In this document: positions 1-36,647 of the stretch, one piece after another
How the letters are laid out: each line of letters begins with the position of its first letter
Position numbering within the stretch: the stretch's first letter is position 1
Origin: a virus
Direction: 5' to 3' (one strand)
IMG/VR virus record: IMGVR_UViG_3300034196_000067
Span: 172,796-209,442 of that record
Length of the DNA: 36,647 nt
Translations under genes and position numbers: made by a program
The notes under the pieces: generated by a model
What the model saw: the letters and a program-made list of their open reading frames with translations, nothing else
Told to the model about the DNA's origin: nothing
The model's database searches: none

Positions 1-334
1 CACCGACAAGGAAGGAGAAGATCTCTCAGTGATTCTCGCTTCCAGCAAGAAGTTCGACGGCGTGTTCGTGGCCGCCGGAGATTCTTGCGCACGAGGCATT
101 CTACGAGGGGTTCGACGCGCAGGCGTGAACGTTCCCGATCAGATGGCGCTCGTCGGGTACGACGGCATGCTGGCCGCCGAAGTCTGCGCGGTACCTCTCA
201 CCACAGTGAAGCAACCCTTGCAGCAGATGGCTGCGGCTGCGATCCGGCTGGCCATCGCCGACCGGATGGAGACGCTGACGCACCCCAAGAAGATGGTCTA
301 CAAGCCCGAACTCATCGTGAGACGGTCAGCCTAG
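1..334 (+). CDS. LacI/PurR-family transcriptional regulator, C-terminal sugar-binding domain (5' partial, starts outside window)
   Basis: Frame is open from nt 2. Translation ...ILASSKKFDGVFVAAGDSCARGILRGVRRAGVNVPDQMALVGYDGMLAAEVCAVPLTTVKQPLQQMAAAAIRLAIAD is the typical C-terminal effector-domain signature of LacI-family repressors (vPeDvslvGfDd...P.LTTv.qp). The N-terminal HTH is absent, so it is truncated by the window edge. Confidence 0.8.
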   Translation, partial: TDKEGEDLSVILASSKKFDGVFVAAGDSCARGILRGVRRAGVNVPDQMALVGYDGMLAAEVCAVPLTTVKQPLQQMAAAAIRLAIADRMETLTHPKKMVYKPELIVRRSA

Positions 335-437
335 TAGGTGGACGGTCCTCCCCGTCCGAAACAGAAGGGCCCGAGGCTACGACGCTCGGGCCCTTCGCTT
401 TTTCACATCCTAAGCCCAAACCCAGAAGAGGGAGAGC

Positions 438-1538
438 ATGATCACGGTATCGTACAAGCCCCTAGCTGCTGGCGAAGACCCGTGGGGACGGGTCATCGAG
501 TCATTCATCGCCGGAGAGTTTCCGCAGGCTCACAAGCACACGGAGAGCCGTCTCGACGCTGTCATGGAGGCCTTCCTGTCGACGAGGCAGCGTCGGTTGG
601 GCCCCGTGCCTGGCGTGGAAGCACAGGCTGAGATGCGGAAGGTCATCCGGCACTACATCGAGGCGAAGCTTCCCATTCCCGTCCTGATCCCCTTCGGCCC
701 GAAGAAGCCCAAGGAGAGTGAGGGCATCGACGTCGCCGAGTTGGCGGCGTTGAAGGCTCTCGGATGTCTTCAGCGATCTGTCGTTCCGCACCACGAACCG
801 GGGATGCACTTCCTGTTTCGCATGGAAGACCTTACCGGAAGGGTTCTGGAAGAGGGAACATCCGGTCTCTGGTCCGACATGTTCACGTACTGTCGGGACT
901 TCAACCAACTCTCCGTGATCCTTGGGTACTCGGAGTTCATCGAAGTCGTGAAGGAGTCGGAACTCGGAAACCAGGACACCTTCTGGGCCGAGATGGCGAA
1001 GGCGCAGTCTGTTATGGAGACGTACCTGACGGAGAGTTGGAACTCTGAGTCTCCGGCCGACTGCGCGTCCTACCAGCCGCTCAAGGAGCTGGGGTTTGTC
1101 GGCATGGTGTCCCCCGCGCAGCGCGAGTTCTACATGGACCGATACTCTCGGCTCTACCCGACACTCACAACGGACCAGCGCGTCACGCTGCTCGCGAAGT
1201 ACCTCGCCTGCTCGCTCGTCCGTCGTAACCTCGGTATGACGGGAGCCAAGAAGGAGTGGGGCGGTCGCTGCCTGAGCCTGTCGTTCGCTCCACCGGCTCC
1301 GGACCAGGCCAACACTGCTGCGGCGAGGATCTACTACCGAACGATCCCGCTCGACCACTCGAAGATCCACATGCCTCCGTGGCGCGCGAAAGGGATCTTG
1401 AAGTGCTCGGATGACAAGGTCCGATTCTCCATGATCCCCTGGCAGGAGGTCGAGGCCGCGAATCTGTCTCCGGGGATGCTCATCGTGCAGTCGGGGAAGG
1501 ATTGGGTTCCGGTGCGGGCGGACTACTTGCTGGAGTGA
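438..1538 (+). CDS. hypothetical protein (366 aa), possible enzyme of unknown family
   Basis: Long ORF with balanced amino-acid composition. The antisense 502-aa ORF is Arg/Leu/His-rich junk. A purine-rich SD (gaagagggagagc) precedes the ATG. No motif I can assign with confidence. Confidence 0.7.
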   Translation: MITVSYKPLAAGEDPWGRVIESFIAGEFPQAHKHTESRLDAVMEAFLSTRQRRLGPVPGVEAQAEMRKVIRHYIEAKLPIPVLIPFGPKKPKESEGIDVAELAALKALGCLQRSVVPHHEPGMHFLFRMEDLTGRVLEEGTSGLWSDMFTYCRDFNQLSVILGYSEFIEVVKESELGNQDTFWAEMAKAQSVMETYLTESWNSESPADCASYQPLKELGFVGMVSPAQREFYMDRYSRLYPTLTTDQRVTLLAKYLACSLVRRNLGMTGAKKEWGGRCLSLSFAPPAPDQANTAAARIYYRTIPLDHSKIHMPPWRAKGILKCSDDKVRFSMIPWQEVEAANLSPGMLIVQSGKDWVPVRADYLLE

Positions 1539-1559
1539 AACACAACGAGGAGAGAAGCC

Positions 1560-2003
1560 ATGGGTTGGGTTCCAAGCAAGGTGAAACTCTTGAAGGGGAC
1601 TGAGAGAGTGTTGGTGAGAACTCTCCAGACGACCACCAAGATGCAGCTCACGAAGGTCGAGGCAGTGGAGGACACGGGGCCGTTGGGAGACGTGGAGAGA
1701 AGGATCCGGCTCTGTCCGGACGTGGGGTATCCGGTCGTCCTGAAGGCGGAAGAGGAGATCTGGATCTTTCAGAGAGAGCAAGAGCCGAAGCCCGATACGG
1801 ACCTCAAGGTAGGCGATGTGGTCCAGTTCACCAAGGAAGGAAAGGTGGAGGTCACCAAAACCAAAGAGAGGTCGGCCTACCAACTCGGTTGGGATGCTGG
1901 AATCGAGGCCGTCGAGAAGAGGGTCCTCGCCGCATCCATCACAGATGCCGTAGCCGTTCCGTGGTTGAAGAAGGTCTTCGCGGAGCTGAAAGAGCAAGGC
2001 TGA
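1560..2003 (+). CDS. hypothetical protein (147 aa)
   Basis: ORF with SD 'gaggagagaagcc' 5 nt upstream. Followed by a perfect palindrome terminator. Confidence 0.65.
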   Translation: MGWVPSKVKLLKGTERVLVRTLQTTTKMQLTKVEAVEDTGPLGDVERRIRLCPDVGYPVVLKAEEEIWIFQREQEPKPDTDLKVGDVVQFTKEGKVEVTKTKERSAYQLGWDAGIEAVEKRVLAASITDAVAVPWLKKVFAELKEQG

Positions 2004-2006
2004 GAA

Positions 2007-2032
2007 CATGGGCCCGGGAAACCGGGCCCATG
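2007..2032. terminator. perfect 11-bp inverted repeat CATGGGCCCGG-gaaa-CCGGGCCCATG between convergent genes (bidirectional terminator-like hairpin)
   Basis: Seen directly. It lies between the + gene ending at 2003 and the - ORF ending at 2047. There is no strong U-tract on either side. Confidence 0.45.
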
Positions 2033-2046
2033 TCTATTACCCAGTC

Positions 2047-2286
2047 TTAGCTCCTGCATGCGAGACATAGGATGATGAAGTACTGCTTCTCTGGACTCTC
2101 GGGCCATTCGACGGCCTGGAGTGGTTCGTTAGGAAACGGGTCGAAAGGGAGCAGGATCTCCCCGGTACGGCGAACCACCGTCACAGATCCATAGACGTTG
2201 AAGCTACGGCGCGCGAGTTCAAGCATTTGCTTGACCTTGAACCGGAACGCACGTTCCTCTTCCGCCTTCTGCCGATCCACAAACAC
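2047..2286 (-). CDS. hypothetical small protein (79 aa)
   Basis: ORF convergent with upstream genes. The composition is plausible but there are no recognisable motifs. Confidence 0.4.
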   Translation of the reverse strand: MFVDRQKAEEERAFRFKVKQMLELARRSFNVYGSVTVVRRTGEILLPFDPFPNEPLQAVEWPESPEKQYFIILCLACRS

Positions 2287-2472
2287 TCCTGTACGTCGCT
2301 GAGAGCCCCACTCTAGAACGATCTGGCTCCTGTGCCCCTAAGAAAATTGCCCTAGGCCGTCTTGGGAGGACCTACACCCCATTCTTCTTTCGCTCATAGG
2401 AAAGGGGCCGGTGGGACCGGGCATAAGGCCCTAGCAAGGAAACGCTGTTTCCATTCCCTTGAAGGAGCAGAC

Positions 2473-2838
2473 ATGTACCCAGTCATCGATAGACTCCTGA
2501 AAGAGGCACTCATTCTTCAGGAGACGATCGGAGCCGATCTGAGCGTGCTCTACGGAACGCTGCTCCCAGGATCTCCCCCCAAGATGGTCGCGGAGGGGTG
2601 GCTGGGGAGTCTGAAGGACCGGACGGCGGAGCTCAAGATTCGAAGGGATGACTTCCCCGTCAACGAGGCAGAGAAGCTGGTGAGAGACCTGCGAGACGCT
2701 CTGATAGAAGTCCGCTCTGTCGCTCTCATCAACGGAGTAACTCTGTCCTACAGCACTGAATCAGAGGGACGGATCGATGCGAAGGCGGCCCAGAAAGAAA
2801 CCAAGAAGCCGGGAGCAGGAAGAAGGAGAGTATCGTAA
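2473..2838 (+). CDS. hypothetical protein (121 aa; internal start of the 158-aa ORF)
   Basis: ATG at 2473 (MYPVIDRLLKEALILQ...) is preceded by SD 'gaaggag'. The upstream part of the ORF overlaps hairpins and has no RBS. Confidence 0.6.
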   Translation: MYPVIDRLLKEALILQETIGADLSVLYGTLLPGSPPKMVAEGWLGSLKDRTAELKIRRDDFPVNEAEKLVRDLRDALIEVRSVALINGVTLSYSTESEGRIDAKAAQKETKKPGAGRRRVS

Positions 2839-2950
2839 GGCTCTCATCGAAGTCCTAGAGCTCCTGGTCCAGATCCAGGGGCAAGCGGAGGAGGGAGAGA
2901 AAGGCGCCAAGAGGCGCCATCTACGCATCATTCCGGGAGGGAAGAAGTGA
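2777..2950 (+). CDS. possible small basic protein (57 aa) not in the ORF track
   Basis: ATG 2777 with SD-like 'gagggacgg'. Translation is MRRRPRKKPRSREQEEGEYRKALIEVLELLVQIQGQAEEGEKGAKRRHLRIIPGGKK. Its TGA overlaps the GTG start of the next gene as GTGA (coupling). It overlaps the 3' end of the previous gene in another frame. Confidence 0.3.
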   Translation: MRRRPRKKPRSREQEEGEYRKALIEVLELLVQIQGQAEEGEKGAKRRHLRIIPGGKK

Positions 2951-3153
2951 ATTCCGACCAAGTCATCACACTAGGATTCGCACTCTTCTGCGTTGGGATC
3001 GCCGTCTATTTGGCGTGGGAAGAAATGAAGATCATCAAGGCTCAGAAGAGACTCAGCAAGGCACAGAAGAGATATGCGGAGATGCTACCCCGGGGTCCCA
3101 GTACCCGAACCCACAAGTCCAAGCTTCACGTCGTGCAGGGAGGAAGAGAATGA
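2947..3153 (+). CDS. small membrane protein (68 aa), GTG start
   Basis: SD 'ggagggaag' precedes the start. There is an N-terminal hydrophobic helix ITLGFALFCVGIAVYLAW. Confidence 0.55.
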   Translation: MNSDQVITLGFALFCVGIAVYLAWEEMKIIKAQKRLSKAQKRYAEMLPRGPSTRTHKSKLHVVQGGRE

Positions 3154-3326
3154 AGCCTGATGTCATCGCCTCCGTAGTAGTCGCCGTGAGCTCTTTGGGC
3201 GCCTTCTTCTTCCTGTCCAAGATGATCTCGAAGGCGTTCAAGGCAGAAAGGGAGTTCAACGAGAAACTGATCAAGAAGCTCGACGGCGCTCGGGTTCCAT
3301 CTCCCAACATCCAGGAGGAGAAGTAG
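3150..3326 (+). CDS. small membrane protein (58 aa)
   Basis: ATG 3150 with SD 'ggagga'; ATGA overlap with the upstream stop. Contains a TM helix VIASVVVAVSSLGAFFFL. Confidence 0.55.
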   Translation: MKPDVIASVVVAVSSLGAFFFLSKMISKAFKAEREFNEKLIKKLDGARVPSPNIQEEK

Positions 3327-3335
3327 CCTGCGTAG

Positions 3336-3362
3336 GAACAGGGGGCACCCCTCCTGTTCTTA
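3336..3362 (+). terminator. weak intrinsic terminator hairpin GAACAGG..CCTGTTC followed by TTAGCTCAAG
   Basis: 7-bp stem seen directly. The U-tract is short. It shares the TCTTAGCTCAAG flank with the terminator at 18958. Confidence 0.35.
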
Positions 3363-3471
3363 GCTCAAGGTCTCTCAAACCCTCGATGCTCTGGCCCACC
3401 GAAAAATTTCACTCAGGATGTAGGCATAAGGAAGAGAGGCCAATACCTGGACTCTTGGACTGGGAGGTCCT

Positions 3472-3720
3472 ATGCCGAAGCCGAATCCTCTGGAGCTGGT
3501 TGCGAACACGCCGCCGTTCGACGGCCGTCTGGCTGGGGACCTGTCCTGGGCCGTCATGCGTCTCCGGGACGTGGCCCTGGATGACGACGAGCTCAGTCAG
3601 GCGGATGCGGAGCGGATCTACCAGCTCCTCATCTCGGTCACGGTTGGCTTCAACGAAGTCGCCACCAAGAAGCTGTTGGTGAGCCCCATCTTCAACGAGA
3701 ACACTGGTTCTCTGCACTGA
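3472..3720 (+). CDS. hypothetical protein (82 aa)
   Basis: SD 'gggagg' 5 nt upstream of the ATG. Confidence 0.6.
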   Translation: MPKPNPLELVANTPPFDGRLAGDLSWAVMRLRDVALDDDELSQADAERIYQLLISVTVGFNEVATKKLLVSPIFNENTGSLH

Positions 3721-3744
3721 CGCCGAGCATCCCAAGGGAGACAC

Positions 3745-4062
3745 ATGAGAACACCGGAAGAGCTGGAGCGGCTGAAGAAGATTCGCAACGAAGCTGCGGC
3801 AAAGATCGCTGACTTCATCTCCAAGGAGGTGGACCAGCTCTTCCTCGGCCACGACATGGATAAGCCTCCAGACGATGACCAGCTTGCCAAGCTCATCGGG
3901 TTGGCCTTCGGCGCGTGGAAGGGCAGCAAGACGCTCTCCAACACCTTCGGGCTCGATGCCTGGACCTTGTCCGATGAGATGAGCGGAGATGTTGCCGTGA
4001 AGGAGCTGAAGAAGGTCGGCGACATCATGATCTCGCTCCACGCTGGAGGAATGAAGAACTGA
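3745..4062 (+). CDS. hypothetical protein (105 aa)
   Basis: SD 'aagggagac'. Confidence 0.6.
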   Translation: MRTPEELERLKKIRNEAAAKIADFISKEVDQLFLGHDMDKPPDDDQLAKLIGLAFGAWKGSKTLSNTFGLDAWTLSDEMSGDVAVKELKKVGDIMISLHAGGMKN

Positions 4063-4065
4063 GCC

Positions 4066-4305
4066 ATGGCCAAGAAACCGATGCTTCCATTCCTCTCAGT
4101 TTTCAACAGCTCGGTGACGATGCAGTTGGAAGAGATGATCCACGACATCGAAACGATGAAAGGGCAGCTTGAGGATATGGGGGCAGAGAACCCCCGGATG
4201 AAGCACGTCATGCAGCCCATCGAGTATTCCCTGATCGGGATCGCACACGACCTGCGCGCGCTGCAAGAGAGACTAGAGAACCAAACCCCAAACTCACAGA
4301 AGTAG
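4066..4305 (+). CDS. hypothetical protein (79 aa)
   Basis: Starts 4 nt after the previous stop. Confidence 0.55.
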   Translation: MAKKPMLPFLSVFNSSVTMQLEEMIHDIETMKGQLEDMGAENPRMKHVMQPIEYSLIGIAHDLRALQERLENQTPNSQK

Positions 4306-4314
4306 GAGGCAACC

Positions 4315-4569
4315 ATGGCAAGGCCTGTATCTGAGGTTCGGTTGGAAGAAGCACTCCAGCTCCCAGCGGCGTCTGGCAAGGGGCAGGAGAGCACCGGAAC
4401 GTTGGTCCCTGTCGTCTCAGGGGAAGAGCTTCGGGCACTGGCGTATGCGTGCGCTCCGGAGGCTTCGGAGATCAGGAACGTCCGCGTCGACAGTAGGACG
4501 TTCTACAGCCTGGTCTCGGAGCTGACTCTGCGCCGGGAGCGGGATGCACAGGCTCAGGGCAAGAAGTGA
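4315..4569 (+). CDS. hypothetical protein (84 aa)
   Basis: SD 'gtaggagg'. Confidence 0.6.
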   Translation: MARPVSEVRLEEALQLPAASGKGQESTGTLVPVVSGEELRALAYACAPEASEIRNVRVDSRTFYSLVSELTLRRERDAQAQGKK

Positions 4570-4766
4570 CTCCCAAGCCCTCGACGCCCGCGAACGGGGA
4601 TGAGAGGTGCCCTGAGTGCCACAACTCAGGGACCTGCTGGAAGTACACGTCTGACGAAGAAGACGTCATCAAGACGTACTGCACCTGTCCCAGGGGCATG
4701 GAACTGGAGGACTTGGACCTGGCCAAGTTCCTGAGTCTCCAGCAGCCGGTACAAACAACGCTCTAG
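4566..4766 (+). CDS. small Cys-rich putative zinc-ribbon protein (66 aa)
   Basis: ATGA-type overlap with the previous stop. Contains CPEC-x7-C ... YCTCPRG, a 4-6 Cys arrangement. Confidence 0.55.
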   Translation: MTPKPSTPANGDERCPECHNSGTCWKYTSDEEDVIKTYCTCPRGMELEDLDLAKFLSLQQPVQTTL

Positions 4767-4776
4767 GAGGAGACAC

Positions 4777-5058
4777 GTGATCGTCAGACTCATTCACCTA
4801 AGCAACAAGGAAGAGTTCATCGAACTCCTGAAGAAGCTGGAAGGCACCCAGCATCCGAGCACCGACATCTTCGTGGAGGTGAGGGCTGGTTCTAGCGGAC
4901 TCAACATCCTCCACATCTCGGCCCTGGGGTACTTCGACGCCTTCCCAACGTTCTTTGAGCTGAAGCTCCCCACCGAGCAGAGGGAAGAAGTGGAGGCGTT
5001 CTTCAAGAGCAAGGAGCGCAAGGTCTACCAGGGATTCGTCAACTTCCTGGTCGACTGA
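4777..5058 (+). CDS. hypothetical protein (93 aa), GTG start
   Basis: SD 'ggaggagac' 4 nt upstream of the GTG. Confidence 0.55.
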   Translation: MIVRLIHLSNKEEFIELLKKLEGTQHPSTDIFVEVRAGSSGLNILHISALGYFDAFPTFFELKLPTEQREEVEAFFKSKERKVYQGFVNFLVD

Positions 5059-5092
5059 TCGCTCTCCCACACCCGCGTAGCCGGTAGAGACC

Positions 5093-5365
5093 ATGAGCTC
5101 TCCCAAAGACAAAGAGAACGAGGAAGAAGCAGCCGAGCTAGTGAAGGTGTTTCGTGAGGGAAAGTCCGAGATTCTCAAGAAGATGGCTGAAATCGTCACC
5201 CAGTACACCGACGAGAGTCCGTTCTCCTTGGAGCTCATCGCCAGGCTGGCTGGTATGTATGCCGGGTATGGGATCATCCAAGAGGTCCTCAAGGACATGA
5301 TGCAGAAGAACGGCACCCAAGCCCCCTTCGATGCCTGGCTGTCAGGTATGAAGAACCTTCACTAG
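5093..5365 (+). CDS. hypothetical protein (90 aa)
   Basis: ORF followed by a strong terminator. Confidence 0.55.
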   Translation: MSSPKDKENEEEAAELVKVFREGKSEILKKMAEIVTQYTDESPFSLELIARLAGMYAGYGIIQEVLKDMMQKNGTQAPFDAWLSGMKNLH

Positions 5366-5377
5366 GCTGGTAGGAGA

Positions 5378-5410
5378 AGACGAGGGCTCTCTCCAGCCTC
5401 GTCTTTTCTT
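5378..5410 (+). terminator. intrinsic terminator GACGAGGGCT-loop-AGCCTCGTC + TTTTCTTAGC
   Basis: 9-bp GC-rich stem plus T-tract, seen directly. Confidence 0.65.
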
Positions 5411-5460
5411 AGCCCTAAAGCAGGCCGGCTCCTACGTACCCCCGAAAATTCTGGCCTGAC

Positions 5461-5570
5461 ACCCCTCCCCGGTCCCGTTCCCTGTTGCACCCCCCCACCC
5501 CCTTCTAAATCCCCCCCGAATCTATGGTACCACTGTCCCCCTCCCTACCCCCTCCCTCTCAAGTTCTACT
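5461..5570. other. ~110-bp extreme C-rich / polypyrimidine tract inside a 620-bp non-coding region (5366-5992)
   Basis: Sequence cacccctccccggtcccgttccctgttgcacccccccacccccttctaaatcccccccgaatc...ccccctccctaccccctccctctc has no ORF. Downstream are imperfect inverted and direct repeats (GCGCTGG x2 flanked by CTATGGC/GCCATAG at ~5757-5795) and a CT-rich tract at ~5800-5840. Confidence 0.4.
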
Positions 5571-5992
5571 AGCTCATCAGCCAGGCGAGGTGGCGAGGGA
5601 TGACTTCATGTCCTGTTGCTGCGCTTGCGGCCATGAGAGACGCGCGCAGGGCCAGGCAAGAAGTACCCTCGATGCTTGAGCTGCCCTCTCCCGACTAGAC
5701 GGCGGAGCTAACACAGAGGGATACCCTCCGGGCTAGTCCTACTCCTCGGCTCGTGCCTATGGCGCTGGAGCTGCTGCGCTGGCGATGCCATAGCACTTCC
5801 CCTGCTCCTTCCTCTCTCTATCTCCTGTCACATGAGTGTCTCTCGAAGGACCATCATGGCCACCTAGTCGCGCCGACATGCTAAGGAGGCAAGTCTGAAA
5901 TCGGATAACGCGCTGACGGCAGATACACAGACTCGCGTGTCATAAGAACGTGGGTTGGGAAGTACACATGCTAACGCCTAAAGGGAGAACGC

Positions 5993-6256
5993 ATGAAGAA
6001 GGCAAAGCAGCAGAGCCAAGTCGTCGCTTGGGAGTTCATGAAGTCCAAGATCGTCGCGACTCCTTCGAAGTGGATACAGATGGCTCTGTCGGCACAGAGG
6101 ATGGCCAGCAAGGCTGAGGACGAGTTCCTTCGAAGTCTGTTCGAGAAGTACGAGCTCGGAAAGAAAGTGGACATCGAAGCTGCGCTCGAAACCTTCTTGC
6201 GCGCTGGGAAGTTCTACACGGAGCTATCGAACTTGATGAGAAAGGAGATCTCATGA
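5993..6256 (+). CDS. hypothetical protein (87 aa)
   Basis: SD 'aaagggagaac'. First gene after the large non-coding region. Confidence 0.6.
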   Translation: MKKAKQQSQVVAWEFMKSKIVATPSKWIQMALSAQRMASKAEDEFLRSLFEKYELGKKVDIEAALETFLRAGKFYTELSNLMRKEIS

Positions 6257-6723
6257 CCGCGTCGAAGGGCTTGGACCGTGCATCAGTGCTCACACTCGCT
6301 GCCTTCATCCAGGATGAGGAGAGGAACGAGAAGACGCTTCGACATCTCTCTGACTGCGCTGAAGATGCAGCTAGGTCAGAAGAGCGACAGATGTTGAGGC
6401 TGCTCATCCAGAAGTTCGACGCCAAGGATGTTCCAGAGCAGGAGAGCGTCGCCAAGATGTACCGTCTGGTAAAGGAGAGAGCGATGTTCTTCCAAGCTCT
6501 CTCTGAGCTCATCGATCCGATCTACGGGGACAAGTACCTCGACTGGTGCGATGAGCATCATGACGAGCTCCTCAAGCATCCCAACTCCTTCATCGCCATC
6601 AGCATGAAGGAAAGAGTGGTGATCGCTGAATCGAACCAGGAAGTGTTCTGCAACAAGCTACGAGAGCTTCGAGAAGGCCGAGTCGATGAGCTCTTCGTCA
6701 TACACACTTCGGCAGTCGTCTAA
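6253..6723 (+). CDS. hypothetical protein (156 aa)
   Basis: ATGA overlap with the upstream gene. Confidence 0.65.
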   Translation: MTASKGLDRASVLTLAAFIQDEERNEKTLRHLSDCAEDAARSEERQMLRLLIQKFDAKDVPEQESVAKMYRLVKERAMFFQALSELIDPIYGDKYLDWCDEHHDELLKHPNSFIAISMKERVVIAESNQEVFCNKLRELREGRVDELFVIHTSAVV

Positions 6724-6733
6724 GGAGAACGTG

Positions 6734-7321
6734 ATGAGCCAGAGCTGTCACTGTGGATCACAAACTCTTCATGGCTCGAACCCGATCCCAGTAGAAGACC
6801 TCACGGGGCTCTTACACGACCGCGATCACTGCGAGACCGTGGAGGAGCTGAAGAGGGGGATCGAAGAGCATCGCGCTCAATCCCAAGCGCGTCCGAAGTT
6901 CTACATGCTGCTGAGAAGCTACGCAGAGAACAGCACTCAGCATGAAGTGAACTACGGCTACGTCTACGGCCCGTTCACCAACAACGCAGAGGTAGACGAG
7001 GATCTGGCTCGTCGCCATCCCAACAACAAGGACCTTCGAGTGTTGGTGGTCGAGGGCGATCTTCGCAGTGTCCCGCCTTCTCCTCTTGAGCGCCCAGAGA
7101 GTGAGAAGCGTGAACCTGGCAACCTCGACAACTACGAGATGAAGGACGGCAAGTTCTTCTGCAAGGTCTGCGGCTCCATCATCTACGAGCAGAGAGTCGC
7201 GCATCCCATCCACATGAAGGGAACGAACAACGGCTTCGGCGAGTGCAAGTACGACAACGTTCCCTACTGTCCCAACTGCGACAAGAAGCCGTCGTTCAGC
7301 GGAGTTCCGGTCTACGTCTGA
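6734..7321 (+). CDS. Cys-rich putative zinc-binding protein (195 aa)
   Basis: ATG 6734 with SD 'aaggag' 5 nt upstream. Contains CHCGS... and C-terminal CKVCG...CKYDNVPYCPNC zinc-ribbon-like pairs. Confidence 0.6.
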   Translation: MSQSCHCGSQTLHGSNPIPVEDLTGLLHDRDHCETVEELKRGIEEHRAQSQARPKFYMLLRSYAENSTQHEVNYGYVYGPFTNNAEVDEDLARRHPNNKDLRVLVVEGDLRSVPPSPLERPESEKREPGNLDNYEMKDGKFFCKVCGSIIYEQRVAHPIHMKGTNNGFGECKYDNVPYCPNCDKKPSFSGVPVYV

Positions 7322-7527
7322 TGAAGGAGACTGAGGTGTCGGATGACAACGACAGATGGCACCGAGCACTCAAGAGCGTTCGGTCTAGTTGTTGTGGAGC
7401 TCCAGTGACTGGAGTCATCAAGAAAGGACAGTGGTGGGTAGTGGTCGAGTGCTCCGACTGTGGGGCTCAGCCACCTATGAGCGACTGCATCGAGCCAGGA
7501 GATCCGCTCGCACGACCTTATGAGTGA
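7321..7527 (+). CDS. small Cys-rich protein (68 aa)
   Basis: ATG overlaps the upstream TGA (TGATG). Contains CCGAP...ECSDCG. Confidence 0.45.
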   Translation: MKETEVSDDNDRWHRALKSVRSSCCGAPVTGVIKKGQWWVVVECSDCGAQPPMSDCIEPGDPLARPYE

Positions 7528-7545
7528 CATCAAGGAGATGCCCAA

Positions 7546-7824
7546 GTGAAGAAGACCGTGGAGAAGAGTGAGTTCGAGAAGAACAAGACTCGCGCTAGGA
7601 TCACCTCATCACGCATCAAGAGGAGGCTGAAGGGCGGGTTGATGGACTATCTCCTACTCGCTCGCGCTGCTGATCGGCGTGCGGCCATGTTCGAAGACTA
7701 CGCACTGACCAACCTCCTCGAAGGTGAGCCAGCGAAGCCGAATCACATGCTGGACCGCGCCAAGAAGAACCTCGCCGACGCTGAGTACTTCCGAAGACTC
7801 GCCTCGATGCTTCGGAGTAACTGA
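7546..7824 (+). CDS. hypothetical basic protein (92 aa), GTG start
   Basis: SD 'aaggag' 8 nt upstream of the GTG. Confidence 0.55.
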   Translation: MKKTVEKSEFEKNKTRARITSSRIKRRLKGGLMDYLLLARAADRRAAMFEDYALTNLLEGEPAKPNHMLDRAKKNLADAEYFRRLASMLRSN

Positions 7825-7863
7825 GATGAACGATCAAGCGAAGAAGCTGATCGAGGAGAGTTC

Positions 7864-8286
7864 ATGGGAAGTCCGGCATACGAACCGCTGACCGCCGAAG
7901 AGATAGAGCAGTTGCTTCCTCGCGTAATATCAGCGGCCTGGCGACGTCGTGAATTCCCCATCCCTGTGTTCGACTGTCATAGCTTCTCCAGTGGTCTCTA
8001 TGGCATCCGAGTGCTCTTCGATGCCGGCATCGAGGAAGACGGTCAGAAGTGGGTGCACGTGTCCATTTCTCGTGAAGACCGTGAGCCCTCTTGGGAAGAC
8101 TTGACCACGGTGAAGCGCCTCTTCCTAGGCGACGAACGCTGGGCCTACCAAGTCATTCCGCCACAGAGCGAGTTCTACAACGTGGGACTGCCTGGACGCG
8201 GTCTACATGTCTTGCATCTCTGGTCGCCTCTCGACAACAAGCCCAGATTGCCCAACTTCCTCCAGGCCAGAGGAGGAACACTGTAG
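7864..8286 (+). CDS. hypothetical protein (140 aa)
   Basis: SD 'gaggagag' 4 nt upstream. Preceded by a 21-codon mini-ORF (7826-7891). Confidence 0.65.
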   Translation: MGSPAYEPLTAEEIEQLLPRVISAAWRRREFPIPVFDCHSFSSGLYGIRVLFDAGIEEDGQKWVHVSISREDREPSWEDLTTVKRLFLGDERWAYQVIPPQSEFYNVGLPGRGLHVLHLWSPLDNKPRLPNFLQARGGTL

Positions 8287-8318
8287 CAACAAGAGAAAGA
8301 GAGCAAGACGTGACATCG

Positions 8319-8489
8319 ATGTGGGTGCTGCTGATCTTCATGAAAGCGACCGCGCCGATTGGAGGCGTATCGATGGCACAGGTCTCTGGATTCCACTCTC
8401 CAGAGACTTGCATGGTCGCTGCGAAGTGGGTGTTCAAACAGAACGACCGAGGTTTCATCATCGACGCGACATGCGTAGAGGTGAAGTGA
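8319..8489 (+). CDS. possible small protein (56 aa) with hydrophobic N-terminus
   Basis: In-frame ATG (MWVLLIFMKATAPIGG...) inside the 132-aa track ORF. The upstream part of that ORF is Arg-rich and overlaps the previous gene. RBS is weak. Confidence 0.3.
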   Translation: MWVLLIFMKATAPIGGVSMAQVSGFHSPETCMVAAKWVFKQNDRGFIIDATCVEVK

Positions 8490-8492
8490 CTC

Positions 8493-8873
8493 ATGATCAC
8501 AGATCAAGAAGTGGAGTTCCAGTTCACTGACTACGGAGGCGAAGCCACTCACTTCTTCGGGATTCGCAAGCTGGGGTTTCTCGAAGAAGGCGGCTTCATC
8601 ATCGTCGGGTACCTATCTCCCGCCGGCGCTCTCCGGAACACTCTCTCAACGAGCATCCCCATCAGCTCAACGGAGTACCGACAGAAGAATGCGACACTGA
8701 CCAGGTACATGCGCAACCTGGACACTGCGATCGTCATCGACGACGACTGGGGCCACGCCTACGCCATCGTAGGCTCCAAGGAGTTCATCGATCAGGTAGT
8801 TGAGGACTGCATCAAGCATAAAGTTCCCAAGGATCTATCCCTCCAACGCCTGCACGACTCAGGAGAGCTCTGA
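8493..8873 (+). CDS. hypothetical protein (126 aa), paralogue of the next gene
   Basis: Shares GIRKLGFLEEGGFIIVGY and DDDWGHAYAIVGSKEFIDQVVEDC with GFRKLGFEVSGHFIIEAF and ANDWGRVYTIRALKILIDLLAAEC in the 8875 gene. Confidence 0.6.
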   Translation: MITDQEVEFQFTDYGGEATHFFGIRKLGFLEEGGFIIVGYLSPAGALRNTLSTSIPISSTEYRQKNATLTRYMRNLDTAIVIDDDWGHAYAIVGSKEFIDQVVEDCIKHKVPKDLSLQRLHDSGEL

Positions 8874-8874
8874 A

Positions 8875-9471
8875 ATGAGCATCAAGAACCAAGAGGTGTC
8901 GTTCTATCTCAAGTATCAAGAGTGGTTCCATGACAAGCTTCAAGATGTCACCCAACACCTCGTCGGGTTCCGCAAACTAGGATTCGAGGTATCAGGCCAC
9001 TTCATCATCGAGGCTTTCACAGTTCCGCCGTCCGAGCGAAGTGCGGGGTATGGTAACTACTACCATGACGTGGCGATCAGCGAACCGCTCTATCGACGCC
9101 ACAAGCCGACGGGAACCTACTACGTGAGAGCTTCTGATGTGGAACTCTCCATCGCCAATGACTGGGGCAGGGTCTACACAATCAGAGCCCTGAAGATCCT
9201 CATCGACCTACTGGCGGCGGAGTGTGAGCGATTCGAGATCCCTCAGAAAGCGGAGGTCTCCGTCAGTGTCGGCGACCTTCTCCGGGAGTCGTTCGAGGCT
9301 GCTCGTAAGACCGACAACGTCGTCTCCGTTCGCAGAGCTATGGACCCAAAGGAGCGAGGTCCTGGCATCGTCAAGCTCTTCCCCGAGCCCATGGTGATCA
9401 ACTACGAGGCATGGCTCGACGAGCATGACCTCTTGCCTGATGCCGAGACGCATCTGGTTGGGAAACCATGA
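8875..9471 (+). CDS. hypothetical protein (198 aa), tandem paralogue of 8493-8873
   Basis: ATG 8875 with SD 'aggaga' 8 nt upstream, 1 nt after the previous stop. See the paralogy evidence above. Confidence 0.6.
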   Translation: MSIKNQEVSFYLKYQEWFHDKLQDVTQHLVGFRKLGFEVSGHFIIEAFTVPPSERSAGYGNYYHDVAISEPLYRRHKPTGTYYVRASDVELSIANDWGRVYTIRALKILIDLLAAECERFEIPQKAEVSVSVGDLLRESFEAARKTDNVVSVRRAMDPKERGPGIVKLFPEPMVINYEAWLDEHDLLPDAETHLVGKP

Positions 9472-9923
9472 ACGAGAACGCAAAGAGGCTGATTGAGAAG
9501 TTCCTCTGCCCTGGTTGTGTCTGTGGCATGAACGTGGACTGCGGACACTACAAGCCTGGTGAGGGAGGCGATGAGAAGCCTGGGTTCGAGTGTCTAGGTC
9601 ATGTGCTCGGAACAGTGCTTATGCCAGGCATCGGGAACATCGCTCTCGGGCTGCCGAAGGGTTTCAACCGTCCCGGATACTGCCCCTTATGCAAGAGGTC
9701 GCCCAACCAGATGCCTGTGCGCCTCTGGCCGGCAGGAACACATCCGAAATGGGATGACTTCAACATCCCAGTCTGGGCTCTAGAGAAGGACGGGTTTCTC
9801 TTCGTTCGAACGGCATGTCCGAGAGTGGCGTACTACTTCGTGGATGTGTTCGAAGGAGGCAAGGCGTCGGAGCTCTGCCCTCGCGCCATCGACATGACGT
9901 CTCAGTACGACAGCTACGACTAG
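9468..9923 (+). CDS. Cys-rich hypothetical protein (151 aa)
   Basis: ATGA overlap with the previous gene. Contains CPGCVCG...DCGHY...C...CPLC. Confidence 0.6.
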   Translation: MNENAKRLIEKFLCPGCVCGMNVDCGHYKPGEGGDEKPGFECLGHVLGTVLMPGIGNIALGLPKGFNRPGYCPLCKRSPNQMPVRLWPAGTHPKWDDFNIPVWALEKDGFLFVRTACPRVAYYFVDVFEGGKASELCPRAIDMTSQYDSYD

Positions 9924-9999
9924 AGCAAGAGTGATGTCTCTTCTGACATAAGATACTGGCAGTAAAAGCTGTTCGAACTCTTACGCAAGGAGAGACACC

Positions 10000-10284
10000 A
10001 TGTGCTTAGAGACGCAGGAGAAGCCGAGCCCGGAGAAGGTCGCCGACGCGGCTTTGCGGTTGATCACCACCAACAAGTCGCAGCAGCTCAGCAGCCTCGC
10101 CCAGGCCGCCAAGCGGGAGAGTGAGTCGTGCTTCGACTCCGCTCTCAACGGCATCACGATGATGCTGATGAACGGCAACGCCGGGAAGCAGGCGCATGAG
10201 GAGCGCGTGAAGGAGCTCCTCAATGATGGAGCGTACTGCGCTTCCGTCGCCAAGGAGCTCGGGAAGCGGGCGGAGATCGGCTAA
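10000..10284 (+). CDS. hypothetical protein (94 aa)
   Basis: SD 'aaggagag'. Confidence 0.55.
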   Translation: MCLETQEKPSPEKVADAALRLITTNKSQQLSSLAQAAKRESESCFDSALNGITMMLMNGNAGKQAHEERVKELLNDGAYCASVAKELGKRAEIG

Positions 10285-10291
10285 CAACCAG

Positions 10292-10320
10292 TTGGAGATC
10301 TGAGAGCCGATGGTAGTATC
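10292..10320 (+). promoter_or_regulatory. candidate sigma70-like promoter (TTGGAG -16 bp- TGgTAGTAT) upstream of the lipoprotein gene
   Basis: Hexamers and an extended -10 seen directly. The 12-mer GGTAGTATCGCT recurs at ~17655. Confidence 0.3.
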
Positions 10321-10380
10321 GCTGTCTTCGAGGGGCGCGCATTCGTTCACGCGCACAACCAACTCAGTGAGGTAACCTAC

Positions 10381-11379
10381 ATGAAGTACAGTTTTGCGAT
10401 GTTCACGATGCTCGTTGCTTCTCTCTTCTTCACCGCCTGCGGTCCTCAGAGCAGTGCTGGTGGGATGCACGTCAACATCTCCTCCAACGCGCTCAGCACC
10501 GCAGACGTGACGTCGGTCGTCATCAACTACAACCAGACGAGCGGGGGCAGCTACGGCACGGTCACCGTGACGCCTTCGGAAGGGGCGTTCACGGCCATCG
10601 TCTCGCCTCTGCCCGCCGGCACCTACAGCATCACGGCCAACGCCAAGAACGCGAGCAACTCCGTCGTCTACACCGGAACGACCTCCGCCGTCGTCACCAC
10701 AGGAGCCACCACCCTCGTCGCGATGATGCTGCAACAATCCGCCAGCTCGATCAACAACGAGACGTATGCCCCTTCCATCAGCGCGGTCACGTTCAACCCC
10801 ATGAACCCGGTGCCGAATCAGCCGGTCACGGCCAGCGTCAGCGCCTCGGGAGGTCTCGCAGGTCCTCTCACCTACCTCTGGAGTGCGACCTGCGCAGGCT
10901 CTACCAACATCACGTTCTCGAACGCCACATCGTACTCGACCACCATCACCTCGGATTGCACTACCTCGATGGTGGTGAGTGTCTCCGTGAGCAACACAGG
11001 CTACACAGCATCGGTGTCGACTACGCTCTCGTACTCGGTGCAGGGGGCGCAGATCGCGATCACGTTCAACACCTACCCGGTGATCGTGAACTATACGACC
11101 AACGACGGACAGATCGCACCGGGGCAGTCGACGGCCTTTGCGGTGGTGGCGAACGACCCGGACGGTGATCCACTCACCTACGCCTGGACGCTTCCTACGA
11201 CCGGTACGTATGCGTGCTCGGGCGCGGTCCTCACGAACGCCAACAGTGCAAACCCCTCCCTCACTGCGCCGGCGGAGCTGCCGAGTAACGGCAGGTGCGA
11301 GGTGGATCTCGTGGTCACCGACGGCCGAGGAGGTAGAGCGACCGGCCTCGTGACCTTCACGGTCGCCAACCTGAACTAG
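10381..11379 (+). CDS. secreted lipoprotein with two PKD/Ig-like repeat domains (332 aa)
   Basis: Signal peptide plus lipobox (MKYSFAMFTMLVASLFFTAC). Ser/Thr-rich beta-type composition. Two ~95-aa repeats each carry an LTYxW motif; the second has the canonical ANDPDGDPLTYAWTL. Confidence 0.75.
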   Translation: MKYSFAMFTMLVASLFFTACGPQSSAGGMHVNISSNALSTADVTSVVINYNQTSGGSYGTVTVTPSEGAFTAIVSPLPAGTYSITANAKNASNSVVYTGTTSAVVTTGATTLVAMMLQQSASSINNETYAPSISAVTFNPMNPVPNQPVTASVSASGGLAGPLTYLWSATCAGSTNITFSNATSYSTTITSDCTTSMVVSVSVSNTGYTASVSTTLSYSVQGAQIAITFNTYPVIVNYTTNDGQIAPGQSTAFAVVANDPDGDPLTYAWTLPTTGTYACSGAVLTNANSANPSLTAPAELPSNGRCEVDLVVTDGRGGRATGLVTFTVANLN

Positions 11380-11403
11380 ATACACAACTCCAGGCATTGC
11401 GGA

Positions 11404-11442
11404 GAGGAGCCCAGCAGTACGGGCTCCTCTTTTTAGCTTTTC
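11404..11442 (+). terminator. intrinsic terminator GAGGAGCCC-agcagtac-GGGCTCCTC + TTTTTAGCTTTTC
   Basis: Perfect 9-bp stem plus T-tract. Confidence 0.7.
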
Positions 11443-11528
11443 ACCGTCCGAGAAAGTCTCAAGGCCGCATCGATATAAGAGTTGAGAGCAGCAACTCACT
11501 TCCTTCTACCAGAGAATCTGGAGCTCGC

Positions 11529-11936
11529 GTGCCAAGCAAGAAAGAGATCAACGCTGTAAAGAAGAAGGTCGAAGAGGTCTTGGGTAGGTTCACTCCTCTT
11601 TCCGATCTCAGTGGTGAACCCAGTGATCCGGTGAAGGTCTTCTTCTACGACCTACGTCCATCCCACATCATTCTTCGCTTCCCCTACGCCTGGACGTCTT
11701 CCCATCCAGATCTCGAACATGGCTTCTATGGAGTCCACGCAGGCTACAACGTTTATCTGAGTGATGCCCTCAGAGATGCGGTCGTTGCGAGGCTCATCAC
11801 GTCAGAAGAGAGCTCCATCTTCCAAGAGTATATCGATCAGAAGTACATGCAATCTGAGAGGTTGAGGAAGGCCGAAGAGCTCAAGACCAAGGCAGAGTCT
11901 TTGGGCTACGAACTCGTTCCCAAGAAGAGGAAATGA
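11529..11936 (+). CDS. hypothetical protein (135 aa), GTG start
   Basis: The upstream part of the track ORF spans the terminator, so an in-frame GTG with 'ctggag' SD is chosen. Confidence 0.5.
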   Translation: MPSKKEINAVKKKVEEVLGRFTPLSDLSGEPSDPVKVFFYDLRPSHIILRFPYAWTSSHPDLEHGFYGVHAGYNVYLSDALRDAVVARLITSEESSIFQEYIDQKYMQSERLRKAEELKTKAESLGYELVPKKRK

Positions 11937-11937
11937 T

Positions 11938-12621
11938 ATGGCAGCATTTGTTGTGATCGTCAGCGTGCTGGTTCTTCTTTCAGGATTCTACGTGTTCCTA
12001 GCAAAAGGAGCCTTCCGGGCGGAGTTAGGGCGATGTGAGAGTAAAGACTTGCCTGGGGGTTGGAAGCTGAAGAAGACGAAGGTCGAGCAGTACCAGTTCA
12101 ACGGCCCGAATGCAGGACTATGGGCCATCATCACTCTCGACCCTCGTGGCATCTTCCAGGCCGTATCCGATCTAGGCAACTACAGCTATGAGGGGTGGGG
12201 CGGGCATGGACAGGCCTCGTTCAAGCACTTCCTCGTGCGACTCGATGAGGCGGGCTACTTCCTGGAGAAGATGTGCGGAGTCGATCGATGGATCTTCTCT
12301 CATAAACAGACGTTCAAGTACGTGAGAGAGCGTATCTGCGAGAAGCGTCGAGATGGATCCATCGACAAAACGACCGCACGAGAGTGTTGGGATGAGTTGA
12401 AGGCTATCGGGCATCCGATGGACTCACACGACTACGTTGATGGAGTCACTCAGTACTCCCCAACGCTCTATCTCCACATCTTTCAAGAAGACCCTTTCAA
12501 CGTGGCAGACAGTTGCAGCAAAGAGCTTGCCCCAATGCCGCTCCGCTTCTTCAAGGAGATCTTCAGAGAGCAACTGGTTCCAGTGCTTCGAGAGGAGCTT
12601 GGAAAGGAGATATCTTCATGA
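11938..12621 (+). CDS. membrane-anchored hypothetical protein (227 aa)
   Basis: N-terminal TM helix AAFVVIVSVLVLLSGFYVFLA. Starts 2 nt after the previous stop. Confidence 0.65.
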   Translation: MAAFVVIVSVLVLLSGFYVFLAKGAFRAELGRCESKDLPGGWKLKKTKVEQYQFNGPNAGLWAIITLDPRGIFQAVSDLGNYSYEGWGGHGQASFKHFLVRLDEAGYFLEKMCGVDRWIFSHKQTFKYVRERICEKRRDGSIDKTTARECWDELKAIGHPMDSHDYVDGVTQYSPTLYLHIFQEDPFNVADSCSKELAPMPLRFFKEIFREQLVPVLREELGKEISS

Positions 12622-12920
12622 ACGCTGTTCTTGCTTGGTTCCTCACGTCCTTCCTTCTGATCCACATCTTCCTGGCCATCACGTTCGTCAGCGCTCGAAG
12701 GCCGATGCTCCTAGGGTTTCCCGTCCTAGGCATCACGCTTGTCTTTGTGAGTGGCAGCTACCTCAAGGCGAACATAAGCTGGGAGCATCCTGGAGAGAGC
12801 GCTCTGACTCTCTTCGTCGTGACGCTCTTGCACATCGGTGTAGCTATCCTCGCCGCCCTCACTTCTAAGCAGATGAAAGACGGAACTGAGGGCAAGGAGC
12901 AAACTGGGAGGAAGGATTAA
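12618..12920 (+). CDS. small integral membrane protein (100 aa, ~3 TM)
   Basis: ATG 12618 with SD 'ggaaaggag' and ATGA overlap. Hydrophobic segments AWFLTSFLLIHIFLAITFV, LLGFPVLGITLVFV, LFVVTLLHIGVAILAAL. Confidence 0.65.
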   Translation: MNAVLAWFLTSFLLIHIFLAITFVSARRPMLLGFPVLGITLVFVSGSYLKANISWEHPGESALTLFVVTLLHIGVAILAALTSKQMKDGTEGKEQTGRKD

Positions 12921-13375
12921 TGGGGAGAGGGAAGCCGTACTTCGAAGATGATCCTTTCCTGAAGTGGGTTTCTCAACATCAGGCAGAGCTTGAGACCGCT
13001 CTGCCTGGGAAGCGGATCGCCGTCGGTCCCCTATTCGTGGATGGCACAACGGGTGTGGTGGCTTCAGCGGACACCTACGCCGAGTTGTACGAGAAGGTCA
13101 AGAAGCTAGGGATGCTGGAATCGACCCTGATCGCGAAAGTCCGAGATCCTCGTTCTCTCAAGATGCGGACGGTGGCAGAGCGCCTAGCTCTCATCCCCGC
13201 AGAAGAGAAGGAGAGGCTGAGCAACTTGGCGACTCTCATCATCCATCAAGCGCACAACGAGGACGTGGAGGCTGCCAAGCGTGTCATCCTCAGAATCCTC
13301 CAAGGCACCTTCCTCGCAGGGCGTGAAGGGGAATGGTTCATCGATCCACAGAAGAATGGAGAAGATCCACTGTGA
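12920..13375 (+). CDS. hypothetical protein (151 aa)
   Basis: SD 'ggaggaagg'. ATG overlaps the previous TAA. Confidence 0.65.
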   Translation: MGRGKPYFEDDPFLKWVSQHQAELETALPGKRIAVGPLFVDGTTGVVASADTYAELYEKVKKLGMLESTLIAKVRDPRSLKMRTVAERLALIPAEEKERLSNLATLIIHQAHNEDVEAAKRVILRILQGTFLAGREGEWFIDPQKNGEDPL

Positions 13376-13677
13376 AGAGAAAGCCAAAGGAGTGGGGAGC
13401 AGAAGCCCTTGGGGATCTCATCCTCAAGAAGGTTCGTAACAAAGAGATGCGGGCTAACCTAGCAATCGCAGCAGTTCGCCTGGCAGAGGAAGAGGAGCGT
13501 GAGGTCATCATAGCCTTCCACAACATGGGCTACGCGATGGCACGTGGAGATGCGCAAGCTCACTCCTCTCCCTCGTACAAGGAGCACGTCAATACGATGG
13601 TGGACAGGGCAGCGTTCTACCGCGAGCTCTCCGAGTATATCTGGGACAGGAAGGCCTCACGTAAGAAGGGAGAATGA
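13372..13677 (+). CDS. hypothetical protein (~101 aa), GTG start
   Basis: GTGA overlap with the previous stop. The track ATG at 13333 would overlap by 43 nt. Confidence 0.45.
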   Translation: MKRKPKEWGAEALGDLILKKVRNKEMRANLAIAAVRLAEEEEREVIIAFHNMGYAMARGDAQAHSSPSYKEHVNTMVDRAAFYRELSEYIWDRKASRKKGE

Positions 13678-14120
13678 TCATGCTACTCACCGCGCAGAAT
13701 GTTCATAACACCGTCATCGACTGTCTCTTCGAGGAGGATACGCCGGAGAACCGCGCACGATCGGTCATCGTCGAGGGCATCCTCTACAACTTCGGCTTCG
13801 ATCCAACGAAGCTGGAGAAGCACAAGGAGGATATCGCAGACATGCTCAGGCAGTTGCCTCCGACCTTCAAGCAAGAGGTTGGAGGAGGGTGGAGCTTCCT
13901 CAATGCCTGCATCCGCGCAGTCGACGGAGTTCAGTGGGGAGAGCATCGAGACATGGATGCCCTCTTCTCCCTCGGTATGGCTGTGGGGCTCGTGAAGAGT
14001 TGTTTGCCGAGGGAGCAGTGGTCCCAGCTCCCCAACGGCATGCCGTACTACGTGATCTTGGAGAGCCCCAAGAAGGAGGAAGCATGCGCGCATTCTACTT
14101 CGGATGCTTCGGCGAGCTAG
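13674..14120 (+). CDS. hypothetical protein (148 aa)
   Basis: SD 'aagggagaa'; ATGA overlap. Confidence 0.65.
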   Translation: MIMLLTAQNVHNTVIDCLFEEDTPENRARSVIVEGILYNFGFDPTKLEKHKEDIADMLRQLPPTFKQEVGGGWSFLNACIRAVDGVQWGEHRDMDALFSLGMAVGLVKSCLPREQWSQLPNGMPYYVILESPKKEEACAHSTSDASAS

Positions 14121-14461
14121 GCCACTACTGGTGGAGTACTTCTCTTCGAGAGAAGATCTTCGACACCCCGCAGGAGCTGGGTAGAGGGCTCGCCATTGAT
14201 GGGATCTATGCACCCTTCGGGAGAGAGATCGAAGGCTCTGCGCAGATCGTCTACATGCGGCCCCCGAACCAGCACAAGGCCTGGACCATCATCGCCTTCT
14301 GGGACCGGTCCGTAGACAAGAGATCTGGATCCAACAGCGCCTTCGTACTCGAAGGCGTCTATCCCTTCGAGGACGCACTTCACATCGCGAAGGGGCAGTT
14401 CCCTGACGTCTTCAAGCGCTTCACGTTCCCCATCACTCGATGGGAGCCACCCGCTGTATGA
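14084..14461 (+). CDS. hypothetical protein (125 aa)
   Basis: ATG 14084 with strong SD 'aaggaggaagc'. Confidence 0.55.
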   Translation: MRAFYFGCFGELGHYWWSTSLREKIFDTPQELGRGLAIDGIYAPFGREIEGSAQIVYMRPPNQHKAWTIIAFWDRSVDKRSGSNSAFVLEGVYPFEDALHIAKGQFPDVFKRFTFPITRWEPPAV

Positions 14462-14472
14462 AAGGAACACAG

Positions 14473-14727
14473 ATGCCCAAGAAGCCGAATCAAGCTGCGC
14501 CGAAGAAGTCGAAGAGCGTCACTCTGAAGGAGCTGCGGGTCTCTCTCGGGAGGACCGTCAAGGAGGTGGAGAAGGATACCTTCGCCGTGAGTGGTTGGGT
14601 GAGTGAGGCAGAGAAGCCCAGGGATCATCGCCTCTCCACCATCAAATCCTACATCCAAGCGCTGGGAGGAGAGTTGGAGCTCTTCGTCCGCTTCGGCAAG
14701 AAGAAGCGTCTCCAGCTCGACATCTAG
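14473..14727 (+). CDS. putative XRE-like helix-turn-helix DNA-binding protein (84 aa)
   Basis: Segment VTLKELRVSLGRTVKEVEKDTFAVSGWVSEAEKPRDHRLSTIKSYIQALGGELELFVRF resembles the HTH_XRE pattern (L..L....g.t..e.A......is..E.G.r.P.l.tl..ia.aLg..l.l). This is a pattern match only. Confidence 0.45.
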   Translation: MPKKPNQAAPKKSKSVTLKELRVSLGRTVKEVEKDTFAVSGWVSEAEKPRDHRLSTIKSYIQALGGELELFVRFGKKKRLQLDI

Positions 14728-14735
14728 GAGGCACC

Positions 14736-15038
14736 ATGGAGAACATCATCTCTCACCTGCACAGCAATCCAAAGCTGTTGGTCACAGCCATGGTCACGGT
14801 TTGTGAGACAGCGGCGATGCTATTCATCTTCCTCGTCGTTCGTCCGTCCTGGACCATCGCAGGTCTCTCGTATCTCGGTATCCTGTTGTTGATGGCAGGA
14901 GCCGGGCTCATGAGCGTGCAGATGAAGATCGCTGGATGGGAGACGGCGATCGTCGGCCTTCTTGTCCTTACCTACGTCCGTCATCACATCTTCTCAAAGC
15001 CAGTTCGCAGACCACGTATGCGAGCGGATCGTTCATGA
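14736..15038 (+). CDS. small integral membrane protein (100 aa)
   Basis: SD 'taggagg'. Three hydrophobic helices. Confidence 0.65.
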   Translation: MENIISHLHSNPKLLVTAMVTVCETAAMLFIFLVVRPSWTIAGLSYLGILLLMAGAGLMSVQMKIAGWETAIVGLLVLTYVRHHIFSKPVRRPRMRADRS

Positions 15039-15571
15039 CATCGAATGAACCGAAGCATGCCGTGACGCACATCTTGGCCGAGTGGCGCAAGGAAGTGGAG
15101 AAGGAGCTTCGGGGTTCTGAAGCCGTTTGCACCAACATTTACAACGACCCGAAGGACAGGTCTGTCTATAACGAACGGGCCTGGCGGAGCGCGCGGATTC
15201 TTCGACGCATCGCCGAACTGGAACAGGCTGCGGCAACCACCATCCCCACACAGAGCGTGGGGATGGAAGCGACGTGCCAATGCGGTCGGGTGAAGCAGTC
15301 TACAGAACCAGAGCAAGGATGGAACGCTCAAGGCATCGGTGAGGATCTGCCTGGAGGGTACATGCTGATCCACAACCTCAACGAGGACTGCTACGTCGAG
15401 CCGCCGACCTATGAGACTGGAGAAGGAAGAGCTGAAGCACTGGAAGCAGAACGTTCCACTCGATGCGTTGGCACAGTCTGGACGAACGAGGCACGAGCCT
15501 ACGTCGATGAGATCCTGACTGCTCTTGAGACCGCAGAGGCAGAGGTCCGGCGACTGGGCACGAAGAAGTGA
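15035..15571 (+). CDS. hypothetical protein (178 aa)
   Basis: ATGA overlap with the previous stop. Confidence 0.6.
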   Translation: MTSNEPKHAVTHILAEWRKEVEKELRGSEAVCTNIYNDPKDRSVYNERAWRSARILRRIAELEQAAATTIPTQSVGMEATCQCGRVKQSTEPEQGWNAQGIGEDLPGGYMLIHNLNEDCYVEPPTYETGEGRAEALEAERSTRCVGTVWTNEARAYVDEILTALETAEAEVRRLGTKK

Positions 15572-15576
15572 GATCA

Positions 15577-15603
15577 AAAGGAGAGCTCCGTCTCTCCTTT
15601 TTA
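15577..15603 (+). terminator. intrinsic terminator AAAGGAGAG-ctccgt-CTCTCCTTT + TT
   Basis: Seen directly. Confidence 0.5.
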
Positions 15604-15693
15604 CCTCTTCACTCATTGAGAAAAGAATCTCCACTACAGGGAATAAGAGAACGAGGTCAAGATGACTCTTCTTTCACCTCAACGGGAGACCGA

Positions 15694-16101
15694 ATGAATC
15701 GATTGGAGTTGACCCAGAAGAAGCGAGAGTCGTTGAAGGACCTCGTGCAGAAGGGACACAGCGACAAGAGGGAGATCCAGGAGATCCTCACGAGACGCTT
15801 TGGGAGCCCTCTCTCCGACGGCACGTTCTACAAGACGCTGAAGGAACTGCTCGGGCAGCGTGGAGGGCTGCGGCTCGTCAAGCGGAACCCTGGCCGGTGG
15901 AGTCGAATCCCCAAGGCGGGGGGCGTTGTGGAGACAGCGGTCCCCAAGGAGCTCGCCGAGCTCATCGAGCAAGTCATCCACGCTGCCCAGCGCGTCGGCG
16001 TGGACGTGGTCAACATCGACGCCGACAAGAAGAAGTTCAACATCCATCAGAAGGAGAGAGATGTGGAGATCTCTCTCGATGACGAGAGGCCGGAGGAATG
16101 A
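15694..16101 (+). CDS. hypothetical protein (135 aa)
   Basis: ATG with SD 'aacgggaga' downstream of the terminator. Confidence 0.55.
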   Translation: MNRLELTQKKRESLKDLVQKGHSDKREIQEILTRRFGSPLSDGTFYKTLKELLGQRGGLRLVKRNPGRWSRIPKAGGVVETAVPKELAELIEQVIHAAQRVGVDVVNIDADKKKFNIHQKERDVEISLDDERPEE

Positions 16102-16589
16102 AAGCCAAGATCGGAAGTGGGTTGGGTATTGGTGGCATGAAAAGCCACCTCAGAAGGATCGAGATCGAGGGGATCGCTGGCCAAGTCTCGTATCTCTCGA
16201 AGAACACCATCATCGAAGAGGTGTTCAAGCATCCGAAGAAGTACAGCGCGCTGGCTGCATTGATGAACTCCGTCACCATGGAGAGAGCAGTCAAGACTGC
16301 GCGGATGATGAAGCTCGGAGCGGCGATCCGCCTCATCCGCCAGAAGATCAAGGGAGACCCCGTCCCCGGCCGTAGCTATCCCGTCTTCCTCTCTGTCCCT
16401 CTCGCCCATGGGAAGTGGGGGCTGAAGCCCGCACAGGAGGTGATGGGGAACGAAGACCTGCGGCTCAAGTACTTCGATCGGCTTGCGGTCGCAGAGGTTG
16501 GGGCCAAGAAGCGAAGGAAGCTGTACGTCGAGTACATCAAGATCGCAGGACACATGGCGGGGCCGACGGCGCAGTGGAAGAAGACCTGA
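16098..16589 (+). CDS. hypothetical protein (163 aa)
   Basis: ATGA overlap; SD 'ggaggaATG'. Confidence 0.65.
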   Translation: MKAKIGSGLGIGGMKSHLRRIEIEGIAGQVSYLSKNTIIEEVFKHPKKYSALAALMNSVTMERAVKTARMMKLGAAIRLIRQKIKGDPVPGRSYPVFLSVPLAHGKWGLKPAQEVMGNEDLRLKYFDRLAVAEVGAKKRRKLYVEYIKIAGHMAGPTAQWKKT

Positions 16590-16596
16590 TGCAGAG

Positions 16597-16628
16597 AAAG
16601 ACGAGAGACGTATCCTCTCGTCTTTCTT
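16597..16628 (+). terminator. intrinsic terminator AAAGACGAGAG-acgtatc-CTCTCGTCTTT + CTTAGCTC
   Basis: 11-bp stem seen directly. Confidence 0.6.
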
Positions 16629-16718
16629 AGCTCTCACACACTCTCACATGAAGGGGAGCCTACTACTGGCCCATCAAGACTTTGCATCTCTCAGACACCG
16701 TGTTACCGAGAAGAGGCC

Positions 16719-17603
16719 GTGGCTCTTCTCATCTCTTCTACTGAACTTCCTGAGCATTGGTACAACCGAGTCGCTACCTCGATCGAGCGCCTTCACTGGA
16801 AGGTGACATCGGTGGTGGCTGTATCTTTGGTAGTCGTCGTCGCATCTACCGACGCGGCTATCGATCGGCTTGCCGGCTCCGACATCAACCTCGTCTTGCT
16901 GTACCTCGTGCCTGTAGCCTTTGGCGCCTGGACAGGAAGAGCACGAATGGGCTGGGTCATCTCAACACTCAGCGCTCTCAGCGCCGTAGGTCCACACCTC
17001 ATATCCTCTCCAGAGCAATCTCTCGCGCTCAGCCTGAACATGGGCGTCGATATGCTCGTCTTCCTCTCCATCAGCTACGTGCTACCAGGCCTACGCAGCC
17101 TCCTAGAACACGAGAAACTGGTCTCTCGCACAGATCATCTCACAGGGGTTGCTAACTCCAGAGCGCTTCGAGAGAGGGCTTTGCGAGAGATACTGCGAGC
17201 ACGCAAGCACGGGTACGAGCTGTCGGTTGCGTATCTAGACGTAGACGATTTCAAAGCCATCAACGATAAGCACGGGCATGCAGGAGGCGATCGCATCCTC
17301 AAGCTCATCAGCTCTATCACTCGACAAGCTCTACGCTCCACAGACATGGTTGCGAGAGTAGGAGGAGATGAGTTCGCTCTACTCCTACCAAACACAGGAG
17401 CTGCGGCTGCGAAGCGCGTCGTGGAGAGAGTCCGTTCTGAGGTGTATCGAGCATCCCAGGCCGCTGGGGTAGAGGTGACGCTAAGCATCGGAGTGAAGAC
17501 CTTTGCTGATATCCCATTGAGCGTAGAAGAACTCGTCGAGTCCGTGGATCTTCTCATGTACTCCGTGAAGAGAGACCGGAAGGACGACGTCGTCTACGCC
17601 TGA
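16719..17603 (+). CDS. membrane-anchored GGDEF-domain diguanylate cyclase (294 aa), GTG start
   Basis: The N-terminal ~120 aa carries 3-4 hydrophobic helices. The C-terminal domain has the signature RTDHLTGVANSRAL...YLDVDDFKAINDKHGHAGGDRILK...RVGGDEFALLLP. The active-site motif reads GGDEF (intact). Confidence 0.85.
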   Translation: MALLISSTELPEHWYNRVATSIERLHWKVTSVVAVSLVVVVASTDAAIDRLAGSDINLVLLYLVPVAFGAWTGRARMGWVISTLSALSAVGPHLISSPEQSLALSLNMGVDMLVFLSISYVLPGLRSLLEHEKLVSRTDHLTGVANSRALRERALREILRARKHGYELSVAYLDVDDFKAINDKHGHAGGDRILKLISSITRQALRSTDMVARVGGDEFALLLPNTGAAAAKRVVERVRSEVYRASQAAGVEVTLSIGVKTFADIPLSVEELVESVDLLMYSVKRDRKDDVVYA

Positions 17604-17685
17604 AGAGCTCCTGCAAACCGACCAGTTCCTGCGGAATAAGAAACTGAAGCGACCGGTAGTATCGCTCTTCTCTCAGGAGGTCTCA

Positions 17686-17784
17686 TGCTGGGATTCGCAG
17701 GCTTCGCCGTCTTCTTCCTCGTCATCGCTGGTCTCTGTGACAAGGCACGAAAGAAGAGGATCGAGAAAGACAAGAAGAAGTGAA
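17686..17784 (+). CDS. possible 32-aa membrane peptide (not in ORF track)
   Basis: SD 'caggagg' 5 nt before the ATG. Translation is MLGFAGFAVFFLVIAGLCDKARKKRIEKDKKK, one TM helix plus a basic tail. Confidence 0.35.
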
Positions 17785-17863
17785 AGAGAGACATAAGAAC
17801 GTAGAGGAGCATTGAGCTTGGGTTCCCTTCGGACCTCCCAAACCCCAAAGCTTGCGCACTCCG

Positions 17864-17903
17864 GCGGTAGGTGTCCCTCCTGACACCTACCGCTGTTTTC
17901 TTA
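17864..17903 (+). terminator. strong intrinsic terminator GCGGTAGGTGTC-cctcct-GACACCTACCGC + TGTTTTCTTAGC
   Basis: Perfect 12-bp stem plus T-tract. Confidence 0.75.
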
Positions 17904-17907
17904 GCAC

Positions 17908-18378
17908 TTGGAGCACGACATGATGATCGAGACAGCAGTCGAAGAGGCGAAGAACGAGTGCGTCGTCTTCCTAGGCCTACAACACGTGCCTGGTACAACG
18001 CAGGAGGTAGTGGCGGCCTTGGGGCCAGTGCTCAAGGCTTTGAAGAAGGTCATCGTTACCTCTCATTTTCTCACCGGAAGGAAGGGCGAGGATCGGAGAG
18101 GAGTAGTGGTGTATGAGGCAGAGGGGGTAGAGCCTCAGAACGATGCCTTCAAGCTGATGCGAAAGCTAGTCTTCACGCCGGAAGGCTCGCTCGTAATGGA
18201 AGACGTGCTCACGTGTCAGAACGAGTGTCATGTGTATGCGGTGCATGCACGAGAAGTAGAGCTAGAAGTAGTGCTTCAAGAGGGAGTGACGCCTCGACAG
18301 CTCGTTGAAACCATCAAGGAATTCCTATGTGACCCAGACGAGGCTGTCATGGGACCAACTCTCGGCATGATCCACTGA
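17908..18378 (+). CDS. hypothetical protein (152-156 aa; likely start at ATG 17920)
   Basis: ORF. 'ggag' lies just upstream of the second and third in-frame ATG. Confidence 0.55.
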   Translation: MEHDMMIETAVEEAKNECVVFLGLQHVPGTTQEVVAALGPVLKALKKVIVTSHFLTGRKGEDRRGVVVYEAEGVEPQNDAFKLMRKLVFTPEGSLVMEDVLTCQNECHVYAVHAREVELEVVLQEGVTPRQLVETIKEFLCDPDEAVMGPTLGMIH

Positions 18379-18463
18379 GTCAGAAAAGCCGTTACGTCTT
18401 GAGTGATAAGAAGGGTGTGGAGAGGGGAATGGTTCTTCTCTCTTTCGCTGTGAGGAGGCGAAG

Positions 18464-18949
18464 GTGACCGTTGCGCTCGTAGAGGGAGACGACGTGGAGA
18501 CGGGGAATCCGCACGAGAGGTTGTTGAAAGAAGAGATGTTGCGAGCAGAGATCGCTCGGTTGAAGGCCATGACCGCGTTGTTCGAGGACATGGGCGCCCT
18601 CTTCAAAGGGATGGCAAGTCAAGCAGAAGCAGAAGCTGACGTGGCCATCTGCAAGAAGGAAGAAGTCGAGAGGGATAGCAAAGACGTGGATCTGAAGGAG
18701 CTCTTGGCGAGCAAGCGCAAGTCGGAGATCGAGCTGGAGATCGCTCGAAATCGAGATCAGGTAAAGCGCATCCAAGAGCGGACGGAGCAGCACCGACGAG
18801 GGCAGCCTCCGAAGAGCCCTTATCGAAAAGATCCAAAGACTTCGGTGCATGCAGACAAGAAGGAGGTGTTGGTGGACACACAGAGCAGTGCGTCTCTCAA
18901 GGGTCCCATTCGAGGACTTGATAAGGTCCCGACGACGGCATCTCCGTGA
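18464..18949 (+). CDS. charged coiled-coil hypothetical protein (161 aa), GTG start
   Basis: SD 'gaggagg'. Heptad-like, K/E-rich sequence EEMLRAEIARLKAMTALFEDM...KRKSEIELEIARNRDQVKRIQERTEQ. Confidence 0.55.
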   Translation: MTVALVEGDDVETGNPHERLLKEEMLRAEIARLKAMTALFEDMGALFKGMASQAEAEADVAICKKEEVERDSKDVDLKELLASKRKSEIELEIARNRDQVKRIQERTEQHRRGQPPKSPYRKDPKTSVHADKKEVLVDTQSSASLKGPIRGLDKVPTTASP

Positions 18950-18957
18950 ACGAGCTC

Positions 18958-18984
18958 GGGCCGCCGAAAGGCGGCCCGTCTCTT
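18958..18984. terminator. GC hairpin GGGCCGCC-gaaa-GGCGGCCC + TCTTAGCTCAAG between convergent early (+) and late (-) units
   Basis: Seen directly. U-tract is weak. Confidence 0.45.
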
Positions 18985-19004
18985 AGCTCAAGCTCTTAGC
19001 CCGT

Positions 19005-19319
19005 CTACGACTTCACGACGGCCAGCGATGTGAGCTGCCCGGAGGTATTCATGGTAAGGGCGAGGGACATTGTCTCCACCAAGGTGCCTGATGCGTCGTA
19101 CTGTTTCTTTGTGACGGAGGTTAGGACCCCACTCACGTCACGCGAGAGGGAAGTCTCTCGGATCTTCTGCGTCTTCCCTGAAGACGTCCAGAGGATGACA
19201 GAAGAGAGACGCCCATTCACGTCTCTCGACAGCTCTAGGTAGCCAGTGAAGAGGCTCCCGTGCGCCAGAGTGTGTCTGGTGTCGTGAGATACCTCGTTGA
19301 TGATGTGAGGAATGGGCAT
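19005..19319 (-). CDS. hypothetical protein (104 aa) downstream of fibre gene (position of a fibre assembly/chaperone protein)
   Basis: Starts 2 nt after the fibre gene stop. No motif; the role is positional inference only. Confidence 0.55.
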   Translation of the reverse strand: MPIPHIINEVSHDTRHTLAHGSLFTGYLELSRDVNGRLSSVILWTSSGKTQKIRETSLSRDVSGVLTSVTKKQYDASGTLVETMSLALTMNTSGQLTSLAVVKS

Positions 19320-19321
19320 GG

Positions 19322-20959
19322 TCAGCTCATAGCGATGACGAGGTCTCCGACGTTATGGACGTCAGCGTCGATCTGAGAGAGATCCTTCTGTCCTGTCCCC
19401 TTCAGGCTGTTCACGGCGTTGGTGATGGCCGTATTCGATGCCGGGTCGGGGGGCAGGTAGTCTGTCTTGGTTCGGATGGACCCCACGACGTCTCGGTCGA
19501 TTTGTTGGAAGCCTGATGAGGTAGAGGCTGGGTCGGGAGGGAGGTTGTCCGTCTTGGCTTTGATAGCGACGATGCGATCTCTGTCATCGGACGTGAAAGC
19601 GTTGGCGCCTACACCAACCACTGAATCGATATGAGAGTTCGAGGCGGGATCGGATGGCAGGTAGTCTGTCTTGGCGCGGACCGCGACGATGTCTGAACGG
19701 TTGCTGTCTTCCGTAGACTTGATCGAAGCGAGGGTAGTGCGATCGGTAGACGTGAACGAGTTGTTGGTGACTGTAGCCACTGCCACGGCAGTGGCGTGCA
19801 GAGAGTCTGTCGAGCCCGTATATCCAGTACCTGCTAGATAGTCTCGGGCTCCGTTCACACCTGTGGCAGATGCCGGATCCGAAGGAAGGTTGTCGGTCTT
19901 GAGCTTGACCCCACGAGCGTAGACGTAGGTCTCGCTGATGGTCCTCTTCACATTCGAGCCGTAAGAGTTGTCGAGCCCGAAGAGAGCATCTCTGGCAGTA
20001 GTCACATCGCCCTGAGTAGACACTACGGAAGCGGGCATGACTGCGTTGATGGCGTTCAGTGCAGCACGATCGTCTGCGGTGAAGCCTCCTGATCCGGAGA
20101 CGATGCCTGTGAGAGAGAGCTGAAGCTGGTGCAGGGAGTCTGTGGCCGCGCTGAAGCCCGTTCCTGCAAGAGCGGTGACATCACTCTGAGCCGCAGGAGT
20201 TGCTGGAAGGTTGTCGGTCTTGAGCTTGACCGCAGCGAGCTCGATCTGAATGTTGTGTAGAGAGTCTGTGCCAGAGACCCAACCCGAACCGCCTTTGAGC
20301 TCAGTGGCTCGGCTGTCTGTGTTCGAGTTGATGGACGTGACTGCACTCGTCACGTCCCCAACGGCAGCAGGAGCCGCTGGAAGGTTGTCTGTCTTCGCCT
20401 TGATGGCGTTGACGTTCGAGCGATCGGATGAGTTGAAAGAGTTCGTACCCAGCCACGTCTCGATCCCTGAAGTAGACACCGGATCGGAGGGCAAGTTGTC
20501 GGTCTTGGCCTTGACTGCCAGAAGCGTAGTGCGATCGTCTGAGCCGAAACCGCCACCAGAACTGCTTCCAGCAGATACGTTCTGAATGTCCGCGGAGATG
20601 GAGGTGCTGACTGGAGTGCCGAGACGGTTGTATACGTCGGTCGCGTCTGCAACGACGATCTTCACCACTCCAGGGTATCGAGCCGCGCCGACGCACGTGA
20701 CCATGTACTGGAACACACCAGGCTGATCTGTGTACGTCGCTGGGATGAGGATGTTGTAGTACCCAGCCTGGGAGTAAGCCCCTTGAGTCTTCTCCTCCCA
20801 CATGCTCGGTGAGACGGTCAGATTAAACATCGTCCCATCGGATTTGATGACTGTGCAGTTGATGGAGCTGTACGCGACTCCGGCCATAGGCGCGTCAGAG
20901 ACAGAGTCAACCAAGGTGACTGGCGCACGAACCACAGTGCTTTGCTTGTATTCAAGCAT
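19322..20959 (-). CDS. repeat-containing fibre protein (545 aa) with ~9 'K-x-K-TDNLP-x-x-PA' repeats
   Basis: Repeated units, for example AVKAKTDNLPSDPVS, AIKAKTDNLPAAPAA, AVKLKTDNLPATPAA, GVKLKTDNLPSDPAS, AVRAKTDYLPSDPAS, AIKAKTDNLPPDPAS, SIRTKTDYLPPDPAS. Paralogous to the 32607-33977 gene. Confidence 0.8.
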   Translation of the reverse strand: MLEYKQSTVVRAPVTLVDSVSDAPMAGVAYSSINCTVIKSDGTMFNLTVSPSMWEEKTQGAYSQAGYYNILIPATYTDQPGVFQYMVTCVGAARYPGVVKIVVADATDVYNRLGTPVSTSISADIQNVSAGSSSGGGFGSDDRTTLLAVKAKTDNLPSDPVSTSGIETWLGTNSFNSSDRSNVNAIKAKTDNLPAAPAAVGDVTSAVTSINSNTDSRATELKGGSGWVSGTDSLHNIQIELAAVKLKTDNLPATPAAQSDVTALAGTGFSAATDSLHQLQLSLTGIVSGSGGFTADDRAALNAINAVMPASVVSTQGDVTTARDALFGLDNSYGSNVKRTISETYVYARGVKLKTDNLPSDPASATGVNGARDYLAGTGYTGSTDSLHATAVAVATVTNNSFTSTDRTTLASIKSTEDSNRSDIVAVRAKTDYLPSDPASNSHIDSVVGVGANAFTSDDRDRIVAIKAKTDNLPPDPASTSSGFQQIDRDVVGSIRTKTDYLPPDPASNTAITNAVNSLKGTGQKDLSQIDADVHNVGDLVIAMS

Positions 20960-21811
20960 CTAGTTGGTCCTCGGGTTGGTGCGAGTGCGCTTGAGGTTCT
21001 TCATCGTTCCACCCGTACCAGTGGCTGTGGAGATGATGTTCTTCATGGGACGGGAAGCTGAGTGGTGGACCGGGACCGAGCTCGCTTGAGGATTCGCAGC
21101 GGCATACAGAGGAGCCGCTGAGAGGTAGTGCTCAGTGATGCGAGCCTGGCTGAGCGCTCCGCTGTACACAGCCATGTCATTGAGACGGATGTTATTGGCA
21201 TAGTAGGACGTGGAATTCCCTAGAAGAGCGTTCGAGGAGTTTTTCACGGTCCCTGAAGAGACTGTCCCATACCCTGTCCCTAGAAGCACTTTGCCGTTCA
21301 CGTACCAAGATGCGCCATTCACAAAGGATCCGGAGCCATCCCAAACCATCACCAGGTGGACCCAAGCGCCTGCCGAGTACGTCGCGTTCGGTGATGAGTT
21401 CGTATAGTTGGAGGTACCGTTATTCATGAGGAAGCTGAAATGCCCTTGGTAGGCGTACATCGACCAAGCGTTCGAGGACGATCCCTTGCTGATGATTCCC
21501 AAGTTCGTAGTGAGGAAGCCTATGTCAGCGAACCAGCACTCAACGGTGAAAGGCTGGTTGTACTCGAAGTCCCCGACCGAGGTCGGTAGTGTGACGACTC
21601 CGTTCGAATTCCCCGGGAAGGATACACACAAGCTGTCTGCCTTACCTCCGCCTAGACCGATCAAACGGGCATCTTGCCCAATCACCATAGAACTACCGTA
21701 GACCCCGTTCCGCCCGTTTGGGGAAGAATCCACAGCCGTCGTCCCTGAAGACTCGATGAGTCTCCAAAAACCAACAGGAGAGTCTGCGAGCACTGCTGTA
21801 GCGTAGGACAT
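20960..21811 (-). CDS. LamG-like (concanavalin-A-type jellyroll, Laminin_G_3-like) domain protein, ~283 aa, putative receptor-binding/tail protein
   Basis: N-terminus MSYATAVLADSPVGFWRLIESSGTTAVDSSPNGRNGVYGSSMVIGQD...SLCVSFPGNSNGVVTLP...FTVECWF matches the LamG_3 pattern (a.yw.ldegsGttavDssgnghnGtl.g....). ATG 21811 lies 1 nt beyond the upstream stop. Confidence 0.7.
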   Translation of the reverse strand: MSYATAVLADSPVGFWRLIESSGTTAVDSSPNGRNGVYGSSMVIGQDARLIGLGGGKADSLCVSFPGNSNGVVTLPTSVGDFEYNQPFTVECWFADIGFLTTNLGIISKGSSSNAWSMYAYQGHFSFLMNNGTSNYTNSSPNATYSAGAWVHLVMVWDGSGSFVNGASWYVNGKVLLGTGYGTVSSGTVKNSSNALLGNSTSYYANNIRLNDMAVYSGALSQARITEHYLSAAPLYAAANPQASSVPVHHSASRPMKNIISTATGTGGTMKNLKRTRTNPRTN

Positions 21812-21813
21812 GG

Positions 21814-23160
21814 CTATAGGTTGACGGGCATGAGGAAGAAGCGAAAAGTGCATACCGGGAAATAGGTGTAGAGGATGACCTCTCCTATACTCGTAGAACT
21901 GTTGGTTCTAGAAGCAAAGGCGAAAGAAGACGCGCTGTACCCGTTGTACACGTCACCGGAAGGAGGCGTGTTATTCCCTACACTGCCGGGGAAGTCACAG
22001 CGAATCATCACGTAGGTGTTGCCGTCATCAGAGGGTCCAAAACTCGCAAGATGGAGACCACTCGGATTCATGATGGGGTACTTGAGGTACTTCACATCCC
22101 CTCGCTTCCCCTCATTCCCCACCATCCCTGTAGAGCTGGGCTTTGCACTCTGATACGCATCAACGTCGCAGTACTGAAACCGAGCTGCGTCGTCGAGACT
22201 GGTTCTCGTGAAGTCGTCGAGGTACGAATACCCTCTCGGAGAGAGGGTCGTCATGCAGGGATGCTGGATTACGGAGTTGGACCACATGGTGCTACTGATG
22301 GACTTCCAGATCTCAGCGCATCCCACTGTGTTATTGGCGTCTGTAATACTTGTCGCATAGTATGCGTTCAACCCTGAGTAATCCATGTTCGAACACGCAA
22401 AGAGGAGGCAGGAAGTGTCCCCTACTCTGTAGGGAGTGAGATTCCCGACGTAGAGAAAGTCTGCGACTCCAGAGAAAGATGGATCTCCTGATGTCCAGAG
22501 CCCAAGAGCATCAGGCAGTGCCCATAGGATGTACTGAATCTTGCTGGTCGAAGACTGTTGAGAGCTGAAGCCTCTCATGATCTCCATCGTGCTCGGGTTG
22601 GCGCCGACATGGGTTGATGCGTTCCATGTCTCATACACCTGGACGAATAGTAGATCTCCGTAAGAAGCACCCCGAGCCAGTAGAACGTAGAAGGTCTTCT
22701 GCTGGCTCGTACACTGAAGAACAACGTACCCACCGGTCTTGGTGTACGCCCTGCCAGGAGAGATGCTGGTTCCTGTGTAGTTGCGATCCAGAGTCGCTTG
22801 GTAACCGTTGGCGTTGGCCGCGTTGATGGTGTACCAGTTGGACTGATCCGAAGAGATCTGAGTGACTCCGGGAGCGATACACCTCGCAAAGCGCATCGCG
22901 TTGTTGTTGCCTTGCGAGATGGCGCTAGACCCGTTGGTCATCGTGGTCCCGTTCGCAGATACCAAGCCGGTGACGTAACCAGTACATGCAAACGGGACGA
23001 CCAGAGGGGTTCCAGACCTCTGGTCATCGTATAGAGTCCAACCATTCACGCCACTTCCGATGTCAGCCACGATATCGGAGAGGATGTTTGCGAAGCTCGA
23101 AACAGGAAGAGCGGTGTAGCCTTGAGGAGATCCACCAGTGTGAGGGAAGAACCCAGCCAT
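21814..23160 (-). CDS. hypothetical structural protein (448 aa), Ser/Thr/Gly/Asn-rich beta-type; probable tail/receptor-binding component
   Basis: Long ORF co-oriented and adjacent to the fibre and LamG genes. Composition is typical of phage distal-tail proteins. No specific motif. Confidence 0.65.
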   Translation of the reverse strand: MAGFFPHTGGSPQGYTALPVSSFANILSDIVADIGSGVNGWTLYDDQRSGTPLVVPFACTGYVTGLVSANGTTMTNGSSAISQGNNNAMRFARCIAPGVTQISSDQSNWYTINAANANGYQATLDRNYTGTSISPGRAYTKTGGYVVLQCTSQQKTFYVLLARGASYGDLLFVQVYETWNASTHVGANPSTMEIMRGFSSQQSSTSKIQYILWALPDALGLWTSGDPSFSGVADFLYVGNLTPYRVGDTSCLLFACSNMDYSGLNAYYATSITDANNTVGCAEIWKSISSTMWSNSVIQHPCMTTLSPRGYSYLDDFTRTSLDDAARFQYCDVDAYQSAKPSSTGMVGNEGKRGDVKYLKYPIMNPSGLHLASFGPSDDGNTYVMIRCDFPGSVGNNTPPSGDVYNGYSASSFAFASRTNSSTSIGEVILYTYFPVCTFRFFLMPVNL

Positions 23161-23166
23161 GTGTAG

Positions 23167-23811
23167 CTACCTCATTCCGTAGTCAACGATCTGCACTTCG
23201 AGGTTGGAAGAAGATGTTGCGATGCCGAGCTGGATCATTCGATTTCCGGCCGACAAGGATTCGTACAGAGCAGGATGCCCGTCCGTTGGACCTAGGAAGT
23301 AGGGAGTGCCTGGGGTGGCCCCTGAGAGGCCTCCAGTGAGTGCCCCGGCCACGAGAACCCCCACCCCGCCTCCTGATGCCACGGAGGCCGAAGCAACGCC
23401 TAGGACGAGGCTCTTGGCGTCGGTAGCGCAGTCTCCGTTCGCCACCCTCCCAGCCGAGGTGAGGTAGACCCCCGACCCCTTCGTGACTCCATTCGAGACG
23501 AAGGTGGGCATGAGGAGGGTGGCAGTAGGAGCTCCTGGCCCGGCGCTTCCAGTCTGGAAGGCGGCCGAGATGGCTACACCAAGTTGACGGTAGAAAAGCT
23601 GGGCTGCTGCCGTCGTGAGGGAGAGGGATGCGGGGCTCTGATCCGGTCCTGGGGGAAGAACAGTTGCAGAAGGAAGAAGAGAAGGATCCGTCCCCCCTAC
23701 TGCTCCGGACTCTATGAGTCGCAAGAAGGCTGCGACGAATGCTTCCGCGTTCGTGATGTCCGCGGTGGTGATCGGGAGAGGGCCGGTGGGAATCAGAACT
23801 GGATTCGGCAT
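23167..23811 (-). CDS. Gly/Ala/Ser-rich fibre-like protein (214 aa)
   Basis: ORF. C-terminal GSGVYLTSAGRVANGDC...GVLVAGALTGGLSGATPGTPYFLGPTDG is typical of phage fibre/decoration beta-rich domains. Assignment is weak. Confidence 0.6.
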   Translation of the reverse strand: MPNPVLIPTGPLPITTADITNAEAFVAAFLRLIESGAVGGTDPSLLPSATVLPPGPDQSPASLSLTTAAAQLFYRQLGVAISAAFQTGSAGPGAPTATLLMPTFVSNGVTKGSGVYLTSAGRVANGDCATDAKSLVLGVASASVASGGGVGVLVAGALTGGLSGATPGTPYFLGPTDGHPALYESLSAGNRMIQLGIATSSSNLEVQIVDYGMR

Positions 23812-23819
23812 CAGCTACC

Positions 23820-24077
23820 CTACCTCACGCTTCTGGTTGGCCGCATCGGGCTGAGCAGCTTCGGCTGTGGTTTGTAGATGCTCTCAGCCCACTGTGGGTC
23901 GATACGAACTCCGCAGAAAGGACAGTAGTTGATAGGAACGAGAAAGAAAACCCTTGGGTCGAACTCTGCACGGACGCAGATGCTGAAGCGATCCGGATGC
24001 TGAGAGTAGGTGACGAGCGCATCGATGAAAGCCTGCATGAGATCGCAAGGAGTTCGGTCACAGACGCGATGAGCCAT
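23820..24077 (-). CDS. small zinc-ribbon-like protein (85 aa)
   Basis: Cys pairs C6/C11 and CPFCG. Confidence 0.45.
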   Translation of the reverse strand: MAHRVCDRTPCDLMQAFIDALVTYSQHPDRFSICVRAEFDPRVFFLVPINYCPFCGVRIDPQWAESIYKPQPKLLSPMRPTRSVR

Positions 24078-24079
24078 GC

Positions 24080-24400
24080 TCAGCCTCCCTTCTGTCTTGC
24101 TGCCCTACGCTTGAGATACGAGAGGATCGTCTCTTCATCTTCGTCTTGCTTCACCATGAGCTGGATGGCCTCATCTTCCCCAAAGACATCAAGGTCTTCA
24201 TCTTTCAGCTTCGGGCGCTTCTTCGCCTCAACCGAGTCACTGGGAAGAACATGAACTCTCCCCAGGACATCGAGCATGAAGACAGCGGTACCGCAGCTTT
24301 TGAGAGCTGCGGTGGCCGCGATCCCGACTGCATAGAGGCTCGGGCGGTGCCCGCTCACGAGCTTGCTGAGAACCAAGTCCTCTTCGACCTTCTCCTCCAT
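24080..24400 (-). CDS. hypothetical acidic protein (106 aa), first gene of left late operon
   Basis: SD GGAGTGGAGGA precedes the ATG on the minus strand. The C-terminal half is D/E-rich. Confidence 0.5.
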   Translation of the reverse strand: MEEKVEEDLVLSKLVSGHRPSLYAVGIAATAALKSCGTAVFMLDVLGRVHVLPSDSVEAKKRPKLKDEDLDVFGEDEAIQLMVKQDEDEETILSYLKRRAARQKGG

Positions 24401-24419
24401 GGGTCCTCCACTCCGGTTT

Positions 24420-24533
24420 GACAGTGCTACGCTGTCATTCTGCCACGTCCAGGCAGGTGAAAACCCCTTTCACTTCATGATACCAAAGCCGGTTTCGGTG
24501 CGGTAAACGTCGTGAAGTGAAAGCCCCTTTCAC
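24420..24533. promoter_or_regulatory. divergent control region with two copies of palindromic operator GTGAAA(A/G)CCCCTTTCAC (24457-24473, 24517-24533) plus IR GACAG-N7-CTGTC (24420-24436)
   Basis: Seen directly. The two 17-mers differ at one base. Each is itself an inverted repeat. The flanks CTTTCACTTCA and TGAAGTGAAAG form a longer-range inverted repeat. Confidence 0.5.
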
Positions 24534-24572
24534 CCTCGTACCCGGAACGGTGGCATCTTACATCAACTCGTC

Positions 24573-24764
24573 TTGAACAGGAGGTTGAGCATGCCGGTAG
24601 GGTTCCCTCGCATGGAATTCCATCCCAGTCCGGATACCAGAAGGTACATCGAGAAGCTTCGAGAAGAGCTTTCGAAGAGCGCCAAGAAGCGAATTACCCT
24701 AAGTGAGGTTATCGAAGAGATTCTCCGCATGTACATCGAAAAGGCTGAGCGCGAGAGAGGGTAG
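24573..24764 (+). CDS. small ribbon-helix-helix-like DNA-binding protein (63 aa), candidate repressor
   Basis: SD 'acaggagg'. C-terminal RITLSEVIEEILRMYIEKAERE resembles CopG/Arc-type RHH. It sits next to the palindromic operators. Confidence 0.45.
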   Translation: MNRRLSMPVGFPRMEFHPSPDTRRYIEKLREELSKSAKKRITLSEVIEEILRMYIEKAERERG

Positions 24765-24848
24765 TTCTCAAGAAGCATCTTGCTTTTTCAGGTCTTGATG
24801 CTAAGAGATGCATGAGAAGAAGTTCTTCTCTCAAGAAAGGAAGAAGTC

Positions 24849-25454
24849 ATGCCTCGTGGCATTTACGATCGCAGTCAGATGAAGCCGAAGGGGACGGCCA
24901 AGACCGCCAAGGCGGCCGAGCCCACCACCGGCGGTGGGTCCGCTCTCACCAACTCCCCTCTGAAGAGGAAGTACGTGAGGAAGGCCACCACACAAGCTCT
25001 CAAGGCTGTCCTCGACTCTCCCAAAGGGTTCGAGGCGTCTGGAACGGCGCCAGAGTCTGACCTCGGTGGCGTGGTCTTCTCTTCCGTCGGAATGCTCTAC
25101 ACCCATCTCGGTCAGCTCCACTCCGCAAGGGTGCAGCTCTCTCAGCAGAGCATCGACCACAACCCCAAGGTCATCGCCGTCATCGACGAAGAGATCATCG
25201 CCACGCTCGGCTCTCTGAAGATCTGGAGACAGAACACCTTCAAGACCGAGAGCAAGGAGCCGGAAGCGCAGACCCAGAGCATCCCGGTGATCCCGCCGGC
25301 CCTTGTCGCAGCGGCCCCAGCGCCTGCCCCGGCACCCGCTCCAGCGCCTGCCCCTGCGTTCCAGGGAGCCTCTACGATGACTCCGCCCCCCGCACCGCTC
25401 CCCTTCTCGCCCCAGACGGTCGAGGAAGTGCGCCGCGCATCCGGCCAGGCGTAA
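24849..25454 (+). CDS. Lys/Ala-rich histone-H1/AlgP-like protein with C-terminal (AP)n repeat (201 aa)
   Basis: SD 'aaggaag'. N-terminus MKPKGTAKTAKAAEPTTGG...KRKYVRKATTQALKA; C-terminus AAAPAPAPAPAPAPAPAF. Confidence 0.6.
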   Translation: MPRGIYDRSQMKPKGTAKTAKAAEPTTGGGSALTNSPLKRKYVRKATTQALKAVLDSPKGFEASGTAPESDLGGVVFSSVGMLYTHLGQLHSARVQLSQQSIDHNPKVIAVIDEEIIATLGSLKIWRQNTFKTESKEPEAQTQSIPVIPPALVAAAPAPAPAPAPAPAPAFQGASTMTPPPAPLPFSPQTVEEVRRASGQA

Positions 25455-25478
25455 CAAAACCGGCCGAGCAGAGACTCG

Positions 25479-25507
25479 AAGGGCCCCGTTTCGGGGCCCT
25501 TTTTCTT
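25479..25507 (+). terminator. intrinsic terminator AAGGGCCCCG-ttt-CGGGGCCCTT + TTTTCTT
   Basis: Seen directly. Confidence 0.7.
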
Positions 25508-25532
25508 CCCACGAGAGGCGTCTTCCTAGAGA

Positions 25533-25556
25533 ATCCCCTTGAAACTGCAAGGGGAT
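25533..25556 (+). promoter_or_regulatory. 9-bp perfect hairpin ATCCCCTTG-aaactg-CAAGGGGAT occluding the csp Shine-Dalgarno (AAGGGG) 5 nt upstream of the ATG
   Basis: Seen directly. Candidate temperature- or structure-dependent translational control element. Confidence 0.4.
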
Positions 25557-25560
25557 CCAC

Positions 25561-25773
25561 ATGGCGCTACGAGGTACAGTGAAGTGGTTCAACGATGCAA
25601 AGGGCTACGGGTTCATCAAGCCTGACGATGGGGGGAAGGACATCTTTGTCCACCACTCCGTCATCAAGATGGATGGGTTCCGCACTCTCTCTGAAGGGGA
25701 GCGCGTCGAGTACACCATCGAGGCCGGGGCGAAGGGCCCGCAGGCCGTAAACGTCTCTCGCATCTCAGAGTAG
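25561..25773 (+). CDS. cspA: cold-shock protein, CspA family (70 aa)
   Basis: [65 protein letters not shown]. Carries the canonical RNP1 (KGYGFI) and RNP2 (VFVHH-like) cold-shock-domain motifs. Confidence 0.9.
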
Positions 25774-25790
25774 TGCTCAAGACAAGGGAA

Positions 25791-25827
25791 GGCCGCGCTC
25801 CCGGGGGGAAGAAGCGCGGCCTTCTTG
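25791..25827 (+). terminator. intrinsic terminator GGCCGCGCT-loop-AGCGCGGCC + TTCTTG
   Basis: Seen directly. Confidence 0.55.
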
Positions 25828-25854
25828 TCGCCCTCCTGCCTCGTGGGGGGAGGG

Positions 25855-26571
25855 CTACGCTCCGATGGCTGCTTGAGCGGATGAGCCCGTGACCAGCGCG
25901 AGCTGAGCGACAGCGATGGGGACCACTCGCTCAGGCTGGAGTGCCACCTGCTCTTGCACCACACACCCCTGCGCGTCTGTCGCGATGGAGTGGGAGGGGA
26001 TGTACGTCTCCTCCAAGTAGAAGGCGCAGAGCGTGGTCTCGTTCGAGTCCTTCATGTAGACGAGAAGACCACACGGTTGCGAGAAGAGGTCCGACGCCAG
26101 GTTCAGGTAGATGTTCTCGAAGCCCGGCGGAATCTTCACGTCGTGTTGGTTGGCGACGCTCGCCATGATGTTCGGATCCACCCCGAACGTCGGAACGAGG
26201 GTGGGGGCCGGATCCTGGTAGAAGGCGTACATCACCCGGAGGATCGAGGGGCCGTTGTAGAGCACCCGTCCGAAGCCGGCCTGAGCGACGGTGCGCCCGG
26301 CGATGAAGTAGCTCCGCTCGCTCCCGAGCTCCCAGAAACGAGCGAAGGCCTTGTTGTGTGCGAGGTTGAAGTTCTGGACGATGCCGATGGGCAACGCCCA
26401 GTTCTGCTTGCCGACGGACGCCGCGGCTGCTGCTGATCCTCCCACGGCGGCGAGCCGGGGCGGACCAGCGGCGAGCATGGTGAAGACGCCCGAGGCGAAA
26501 CGGCCCTCTCCCAGGGCCGACGAGTTGTCGACTTTCTGGGAGTAGGGCTGCCAGTTCGTGATGGAGGACAT
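25855..26571 (-). CDS. structural protein (238 aa), candidate tail tube protein
   Basis: Second gene downstream of the sheath. The segment WALPIGIVQNFNL...FARFWELGSERSYFIAGRT loosely recalls, from memory, the T4 gp19 tube (ALPAGIVEKIPV...). Assignment is tentative. Confidence 0.5.
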   Translation of the reverse strand: MSSITNWQPYSQKVDNSSALGEGRFASGVFTMLAAGPPRLAAVGGSAAAAASVGKQNWALPIGIVQNFNLAHNKAFARFWELGSERSYFIAGRTVAQAGFGRVLYNGPSILRVMYAFYQDPAPTLVPTFGVDPNIMASVANQHDVKIPPGFENIYLNLASDLFSQPCGLLVYMKDSNETTLCAFYLEETYIPSHSIATDAQGCVVQEQVALQPERVVPIAVAQLALVTGSSAQAAIGA

Positions 26572-26611
26572 GAGCCGCTCCTTGAGTGAGGGTTGACGTC
26601 AACGCCTGTTG

Positions 26612-27253
26612 TTAGGCGTTGGCGAAGACCTCGAAGTCCTTCGAGCCATCGGCGAGGTTGCTCGCGGACGGAGTGAAGGCACTGTAGGTGAGGTCGATGG
26701 TGGAGACGTCCTGCACGCCTGCCACGAAGACCTGAACGTTGTCGCTCTGGAGCTTGACGGTCCCGCAGGCCAGCTTGTCGCCTGTGCCGAGAGAGACGAC
26801 GTTGGTGGCGTGAGTGTCGGTGCCGCTACCAGTGTAGCTCATGCGCGTGACGGTCTTGAAGATCTTCGTCCCGTACACGGCATTGCCCACACTGGCGACG
26901 ATGGTATCGCTGGCCGCCTTACCGAACTGATCGGTGCCTTCGACCAGGACATCGCCGCCATCCCAGTCCGCGCCGAAGGTGCAGGAGACATTCCGAGCGA
27001 ACGTGGGGTTGGTGGAAACCGTCACGCGCACCTTGGTGTCCGGGGCGACCGGAGCAGCGTCACCGAAGACGTTGGCATGAAGCACCGTGGCATTCTTCGC
27101 AGGCACGTCAGTGAGGGTGATCCTCACAGGAGAGCCCTTCACGTCTTCGGAGCCAGCTCCGTAAACGACGCCCTGGGCAGTGTAATCGCCCCTCCTCGCC
27201 AGGTTGGTGAGGAAGGTCCGAGCTCGATTCGAGAGGGAAGTGGGGACTGCCAT
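26612..27253 (-). CDS. structural protein (213 aa) immediately downstream of sheath (tube-position; tube or tube-associated)
   Basis: SD AAGGAG 8 nt upstream on the minus strand. Beta-rich composition. Confidence 0.6.
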   Translation of the reverse strand: MAVPTSLSNRARTFLTNLARRGDYTAQGVVYGAGSEDVKGSPVRITLTDVPAKNATVLHANVFGDAAPVAPDTKVRVTVSTNPTFARNVSCTFGADWDGGDVLVEGTDQFGKAASDTIVASVGNAVYGTKIFKTVTRMSYTGSGTDTHATNVVSLGTGDKLACGTVKLQSDNVQVFVAGVQDVSTIDLTYSAFTPSASNLADGSKDFEVFANA

Positions 27254-27282
27254 GACTGTTTCTCCTTACAAGTAGATCGGGT

Positions 27283-30200
27283 TCAGACCACGAGCGTGAG
27301 GCGGATGTAGTTGCAGGGGTACGGGACGTCGAGGGTCACGTCGATCATCACGGTGTCCGGGTTCTCCGGGTCCTGGATGATGTTGTTGAGCTGCGCTCCG
27401 TTGAGGATGCCATTGTCCTTCAGGAACTCCAGCATGCCGGTGATGGTCGTCCCGATGGTGTCGAGGAAGACTGAGGTGATGTTCTGCCGGCCGATGAAGC
27501 GACGGATACCTGCCCGAAGGAACTTGGCGACGAAGTCGACGTCCTTCGTGATCGAGAGCTCTCGCGTCTCGATGGTCGATGTGTCGGTGGAGAGCTGGTG
27601 CCGGCAGAATACCGGTCCGCCCTGCACCTCCTGCATGAGGATGAAGGCACCTCCACCCGCCATCTGATCGAGCTGCTTCTTGGTGAACTTCTCCGTCCCC
27701 ACCACCCCGGTGAGGCCGGTCATGGGGTAGTTGGTGAGTCCCTGCTGCGGAGGCAGGCCAGCGATCATGCCTGCCACGACCGCACAGGCGTAGTAGCCGG
27801 GGACTTCCTTCTCCAGACCCGCGACGGTGGTCTTCACCGTATCGGGGAAGAAGGAGTAGGCCCGCCGGTTCGCGATGCCAGAGTTCAGCGTCGCGACGGT
27901 AGAGGCGACGAGGGAGTAGTCCGGTTTGGCGGGGGAAGAGCCTGCGATCATCAGGCTCGCGCCGCGCACATTCATGCTCCAAGCCGCATCGAGGATGTCG
28001 GTTGGAAGGGCTACGACCTCGTAGAAGTAGTCGTCGTTCTCTCCGGCCGCGAAGGTGGTACGGAGATTCACGAGGCCGCCGGTCACCGAGGAGATTGAGT
28101 AACGGTAGAAGACGCCGTTCCAGTTGAACTCGATGTAGACGCCATTCGCCACGGTGAAGGGCAGTGACGGATTGATTCCGGCATCGACGAGACCAGCTTG
28201 AGGCGTGACGTCGACGAGGAGCTGGTCGGCAGTGGCAGTCGAGTTCGCAGAGACGCCACTCACGACCGCCCTTGGGGCGCGGGTAGTGGGCTGCGTCTTG
28301 TTGAAGAGGACGATTCGCTCGCCCATCTCCTCGGGCTGGCTCATCAGCGTGACGTGGGTGTTGAAGAGCTGATGCACCACATCATTCTGGGTGAGCAGTG
28401 CGATGGTGTAGACCTCTTCCGACTCCAAGAAGTCGGCTGCTCTGGCGTAGGCGAGCTCGGTTCCTTCCGGAGCGGAGCCAGAGATCTCGTCGACCCCGAG
28501 GGCACCGACCACGAATCCTGGGCAGTTGAGAAGAGCCAGGTAGGTACCGAAGGCGAGAGGGTTGGCGTCCGTCACCGGGTCCATCACCGAGGTGAGGGTG
28601 CTGGTGTCTTGGAGATGGACGACTCCCGCGACTGCCGCGGACGCCGAGACATCGCGACGAAGTCCCTTGAACTGGATGTAGAGAGATGCCGGGCTGGTGG
28701 CGAAGTCGAGGGGGTAGCCAGTGACTGGATCGCGGACGAGATCCGGACCGATCACCAGGTTGCTGCTCACATCGACGTAGGCGTCAGGATTCGGACGCCC
28801 TGTTCCGGCTGTCGCGGTCTGCGCTGCCGTGAAGCCGAGAGCCGTGAGAGCGGTTCCGTCGACGATGTAGACCAGAGATCCCGCGCCAGCAAGGGTGCTG
28901 GTGAGGACGAGGTTCGTCCCCGCTCCGTTCTTCGAAGCGACTGTGCCACCGACGAGCTGGTTGACGGTGTCGACGGCGATGTCGAGCGAGGTATCGGTGA
29001 AGCCCACATCGTAGACGTGAGCGCCTCGGTCTAGAGAGAATCGGAGGTTCTCTCCAGTGAGCCCAGAGAACGAAGCGTCGGTTCCGGTACCGCTGGTGTC
29101 CGCGCTGGTGGAGTAGCCGAGGACCGTGGCCGCGGAGCTCGTCGCCTTGAAGGTGATGCTCTGAAGCCTTCCCGTCTTGGCGGTGGCAAGCTTCAGCTTG
29201 CCGGAATCGACAGAGGCAACGACGCCCGTGATGCTGACGGCCGCAGCCATTCCGGCGACGGTGGTGACGGGGGTGGAGCTTGTGAAGGTGAACGTTCCGA
29301 CTGTCGCGACTCCATCCACCGTGAGGATGTAATCGATCCGGAGACCGGCGAGAGCCACGCCTCCGGACGGATCCGGGACGGCCCCGCCTTCGACCGAGGC
29401 GGCCACTGCTGCGGAAGCCGCAGCCGATCCCGTGACGGTGGACTTGGTTGCCGAAACGGTGGGCGAGAGCCCCGTTGCCTTGAACCACACGTACTGCGGC
29501 GCGAAGGGGGCAGCGTCGATGGGAAGACCGAGAAGAGCGTCGTCGTAGGTCTTCGAGAGGTAGCGGCCTTCCGTGTCAGCGGTAGAGAGGGCAGCGTCGA
29601 TGGTGCCCATCCGGAAGCGAGTCGGATCGACGCGAGAGATCTCACCGCTCTTGAGCCGCGTGCCGTCGGCCCAGATCTGATCCCCTGCCAGGATCGGGAT
29701 GCCGTTGGTGCCGAAGGTGATGGCGGCAGAGCGTGCATGCGTCAGCGCGCCTGTGGCGACGTTGATCATGCCGGCATGAGAGGCCCAGGCCGAGTCTGCC
29801 GAAGAGACCCCACCCACGCTGTAGTCGCCACGGAAGAACTCGATCCAGGCGCTCTGTGTGGTGTTGTTCTGGAGGTTGTATGCACGGTAGCCGGCGCCGC
29901 ACACCCTCTCTTCGGTTCCGACAGAGCCGACGGAGTTCCAGCCGATGCCGAGAAGAGCATTCGCCGTCCCACCCGCGCGCACCGTGATTGAGGAGAGCGC
30001 CCCGTAGCTCGGAGAGGAGAGACGGACGCCTGTGACGGAATCCCCCGACACAGTGACCGAAGCGATCGCCATCCCAAAGGCGTTGTTGATGACGGTGACG
30101 ATGTCGGCCGGCGCGTAAGGAGACGAGCCCGGAAACGGGATGGTCACGTCTTGCGTGGTGTTGGCCGTAGTCGGCTGGTCGATGGCGAGAACGAGGTTCT

Positions 30201-30600
30201 GCCCACCGATGGAGAAGCTGGTTCCGACGATGTCGAGGACCGCCTTGGACGCCACATGGCTTGCGACCAGGAAGCCTTCTCCAGGATTCATCAGGAGCTC
30301 AGCGAGCCGACCTCCTGTGTAGAGGAAGGGACGGATCGAAGCCGTCTGGATGTCGACCTCGTCGATGTTGCCTCGCGGGTTCGGGAAAGACGAATGGGTG
30401 ATCGTCTTTCCGAGCTGCGCGTAAGCACCGTACTTCGCCTTCGAGTTGATGGTTCCATCGGAGGTGAGGACGTTGATGACCTCGAAGGCCGCACCGACGA
30501 TGACCGGCGCGAGCGTCGGCGTGAGGAACGTCGGCGACGTCTTGCGCGCGGTCTGAATGACATCGACGCCTGGCCGGGCGATCTCAGCAGTGGCGGCCAT
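27283..30600 (-). CDS. contractile tail sheath protein, unusually large (1105 aa) with inserted surface domains
   Basis: N-terminus ARPGVDVIQTARKTSPTFLTPTLAPVIVGAAFEV fits the sheath N-terminal pattern (PGVyv.E.....s.t.vA.vG.a). C-terminus ...GGGAFILMQEVQGGPVFCRHQLSTD...SITKDVDFVAKFLRAGIRRFIGRQN...VMIDVTLDVPYPCNYIRLTLVV fits the sheath C-terminal domain. The central ~600 aa contain three related beta-sandwich-like segments. SD AAAGGAG precedes the ATG. Confidence 0.85.
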   Translation of the reverse strand: MAATAEIARPGVDVIQTARKTSPTFLTPTLAPVIVGAAFEVINVLTSDGTINSKAKYGAYAQLGKTITHSSFPNPRGNIDEVDIQTASIRPFLYTGGRLAELLMNPGEGFLVASHVASKAVLDIVGTSFSIGGQNLVLAIDQPTTANTTQDVTIPFPGSSPYAPADIVTVINNAFGMAIASVTVSGDSVTGVRLSSPSYGALSSITVRAGGTANALLGIGWNSVGSVGTEERVCGAGYRAYNLQNNTTQSAWIEFFRGDYSVGGVSSADSAWASHAGMINVATGALTHARSAAITFGTNGIPILAGDQIWADGTRLKSGEISRVDPTRFRMGTIDAALSTADTEGRYLSKTYDDALLGLPIDAAPFAPQYVWFKATGLSPTVSATKSTVTGSAAASAAVAASVEGGAVPDPSGGVALAGLRIDYILTVDGVATVGTFTFTSSTPVTTVAGMAAAVSITGVVASVDSGKLKLATAKTGRLQSITFKATSSAATVLGYSTSADTSGTGTDASFSGLTGENLRFSLDRGAHVYDVGFTDTSLDIAVDTVNQLVGGTVASKNGAGTNLVLTSTLAGAGSLVYIVDGTALTALGFTAAQTATAGTGRPNPDAYVDVSSNLVIGPDLVRDPVTGYPLDFATSPASLYIQFKGLRRDVSASAAVAGVVHLQDTSTLTSVMDPVTDANPLAFGTYLALLNCPGFVVGALGVDEISGSAPEGTELAYARAADFLESEEVYTIALLTQNDVVHQLFNTHVTLMSQPEEMGERIVLFNKTQPTTRAPRAVVSGVSANSTATADQLLVDVTPQAGLVDAGINPSLPFTVANGVYIEFNWNGVFYRYSISSVTGGLVNLRTTFAAGENDDYFYEVVALPTDILDAAWSMNVRGASLMIAGSSPAKPDYSLVASTVATLNSGIANRRAYSFFPDTVKTTVAGLEKEVPGYYACAVVAGMIAGLPPQQGLTNYPMTGLTGVVGTEKFTKKQLDQMAGGGAFILMQEVQGGPVFCRHQLSTDTSTIETRELSITKDVDFVAKFLRAGIRRFIGRQNITSVFLDTIGTTITGMLEFLKDNGILNGAQLNNIIQDPENPDTVMIDVTLDVPYPCNYIRLTLVV

Positions 30601-30612
30601 CTTCTGCTCCTT

Positions 30613-31374
30613 TCACTTCCGAAGCTTGCGGGGTCTCGGCACGAGAGTCGCGACCCGTTGAGTGAGCGAAATCACTTTTGTGTCCTTCAGAACTCGTCCA
30701 CCGATCGCCGGTTCTCGTAGAGCGGGTTGCTCTGCCGGCGTCGTGCCGTTGACCTCAGAAGTTAGTATCAGGTCGAGCTCTTTGAGAAGAAGTTTGTCTA
30801 CGGGCGAGATGCGATATGAATCCTGAAAGAAGAATGGGACTGTGACCGAGACAAGAGAAAAGTCCTTCCCAGAGTCAGGAAGAAGCGATCCTGCGTCTGT
30901 TTCCGCGCTGTAAGAGATGTCTTCTCCGACTCGGTGCATGCCTGCTCGAAGAAGATTCCTCTTGAGCGTTCGGGTCGCATACCCAGCGATCCAGGCAATG
31001 CGTTGTGCCTCCAACCCCTCACGAGCGAGACAGTTGTAGACCATGGTCGCAGCGACCAGGTCGGTGTGGGACTTGGCCCCCGTCTCGAAGTCGTAGTCCT
31101 TGAACTGATCCATCGAGATGTTGGACCAAGCAGCAGGCCCTCTCATGCAGACAATGGCGGGACGCTTCTCCAAGACATCAGCTCTCAACACCCCTTGATC
31201 ACTGACGAGGATGTCAGAGTTCTCTTGGTCCGGCTCCCACTTGTACGAGCCCTTGTCGAACGTGGAGAAGACGAGCTGAAGAAAGCGAACGAAGACCTTG
31301 GTGAAGTGGAGAAGGGGGTCTTCTCCAACTCCTTGTGGCTGCGGGGGCCCGTTGCTGTTCTTCAGCTCACTCAT
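30613..31374 (-). CDS. hypothetical structural protein (~253 aa) immediately upstream of sheath (position of a tail completion / sheath-stabiliser protein)
   Basis: ATG at 31374 (MSELKNS...) overlaps the upstream ORF stop as ATGAGTGA. The track start at 31434 lies inside the upstream ORF. The role is positional inference only. Confidence 0.6.
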   Translation of the reverse strand: MSELKNSNGPPQPQGVGEDPLLHFTKVFVRFLQLVFSTFDKGSYKWEPDQENSDILVSDQGVLRADVLEKRPAIVCMRGPAAWSNISMDQFKDYDFETGAKSHTDLVAATMVYNCLAREGLEAQRIAWIAGYATRTLKRNLLRAGMHRVGEDISYSAETDAGSLLPDSGKDFSLVSVTVPFFFQDSYRISPVDKLLLKELDLILTSEVNGTTPAEQPALREPAIGGRVLKDTKVISLTQRVATLVPRPRKLRK

Positions 31375-31747
31375 CAGACTCGACCATCTTCTGCTGACGG
31401 GTATTCGCGTAGTTCTGAGCGGCCATGAGCCCAACCATGGAGACGCCGAGAAGGGGGTAAAGCACTCGCTGTTTGAAAGCGGGGCTCATCTGCGGGTACT
31501 TGCTCTTGAGAGCGGTAGAGAGGCCCTTGTCAATGAGGGCCGCCGCTCCATGACCTGCTGCATACCCAAGGGCGTAGGTGGCACCCGACTTGAGGGCCTT
31601 CTTCCAGCGGGGGTTCTTCTTGATCGCATCTTCCGCGATCTTCTCGACCTCATCGAGACAAGAAGCGTTTCGCAGCTCGTTGCGCTGGTCAGCGAAGCGT
31701 GCCTTGTGGGTGGCCGAAAAACGACAGGATGTCCTTGTAGTCGGCAT
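31367..31747 (-). CDS. coupled ORF of uncertain start (>=105 aa open frame lacking ATG after the upstream stop)
   Basis: The frame is open from 31915 to 31367. The only ATGs lie inside the upstream 305-aa gene (31747, 31813). After 31689 there are ~100 codons without ATG/GTG/TTG. The C-terminal part (…GATYALGYAAGHGAAALIDKG…LLGVSMVGLMAAQNY) looks protein-like. Confidence 0.3.
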   Translation of the reverse strand: MPTTRTSCRFSATHKARFADQRNELRNASCLDEVEKIAEDAIKKNPRWKKALKSGATYALGYAAGHGAAALIDKGLSTALKSKYPQMSPAFKQRVLYPLLGVSMVGLMAAQNYANTRQQKMVESDE

Positions 31748-32606
31748 CGGGAGAGTCGATGTTCTGGGCGTTGCGGAAGTTCCTCTCGGAAGCAGGGACC
31801 AGTCCCTGAGCATCGATGTTGAGGGGAATGGAGTACTCGATGTCGCTTCTCGGGACCTCATGGAGCTGAAGCTCTTGATGAACGACAGCTCTAAGTCTCT
31901 GGGTTGGCACAACATTCACTACTCGCCAACGCCTATTCTCTGACTCGATGAGTATGTCCCGGGGGGAGACGGGTGGGAAGGATGAACACCGTGCGGCGGT
32001 GTTTGATGGCTGGGTCTCCCCCATGGCTTGAAGAGCCACCTGCTTCGGGTTGGGGTCGAATTGGATGAAGATCTCGACGGGAGAGAGGTAACCCCCAAGC
32101 CATCCTGTCCCAAAGCATGGGAGATGGTTGGACCGAGCGATGCGGTTCAGCGTGGCGTCGTAGCAAGAGCAACGAGGACCGAACGTGCGCGCTGGGAACA
32201 ACCAACTACGACGCCCGACGAACTCCCGGAAGAGTTGGTCTTCTTCCCGAATGATGGCGGAAGCGAGGATGTCTGGTGCCGCTTCTGAGGAGGCGGTGGG
32301 GCCCACCTCGGCTGTCTCATTCGTGCGCCGATCTACGATCCGAAGCTTGTAGAAGAACTGGCGCCACTTGTGGAGCGCGGGAACGCGATTGTCTCGGAAG
32401 CGATACAGGTCGCGGAAAGGCCCACCCATGACAGCATACGGCCCCATCGCTGCCTCAGAGCGCAGGACGAAGAAGTCGTAGTTGTAGATCTCGTGGCTCT
32501 TCAGATCCGAGTCTGTAGACGGACCCCTCACCGTCGAGATTTCCCAGAAGACGTCCAGGAAGTCGATGGAGAAGGAGCGTACCCAGAGCTTCGTGACTGT
32601 GAGCAC
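31689..32606 (-). CDS. hypothetical structural protein (305 aa), neck-protein position, GTG start
   Basis: GTG directly abuts the TAA of the upstream fibre gene (TAAGTG). Sequence contains CSCYD...LPCFGTGWLGGY. Confidence 0.6.
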   Translation of the reverse strand: MLTVTKLWVRSFSIDFLDVFWEISTVRGPSTDSDLKSHEIYNYDFFVLRSEAAMGPYAVMGGPFRDLYRFRDNRVPALHKWRQFFYKLRIVDRRTNETAEVGPTASSEAAPDILASAIIREEDQLFREFVGRRSWLFPARTFGPRCSCYDATLNRIARSNHLPCFGTGWLGGYLSPVEIFIQFDPNPKQVALQAMGETQPSNTAARCSSFPPVSPRDILIESENRRWRVVNVVPTQRLRAVVHQELQLHEVPRSDIEYSIPLNIDAQGLVPASERNFRNAQNIDSPDADYKDILSFFGHPQGTLR

Positions 32607-33977
32607 TTACGGATCCTTGAGCTTCGAGAACTGCTGGAGGTTGCTGGTGTTGGGGATGTAGGAGCCGGTGATGGAGTAGACCGCGATCGGGTTCGTCTTG
32701 TTGATGGCGTCGTTGCGCGTCGGGTAGATGCGGATCTTGCCGCTGATGAGGTTGTTTCGAGCGTCGAAGTCCGTGTCCTCGATCTGGACGTTCTCCCCAC
32801 AGAGCCCAAGAACCTTCGTCAGGTTATCCTTCACGGAGCTGAGCCAGACGTTGAAGTCCGAAGGGATGAGATCCGTCTTGGCCTTGATGTCTGTCAGGGT
32901 TCCGGACGCCGTACCAAGGCTACCAAGACCTGAAGCAACGGAGTCGAGAGCAGCTTTAGTAGAATGGAGGTCGTCTCCAGTCCCGAACCCCACCCCTTCG
33001 ATGGAGTCGAGCTTTCCTGAGATAGCAGCGAGGTCGGTGGCAGGTGTTCCCTTGACCCCAGCAATGGCAGTCGTGATCACTTCCTGAGAGGTGGTGATCG
33101 CCCCTTCGATACCCGACTCCGCAGTTCCGAGGGCGTCTGTGACTACCGTCTGCGAAGAACCGATCTGGGAGAAGACCTCTGAGAGATCCTTGCTGGAAGC
33201 GCCTTTGAGGCTTGCGACTGCTCCTGAGACGTCTCCAGAGCTCGCAGGTGCGGCGGGGATGAGGTCCGTCTGAGCCTTGATGTCCGCGGCCAGTGTAGAG
33301 GTGTTTGAGTTGATGCTCGTCACGGCACTCGTGACATCCCCTGTCGTAGCCGGAGCCGCAGGAAGGTTGTCTGTCTTCGCCTTTACCGCGAGCACATCCG
33401 TGTCTACTTGGGTGAGGTCTTTGGAAGACGCTCCCATGATAGCGGCCTGTGCCGAAGTCACGTCTGCTTGAGCCGCAGGCGTTGCGGGAAGATTGTCTGT
33501 CTGGGACTTGACTGCGAGAACGTCGGTATCGACCTGAGAGAGGTCCTTGCTTGACGCACCCTTGATGCTGGTGACGGCGCTTGTCACATCACTCTGGGAA
33601 GCAGGGGTAGCAGGCAAGTTGTCGGTCTTGGTTTTGACTGCCAAGACGTCGGTGTCGACTTGAGACAGGTCCTTGTTCGAGGCGCCTTTGACTCCTGTCA
33701 CTGCGGCATCGATGTAACCAGTGTTGAAGAGCTGGTCCTGGTCCTTGAGAGTGGCGCCGAGAGACACTCCTCCGGCAGAGACGCGGAAGATGACGTTGTG
33801 AACACCTGTCGGAGCAGCCGACCAGTCGTAGTCGAAGTAGTACCACCCGTCCCCGCTCGTGACCTCCGTAATGGTCGGAGGCGTAGAGAGGTCAGCCAAG
33901 GTATCGAGCCGCTTCCAGATGCTGAAGGCCGGAGTGAGGCCGGTCTTCCCTGCACCGAAATCAAGACCGTATCGCAT
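32607..33977 (-). CDS. repeat-containing fibre/whisker-like protein (456 aa) with four ~38-aa 'SIKGASSKDLSQVDTDVLAVK-x-KTDNLPATPA' repeats
   Basis: SD GAGAGG. Tandem protein repeats correspond to ~114-bp DNA repeats at ~33240-33700. Paralogue of 19322-20959. Confidence 0.8.
   Translation of the reverse strand: MRYGLDFGAGKTGLTPAFSIWKRLDTLADLSTPPTITEVTSGDGWYYFDYDWSAAPTGVHNVIFRVSAGGVSLGATLKDQDQLFNTGYIDAAVTGVKGASNKDLSQVDTDVLAVKTKTDNLPATPASQSDVTSAVTSIKGASSKDLSQVDTDVLAVKSQTDNLPATPAAQADVTSAQAAIMGASSKDLTQVDTDVLAVKAKTDNLPAAPATTGDVTSAVTSINSNTSTLAADIKAQTDLIPAAPASSGDVSGAVASLKGASSKDLSEVFSQIGSSQTVVTDALGTAESGIEGAITTSQEVITTAIAGVKGTPATDLAAISGKLDSIEGVGFGTGDDLHSTKAALDSVASGLGSLGTASGTLTDIKAKTDLIPSDFNVWLSSVKDNLTKVLGLCGENVQIEDTDFDARNNLISGKIRIYPTRNDAINKTNPIAVYSITGSYIPNTSNLQQFSKLKDP
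33240..33700 (-). repeat. 4 x ~114-bp imperfect tandem coding repeats
   Basis: Seen directly, e.g. ggaaggttgtctgtcttcgcct / gggaagattgtctgtctgggact / ggcaagttgtcggtcttggtttt units. Confidence 0.6.
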
Positions 33978-33997
33978 GTGTTACCTCTCCGACGTTT

Positions 33998-34885
33998 TTA
34001 CGCGCTCACCTGCTGAAGAGCCTTGGACTGCAACGCCTTCTGCGCGAACGGACCTGCGGCGGCACCGCCGATGCTCCCCTTGACAGCCCCACCTGCCATA
34101 GAGCCTAGGAGAGAATGACCCTGTCGCTCCTGCGGGGAGCGCATCATCTGCCTCGCCCCACCTGCTGCTGCACCGAGGCCTGCGCCGACGAGAGCGCGCT
34201 GCTTGAGAGACGTACCCGCTGTCGCCTGCAAGGCACTACGTGCGATGGGAGCTGCCTTGGTCACTGCCGCCTTGGCGGCTGGGAGAACTTTCCCTGCGAT
34301 CCCGGCTAGCATGCCCGGGATCGCTCCTTCCTTCTCCATTAGCGCCCGCATCAGCTCCACCGAAGACTGCTTGAGCTTCTCGTCCGAGGCCGGGCCTCGA
34401 ATGACCCGATGCGCGAGACGGCCGGCGCCGTATCCAGTCATAGCCCCTACGACGGGGTTCTTGTTCTTAGAAGCTTGCCGGAGCGCTCCGAAGAGAGCTC
34501 CAGTGTTGCTCCATCCCTCGGCGCGTTCCCTCTTGGTCTTCGGGGCCCGATCCTTCTTCTCGGAGAGCTTCTCCATGTCCGCTCGGGCCAGATCACGAGC
34601 CCATCCCGCAACCGTCGCGATCTTGAGAGCCGAGACCTTCGTGAAGCCGGTCTTCTTGGCGGTGTCGGACATCCTCTGGATGGCCTCCTTCATACCGCCA
34701 ACGGACTCATGCATCTTGGTGAGAGCCTTCTTAGGGGCCGGAGGGTGGAGAAGTGCCGGCTTGACTGGAGGCACCATCCCCTCCTTCACGATGGCGGAAA
34801 GCTGCTCCACTGAGAGGGTCTTGAGGTAGTCGACGGGCTGCGAATCTTCTTCGAGGTACGTCGCGAGCAAGGTTTCGTAGTTCAT
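33998..34885 (-). CDS. Gly/Ala/Lys-rich hypothetical protein (~295 aa)
   Basis: ATG at 34885 (MNYETLL...) has SD GGGAG 9 nt upstream and ATGA overlap with the upstream stop. The C-terminus has low-complexity Gly/Ala stretches. Confidence 0.55.
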   Translation of the reverse strand: MNYETLLATYLEEDSQPVDYLKTLSVEQLSAIVKEGMVPPVKPALLHPPAPKKALTKMHESVGGMKEAIQRMSDTAKKTGFTKVSALKIATVAGWARDLARADMEKLSEKKDRAPKTKRERAEGWSNTGALFGALRQASKNKNPVVGAMTGYGAGRLAHRVIRGPASDEKLKQSSVELMRALMEKEGAIPGMLAGIAGKVLPAAKAAVTKAAPIARSALQATAGTSLKQRALVGAGLGAAAGGARQMMRSPQERQGHSLLGSMAGGAVKGSIGGAAAGPFAQKALQSKALQQVSA

Positions 34886-35358
34886 TTTGTCCACTCCCGA
34901 ATCTGACGAGCGAGATCGATCCCGAGACGAGCGCCTGTGGCGCCGTAGGTCAGGCTTCCTGCCACCGGGTGTTCAGCCATGGCCTTTGAGACTCCGGCAT
35001 ACGCACCGGCCACTGCATCCTGAACCTTGTGAGAGAAACCTGGCTTCTTCCCCTTCTTTTGAAGCTTCTCTCCTTCGGCCTTCTGAGCAGCTTGCATCTG
35101 CGCTGCATCAAGCTCTTGAAGAGAAGGCTTTCCCTTCCACCTCTTCACGGTCGCAGCGCCGAGACCTGTGGCAAGAGCTCCACCGACCAACGCTCCGAGA
35201 ATTTCTGGACGATTCGCCTGGGCCATCTGCTTTCCTGCGTTGAAGGCCTTATGGACGAAGTCAGAAGCCACTCCAGCGGTCTTCGCTTTGGCGAGTAGCT
35301 CGGGAAGGGGGTCGTTCATGTAGGCGAGCCTAGAAGAGAAGAAGTTCGGTGGGAACAA
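34882..35358 (-). CDS. Gly/Ala-rich hypothetical protein (145-158 aa; start TTG 35358 or ATG 35319)
   Basis: ORF between the fibre and the 295-aa gene. The start codon is uncertain. Confidence 0.45.
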   Translation of the reverse strand: MFPPNFFSSRLAYMNDPLPELLAKAKTAGVASDFVHKAFNAGKQMAQANRPEILGALVGGALATGLGAATVKRWKGKPSLQELDAAQMQAAQKAEGEKLQKKGKKPGFSHKVQDAVAGAYAGVSKAMAEHPVAGSLTYGATGARLGIDLARQIREWTK

Positions 35359-35375
35359 GCACGTAGACAGGAAGG

Positions 35376-36647
35376 CTACTTTGCTACAGTCCCTCCGACC
35401 GTATCATTAAGAGGCGTCCCGCCATACACCGCAGCGTGGGTTGCTACGGTAGACCCGGCCTTCAGATCCCCTGCTGTCCCGGTAACGGTGTTGTTCGCTC
35501 CCTCAAGTACGTGACCCCAGTGGTTCACCAGAACGCCAGCTCCACCACTCCCCGATCCCGAAACGTTCGAGTACTTCATGAAGGCTCCGTTCTCGACCGT
35601 GACTCCGTTGGTGACACAGTTAGTGATGGAGAAGGGACCAGTGATGCCCAGGTAAGAAGCGCCAGCCACATCGATACACTCACTCCCGGAAGTGGACCCT
35701 ACGATCTGACCACCCATTCCTTTCGTGGCGATGATGGCCATGTATCCGTAGGGGCTGACGAAAAGAGTCGTTCCTTTGACGTCCGGATTCCATAGGTACG
35801 TCGTGTTTCCTAGTCCGGAGAACGTGGCCAGGTAGAATGAGCGAATGACCACGTAGGCATTCAAGATGTAGCCGGGACCTCCGATCCCAACCGAAGGAGA
35901 GCCGCTCGAAGAGGCGAACACCGCCCCGGCTCCGTTCAACGCTATGTTAGCGATGATGTCTTCTGCTGAGTTTGGGATCCACGCTGGAGCAACGCCAACA
36001 TAACCAACCTGATGGCGAGCCGCTCCTCCGAAGGAGAAGCTGACACTCCCAGTGCCATCGAAGTAGGTGACGTAGAGGAAGGTGTTGACTCCTTCCTCGG
36101 TGGTCACTGCGATCCCGGTAAACTTCAACTTATAGAGAATGAGACTTGCGAAGCCTTTCGGACGAGTCCCGCTCAGGAAGAGGTAGTTACCGTTTCCCTG
36201 TCCAGAGATGATGGAGCCCGGAGACTCGATGACGAACTTGTCCCCCACCACAGGACGGGCGGAGGCTCCGTTGTCTCCTGCATTCATGGAGAAGTTGCCG
36301 TCAACCGTGTTGCCGGTAACGATACGAACGTACCCTGCTGCTGCTCCAGTCGTGAATCGCAAGAAGTAGGTGTCGTACTGGTTCAGCGTCAAGCTCAGGG
36401 TACTGTCCTGCACCTTGATGACAGCACTGCTGGTGCCTACCGTCACTCCAGTAATGGTCCTCTGACCGAGGCCCGAGTCGATCATCGTCCCCTGGATCGC
36501 GCACGGCTCTCCTTTAGGGCCCAGAGGGGTTCCGAAACGAACCGTATACGATCCGGTGATGGAGAACGTACCTGCTGTCAGGTTGACACGACACTTCCCT
36601 GTCCAGAAGTTCGGTACAGCCTCGATCGCTGCCTGGAAGGTCCTCTT
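35376..36647 (-). CDS. beta-helix-like tail fibre/tailspike protein, 5' end outside window (>=424 aa seen)
   Basis: The frame is open to the window edge. Gly/Asn/Thr/Val-rich repetitive beta composition (…NGNYLFLSGTRPKGFASLILYKLKFTGIAVTTEEG…NCVTNGVTVENGAFMKYSNVSGSG…) is typical of right-handed beta-helix fibres. Confidence 0.65.
   Translation of the reverse strand, partial: KRTFQAAIEAVPNFWTGKCRVNLTAGTFSITGSYTVRFGTPLGPKGEPCAIQGTMIDSGLGQRTITGVTVGTSSAVIKVQDSTLSLTLNQYDTYFLRFTTGAAAGYVRIVTGNTVDGNFSMNAGDNGASARPVVGDKFVIESPGSIISGQGNGNYLFLSGTRPKGFASLILYKLKFTGIAVTTEEGVNTFLYVTYFDGTGSVSFSFGGAARHQVGYVGVAPAWIPNSAEDIIANIALNGAGAVFASSSGSPSVGIGGPGYILNAYVVIRSFYLATFSGLGNTTYLWNPDVKGTTLFVSPYGYMAIIATKGMGGQIVGSTSGSECIDVAGASYLGITGPFSITNCVTNGVTVENGAFMKYSNVSGSGSGGAGVLVNHWGHVLEGANNTVTGTAGDLKAGSTVATHAAVYGGTPLNDTVGGTVAK

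Follow-up and report, generated by a model that had tools for sequence, protein, structure and literature searches.

A probable inner-membrane diguanylate cyclase among the accessory genes of a very large contractile-tailed phage

Background

In most bacteria, the second messenger c-di-GMP governs motility and adhesion, the production of matrix and steps of the cell cycle, and the phage receptors that depend on it include flagella, type IV pili and c-di-GMP-dependent glycans. Genes for GGDEF proteins have already been reported from viromes (PMC7785012; PMC11295528). Annotated viral GGDEF proteins include gp350 of Bacillus phage G, a 'diguanylate cyclase' of SP-15, a protein of Bordetella phage CN1, an 'AdrA' from uncultured Caudovirales and proteins from Mu-like viruses of the Cariaco Basin; a functional or experimental study of any virus-encoded cyclase was not found in the literature searched.

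Two other described systems are relevant. Lytic PB1-like Pseudomonas phages produce YIP peptides, which bind YfiN, a cyclase of the host, at its transmembrane (TM) helices, with an increase in c-di-GMP and biofilm and a decrease in motility (PMC8085984). PelD, a c-di-GMP receptor, is composed of a four-helix DUF4118 module, a GAF domain and a GGDEF-type domain featuring an I-site (PMC7890745). Here a cyclase gene is described, carried by a very large phage, whose product combines a DUF4118-like membrane module with an intact GGDEF domain.

The cyclase protein

The gene coding for the protein P0001 occupies positions 16719..17603 (+ strand) of the window, that is, of the whole 36,647-nucleotide stretch of DNA analyzed, and encodes 294 aa from a GTG codon. 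This GTG is the earliest possible start, and the sole candidate start retaining the conserved N-terminal helix; the ribosome binding site is weak (AAGAGG, just 2 nt ahead of the GTG). Judged by its sequence, the ORF is a canonical GGDEF diguanylate cyclase, apparently catalytic. The catalytic domain (17130..17582, + strand; residues 138–288) is recognized by Pfam PF00990, the search that the first-pass annotation had proposed, with E=3.2e-35 and 121.7 bits, far over the cut-off of 23.8; the NCBIfam model TIGR00254 scores 133.7 bits, with a cut-off of 37.4. The same annotation had described the domain as complete, and all of its motifs are indeed found: D139-H-L-T142, K179-A-I-N182-D183 and G215-G216-D217-E218-F219.

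Conservation was evaluated on 77 full-length homologues. Residues D174, D176, K179, N182, D183, G190, R206, D209, R213, G216–F219 and K284 are invariant, while D191, G215 and K288 are nearly so (90% or above). The A-site, G215 to F219, is therefore intact, with G216–F219 invariant and G215 in at least 90% of the homologues; the I-site is intact as well (R206-S-T-D209, followed by MVARV and then by GGDEF), both R206 and D209 being invariant, and R237 is conserved at the secondary I-site position. The residues expected to bind metal and substrate (D174, K179, N182 and D191) are present, along with K284 and K288. Their PleD equivalents are D327, K332, N335, D344, K442 and R446, in the numbering reported by Chan et al. 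2004, and the offsets are consistent at every residue compared. K288, the counterpart of PleD R446, is a Lys replacing an Arg, and this Lys is nearly invariant among the homologues. The cGAMP-forming Hypr-GGDEF class was considered and discarded, since D191 is kept at the guanine-specifying position (PleD D344), where that class would have Ser or Thr.

The AF2 model of the protein (pLDDT 94.1, pTM 0.84) agrees with this assignment: in Foldseek it is matched by GcbC (5euh_A; TM 0.88, rmsd 1.8 Å, E=7.6e-15), WspR, PleD and SiaD, cyclases bound to c-di-GMP or GTP, indicating a palm-type GGDEF fold. A sequence search of the PDB also finds 5euh (E=8.9e-28). Among viral sequences, the GGDEF domain is matched by eight PHROG families, and the protein by viral GGDEF proteins in BFVD (E=1e-13 to 1e-6), several of them from jumbo phages.

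The N-terminal part is a four-helix, DUF4118-like membrane module (16797..17126, + strand; residues 27–136), delimited by hydropathy, AF2 and PF13493. Three or four TM segments had been anticipated: hydropathy reveals four hydrophobic segments, and the AF2 model features four helices, at residues 27–52, 59–72, 74–96 and 98–136, the last of which extends beyond the membrane as a stalk helix in the cytoplasm, leading into the GGDEF domain. The predicted topology places the N terminus, like the GGDEF domain, in the cytoplasm. The loops span only 5–10 residues (about 45–58, 72–76 and 94–99), which indicates a membrane anchor or an intramembrane module, not a periplasmic sensor. Where the first-pass annotation saw no obvious known family, a DUF4118-like one is apparent: PF13493 (DUF4118) matches 43 of the 77 homologues at E<=0.01, with a best value of 5e-10, and, weakly, the cyclase itself (17.4 bits against a gathering threshold of 28.4; E=0.0037; residues 33–121, model positions 3–89).

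Genomic context

The window is identical to part of a 209,442-bp JGI contig and of a 109-kb Logan contig; identical copies of the P0001 protein are found on JGI 3300034159 Ga0370509_0000001 (209,442 bp) and on a contig from Logan SRR10968273. The two assemblies are identical, and one sample may underlie both.

Nearly all genes in the approximately 60 kb inspected, out of 209 kb, are co-directional ORFans. Virion genes are represented by a tail sheath of 1105 aa (phrog_279, E=1.6e-16), by one virion-protein match and, immediately outside the window, by a match to a major head protein (phrog_2522, E=1e-6). The nearest isolates, as far as the sheath is concerned, are the jumbo phages Arash, Vibrio D181 and Bacillus G; the structural genes are syntenic with IMG/VR viral contigs of 102–192 kb. 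The contig is that of a very large, highly divergent contractile-tailed phage, and not a chromosome. Within the approximately 60 kb, neither a terminase nor a portal gene was located. With 24 kb as the query, megablast gave no match among 50,697 phage records. No tRNA is present in the window, and neither an integrase, nor an att site, nor a tRNA was seen in the approximately 60 kb, the sole integrase match having E=0.065. Outside the window, about 9 kb upstream, a gene of the XRE-type HTH class is found. An exact-protein search with the 369-aa ORF at 35376..36485 gave no record, the public gene call having another start.

The location proposed for the cyclase, within a phage region and among small early or accessory ORFs, is confirmed by the virion genes, by synteny and by the ORFan arrays: the gene comes last in an extended series of small accessory ORFs, and phage-like genes flank it over at least 24 kb in one direction and at least 27 kb in the opposite one. 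The GC content of the gene (0.559) and its GC3 (0.607) both fall inside the phage range. PADLOC profiles, searched for defence and counter-defence functions, match neither the cyclase nor five neighbouring genes.

Homologues in a phage context, which the first-pass annotation had suggested looking for, are found both as syntenic copies in related phage contigs and in unrelated large viral contigs. L043, an independent contig from another study, seen in two samples (L044 is 100% identical to it), carries at the syntenic position a protein, P0002, 39–40% identical to P0001; it also shares with this phage fibre genes (43–57% identity) and homologues of the genes g17908 and g18464. A third protein, P0006, is 54% identical to P0002, with the same layout of downstream genes, and every catalytic residue is kept in all three. 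These are the two further related phage contigs in which the cyclase occupies the syntenic spot (39% identity); this tally of retention does not include L045/L046 and L211, where the region lies past the contig end or outside the DNA compared. Two unrelated IMG/VR contigs, of 153 and 198 kb, also carry homologues amid ORFans, full-length and with the GGDEF and RxxD motifs intact. The neighbour-joining tree is star-like, and monophyly of the phage copies, having no bootstrap support, is neither supported nor refuted; with such a tree, repeated capture at an accessory hot-spot may have occurred.

Terminators and mini-ORF

Two hairpins delimit the region. The upstream one is terminator-like (16594..16631, + strand), with a 14-bp stem in a hairpin at about 16594–16628, and ends in the tail TTTCTTAGC, recurrent in this phage; its folding energy is -24.9 kcal/mol (z=-5.1), and it stands between the cyclase unit and the gene array before it, which ends at about 16589. 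The downstream terminator (17862..17905, + strand) is composed of a hairpin, at 17862–17895, again with a 14-bp stem, and of the T-rich tail TTTTCTTAGC; it reaches -27.7 kcal/mol (z=-5.6). The bracketing of the cyclase by terminators, as first described, is upheld, and takes in the mini-ORF; for either hairpin, none of 200 shuffles folds equally well. The position of the downstream hairpin is kept in L043 (6945–6975), just 5' of the g17908 homologue. The spacer between cyclase and mini-ORF features no significant structure (z=-0.05). The observations on ORF, domain, membrane segments and terminators are, on the whole, confirmed as far above chance.

The next gene begins about 17–26 nt past the downstream hairpin, a distance too short for a promoter; hence the hairpins are probably leaky as terminators, or are sites of processing. 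In the 90-nt cyclase leader a promoter scan found no sigma-70-like promoter, and a search of Rfam for a riboswitch or other RNA element gave no match beyond chance. A hairpin across the ribosome binding site and start codon (16708–16730) was also evaluated, and dropped, being neither significant (z=-1.2) nor conserved in L043.

Set off as a separate unit by a strong hairpin terminator at either end, the region resembles a 'moron' in architecture, and the gene might be a lysogenic-conversion cassette of a temperate phage: expressed from the prophage, the cyclase would make the lysogen more sessile or biofilm-prone, to the advantage of the host and hence of the prophage, and would play no part in lytic takeover. 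The XRE-type HTH gene upstream is in line with this, as is the finding that viral cyclases come so far mainly from temperate or Mu-like elements or from prophage regions (PMC7785012; PMC11295528). We consider it unlikely nonetheless. A hairpin followed by TTTCTTAGC punctuates the entire rightward array, being found in other intergenic gaps as well as in L043, and thus looks like a general punctuation of the phage rather than the mark of an autonomous cassette; moreover, no promoter was detected in the leader, and no integrase, att site or tRNA in the approximately 60 kb inspected. Jumbo myoviruses are usually virulent, which also counts against a conversion cassette.

The mini-ORF (17685..17783, + strand) starts with ATG and encodes 32 aa, with one TM helix and a basic tail (ARKKRIEKDKKK). 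As read from the sequence, a Shine-Dalgarno motif, AGGAGG, is located at 17675..17680 (+ strand), with a 4-nt spacer to the ATG; the gap from the cyclase stop is 81 bp. The TM peptide and its Shine-Dalgarno had been correctly noted, at a distance given as 80 bp, while the description as unannotated was mistaken: both the JGI and the Logan calls report a hypothetical protein. The region had been given an end at 17784, one base beyond the mini-ORF stop.

The mini-ORF family is kept in at least three related phages, with peptides of 42 aa in L043 and 48 aa in L211/L212. Its homology is expressed by a local score of 43, matched by one of 2000 segment-preserving shuffles; the L043 and L211 peptides are 52% identical (E=6e-11). 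In the relatives, the mini-ORF ends a longer block (GGDEF-212-335-195-mini), directly 5' of the g17908 homologue. For the three genes between cyclase and mini-ORF in L043, Pfam reports nothing above threshold. Since three genes intervene in the relatives, the adjacency of cyclase and mini-ORF is, by itself, no evidence of a functional pair.

A phage-internal signalling pair may still be imagined, where the peptide would bind the TM bundle of the cyclase and turn the enzyme on or off, and a phage or host receptor would read c-di-GMP for lysis timing, superinfection exclusion or the lysis-lysogeny choice. In this phage a single unit bounded by terminators contains both genes; the unit of L043, without a detected internal terminator, begins with the cyclase and closes with the mini-ORF; the peptide is kept in at least three divergent phages, and a precedent is offered by YIP and YfiN, where small phage peptides activate a membrane cyclase via its TM helices (PMC8085984). 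Against such a pair stand the three intervening genes, the constant neighbours of the peptide, which are the downstream terminator and g17908 and not the cyclase, and the precomputed Pfam calls, where no PilZ, EAL, HD-GYP or other c-di-GMP-related domain is found in approximately 60 kb. All considered, the pair appears improbable. Equally doubtful is its more specific version, by analogy with YIP, in which the peptide would dock on the DUF4118 bundle and gate c-di-GMP synthesis by the envelope state of the infected cell, the resulting pulse serving as the timer or exclusion signal of the phage instead of a general shift to biofilm; if peptide gating were true, the recurrence in unrelated jumbo viral contigs would point to a general jumbo-phage strategy.

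Homologous sequences

The architecture of about 290 aa, with DUF4118 followed by GGDEF, is abundant in environmental bacterial MAGs. In the genome scan, the closest full-length relatives come from MAGs of Thermodesulfovibrionia, Eisenbacteria and Deltaproteobacteria: being from unrelated phyla, they do not allow the host to be inferred. A metagenome scan with the neighbouring fibre-associated family A3 found no relatives; a second one, based on the alignment of phage cyclases, found 80 loci, but around none of them is there a gene related to those of this phage or of L043, so that no phage copies were added. Two sets of matches were set aside: the 38 IMG/VR loci from the first scan, performed with the cyclase alone, which lie at about 0.2–1.2 kb from the ends of predicted prophages of about 38 kb and are probably host flanks, and the tblastn matches of the cyclase to phage records, all below 40% identity, many of them mislabelled bacterial contigs or unannotated fragments.

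The order DUF4118, (GAF), GGDEF is also the arrangement of PelD (PMC7890745), and the protein might not be a synthase at all, but a c-di-GMP receptor or scaffold acting through its I-site, or an enzyme which lost activity despite an intact motif. PelD_GGDEF is weakly matched by two of the 77 homologues, and after K284 the motif is atypical, RDRKD: the C-terminal stretch reads VKRDRKD in the cyclase, where the family consensus is VKxxGKN, the phage copies being alike in having KD instead of KN after the catalytic Lys. PelD, in contrast, contains a GAF domain and a degenerate, inactive A-site, while the phage protein has no GAF match and an intact A-site; the catalytic residues are all in place and invariant across the family, and the top structural matches are active cyclases. 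A role other than synthesis is accordingly quite improbable.

Least probable of all, and very much so, is that a bacterial cyclase was made to look phage-borne by chimeric assembly or by a mis-set prophage boundary: although all 38 first-pass IMG/VR GGDEF matches lie near the ends of predicted prophages, many 'phage' database matches are mislabelled and the two identical assemblies may share one sample, this cyclase is internal to at least 24 kb and 27 kb of phage-like genes, agrees with its neighbours in composition, has the phage's own type of terminator on both sides and is accompanied by a syntenic homologue in the independent related contig L043. The two findings which the first-pass annotation saw as fatal to its proposal, a degenerate domain and a chromosomal origin of the DNA, were thus not encountered.

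Discussion

On balance, we favour the reading of this ORF as an accessory gene of a contractile-tailed phage of at least 209 kb, probably encoding a small inner-membrane diguanylate cyclase that would raise host c-di-GMP. The DUF4118-like four-helix module would anchor the enzyme in the membrane and presumably dimerise it, and the stalk helix extending from TM4 would pair two cytoplasmic GGDEF domains; each of them would bind one GTP-Mg2+, and the pair would condense both into c-di-GMP. Feedback by the product, via the intact RxxD I-site, would limit the level reached. Expression in the infected cell, or in the lysogen if the phage were temperate, would enlarge the host c-di-GMP pool, so that, in a host using c-di-GMP signalling, motility organelles would be turned off, and adhesion and matrix production raised. 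The analysis shows the phage context, the identity of the domain, intact catalytic and allosteric residues, the membrane topology and the conservation among related phages; enzymatic activity, dimerisation through TM and stalk helices, timing of expression and physiological benefit are all inferred.

Host reprogramming or superinfection exclusion by the phage cyclase, as initially suggested, is plausible. The most likely benefits would be two: the infected cell may stay where hosts are densely packed, and the reduction of flagella or pili acting as receptors may exclude superinfecting phages. Effects on biofilm are perhaps too slow to matter in a fast lytic cycle, as argued in PMC8085984. By bringing its own product-limited cyclase, the phage could set the c-di-GMP switch without manipulating host enzymes. 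The protein is a good candidate for study, being short, with a high-confidence model and intact catalytic residues, and kept in related phages; recurrence in unrelated large viral contigs adds to its value, the advance being incremental, not conceptual. Small phage membrane peptides as regulators of cyclases are a simple idea, open to test.

Among known proteins, the bacterial DUF4118-GGDEF cyclases (about 280–310 aa) are equal in length to the phage protein and feature the same succession of four TM helices, stalk and GGDEF domain; they share with it D45, Y62, P65 and G78, in addition to the catalytic and I-site residues, and are 33–44% identical over 80–100% of the length. They come from MAGs of Acidobacteriota, Gemmatimonadota, Armatimonadota, Thermodesulfovibrionia and others, and are uncharacterised; those inspected, unlike the phage copy, are found in ordinary chromosomal surroundings. 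The solved cyclases GcbC (5euh), SadC (4wxo), WspR (3i5b), PleD (1w25/2v0n), SiaD (7e6g) and YfiN/TpbB (4iob) have the same fold (TM 0.8–0.88, rmsd 1.6–2.3 Å over about 160 residues, 28–38% identity), and the GG(D/E)EF A-site and the RxxD I-site are found in both; the input modules differ, being REC, CHASE8-HAMP, PAS or coiled coil in the solved proteins and a bare 4TM bundle here.

Similarity to the annotated viral GGDEF proteins is limited to 20–27% identity: their N-terminal modules are different, and none is closely related. The YIP phages exploit the YfiN of their host and have no cyclase of their own, while the present phage brings the enzyme; the likeness would lie in the raising of host c-di-GMP and in a small phage peptide that acts on a membrane cyclase through its TM helices, a role which, for the mini-ORF product, is speculative. 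Outside viruses, DgcK and DgcL of SXT/R391 integrating conjugative elements are reported (Bordeleau et al. 2010) to be active cyclases imported into the c-di-GMP network of the host; their carriers are conjugative elements and not viruses, with domain architectures unlike that of the phage cyclase. GGDEF genes have been reported from phages before, as has interference of phages with c-di-GMP: the cyclase described here is a further example, not a new kind.

GGDEF domain and membrane anchor

The cyclase (P0001; 294 aa, GTG start, 16719..17603 (+)) combines an intact GGDEF domain, predicted to be open to product inhibition, with a four-helix membrane anchor; it is encoded by a large tailed phage and is kept in related phages. 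Residues 138-288 match PF00990 in Pfam with E=3.2e-35 (121.7 bits, cut-off 23.8), and TIGR00254 in NCBIfam scores 133.7 bits (cut-off 37.4), confirming the GGDEF domain of the first-pass annotation. In an alignment of 77 homologues D174, D176, F178, K179, N182, D183, G186, H187, G190, R206, D209, R213, G216-D217-E218-F219 and K284 are invariant, while D191, G215 and K288 are nearly so. Residues were mapped onto PleD by a constant offset: D174 presumably corresponds to the metal ligand D327, K179 to the active-site residue K332, N182 and D191 to the guanine-specifying pair N335 and D344, G215-F219 to the GGEEF of the A-site (active site), R206-x-x-D209 to R359-x-x-D362 of the I-site (product inhibition), and R237 to R390 of the secondary I-site. 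K284 and K288 we take to occupy the phosphate-binding positions of K442 and R446, the latter with Lys in place of Arg. Asp at position 191 speaks against a Hypr-type cGAMP synthase. With AlphaFold2, the 77-homologue alignment gives a confident model (pLDDT 94.1, pTM 0.84); Foldseek against the PDB returns diguanylate cyclases only (best domain match GcbC, 5euh, TM 0.88, rmsd 1.8 A), in agreement with a PDB sequence search. The protein is likely to be an active cyclase.

The model features four helices (27-52, 59-72, 74-96 and 98-136), the last of which leads without a break into the GGDEF domain. From hydropathy and the positive-inside rule, both N terminus and catalytic domain are predicted to be cytoplasmic; by hydropathy, the loops are short (~5-10 residues). 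This module had been described as having no obvious known family, a statement to be revised: it is DUF4118-like (PF13493), since 43 of the 77 full-length homologues match DUF4118 at E<=0.01 (best 5e-10), the cyclase itself giving a weak match (E=0.0037), under the Pfam gathering score. KdpD also carries a four-helix DUF4118 module. PelD has a four-helix module of the same type as the cyclase anchor (PMC7890745). The full architecture of ~290 aa is a common one: at E<=0.001 the cyclase is matched by more than 2,345 database proteins. They stem from MAGs of many phyla and as a rule show 33-44% identity across 80-100% of the length. The two bacterial homologues inspected (P0095, P0010) lie in chromosomal, ordinary neighbourhoods.

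Phage origin of the locus

On several lines of evidence, the cyclase is almost certainly phage-borne: a virion module, jumbo-phage relatives of the sheath, synteny with IMG/VR contigs and a composition within the phage range all bear out the phage context first proposed. The exact protein occurs on a 209,442-bp JGI contig (3300034159, Ga0370509_0000001) and on a 109-kb Logan contig; these and the window have identical DNA wherever they overlap, and the two contigs, probably from one sample, are therefore counted as one observation. The ~60 kb around the locus, covered by three look-ups, consist of long co-directional arrays of small genes, almost without Pfam matches. The minus-strand half of the window is the virion module, including a 1105-aa tail sheath (phrog_279, E=1.6e-16), a virion structural protein match and a Laminin_G_3 fibre-type protein; a 379-aa protein just past the window end matches a major head protein PHROG at E=1e-6. 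The nearest isolates of the sheath are jumbo phages (Salmonella phage Arash, Vibrio phages of ~187 kb, Bacillus phage G), and synteny of the structural genes, at 40-90% identity, extends to IMG/VR contigs of 102, 138 and 192 kb. Among 50,697 phage records no nucleotide match to the window phage was found; the lineage is undescribed.

Other features of these phages are reported here. The sheath (27283-30600 (-)) is unusually long, and its N-terminal ~900 residues count as lineage-specific insertions or decorations, because only the C-terminal ~200 match known sheath profiles. A 545-aa fibre-like protein (19322-20959 (-)), with homologues in all related phage contigs (45-48% identity), contains the motif [KR]xKTD[NY]LPxxP seven times, at a spacing of ~30-110 residues. 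A cspA thermoregulator match (Rfam RF01766, 84.1 bits, gathering score 78) at 25490-25827 (+) spans a 70-aa cold-shock-domain gene (~25561-25773), in opposite orientation inside the virion module; a related phage, L211, has such a gene at the equivalent place. A 285-aa periplasmic-binding-protein-type gene (Peripla_BP_4/1/3) of the early array, a second host-like sensory or binding gene, has its C-terminal part at 1-334 (+) and is complete at L041 9040-9897. A more distant relative, the 115-kb Logan contig L213, encodes a tubulin/TubZ-like protein (5509-6726 (+)) among baseplate genes (Phage_base_V, GPW_gp25).

Cyclase copies in other phages

The closest non-identical homologue (P0002, 39-40% identity) lies on a 13.6-kb forest-soil contig, L043, also obtained from a second sample at 100% identity (L044). 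To its right are homologues of the window-phage genes g17908 and g18464; on the opposite strand a 104-aa gene (57%), the fibre (46%), the Laminin_G gene and g21814 (44% identity) follow in the same order. Judging from these shared genes, L043 is clearly a relative of the window phage. A third copy, P0006, 54% identical to P0002, is on a 4-kb contig with downstream gene sizes as in L043. All three phage cyclases have KD, and not the KN of the family consensus, after the catalytic Lys. An NJ tree, star-like in shape, lends no bootstrap support to monophyly of the phage cyclases, so that common descent is argued from synteny; repeated capture at one hot-spot may be an alternative. Directly upstream of the L043 cyclase, a NADAR-domain gene (2883-3392 (+), E=6.8e-35) fits a hot-spot of accessory or counter-defence genes.

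In a first IMG/VR scan, all 38 matches were at the extreme ends of ~38-kb predicted prophages, and were regarded as host flank. A later scan found full-length homologues (L214 4965-5810; L219 4800-5768) well inside two viral contigs of 153 and 198 kb, ~32% identical and with GGDEF and RxxD intact. These contigs are related to each other and share no genes with the window phage; the homologues lie among ORFans, far from the ends.

A conserved small membrane protein

A 32-aa ORF (ATG start, 17685..17783 (+)) starts 81 bp beyond the stop codon of the cyclase, with AGGAGG at 17675-17680, 4 nt before the ATG. Shine-Dalgarno sequence and ~80-bp spacing are as originally noted; the gene is not unannotated, being already called as a hypothetical protein in the JGI and Logan annotations. 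Its homologue in L043 is a 42-aa ORF (local alignment score 43, reached in none of 2000 full and one of 2000 segment-preserving shuffles); that of a fourth relative (L211/L212) has 48 aa and is 52% identical to the L043 peptide (E=6e-11). Since in all three a motif with the pattern RKK-x-(I/L)-EK comes after a transmembrane helix, the mini peptide is, as judged from sequence, a real, conserved small membrane protein. The gene order in L043 is cyclase-212-335-195-mini-terminator-g17908 homologue, and in L211 335-195-mini, the contig ending short of the cyclase position; in the window the mini-ORF is the next gene after the cyclase, the three that lie between them in L043 being missing. These genes (~212, 335 and 195 aa; L043 4472-6658, L211 9491-11003 (-)) have no family assignment; the 195-aa one is 65% identical between L043 and L211.

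Terminators and transcription units

Cyclase and mini-ORF are bracketed by two strong hairpins, in line with the terminators that the first-pass annotation had noted around the cyclase: the upstream one (~16594-16628) has -24.9 kcal/mol (z=-5.1), the downstream one (17862-17895, followed by TTTTCTT) -27.7 kcal/mol (z=-5.6), energies reached in each case by 0 of 200 shuffles. By the shuffle test, the spacer between the two genes has no significant structure. Both hairpins end in one 9-mer, TTTCTTAGC, found in three exact copies in the window, each after a hairpin in an intergenic gap, and with one mismatch after hairpins at 3356 and 18979; the L043 terminator also ends in it (one copy, chance expectation 0.01). 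Tails of the form T(T/C)TCTTAGC lie at 3356-3364, 5405-5413, 16623-16631, 17897-17905 and 18979-18987, and at L043 6967-6975, each at the end of a GC-rich hairpin in a plus-strand intergenic gap; the shared tail has the look of a signal for termination or processing that is specific to this lineage.

The g17908 coding region starts ~17-26 nt past the downstream element, likewise in L043; no promoter fits there, so that read-through or RNA processing must occur. For this reason, and because the tail recurs, the hairpins are read as the phage's own punctuation, in the form of leaky terminators or of elements that stabilise 3' ends, and are no proof of an autonomous cassette. The 90-nt cyclase leader contains no sigma-70-type promoter, riboswitch or other Rfam element. 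An 8-bp hairpin around the weak RBS and GTG start (16708-16730 (+), -12.8 kcal/mol) is probably due to chance, falling short of significance in the shuffle test (z=-1.2) and lacking conservation in L043.

Possible role

The membrane bundle and stalk would hold two catalytic domains together, two GTP would be condensed to c-di-GMP, and the I-site would cap the output; the host may thus be pushed to a high-c-di-GMP state, non-motile, adhesive and with altered surface organelles. Tentatively, the benefit to the phage would be a shut-down of motility or receptor. The closest functional precedent is that of lytic PB1-like Pseudomonas phages, in which YIP peptides bind to host YfiN at its TM helices, raising c-di-GMP, reducing motility and increasing biofilm; retention in dense populations, superinfection exclusion or cell-cycle effects were the suggested benefits (PMC8085984).

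A lysogenic-conversion moron is a rather unlikely explanation. A phage-internal signalling pair of cyclase and peptide we consider doubtful: in L043 both genes belong to one terminator-delimited unit in which no internal terminator was detected, but the tight adjacency in the window is lineage-specific, and is not proof of partnership. A receptor-only function is improbable: every catalytic residue is kept in all three phage copies. Host DNA or a chimera is most improbable of all, GC (0.559; neighbouring phage genes 0.574 +/- 0.031) and GC3 (0.607; 0.696 +/- 0.069) of the cyclase gene being within range.

Comparison with known viral GGDEF proteins

Virus-encoded GGDEF proteins are already on record, and the window cyclase adds a further member. 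Among the BFVD entries with a GGDEF fold are proteins of Bacillus phage G (gp350), Bacillus phage SP-15 ("diguanylate cyclase"), Bordetella phage CN1 and uncultured Caudovirales. Matches to the GGDEF domain come from eight PHROG families, and Mu-like and other viruses with cyclase genes have been described in virome studies (PMC7785012, PMC11295528). In the literature searched, no functional characterisation of these proteins was found. The finding is solid and testable, and will be no surprise to specialists. None of the recorded proteins is close to the window cyclase (20-27% identity), which stands apart by its DUF4118-type anchor, by being conserved in an undescribed lineage of jumbo phages and by the conserved mini membrane protein associated with it.

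Follow-up and report, generated by a model that had tools for sequence, protein, structure and literature searches.

A small control module, made up of a predicted ribbon-helix-helix (RHH) DNA-binding protein and two conserved palindromes, probably lies among the tail genes of an uncultured phage. The best reading, in which we place moderate confidence and which rests on sequence comparison and predicted structure, is that the RHH protein uses the palindromes as an operator pair to control its own gene and a leftward tail-gene operon. The window that we analyzed is the whole 36,647-nucleotide stretch of phage DNA. It contains three plus-strand genes, encoding proteins of 57, 201, and 70 amino acids, with tail genes on the opposite strand at both sides. 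We computed the gene content, folds, conservation, and geometry of this locus. The trio is best explained as a conserved accessory and regulatory island of a myovirus-like phage of about 209 kb, with the sheath/tube genes on one side and the next tail operon on the other. Its open reading frames (24573/24591-24764, 24849-25454, and 25561-25773) and the minus-strand genes that bound them (24080-24400 and 25855-26571) agree with the initial annotation, which had described a plus-strand trio among minus-strand tail genes.

To find relatives, we used the 238-aa protein encoded at the right boundary (25855-26571, minus strand) as an anchor, and this yielded 19 related loci. It is a conserved virion protein and probably the tail tube. 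The sheath gene (27283-30600; PHROG 279 match, 1.6e-16) is two genes upstream, and the homologous protein of Salmonella phage Arash carries a structural-protein annotation. A near DNA search found no cultured phage relatives, and a distant DNA search of cultured phages returned only csp-to-csp matches with 68-70% identity. In each of the 16 related loci that were covered in full, the 201-aa gene directly follows the RHH gene, and csp is next after this pair in 11 of them. The core of the island is best explained as the pair formed by the RHH gene and a clade-specific 201-aa gene, with csp attached in most relatives. On the left, a 106-aa gene (24080-24400, minus strand; ribosome-binding site GGAGGA) heads the leftward tail-gene operon. 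Its homologues adjoin the island in eight related loci, and family searches with its product returned no match. The initial annotation had raised the idea that the cassette might be a moron. This idea is not supported. The island is old and conserved across the clade, and its GC content (48-68%) is like that of its neighbors; on these grounds we rejected recent foreign acquisition.

The assignment of the small protein (24591-24764, plus strand) to the RHH fold is well supported. Its structure, modeled as a monomer, has a domain of about 45 residues in which a beta-strand is followed by two helices, and Arg7 on the beta-strand is nearly invariant across the family. Profile matches are weak: Pfam RHH_1 matched two of ten family members at E = 0.016, below its cut-off, PDB CopG-family chains gave E = 0.037-0.05, and a PHROG Arc-like family gave E = 0.077. 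The protein had been described as 63-aa and RHH-like. That was right about the fold but probably not about the length. The start in the open reading frame table is a TTG, whereas the likely start is the ATG at 24591, giving 57 aa; this ATG is preceded by a ribosome-binding site (GGAGG, 24580-24584), and homologues and database entries begin there.

The start codons of the divergent 106-aa and RHH genes are separated by 190 bp, ATG to ATG, rather than by the 170 bp first reported. Within this control region are two near-identical 17-bp palindromes, GTGAAAACCCCTTTCAC at 24457-24473 and GTGAAAGCCCCTTTCAC at 24517-24533, with a gap of 43 bp (60 bp start to start), just as had been claimed. Their number is beyond chance (expected, 0.21; observed count reached in 0 of 100 shuffles), and the 36.6-kb window contains no further copy with three or fewer mismatches. 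In each palindrome the half-sites are 11 bp apart, center to center, which is one helical turn. Both palindromes are also nested in a longer 25-nt inverted repeat (24456-24480 and 24510-24534). A third palindrome, P0 (24420-24438; GACAGTG-CTA-CGCTGTC), is directly downstream of the candidate leftward -10 element, and any function is putative. It corresponds to the GACAG-N7-CTGTC of the initial annotation, extended to seven pairs, and it remains a palindrome in the related locus L020 with one arm change in each direction. By itself it carries little weight, since 5-bp inverted repeats are common.

Host boxes of the CRP, LexA, PhoB, or Fur type are unlikely to explain the twin palindromes, given their spacing or orientation. 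A search of public collections with the pattern GGTGAAA-N4-7-TTTCACTTCA returned 56 viral and more than 120 metagenome stretches. The matches listed were all single, and the subset compared with the cassette proteins had no similarity to any of them. Therefore, we took them to be chance occurrences.

Comparison with relatives suggests that the twin palindromes behave as conserved cis-regulatory sites, since their arms are kept in L020 and their spacers and the center between them drift. Site 1 (24456-24477) consists of GTGAAA-N5-TTTCAC at 24457-24473 with conserved flanks and is 95.5% identical to L020. Site 2 (24513-24534) consists of GTGAAAG-CCC-CTTTCAC at 24517-24533 with the conserved flank TGAA; in L020 its arms are intact, and its spacer is one base longer. 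The weakly palindromic central spacer (24478-24512) has kept its length but not its sequence, so that these 35 bp are 46% identical to L020 with no indels. The palindrome pair is retained in five diverged lineages at a site-to-site distance of 60-62 bp, and the two-site geometry recurs in lineages in which the RHH protein is only about 33% identical. Positional homologues of site 1 are present in L204 and L206, with a degenerate copy in L001, and homologues of site 2 (GAGAAG-N5-CTTCTC) are present in L204, L206, L001, and L207. The palindromes of L204, L206, and L001 read G(T/A/G)GAA(A/G)-N5-(C/T)TTC(A/T)C. The initial annotation had named absence of the operators from related genomes as grounds for abandoning its proposal. 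The operators are conserved there, so on this point the proposal passes its own test.

From comparative conservation we infer two outward-facing promoters, P_L and P_R. The candidate -10 element of P_L (24437-24442, minus strand) is CAGAAT, which is GAGAAT in L020 and TAGAAG or TAGAAC in the L001 lineage. This xAGAAx block is 24.5-25.5 bp from the center of site 1 in the window, L020, L204, and L206, and 21.5 bp from the degenerate site 1 of L001. The candidate -10 element of P_R, the RHH promoter, is CATCTT (24554-24559, plus strand). It is part of a CATCTTA block that is unique in the window and invariant among the window, L020, L001, L002, L204, L206, and L207. The distance from CATCTT to the center of site 2 is 31-32.5 bp, except in L207, and the predicted start of the RHH transcript is some 41 bp downstream of that center. 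Each palindrome would then be over the -35 region of one candidate promoter, site 1 over that of P_L. Neither promoter has a recognizable -35 hexamer, and the -10 candidates are weak. A generic sigma-70 scan called no promoter in this region, and so these assignments rest on conservation. A strong hairpin ends the tube operon, which means that the leftward operon needs a promoter of its own here.

We also examined the junction between the RHH and 201-aa genes. The stop codon of the RHH gene is followed by a small hairpin, AAGCA-TCT-TGCTT, with a T-run (24773-24788, plus strand). Its stem is kept in L020 with a changed loop, and it is possibly a weak terminator or attenuator. With low confidence, we propose TTGCTT-N16-TAAGAG (24780-24807, plus strand), within the conserved GATGCTAAGAGATGC, as the promoter of the 201-aa gene. 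Both blocks are kept in L020 and the spacer varies. A similar xATAAGA motif is found upstream of other plus-strand genes.

If the operator reading is correct, two RHH dimers would bind each palindrome on one face of the DNA, which fits the 11-bp half-site geometry. One promoter would serve the RHH gene and the other the leftward tail operon headed by the 106-aa gene, and RHH tetramers on both sites would couple RHH expression to that of the leftward tail genes. We infer both the binder of the sites and the sign of regulation. Repression, as the initial annotation proposed, is the commoner behavior of RHH proteins, but sites near -35 and -41 would suit an activator equally well. Several observations weigh against the operator reading. 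The extra base in site 2 of L020 might not be tolerated by a rigid dimer of dimers. Site 1 has been lost in L207, and the short control regions of L007 and L009-L011 lack the twin sites and have at most one different palindrome. Concerted arm changes between lineages are explained as easily by a hairpin, in RNA or DNA, as by a protein-binding site, and the binder could be the 201-aa protein or a host factor.

The palindromes might instead act as hairpins in RNA or single-stranded DNA, perhaps as 5'-leader stem-loops that stabilize or process the divergent transcripts. We consider this unlikely. The control region can fold as three small hairpins or one long one (plus strand, -52.7 kcal/mol, z = -5.2; minus strand, -50.4 kcal/mol, z = -3.2). 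However, the single stems are weak (-5.6 and -6.2 kcal/mol), and a T.G to C.A change in L020 breaks the inner part of the long hairpin. Hairpins would accommodate the longer L020 spacer and the joint change of both arms between lineages, but between the window and L020 the arm sequence itself is invariant, beyond what pairing alone would keep. Palindromes immediately after -10-like motifs recur in this phage group, at P0, at the csp hairpin, and at site 2 of the L001 lineage. Other -10-like hexamers occur at the inner edge of each site, toward the central spacer: TATCAT (minus strand, 24477-24482) by site 1 and GTAAAC (24503-24508; TATAAC in L020) by site 2. Against this, the best-conserved -10 candidates put both sites upstream of the transcript starts, and Rfam has no family match at the palindromes.

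The operators might also be real but bound by something other than the RHH protein, and the 201-aa partner (24849-25454, plus strand) is one candidate. Its gene directly follows the RHH gene, and its family is unannotated. A word-indexed protein search gave a single match, whereas an exhaustive HMMER search recovered the family, with 30 cluster representatives and no annotation for any of them. There was no match in Pfam, PDB, NCBIfam, or cultured phages. The protein has a basic N terminus with the motif MPRGxYDRS, a helical hairpin (residues 78-130), an Ala/Pro linker, and a C-terminal PLPF(T/S)PQ..EV motif. The AlphaFold model is confident for residues 78-130 only, and the protein is mostly disordered apart from this one hairpin. 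It had been called an H1-like Lys/(AP)n protein. The (AP)n run is real, but we found no linker-histone or nucleoid-protein match, and "Lys-rich" was an overstatement: lysine is 6.5% overall, and only the first 60 residues are basic (pI 10.6).

Binding of the sites by this 201-aa partner, or by a host or other phage regulator, seems unlikely to us. The 201-aa gene always accompanies the RHH gene, its product has the basic N-terminal region and a helical hairpin proposed to dimerize, and the GAA/TTC core of the half-sites is constant even though the RHH protein has diverged to 33% identity. However, the model of the 201-aa protein has no recognizable DNA-binding fold, and the RHH protein is the sole clear DNA-binding protein encoded beside the sites. 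The 11-bp half-site spacing suits RHH tetramers, as is generally known for Arc, Mnt, and CopG operators. Furthermore, the outer half-site bases change along with the RHH beta-strand, which is RMEFHP in both the window and L020 but RTEVRF in L204, L206, and L001, where the protein is about 33% identical.

A more elaborate proposal, which we view as quite improbable, is that the RHH and 201-aa proteins form an undescribed two-part transcription factor of jumbo-size phages. The RHH protein would bind the operator, and the disordered partner, through its MPRGxYDRS N terminus and PLPFTPQ..EV C-terminal peptide, would form a bridge to RNA polymerase or to other host machinery. This would switch on the distal tail operon from promoters without -35 elements. 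Csp and the chaperones encoded at the island (GroES and MoxR/VWA) would aid late expression and assembly.

The third gene (25561-25773, plus strand) encodes a 70-aa CspA-family protein, as initially identified. It has a canonical single cold-shock domain (Pfam CSD, 1.2e-30, residues 4-67) with RNP1 (KGYGFI) and RNP2 (IFVHH), and it matches PHROG 729 (1.4e-23) and NCBIfam CspE/CspA-like proteins (4.7e-33). Among the NCBIfam models a CspE-like one scored highest (113 bits), short of the cut-off for the E. coli equivalog (120). A sigma-70-like promoter of its own is predicted at 25506-25534 (plus strand), with -35 TTCCCA, a 17-nt spacer, and -10 GAGAAT. Upstream of csp, the pattern T(T/A)NNCA-N17-GA(G/C/A)(A/G)AT has a spacing of exactly 17 nt in 12 of 12 distinct sequences (the -10 in L011 is GAGGAT), and the window contains no other match to it. 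The hexamers are 100% identical to L020 and the spacer is 65% identical. The generic scan missed this promoter because only 8 of its 12 hexamer positions agree with the consensus.

A perfect 9-bp inverted repeat, ATCCCCTTG-AAACTG-CAAGGGGAT (25533-25556, plus strand; arms 25533-25541 and 25548-25556), covers the ribosome-binding site AAGGGGA (25549-25555) and the predicted transcript start and also overlaps the -10 element. The ribosome-binding site is in the 3' arm, as the initial annotation had noticed, and the stem folds at -13.9 kcal/mol (z = -4.5). That annotation had also suggested structure- or temperature-gated translation and a melting profile of the hairpin. In silico, there was no melting in the physiological range. 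The predicted pairing probability of the ribosome-binding site fell only from 1.00 (4-25°C) to 0.99 (37°C), 0.97 (60°C), and 0.91 (80°C). The stem is predicted to be closed from 4°C to above 80°C, and therefore it is very unlikely to be a thermometer. Also, a plain hairpin tightens as the temperature falls, the opposite of what a cold-shock gene would need.

For these and further reasons, a gated switch at csp, whether an RNA thermometer or a cspA-type thermosensor, is highly improbable. In its favor, every transcript that spans 25533-25556 would have its ribosome-binding site completely paired, L020 has a 100% identical stem, and the locus passes the Rfam threshold for cspA (RF01766; 84.1 bits against 78). 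It resembles the E. coli cspA thermosensor in having a csp gene, a structured region before the start codon, and this passing score. However, the coding sequence and terminator by themselves account for 78.5 of the 84.1 bits. The alignment lacks about 90 of the model positions in the 5' leader, and many of the pairs placed in the leader are non-standard. The E. coli cspA leader is about 160 nt, and the coding region of the RF01766 model starts near position 155, whereas the predicted start here gives a leader of about 20 nt. Thus, the long structured 5' leader of the cspA thermoregulator is not present at csp. The ribosome-binding site is unsequestered in most related leaders.

The predicted start also bears on how csp would be expressed. 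From the conserved -35 and -10 elements we place it at about 25541, inside the 5' arm, which would leave most of the ribosome-binding site free (pairing probability, 0.35). If csp is transcribed separately from this start, its own mRNA would have an open ribosome-binding site. As RNA, the hairpin can form only in transcripts that begin upstream, so it would occur in read-through transcripts or would act at the DNA level. One version of the latter is that the 24-bp palindrome is an operator over the -10 element and start, at which a dimeric regulator silences csp at some stage of infection. This is distinctly unlikely. The palindrome is a perfect 9-6-9 repeat over both elements, and its stem, loop, and -10 are 100% identical in L020, where the -35/-10 spacer and the four bases between palindrome and ATG vary. 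Inverted repeats abut the -10 in L007 and L009 too. However, those of related loci differ in sequence and position, and the palindrome has no candidate binder and is unrelated to the GTGAAA sites. Its conservation could be explained equally well by the promoter, by the first transcribed bases, and by the ribosome-binding site.

The cassette had been credited with its own terminators, and two are present. One is an intrinsic terminator after the 201-aa gene (25479-25505, plus strand) with a 10-bp GC-rich stem and TTTTT. The hairpin at 25479-25501 with its T-run folds at -23.5 kcal/mol (z = -3.5; 11 pairs in the predicted fold). Its stem is maintained in L020 by compensating changes, and a terminator is found at the same place in related loci. 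The other is a two-way terminator region (25788-25858) between the convergent csp and 238-aa genes, made up of hairpins at 25788-25824 and 25827-25858. The first of these is 100% identical in L020 and folds at -32.9 kcal/mol (z = -4.6), with a poor U-run on both strands. A match to the Rfam 6C family at 25784-25861 coincides with these hairpins, but it scored 39.9 bits, below the threshold of 47, and we judged it to be chance.

One close parallel for the control region is the Arc/Mnt immunity region of Salmonella phage P22, which has RHH repressors and divergent promoters. Sequence homology to it is undetectable. P22 has one operator per regulator, whereas here two near-identical sites 60 bp apart would lie over -35 regions. 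The putative target also differs, being a tail-gene operon of a jumbo-size phage rather than an antirepressor. Unlike CopG, ParD, TacA, and NikR-type RHH proteins, this one has no toxin or metal-sensing partner, and its invariant neighbor is an unrelated disordered protein. Virus-encoded CspA-family proteins (PHROG 729) have been reported as putative auxiliary genes (PMC13656477). The phage-borne protein here is like them in its 70-aa single cold-shock domain with RNP1 and RNP2. However, its gene differs from other viral csp genes in its fixed, conserved position, in a promoter of its own that is conserved clade-wide, and in being beside chaperone-type insertions.

Overall, the control module is well preserved, yet rather ordinary. 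Current understanding is not overturned. RHH regulators are familiar, as are csp genes in phages and divergent regions that combine operators with promoters. The island is a conserved insertion hot-spot that gathers chaperone-type genes (Csp, GroES, and MoxR/VWA). The 201-aa family, strictly RHH-linked and unannotated across about 30 sequence clusters, merits functional assignment. The conserved geometry of the twin sites specifies precise mutations, and if the RHH protein does bind them, the locus would be a compact, testable case of an uncultured phage, about 200 kb in size, that places some of its tail genes under a small dedicated regulator.

The initial annotation placed three plus-strand genes between minus-strand tail genes, and this layout is correct. 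The tail sheath gene (27283-30600; 1105 aa) matches PHROG 279 (1.6e-16) and, weakly, Pfam Phage_sheath_1. Two minus-strand genes come next, for 213-aa and 238-aa proteins. A distant homologue of the latter (25855-26571) in Salmonella phage Arash is annotated as a virion structural protein and occupies an equivalent position; by this synteny, the 238-aa protein is a putative tube protein. Just upstream of its gene, a 40-bp gap contains a perfect 12-bp palindrome, GTTGACGTCAAC (26592-26603). Next are the plus-strand genes for a 57-aa ribbon-helix-helix (RHH) protein (24591-24764), a 201-aa protein (24849-25454), and a 70-aa CspA-family protein (csp; 25561-25773). Minus-strand genes of 106, 85, 214, and 448 aa and one for a Laminin_G_3 protein lie to the left. 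Parts of a 209,442-bp JGI metagenome contig and of a 109-kb Logan contig are 100% identical to the window. For most other genes of the window, we found no family match. A 294-aa protein (16719-17603, plus strand) has a strong GGDEF diguanylate cyclase domain (Pfam, 3.2e-35; several PHROGs), suggesting that the phage may alter cyclic-di-GMP signalling of its host, and a 140-aa protein (7864-8286, plus strand) matches DUF7694 (7.5e-19).

We retrieved 19 related viral loci (L001 to L019) with the 238-aa protein as the anchor, and extra contigs through the RHH family. In the closer clade, profile searches placed a gene of the 201-aa family directly after the RHH gene in every one of the 16 fully covered loci. 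The csp gene came next in 11 of these but was missing from L001, L204, and L207; it was also at the cassette position in truncated contigs L008 and L012. Among the seven more distant loci (L013 to L019), the six whose tails were covered (all but L017) had the anchor gene followed by a same-strand gene and no cassette, and RHH-profile matches in L015 and L017 were marginal and far from the anchor. The island is expandable and a hot-spot for chaperone-type and mobile genes. It includes GroES in L007 (Cpn10, 1.7e-33; 9183-9473, minus strand), a MoxR-type AAA_5 ATPase with a VWA/CoxE-like protein in L004 (13154-15834, minus strand), and, on either side of csp in L010, two endonuclease VII genes (8813-9205 and 9522-9956, minus strand). 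Its GC content has no foreign signature. Given this and the clade-wide conservation, it is an old, conserved accessory island rather than a recent moron.

The first gene had been described as a 63-aa RHH-like open reading frame. The RHH-like identity holds, but the better length is 57 aa from ATG 24591, because a GGAGG site lies 6 nt upstream and homologues begin there. Profile matches to RHH families were weak. However, a structure model built with 24 homologues (pLDDT 87.5) has an extended N-terminus and two helices, and we accept the modelled RHH fold. The 70-aa product is a canonical cold-shock-domain protein, as proposed (Pfam CSD, 1.2e-30; PHROG 729, 1.4e-23; NCBIfam CspE/CspA-like, 4.7e-33), with RNP1 (KGYGFI) and RNP2 (IFVHH) motifs. 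The label "H1-like" does not suit the 201-aa protein, which has 6.5% lysine and a basic stretch confined to its first 60 residues. It had no match in Pfam, NCBIfam, PDB, or cultured phages. An exhaustive search gave a family of 30 cluster representatives (140-228 aa) with three common modules: an MPRGxYDRS basic N-terminus, a helical hairpin, and a C-terminal peptide, PLPF(T/S)PQ..EV, after an Ala/Pro linker.

The two 17-bp palindromes noticed upstream of the RHH gene are indeed present at 24457-24473 (site 1) and 24517-24533 (site 2). They are beyond chance, unique within the window, and extend into 22-bp inverted sites, GGTGAAA-N4-(C/T)TTTCACTTCA. L020, a contig of 1774 bp, is the sole relative that is both close and diverged; its RHH protein is 86% identical and shares the beta-strand RMEFHP. 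There, site 1 is 95.5% identical and site 2 has intact arms with one extra spacer base, whereas the 35-bp centre between them is 46% identical at unchanged length. This comparison gives a clear sequence footprint over the sites. The exact arms are absent from the remaining related loci. Even so, aligning the divergent regions reveals positional homologues in the L001 lineage, in which the RHH protein is ~33% identical with the beta-strand RTEVRF (GTGAAG-ACAAC-CTTCTC and GGGAAG-GCTAG-CTTCTC in L204; GAGAAG-CCTGG-CTTCGC in L206). The sites are 60-62 bp apart in the window, L020, L204, L206, and L001, and in all five, site 2 is 31-32.5 bp from an invariant CATCTT(A). Site 1 is 24.5-25.5 bp from a conserved leftward xAGAAx block in four of the five (21.5 bp in L001, where site 1 is degenerate). 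Site 1 is lost in L207, and the pair was not found in lineages with short control regions. An inverted repeat, CTGCC-N7-GGCAG (24440-24456), lies between the xAGAAx block and site 1; the L001 lineage has a CAGG...CCTG repeat in the equivalent place.

The strongest -10 candidate is CATCTT(A) for the RHH gene and xAGAAx for the leftward tail operon. Strong hairpins close the tube operon, so the leftward operon requires a promoter of its own. Should both -10 assignments hold, the sites would be centred near -41 and -35. The centres of their half-sites are separated by 11 bp, which, judging from the Arc, Mnt, and CopG operators, fits two RHH dimers on one DNA face. The outer half-site bases co-vary with a variable beta-strand residue, whereas the GAA core and a nearly invariant Arg7 are retained. 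The palindrome region may instead act as a hairpin, in RNA or DNA. The extra base in the L020 site 2 spacer and the strong predicted folding of the control region (z = -5.2) are consistent with that, but a T.G to C.A change in L020 disrupts the inner part of the long hairpin. The favoured reading, with good circumstantial support, is binding of the RHH protein to both sites and joint regulation of the RHH gene and the leftward tail operon. Repression would be the usual behaviour of an RHH protein, but neither candidate promoter has a recognisable -35 hexamer, and activators classically bind at -41; repression and activation both fit. In L001, L204, and L206, an invariant CATCTTAGCCCAA directly precedes the RHH ATG without a ribosome-binding site, so, with CATCTT taken as the -10 element, the RHH mRNA of this lineage would be leaderless.

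All 12 distinct csp upstream sequences have a terminator, then T(T/A)NNCA, exactly 17 nt, and GA(G/C/A)(A/G)AT (GAGGAT in L011). The pattern has a single match in the window (-35, 25506-25511; -10, 25529-25534; plus strand), and in L020 both hexamers are identical around a 65% identical spacer. We predict that this is a conserved sigma-70-like promoter, which a generic scan missed because it matches the consensus at only 8 of 12 positions. Transcription is predicted to start at ~25541-25542, the end of the hairpin 5' arm (25533-25541), so csp's own mRNA would lack the stem and its ribosome-binding site would be mostly free. In silico, the pairing probability of that site was 0.35 in the own-start mRNA, and it was fully paired in read-through transcripts. 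Temperature-gated translation, the most original interpretation in the initial annotation, is not supported: the stem (-13.9 kcal/mol) is predicted to remain closed at temperatures from 4 to beyond 80°C, and cold would only tighten it, so it is not a thermometer. The Rfam cspA model passes its threshold (84.1 bits) but picks up coding homology rather than a thermosensor leader, since the coding sequence and terminator alone score 78.5 bits. Most related leaders do not keep the sequestration. The hairpin block, including its loop, is 100% identical in L020, suggesting that the promoter, the first transcribed bases, and the ribosome-binding site are constrained, or that a DNA-level operator is. 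In L003, L004, and L005 (csp start near 9122-9128, minus strand), the -10 element (GAGAAT/GACAAT) is just 6 nt before GTG without a ribosome-binding site, which suggests a leaderless csp mRNA.

The proposed cassette terminator was confirmed after the 201-aa gene, where compensating changes preserve it. A hairpin at 25788-25824, identical in L020, serves the convergent csp and tube genes. An Rfam 6C RNA match there (25784-25861, minus strand; 39.9 bits, below the threshold of 47) falls on two C/G-rich terminator hairpins and is probably due to chance. Beyond the RHH stop codon is a short hairpin with a T-run, and ahead of the 201-aa gene is a conserved TTGCTT-N16-TAAGAG block. With these terminators and upstream blocks, the three genes may be separate transcription units, a reading in which we have low confidence. 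An (A/G/C)ATAAGA(A/G)-type motif precedes several plus-strand genes by 40-125 nt; it is found before the 201-aa gene (24802-24807) and in four intergenic regions of the 15.6-18.5 kb interval (~15640, 17636, 17793, and 18407). At the corresponding position, the L010 RHH gene carries CATAAGAAG. The motif may be a phage-specific -10-like promoter element.

Virus-encoded csp genes have their own PHROG family and were earlier reported as putative auxiliary genes (PMC13656477). Text searches of the literature gave no description of the triad or the 201-aa family, and a jumbo-phage comparative review mentions neither cold-shock nor RHH proteins. The closest functional analogues are autoregulated RHH loci, among them the Arc/Mnt region of phage P22; the cassette RHH protein shares their fold but has no clear sequence-family membership. 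The finding is real and well conserved, yet built from known kinds of parts. Its mildly interesting points are the RHH-linked orphan 201-aa protein and the conserved two-site design of the divergent promoter region.

Follow-up and report, generated by a model that had tools for sequence, protein, structure and literature searches.

A 1105-Residue Contractile Tail Sheath with Three Paralogous FliD-Like Modules from an Uncultured Large Phage

We analyzed a 36,647-nucleotide stretch (the window; positions 172,796 to 209,442 of IMG/VR virus record IMGVR_UViG_3300034196_000067) in which a gene on the minus strand encodes a protein of 1105 residues. The gene, its start signal, and the two neighbors with recognizable homologs are arranged as follows.

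31689 to 32606, minus strand: gene for a 305-residue homolog of Arash gp234, a virion structural protein (tblastn E = 4.5e-14 with Arash and 1.2e-9 with D181)
30607 to 30612, minus strand: Shine-Dalgarno sequence AAGGAG, 6 nt 5' of the ATG (30600), by inspection of the sequence
27283 to 30600, minus strand: sheath gene, complete, 1105 codons plus stop codon, from the open reading frame (ORF) listing
25855 to 26571, minus strand: gene for a 238-residue homolog of Arash gp237 (BLASTP E = 2e-18; tblastn against Arash and D181)

The TGA of the gene upstream of the sheath gene lies at 30613–30615. The order of these genes is shared with the phages Arash and D181, in both of which a gp234-like gene lies upstream of the sheath homolog and gp237 follows it, whereas a gene for a further 213-residue protein that follows the sheath gene here is lacking from both. 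From position only, the 238-residue gene might be guessed to encode the tail tube. PHROG, Pfam, and PDB sequence searches for a tube gene with the 213- and 238-residue downstream ORFs returned only noise, the matches being to proteins such as beta-lactamase and formate dehydrogenase at E>0.01, and the 213-residue ORF is unrelated to Arash gp237. A tRNA scan of the window found none.

Within the protein, secondary structure in an AlphaFold (AF2) model, family HMMs, and profile comparisons delimit five accessory units (R1, B, R2, R3, and ins2) set among segments of a sheath core.

30523 to 30600, minus strand: N-terminal arm, residues 1–26 (MAATAEIARPGVDVIQ...), conserved and disordered in the monomer model
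30226 to 30522, minus strand: N-proximal beta-rich segment, residues 27–125, nine beta strands and no helix in the model, 58% pairwise identity
29935 to 30225, minus strand: module R1, residues 126–222, alpha/beta, like FliD D3 and the XM1 insertion domain (InD); module HMM 78 bits, hhalign, secondary structure b-b-a-b-b-b
29386 to 29928, minus strand: accessory domain B, beta-rich, residues 225–405, all-beta in the model with pLDDT ∼90
29104 to 29367, minus strand: module R2, residues 412–499; module HMM 64 bits, hhalign, secondary structure
28822 to 29076, minus strand: module R3, residues 509–593; module HMM 76 bits, hhalign, secondary structure
28291 to 28803, minus strand: middle alpha/beta domain of the sheath core, residues ∼600–770, common to Arash gp236 and D181_0288, mixed alpha/beta secondary structure
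27931 to 28290, minus strand: insert ins2, beta-rich, residues 771–890 (120 residues), from secondary structure in the model
27286 to 27930, minus strand: sheath C-terminal domain, residues 891–1105, from PHROG 279 and the Pfam families Phage_sheath_1 and Phage_sheath_1C

The gene is real and intact. Only its unusual length would favor an assembly or frameshift artifact that joins two genes, a concern raised in the preliminary description, and we regard that explanation as refuted. A homolog search recovered 102 proteins of 865–1445 residues, nearly all of them full length (1096–1445 residues), in which M1, A2, and the C-terminal TL are near-invariant and both start and stop are conserved. A broader sample of at least 142 members (50–90% clustering), drawn from independent metagenomes assembled by JGI, ENA, NCBI, and Logan, yielded 142 full-length proteins with one and the same order: N-terminal segment, R1, B, R2, R3, middle domain, ins2, and C-terminal domain. 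Furthermore, the identical 1105-residue protein occurs on three contigs from two assembly sources, and the chain folds into one confident model. Because the ribosome-binding site is canonical and the architecture is shared by these 142 full-length homologs, we conclude that the ORF is not a frameshift fusion. All sampled members are tagged 'hypothetical' or left unnamed by their sources.

Several lines of evidence identify the protein as a contractile tail sheath, as the preliminary description had proposed. PHROG 279 (tail sheath) matches residues 930–1105 with profile positions 301–482 of 489 (E = 1.6e-16), Pfam Phage_sheath_1 (PF04984) matches residues 906–997 (E = 4e-6) at 27.1 bits, below its 31.4-bit cutoff, and Phage_sheath_1C (PF17482) matches weakly at residues 1014–1104. 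The sequence signature of the sheath C-terminal domain thus covers ∼200 residues, within the most conserved region of the protein (residues 891–1105, 67% pairwise identity), and tblastn also finds the annotated sheaths of phage G and Phrappuccino. The whole-family profile had no match among PDB sequences at E≤0.01. Structure prediction followed by Foldseek, the check suggested at the outset, revealed the conserved two-domain alpha/beta sheath core: in a search of the PDB with the AF2 model (pLDDT 89.9, pTM 0.77), the top 50 matches were all contractile sheaths at probability 1.00, with target-normalized TM scores of 0.35–0.69. Two further Pfam matches on the full protein, DUF4309 and DUF7726, were sub-threshold (E 0.04–0.06) and were dismissed. 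The Foldseek alignments span 380–530 columns of sheaths that are 350–560 residues long, and because only the ∼480-residue C-terminal span could hold alignments of this size, we assign the middle domain to the core. Published sheaths range from 321 to 1283 residues, most of them between 350 and 700 (PMC9230969). These data support the view that the protein is about twice the typical length, as originally described, owing to its inserted domains, which account for ∼60% of its residues (roughly 670 out of 1105).

The sheaths among the top 50 matches come from phages, but also from pyocin/diffocin, AFP/PVC, and eCIS particles, and one may therefore ask whether the gene belongs instead to a non-phage contractile injection system (a tailocin or eCIS) in a bacterial genome. 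The bacterial-type genes in the window, which encode a GGDEF protein and a cold-shock protein, are compatible with such an origin, as is the absence of any recognized capsid, portal, or terminase gene from the window. Against it, the nearest annotated homologs, virion structural genes in a matching gene order, belong to the lytic phages Arash (181 kb) and D181 (187 kb); many contigs of the family cluster at 195–210 kb, a size typical of complete genomes of large phages; the ORFs of the window are almost all orphans, as in large phages; and eCIS and tailocin sheaths are single-domain proteins of 350–450 residues (PMC9230969). An injection system is thus very unlikely, and we place the gene in an uncultured phage with a genome of ∼200–210 kb (∼209 kb).

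At the other end of the chain, the sheath-like portion is far shorter than the ∼250 residues first ascribed to it. Profile searches of residues 1–260 gave no match, Pfam gave nothing meaningful for the same span, and residues 1–240 had no match in the PDB at E≤10. Only residues ∼4–54 are shared with the cultured homologs Arash gp236 and D181_0288, and residues 126–222 belong to R1, which leaves a sheath-like N-terminal part of ∼55 residues, at most ∼125. Residues 1–26 have a pLDDT below 50 in the AF2 monomer and a mean pairwise identity of 64%. By analogy with XM1 and pyocin (PMC10457771), this segment is a putative strand-exchange ('handshake') arm. Conservation together with disorder in a monomer model is as expected of an exchange arm. 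The beta-rich segment that follows (residues 27–125) may belong to the sheath N-terminal domain or may form a small domain of its own.

The preliminary description noted three mutually similar segments, at residues 182–211, 461–489, and 550–580. These prove to be the C-terminal halves of ∼90-residue modules, R1, R2, and R3, respectively. Alignment of the family sub-alignments with hhalign relates R1 to R2 at 97% probability (E = 4e-11), R1 to R3 at 98% (E = 1e-13), and R2 to R3 at 93% (E = 4e-7), whereas tiles without module overlap all scored below 8% in a control that tiled the whole protein. The similarity thus exceeds chance, but only at the profile level: self-BLAST of the single sequence gave no off-diagonal match, and the modules are mutually just 19–27% identical. 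Because Tandem Repeats Finder (TRF) detects no DNA tandem repeat in the sheath gene, recent duplication can be rejected, and we attribute the modules to old duplications. Copy number varies from 2 to 5 among the 142 sampled members. About half of the homologs (52 of 102) carry a fourth module just before R3, after residue ∼513, and this insert matches R2 at 97%.

The inserts were originally described as three tandem Ig-like beta-sandwich domains in the middle of the protein, which would thicken or decorate the tail, or give the sheath an adhesive function. The three homologous inserts exist, but they are not all tandem, since R1 lies 190 residues from R2 and is separated from R2 and R3 by the 180-residue domain B, and a further insert occupies residues 771–890. 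Nor are the modules beta-sandwiches. Each follows the order b-b-a-b-b-b with a helix of 7–12 residues (H164–175, H448–454, and H539–550 in the AF2 model), and their best structural matches in Foldseek are FliD, flagellin, and sheath insertion domains, with antibody or Ig-type matches reaching a probability of ≤0.12. In Pfam, the isolated modules and residues 221–600 gave nothing meaningful, and 36 module copies gave scattered noise, with no match to any established Ig, FN3, or Big family; the sole Ig-named match was of one copy to Gmad2 (E = 0.041). For R1–R3, an Ig-like fold is therefore refuted. What speaks for the Ig-like reading is that the extra domains of multi-domain sheaths are mostly described as Ig-like, with adhesion hypothesized (PMC9230969), and that residues 225–405 and 771–890 are beta-rich and could be sandwich-like. 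Taken as a whole, we consider it improbable.

The modules are instead alpha/beta domains, and their fold is that of FliD D2-D3 and the insertion domain of the XM1 sheath. At the level of sequence, similarity to FliD is marginal: the module profile matches FliD at E = 0.008 and XM1 gp6 at E = 0.15, the latter at XM1 residues 125–183, the same chain position as R1. Pfam Flagellin_IN (PF07196) has no match at E≤10 in the three window modules or the 36 module copies, and in other module-bearing proteins it recurs at 15.9–22.5 bits, always below its 22.7-bit gathering threshold. The modules share with FliD D2-D3 and flagellin outer domains the pattern ..IN..vG..vAs....L.L.S..G., and identity is 14–20%. 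Both kinds of domain are variable, outward-facing (for the modules, by analogy), and nested in the conserved core of a helical polymer; the phage sheath differs from a flagellar axial protein in having no D0/D1 coiled-coil segments. Matches of the module profile to a fucose lectin (RSL) were set aside as spurious, being repeated 27-residue matches to beta-propeller blades.

The two remaining inserts are of other kinds. Domain B is unrelated to the modules by the tiling control, and both B and ins2 are kept across the family and not detected in Arash or D181. With a pTM of only 0.57 for the insert region modeled in isolation, the relative arrangement of the domains is uncertain.

Comparison with characterized sheaths places this protein among known designs. 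Vibrio phage XM1 gp6 (PDB 7KH1/7KJK) likewise consists of a sheath core whose N-terminal domain hosts a nested insertion domain; this InD points outward and, as the XM1 authors noted, resembles FliD D3 (PMC10457771). R1 corresponds to it as a compact domain with a FliD-D3-like fold within the sheath N-terminal domain, and domains of the same type occur in other ∼500-residue sheaths (Pseudomonas phage E217 gp31, Mu, and cyanophage A-1(L)). XM1 gp6 carries one such domain in 497 residues, compared with three here and 2–5 in relatives; the present sheath is 2.2 times longer, has two further beta-rich inserts, and outside the module shows no significant sequence similarity to XM1-type sheaths. T4 gp18 (659 residues) and the sheath of Staphylococcus phage 812 (587 residues), the top Foldseek match for the core, also have nested insertions, which follow the N-terminal segment and are not required by the contractile core (PMC9230969), but these differ in type and number and have no sequence relation to those described here. 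The nearest cultured homologs, Salmonella phage Arash gp236 (706 residues; annotated in GenBank as structural) and Vibrio phage D181 VPHD181_0288 (701 residues), are 26–27% identical over residues 636–1105 and match the first ∼50 residues, but are 400 residues shorter and without detectable R modules, domain B, or ins2.

In size and organization, the protein most resembles the giant 'type 3' multi-domain sheaths of Agrobacterium phage Atu_ph07 (1086 residues) and the metagenomic huge phages Mad1_20_16 (1248 residues) and LacPavin_0818_WC45 (1283 residues), whose extra domains lie away from the tube and, across sheaths, scale in number with genome size (Evseev et al. 2022, PMC9230969). Like them, it exceeds 1000 residues, has five or more domains, and comes from a large-genome phage, with a core built from N- and C-terminal parts and with more than two extra compact domains that would lie away from the tube. 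The type 3 accessory domains are, by contrast, described as mostly Ig-like. The module and core HMMs of our family scored ≤4 bits on all three proteins, and by this HMM test they neither belong to the family nor carry the module; a by-eye resemblance of Atu_ph07 is backed only by a sub-threshold Flagellin_IN match at residues 197–232. None of the 199 supplementary files of the same study contains the family motif YPCNYI. The sheath is thus unusually large, as first stated, but the existence of sheaths of 1086–1283 residues with five or more domains makes it less exceptional than was supposed.

Taken together, we consider it likely that this is the contractile tail sheath of a ∼200–210 kb phage in which accessory domains nested into a conserved core form a stabilizing outer layer. 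The core comprises the N-terminal arm (about residues 1–55) and the C-terminal ∼480 residues (about 620–1105) and, by analogy with solved sheaths, would polymerize around the tail tube into stacked hexameric rings through exchange of N- and C-terminal strands, with contraction driven by rigid-body rotation of subunits. R1, R2, R3, B (225–405), and ins2 (771–890) are nested into this core, the modules having the same fold as the one 'insertion domain' found in ∼500-residue sheaths and as FliD D2-D3 and flagellin outer domains. In keeping with the surface exposure first proposed, if not with its Ig-like character, the accessory domains are expected, again by analogy, to project outward and build a thick layer on the tail. 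We infer that this layer most likely stabilizes the long tail through contacts between neighboring subunits, as the outer domains of flagellin and of the T4 and 812 sheaths do, that it may add weak surface adhesion, and that it would not be needed for contraction itself.

Alternatively, the FliD-like modules could be primarily host-surface adhesins that bind glycans or flagella and allow reversible adsorption by the tail shaft, rather than structural cement. Some FliD and flagellin outer domains are reported to bind host glycans, and the modules have this fold, are surface-exposed by analogy, and are plastic in copy number. Arrays of 7–9 matched module stretches (1–8 by a stricter count) also occur in other large proteins, and the one array protein that we looked up is encoded in a gene cluster of baseplate type, the kind of locus that holds receptor-binding proteins. 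Sequence conservation points the other way. The accessory domains are 48–53% identical in pairwise comparison (the modules 48–52%), close to the 58–67% of the core, and because of this we regard them as constrained rather than hypervariable; motifs such as GALSSVTVRAGGSAN are nearly invariant, which fits protein-protein packing better than fast-evolving receptor binding; and Pfam revealed no carbohydrate-binding family in the modules or the 36 copies. A primarily adhesive role is therefore unlikely, though less so than the other alternatives considered, and we favor the stabilizing layer.

Sheaths of 1086–1283 residues with five or more domains and sheaths with a single FliD-like insertion domain have both been published, and the 1105-residue sheath is a variation on this known theme that reveals no new machine or mechanism. 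More speculatively, and with a low likelihood in our judgment, the module may be a portable block, akin to FliD and flagellin outer domains, that large phages multiply into an ordered second outer shell around the sheath and into baseplate-associated proteins with arrays of up to eight or nine copies. If so, the shell would form a lattice of its own, comparable to that of flagellin outer domains on flagella, and could alter tail mechanics (stiffness, or the trigger or extent of contraction) or mimic or bind flagellar surfaces. The analysis provides a confident annotation and domain map for a large, hitherto unannotated phage protein family, which marks a clade of uncultured phages with genomes of about 200 kb. 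In this family, the sheath has been enlarged by duplication of its own FliD-like insertion domain, not by the commonly cited Ig-like domains, and the same module is reused in long tandem arrays in other large proteins, of which at least one is encoded in a gene cluster of baseplate type. These results add a data point on the evolution of tail surfaces and on the old structural connection of phage tail decorations with the outer domains of flagella.

The 1105-aa product of the ORF at 27283–30600 (minus strand) is a contractile tail sheath, as the preliminary description had proposed: PHROG 279 (tail sheath) matches residues 930–1105 (E=1.6e-16), and Pfam Phage_sheath_1 (906–997) and Phage_sheath_1C (1014–1104) match weakly, both below threshold. 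From a 102-sequence alignment we obtained an AlphaFold2 model with a mean pLDDT of 89.9 and a pTM of 0.77, in which disorder is limited to residues 1–26. When the full model was searched against the PDB with Foldseek, all of the top 50 matches were contractile sheath proteins (probability 1.00, target-normalised TM ≤0.69), including those of phage 812, diffocin, Lin1278, pyocin, AFP, PVC, and the Streptomyces, Anabaena, and Algoriphagus CIS. These alignments span only ~380–530 columns, gaps counted, and must therefore fall within one contiguous stretch, which we infer to be the C-terminal ~480 residues, the sole candidate. The nearest cultured homologues, Salmonella phage Arash gp236 (706 aa, annotated 'structural protein') and Vibrio phage D181 VPHD181_0288 (701 aa), are related to residues 636–1105 with identities in the 26–27% range and, by family HMMs, also share the first ~50 residues of the sheath, with nothing in between. 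Hence the proposed match of the N-terminal ~250 residues to conserved sheath regions was not confirmed; the sheath-conserved N-terminal part is ~55 residues with the pattern ..RPGVDVIQ.....P..L.P.IVG, which looks like that of most sheath N-termini.

We also considered whether the protein is a frameshift or fusion artefact. The window's ORF listing gives 27283–30600 as a single uninterrupted ORF, and the sequence places an AAGGAG 6 nt ahead of its ATG, directly past the TGA of the upstream gene. A database search recovered 102 homologues of 865–1445 aa with 37–73% identity, nearly all of them full length (1096–1445 aa), from JGI, ENA, NCBI, and Logan assemblies; many of them sit on 195–210-kb contigs. 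The family alignment shows hardly any variation at M1, A2, or the C-terminal residues. The identical protein occurs on the 209,442-bp JGI contig Ga0370509_0000001 (JGI 3300034159) and again on an independent 109-kb Logan contig. Taken together, these observations exclude an artefact of either kind.

The minus-strand block of the window is syntenic with the tail regions of Arash and D181, with the sheath resembling gp236.

Genes of the sheath block
31689–32606, minus strand: 305-aa ORF resembling Arash gp234
26612–27253, minus strand: extra 213-aa orphan ORF between the sheath and gp237-like genes
25855–26571, minus strand: 238-aa ORF resembling Arash gp237

The 213-aa ORF has no profile or PDB match and is absent at the same position in Arash and D181. 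The 213-aa and 238-aa ORFs are candidates for the tube protein, but no neighbour of the sheath was identifiable as the tube by Pfam, PHROG, or PDB sequence searches; nearly all remaining ORFs in the window are orphans. Upstream of the sheath block, a 456-aa ORF (32607–33977, minus strand) carries three tandem 126-nt (42-aa) repeats at 33331–33705, with the repeat KGASSKDLSQVDTDVLAVK.KTDNLPATPA..DVTSAVTSI and 65–72% DNA identity, which were found by a dedicated repeat search and missed by TRF; the repeats suggest a fibrous structural protein. Downstream lie a 297-aa ORF (20960–21853, minus strand; a 283-aa gene call in locus L003), with a precomputed Pfam Laminin_G_3 match and weak PHROG 'virion structural protein' matches, and a 214-aa ORF (23167–23811, minus strand) matching phrog_4368; both are probable tail-fibre or baseplate-region proteins. 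A 70-aa CspA-type cold-shock gene (25561–25773, plus strand; phrog_729, E=1.4e-23) sits within the tail-gene block on the opposite strand, just downstream of the sheath and gp237-like genes. Also opposite to the tail genes, a 201-aa ORF (24849–25454, plus strand) matches phrog_14234 weakly and has, close to the C-terminal end, an alternating Ala-Pro run (APAPAPAPAPAPAPAPA). On what is apparently a large phage genome, a 294-aa ORF (16719–17603, plus strand) contains a strong GGDEF diguanylate cyclase domain (PF00990, E=3e-35) and is possibly a phage-encoded c-di-GMP synthase.

We drew the domain boundaries of the sheath from the secondary structure of the model together with family HMMs.

Domain map of the sheath protein (residues; mean pairwise identity)
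1–26: N-terminal arm, disordered in the model; 64%
27–125: conserved beta-rich segment, tentative assignment; 58%
126–222: module R1; 52%
225–405: beta-rich domain B; 49%
412–499: module R2; 48%
509–593: module R3; 48%
600–770: alpha/beta core domain; 62%
771–890: second beta-rich insert, ins2; 53%
891–1105: C-terminal sheath domain; 67%

The subunit thus consists of a contractile core, formed by the N-terminal arm and residues ~620–1105, with five nested accessory domains. Three of these, R1–R3, are copies of one module. The preliminary description had reported three mutually similar segments, which we located at residues 182–211, 461–489, and 550–580. Their similarity is real: hhalign comparisons between family sub-alignments of residues 128–222, 410–500, and 505–595 gave probabilities of 97% (E 4e-11), 98% (E 1e-13), and 93% (E 4e-7), and a control tiling the whole protein in 90-aa segments scored only where tiles overlapped the three module regions, the rest remaining below 8% probability. 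The unit, on the other hand, is ~90 aa rather than 30, and the quoted segments correspond to the three C-terminal strands of the respective modules. A module HMM positions the copies at 126–222, 412–499, and 509–593 with 64–78 bits. The repeats were not seen in a self-BLAST of the lone sheath sequence, and in a joint alignment the window's three copies are 19–27% identical pairwise. The sheath gene has no DNA-level tandem repeat, indicating that the duplications are old. Contrary to what had been supposed, not all copies are in tandem: a 180-aa beta-rich domain keeps R1 apart from R2–R3.

The modules had been taken for Ig-like beta-sandwiches, a reading refuted by the helix that each contains: the modelled order is beta-beta-helix-beta-beta-beta (in R1, strands 134–140 and 152–156, helix 164–175, and strands 180–185, 188–195, and 204–207). 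A second model, of residues 126–600 (pLDDT 89.8), was searched against the PDB with Foldseek, and its leading matches were the flagellar cap protein FliD, the XM1 sheath, V. cholerae FlaA/FlaD, and the phage 7-7-1 and Milano sheaths, with E-values that are weak, as one would expect when a small domain is sought within a 475-aa query. A profile of 36 module copies matches FliD across nearly its whole length (6sih, E=0.008; 9gsx, E=0.015) and also residues 125–183 of XM1 gp6 (E=0.15), the same chain position as R1. The window's own modules do not match Pfam Flagellin_IN and so fall outside that family; other module-carrying proteins score 15.9–22.5 bits against a threshold of 22.7, located exactly at the module alignment. 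We conclude that the modules share, at the level of fold, the FliD-D3 or flagellin-outer-domain type and are the counterpart of the insertion domain (InD) that ordinary sheaths of ~500 aa carry. The resemblance of the XM1 InD to FliD D3 was already noted by the XM1 authors (PMC10457771).

Module number varies within the family. In 52 of the 102 homologues, an insert of 120–130 aa after residue ~513 is a fourth module (97% against R2), and 142 sampled full-length members have 2–5 detectable modules and lengths of up to 1667 aa, the largest holding additional material without domain assignment. When 1.84 billion representative proteins were searched exhaustively by profile, 661 proved to bear the module (E≤1e-3). 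Among 146 new representatives within the best 150 of these, ~40 belong to the sheath family, while 102 are other proteins, most of them 1000–1850 aa long, that show as many as 9 matched stretches (1–8 by a stricter count) and lack every core region of the sheath. One of them, P0112 (locus L005, 8001–12833), adjoins a Phage_base_V spike gene within a cluster of baseplate type, and another matches a baseplate PHROG weakly. Given the position of P0112, some at least of these non-sheath proteins (the P0110–P0248 set) probably belong to the baseplates or fibres of contractile systems.

Phages with larger genomes are known to have longer sheaths with more domains, and modelled sheaths with '5+' domains include those of Atu_ph07 (1086 aa), Mad1_20_16 (1248 aa), and LacPavin_0818_WC45 (1283 aa) (PMC9230969), none of which is related in sequence to the present family. 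Residues 197–232 of the Atu_ph07 sheath (PMC9230969 supplement) match Flagellin_IN below threshold (19.6 bits, E=1e-3) and resemble the module by eye; the family module HMM does not detect them. FliD-like modules may therefore also be used by other giant sheath lineages. The single FliD-like insertion domain of the XM1 sheath has been published (PMC10457771); in the literature searched we found no account of an InD multiplied inside one sheath, varying in copy number within one sheath family, or reused as long arrays in other large proteins. A specialist's surprise at such a sheath would be moderate to low.

By comparison with the XM1, T4, and 812 sheaths (PMC10457771, PMC9230969), the core would build hexameric rings around the tube via strand exchange and contract by rigid-body rotation, with the accessory domains facing outward. 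These domains are constrained rather than hypervariable across the family, and surface adhesion, the main functional rival, seems to us a rather unlikely role for them. Our best guess, given their moderate conservation, their nearly invariant motifs, and the analogy with flagellin outer domains, is that the accessory domains form an outer layer that would stabilise a long tail through inter-subunit contacts.
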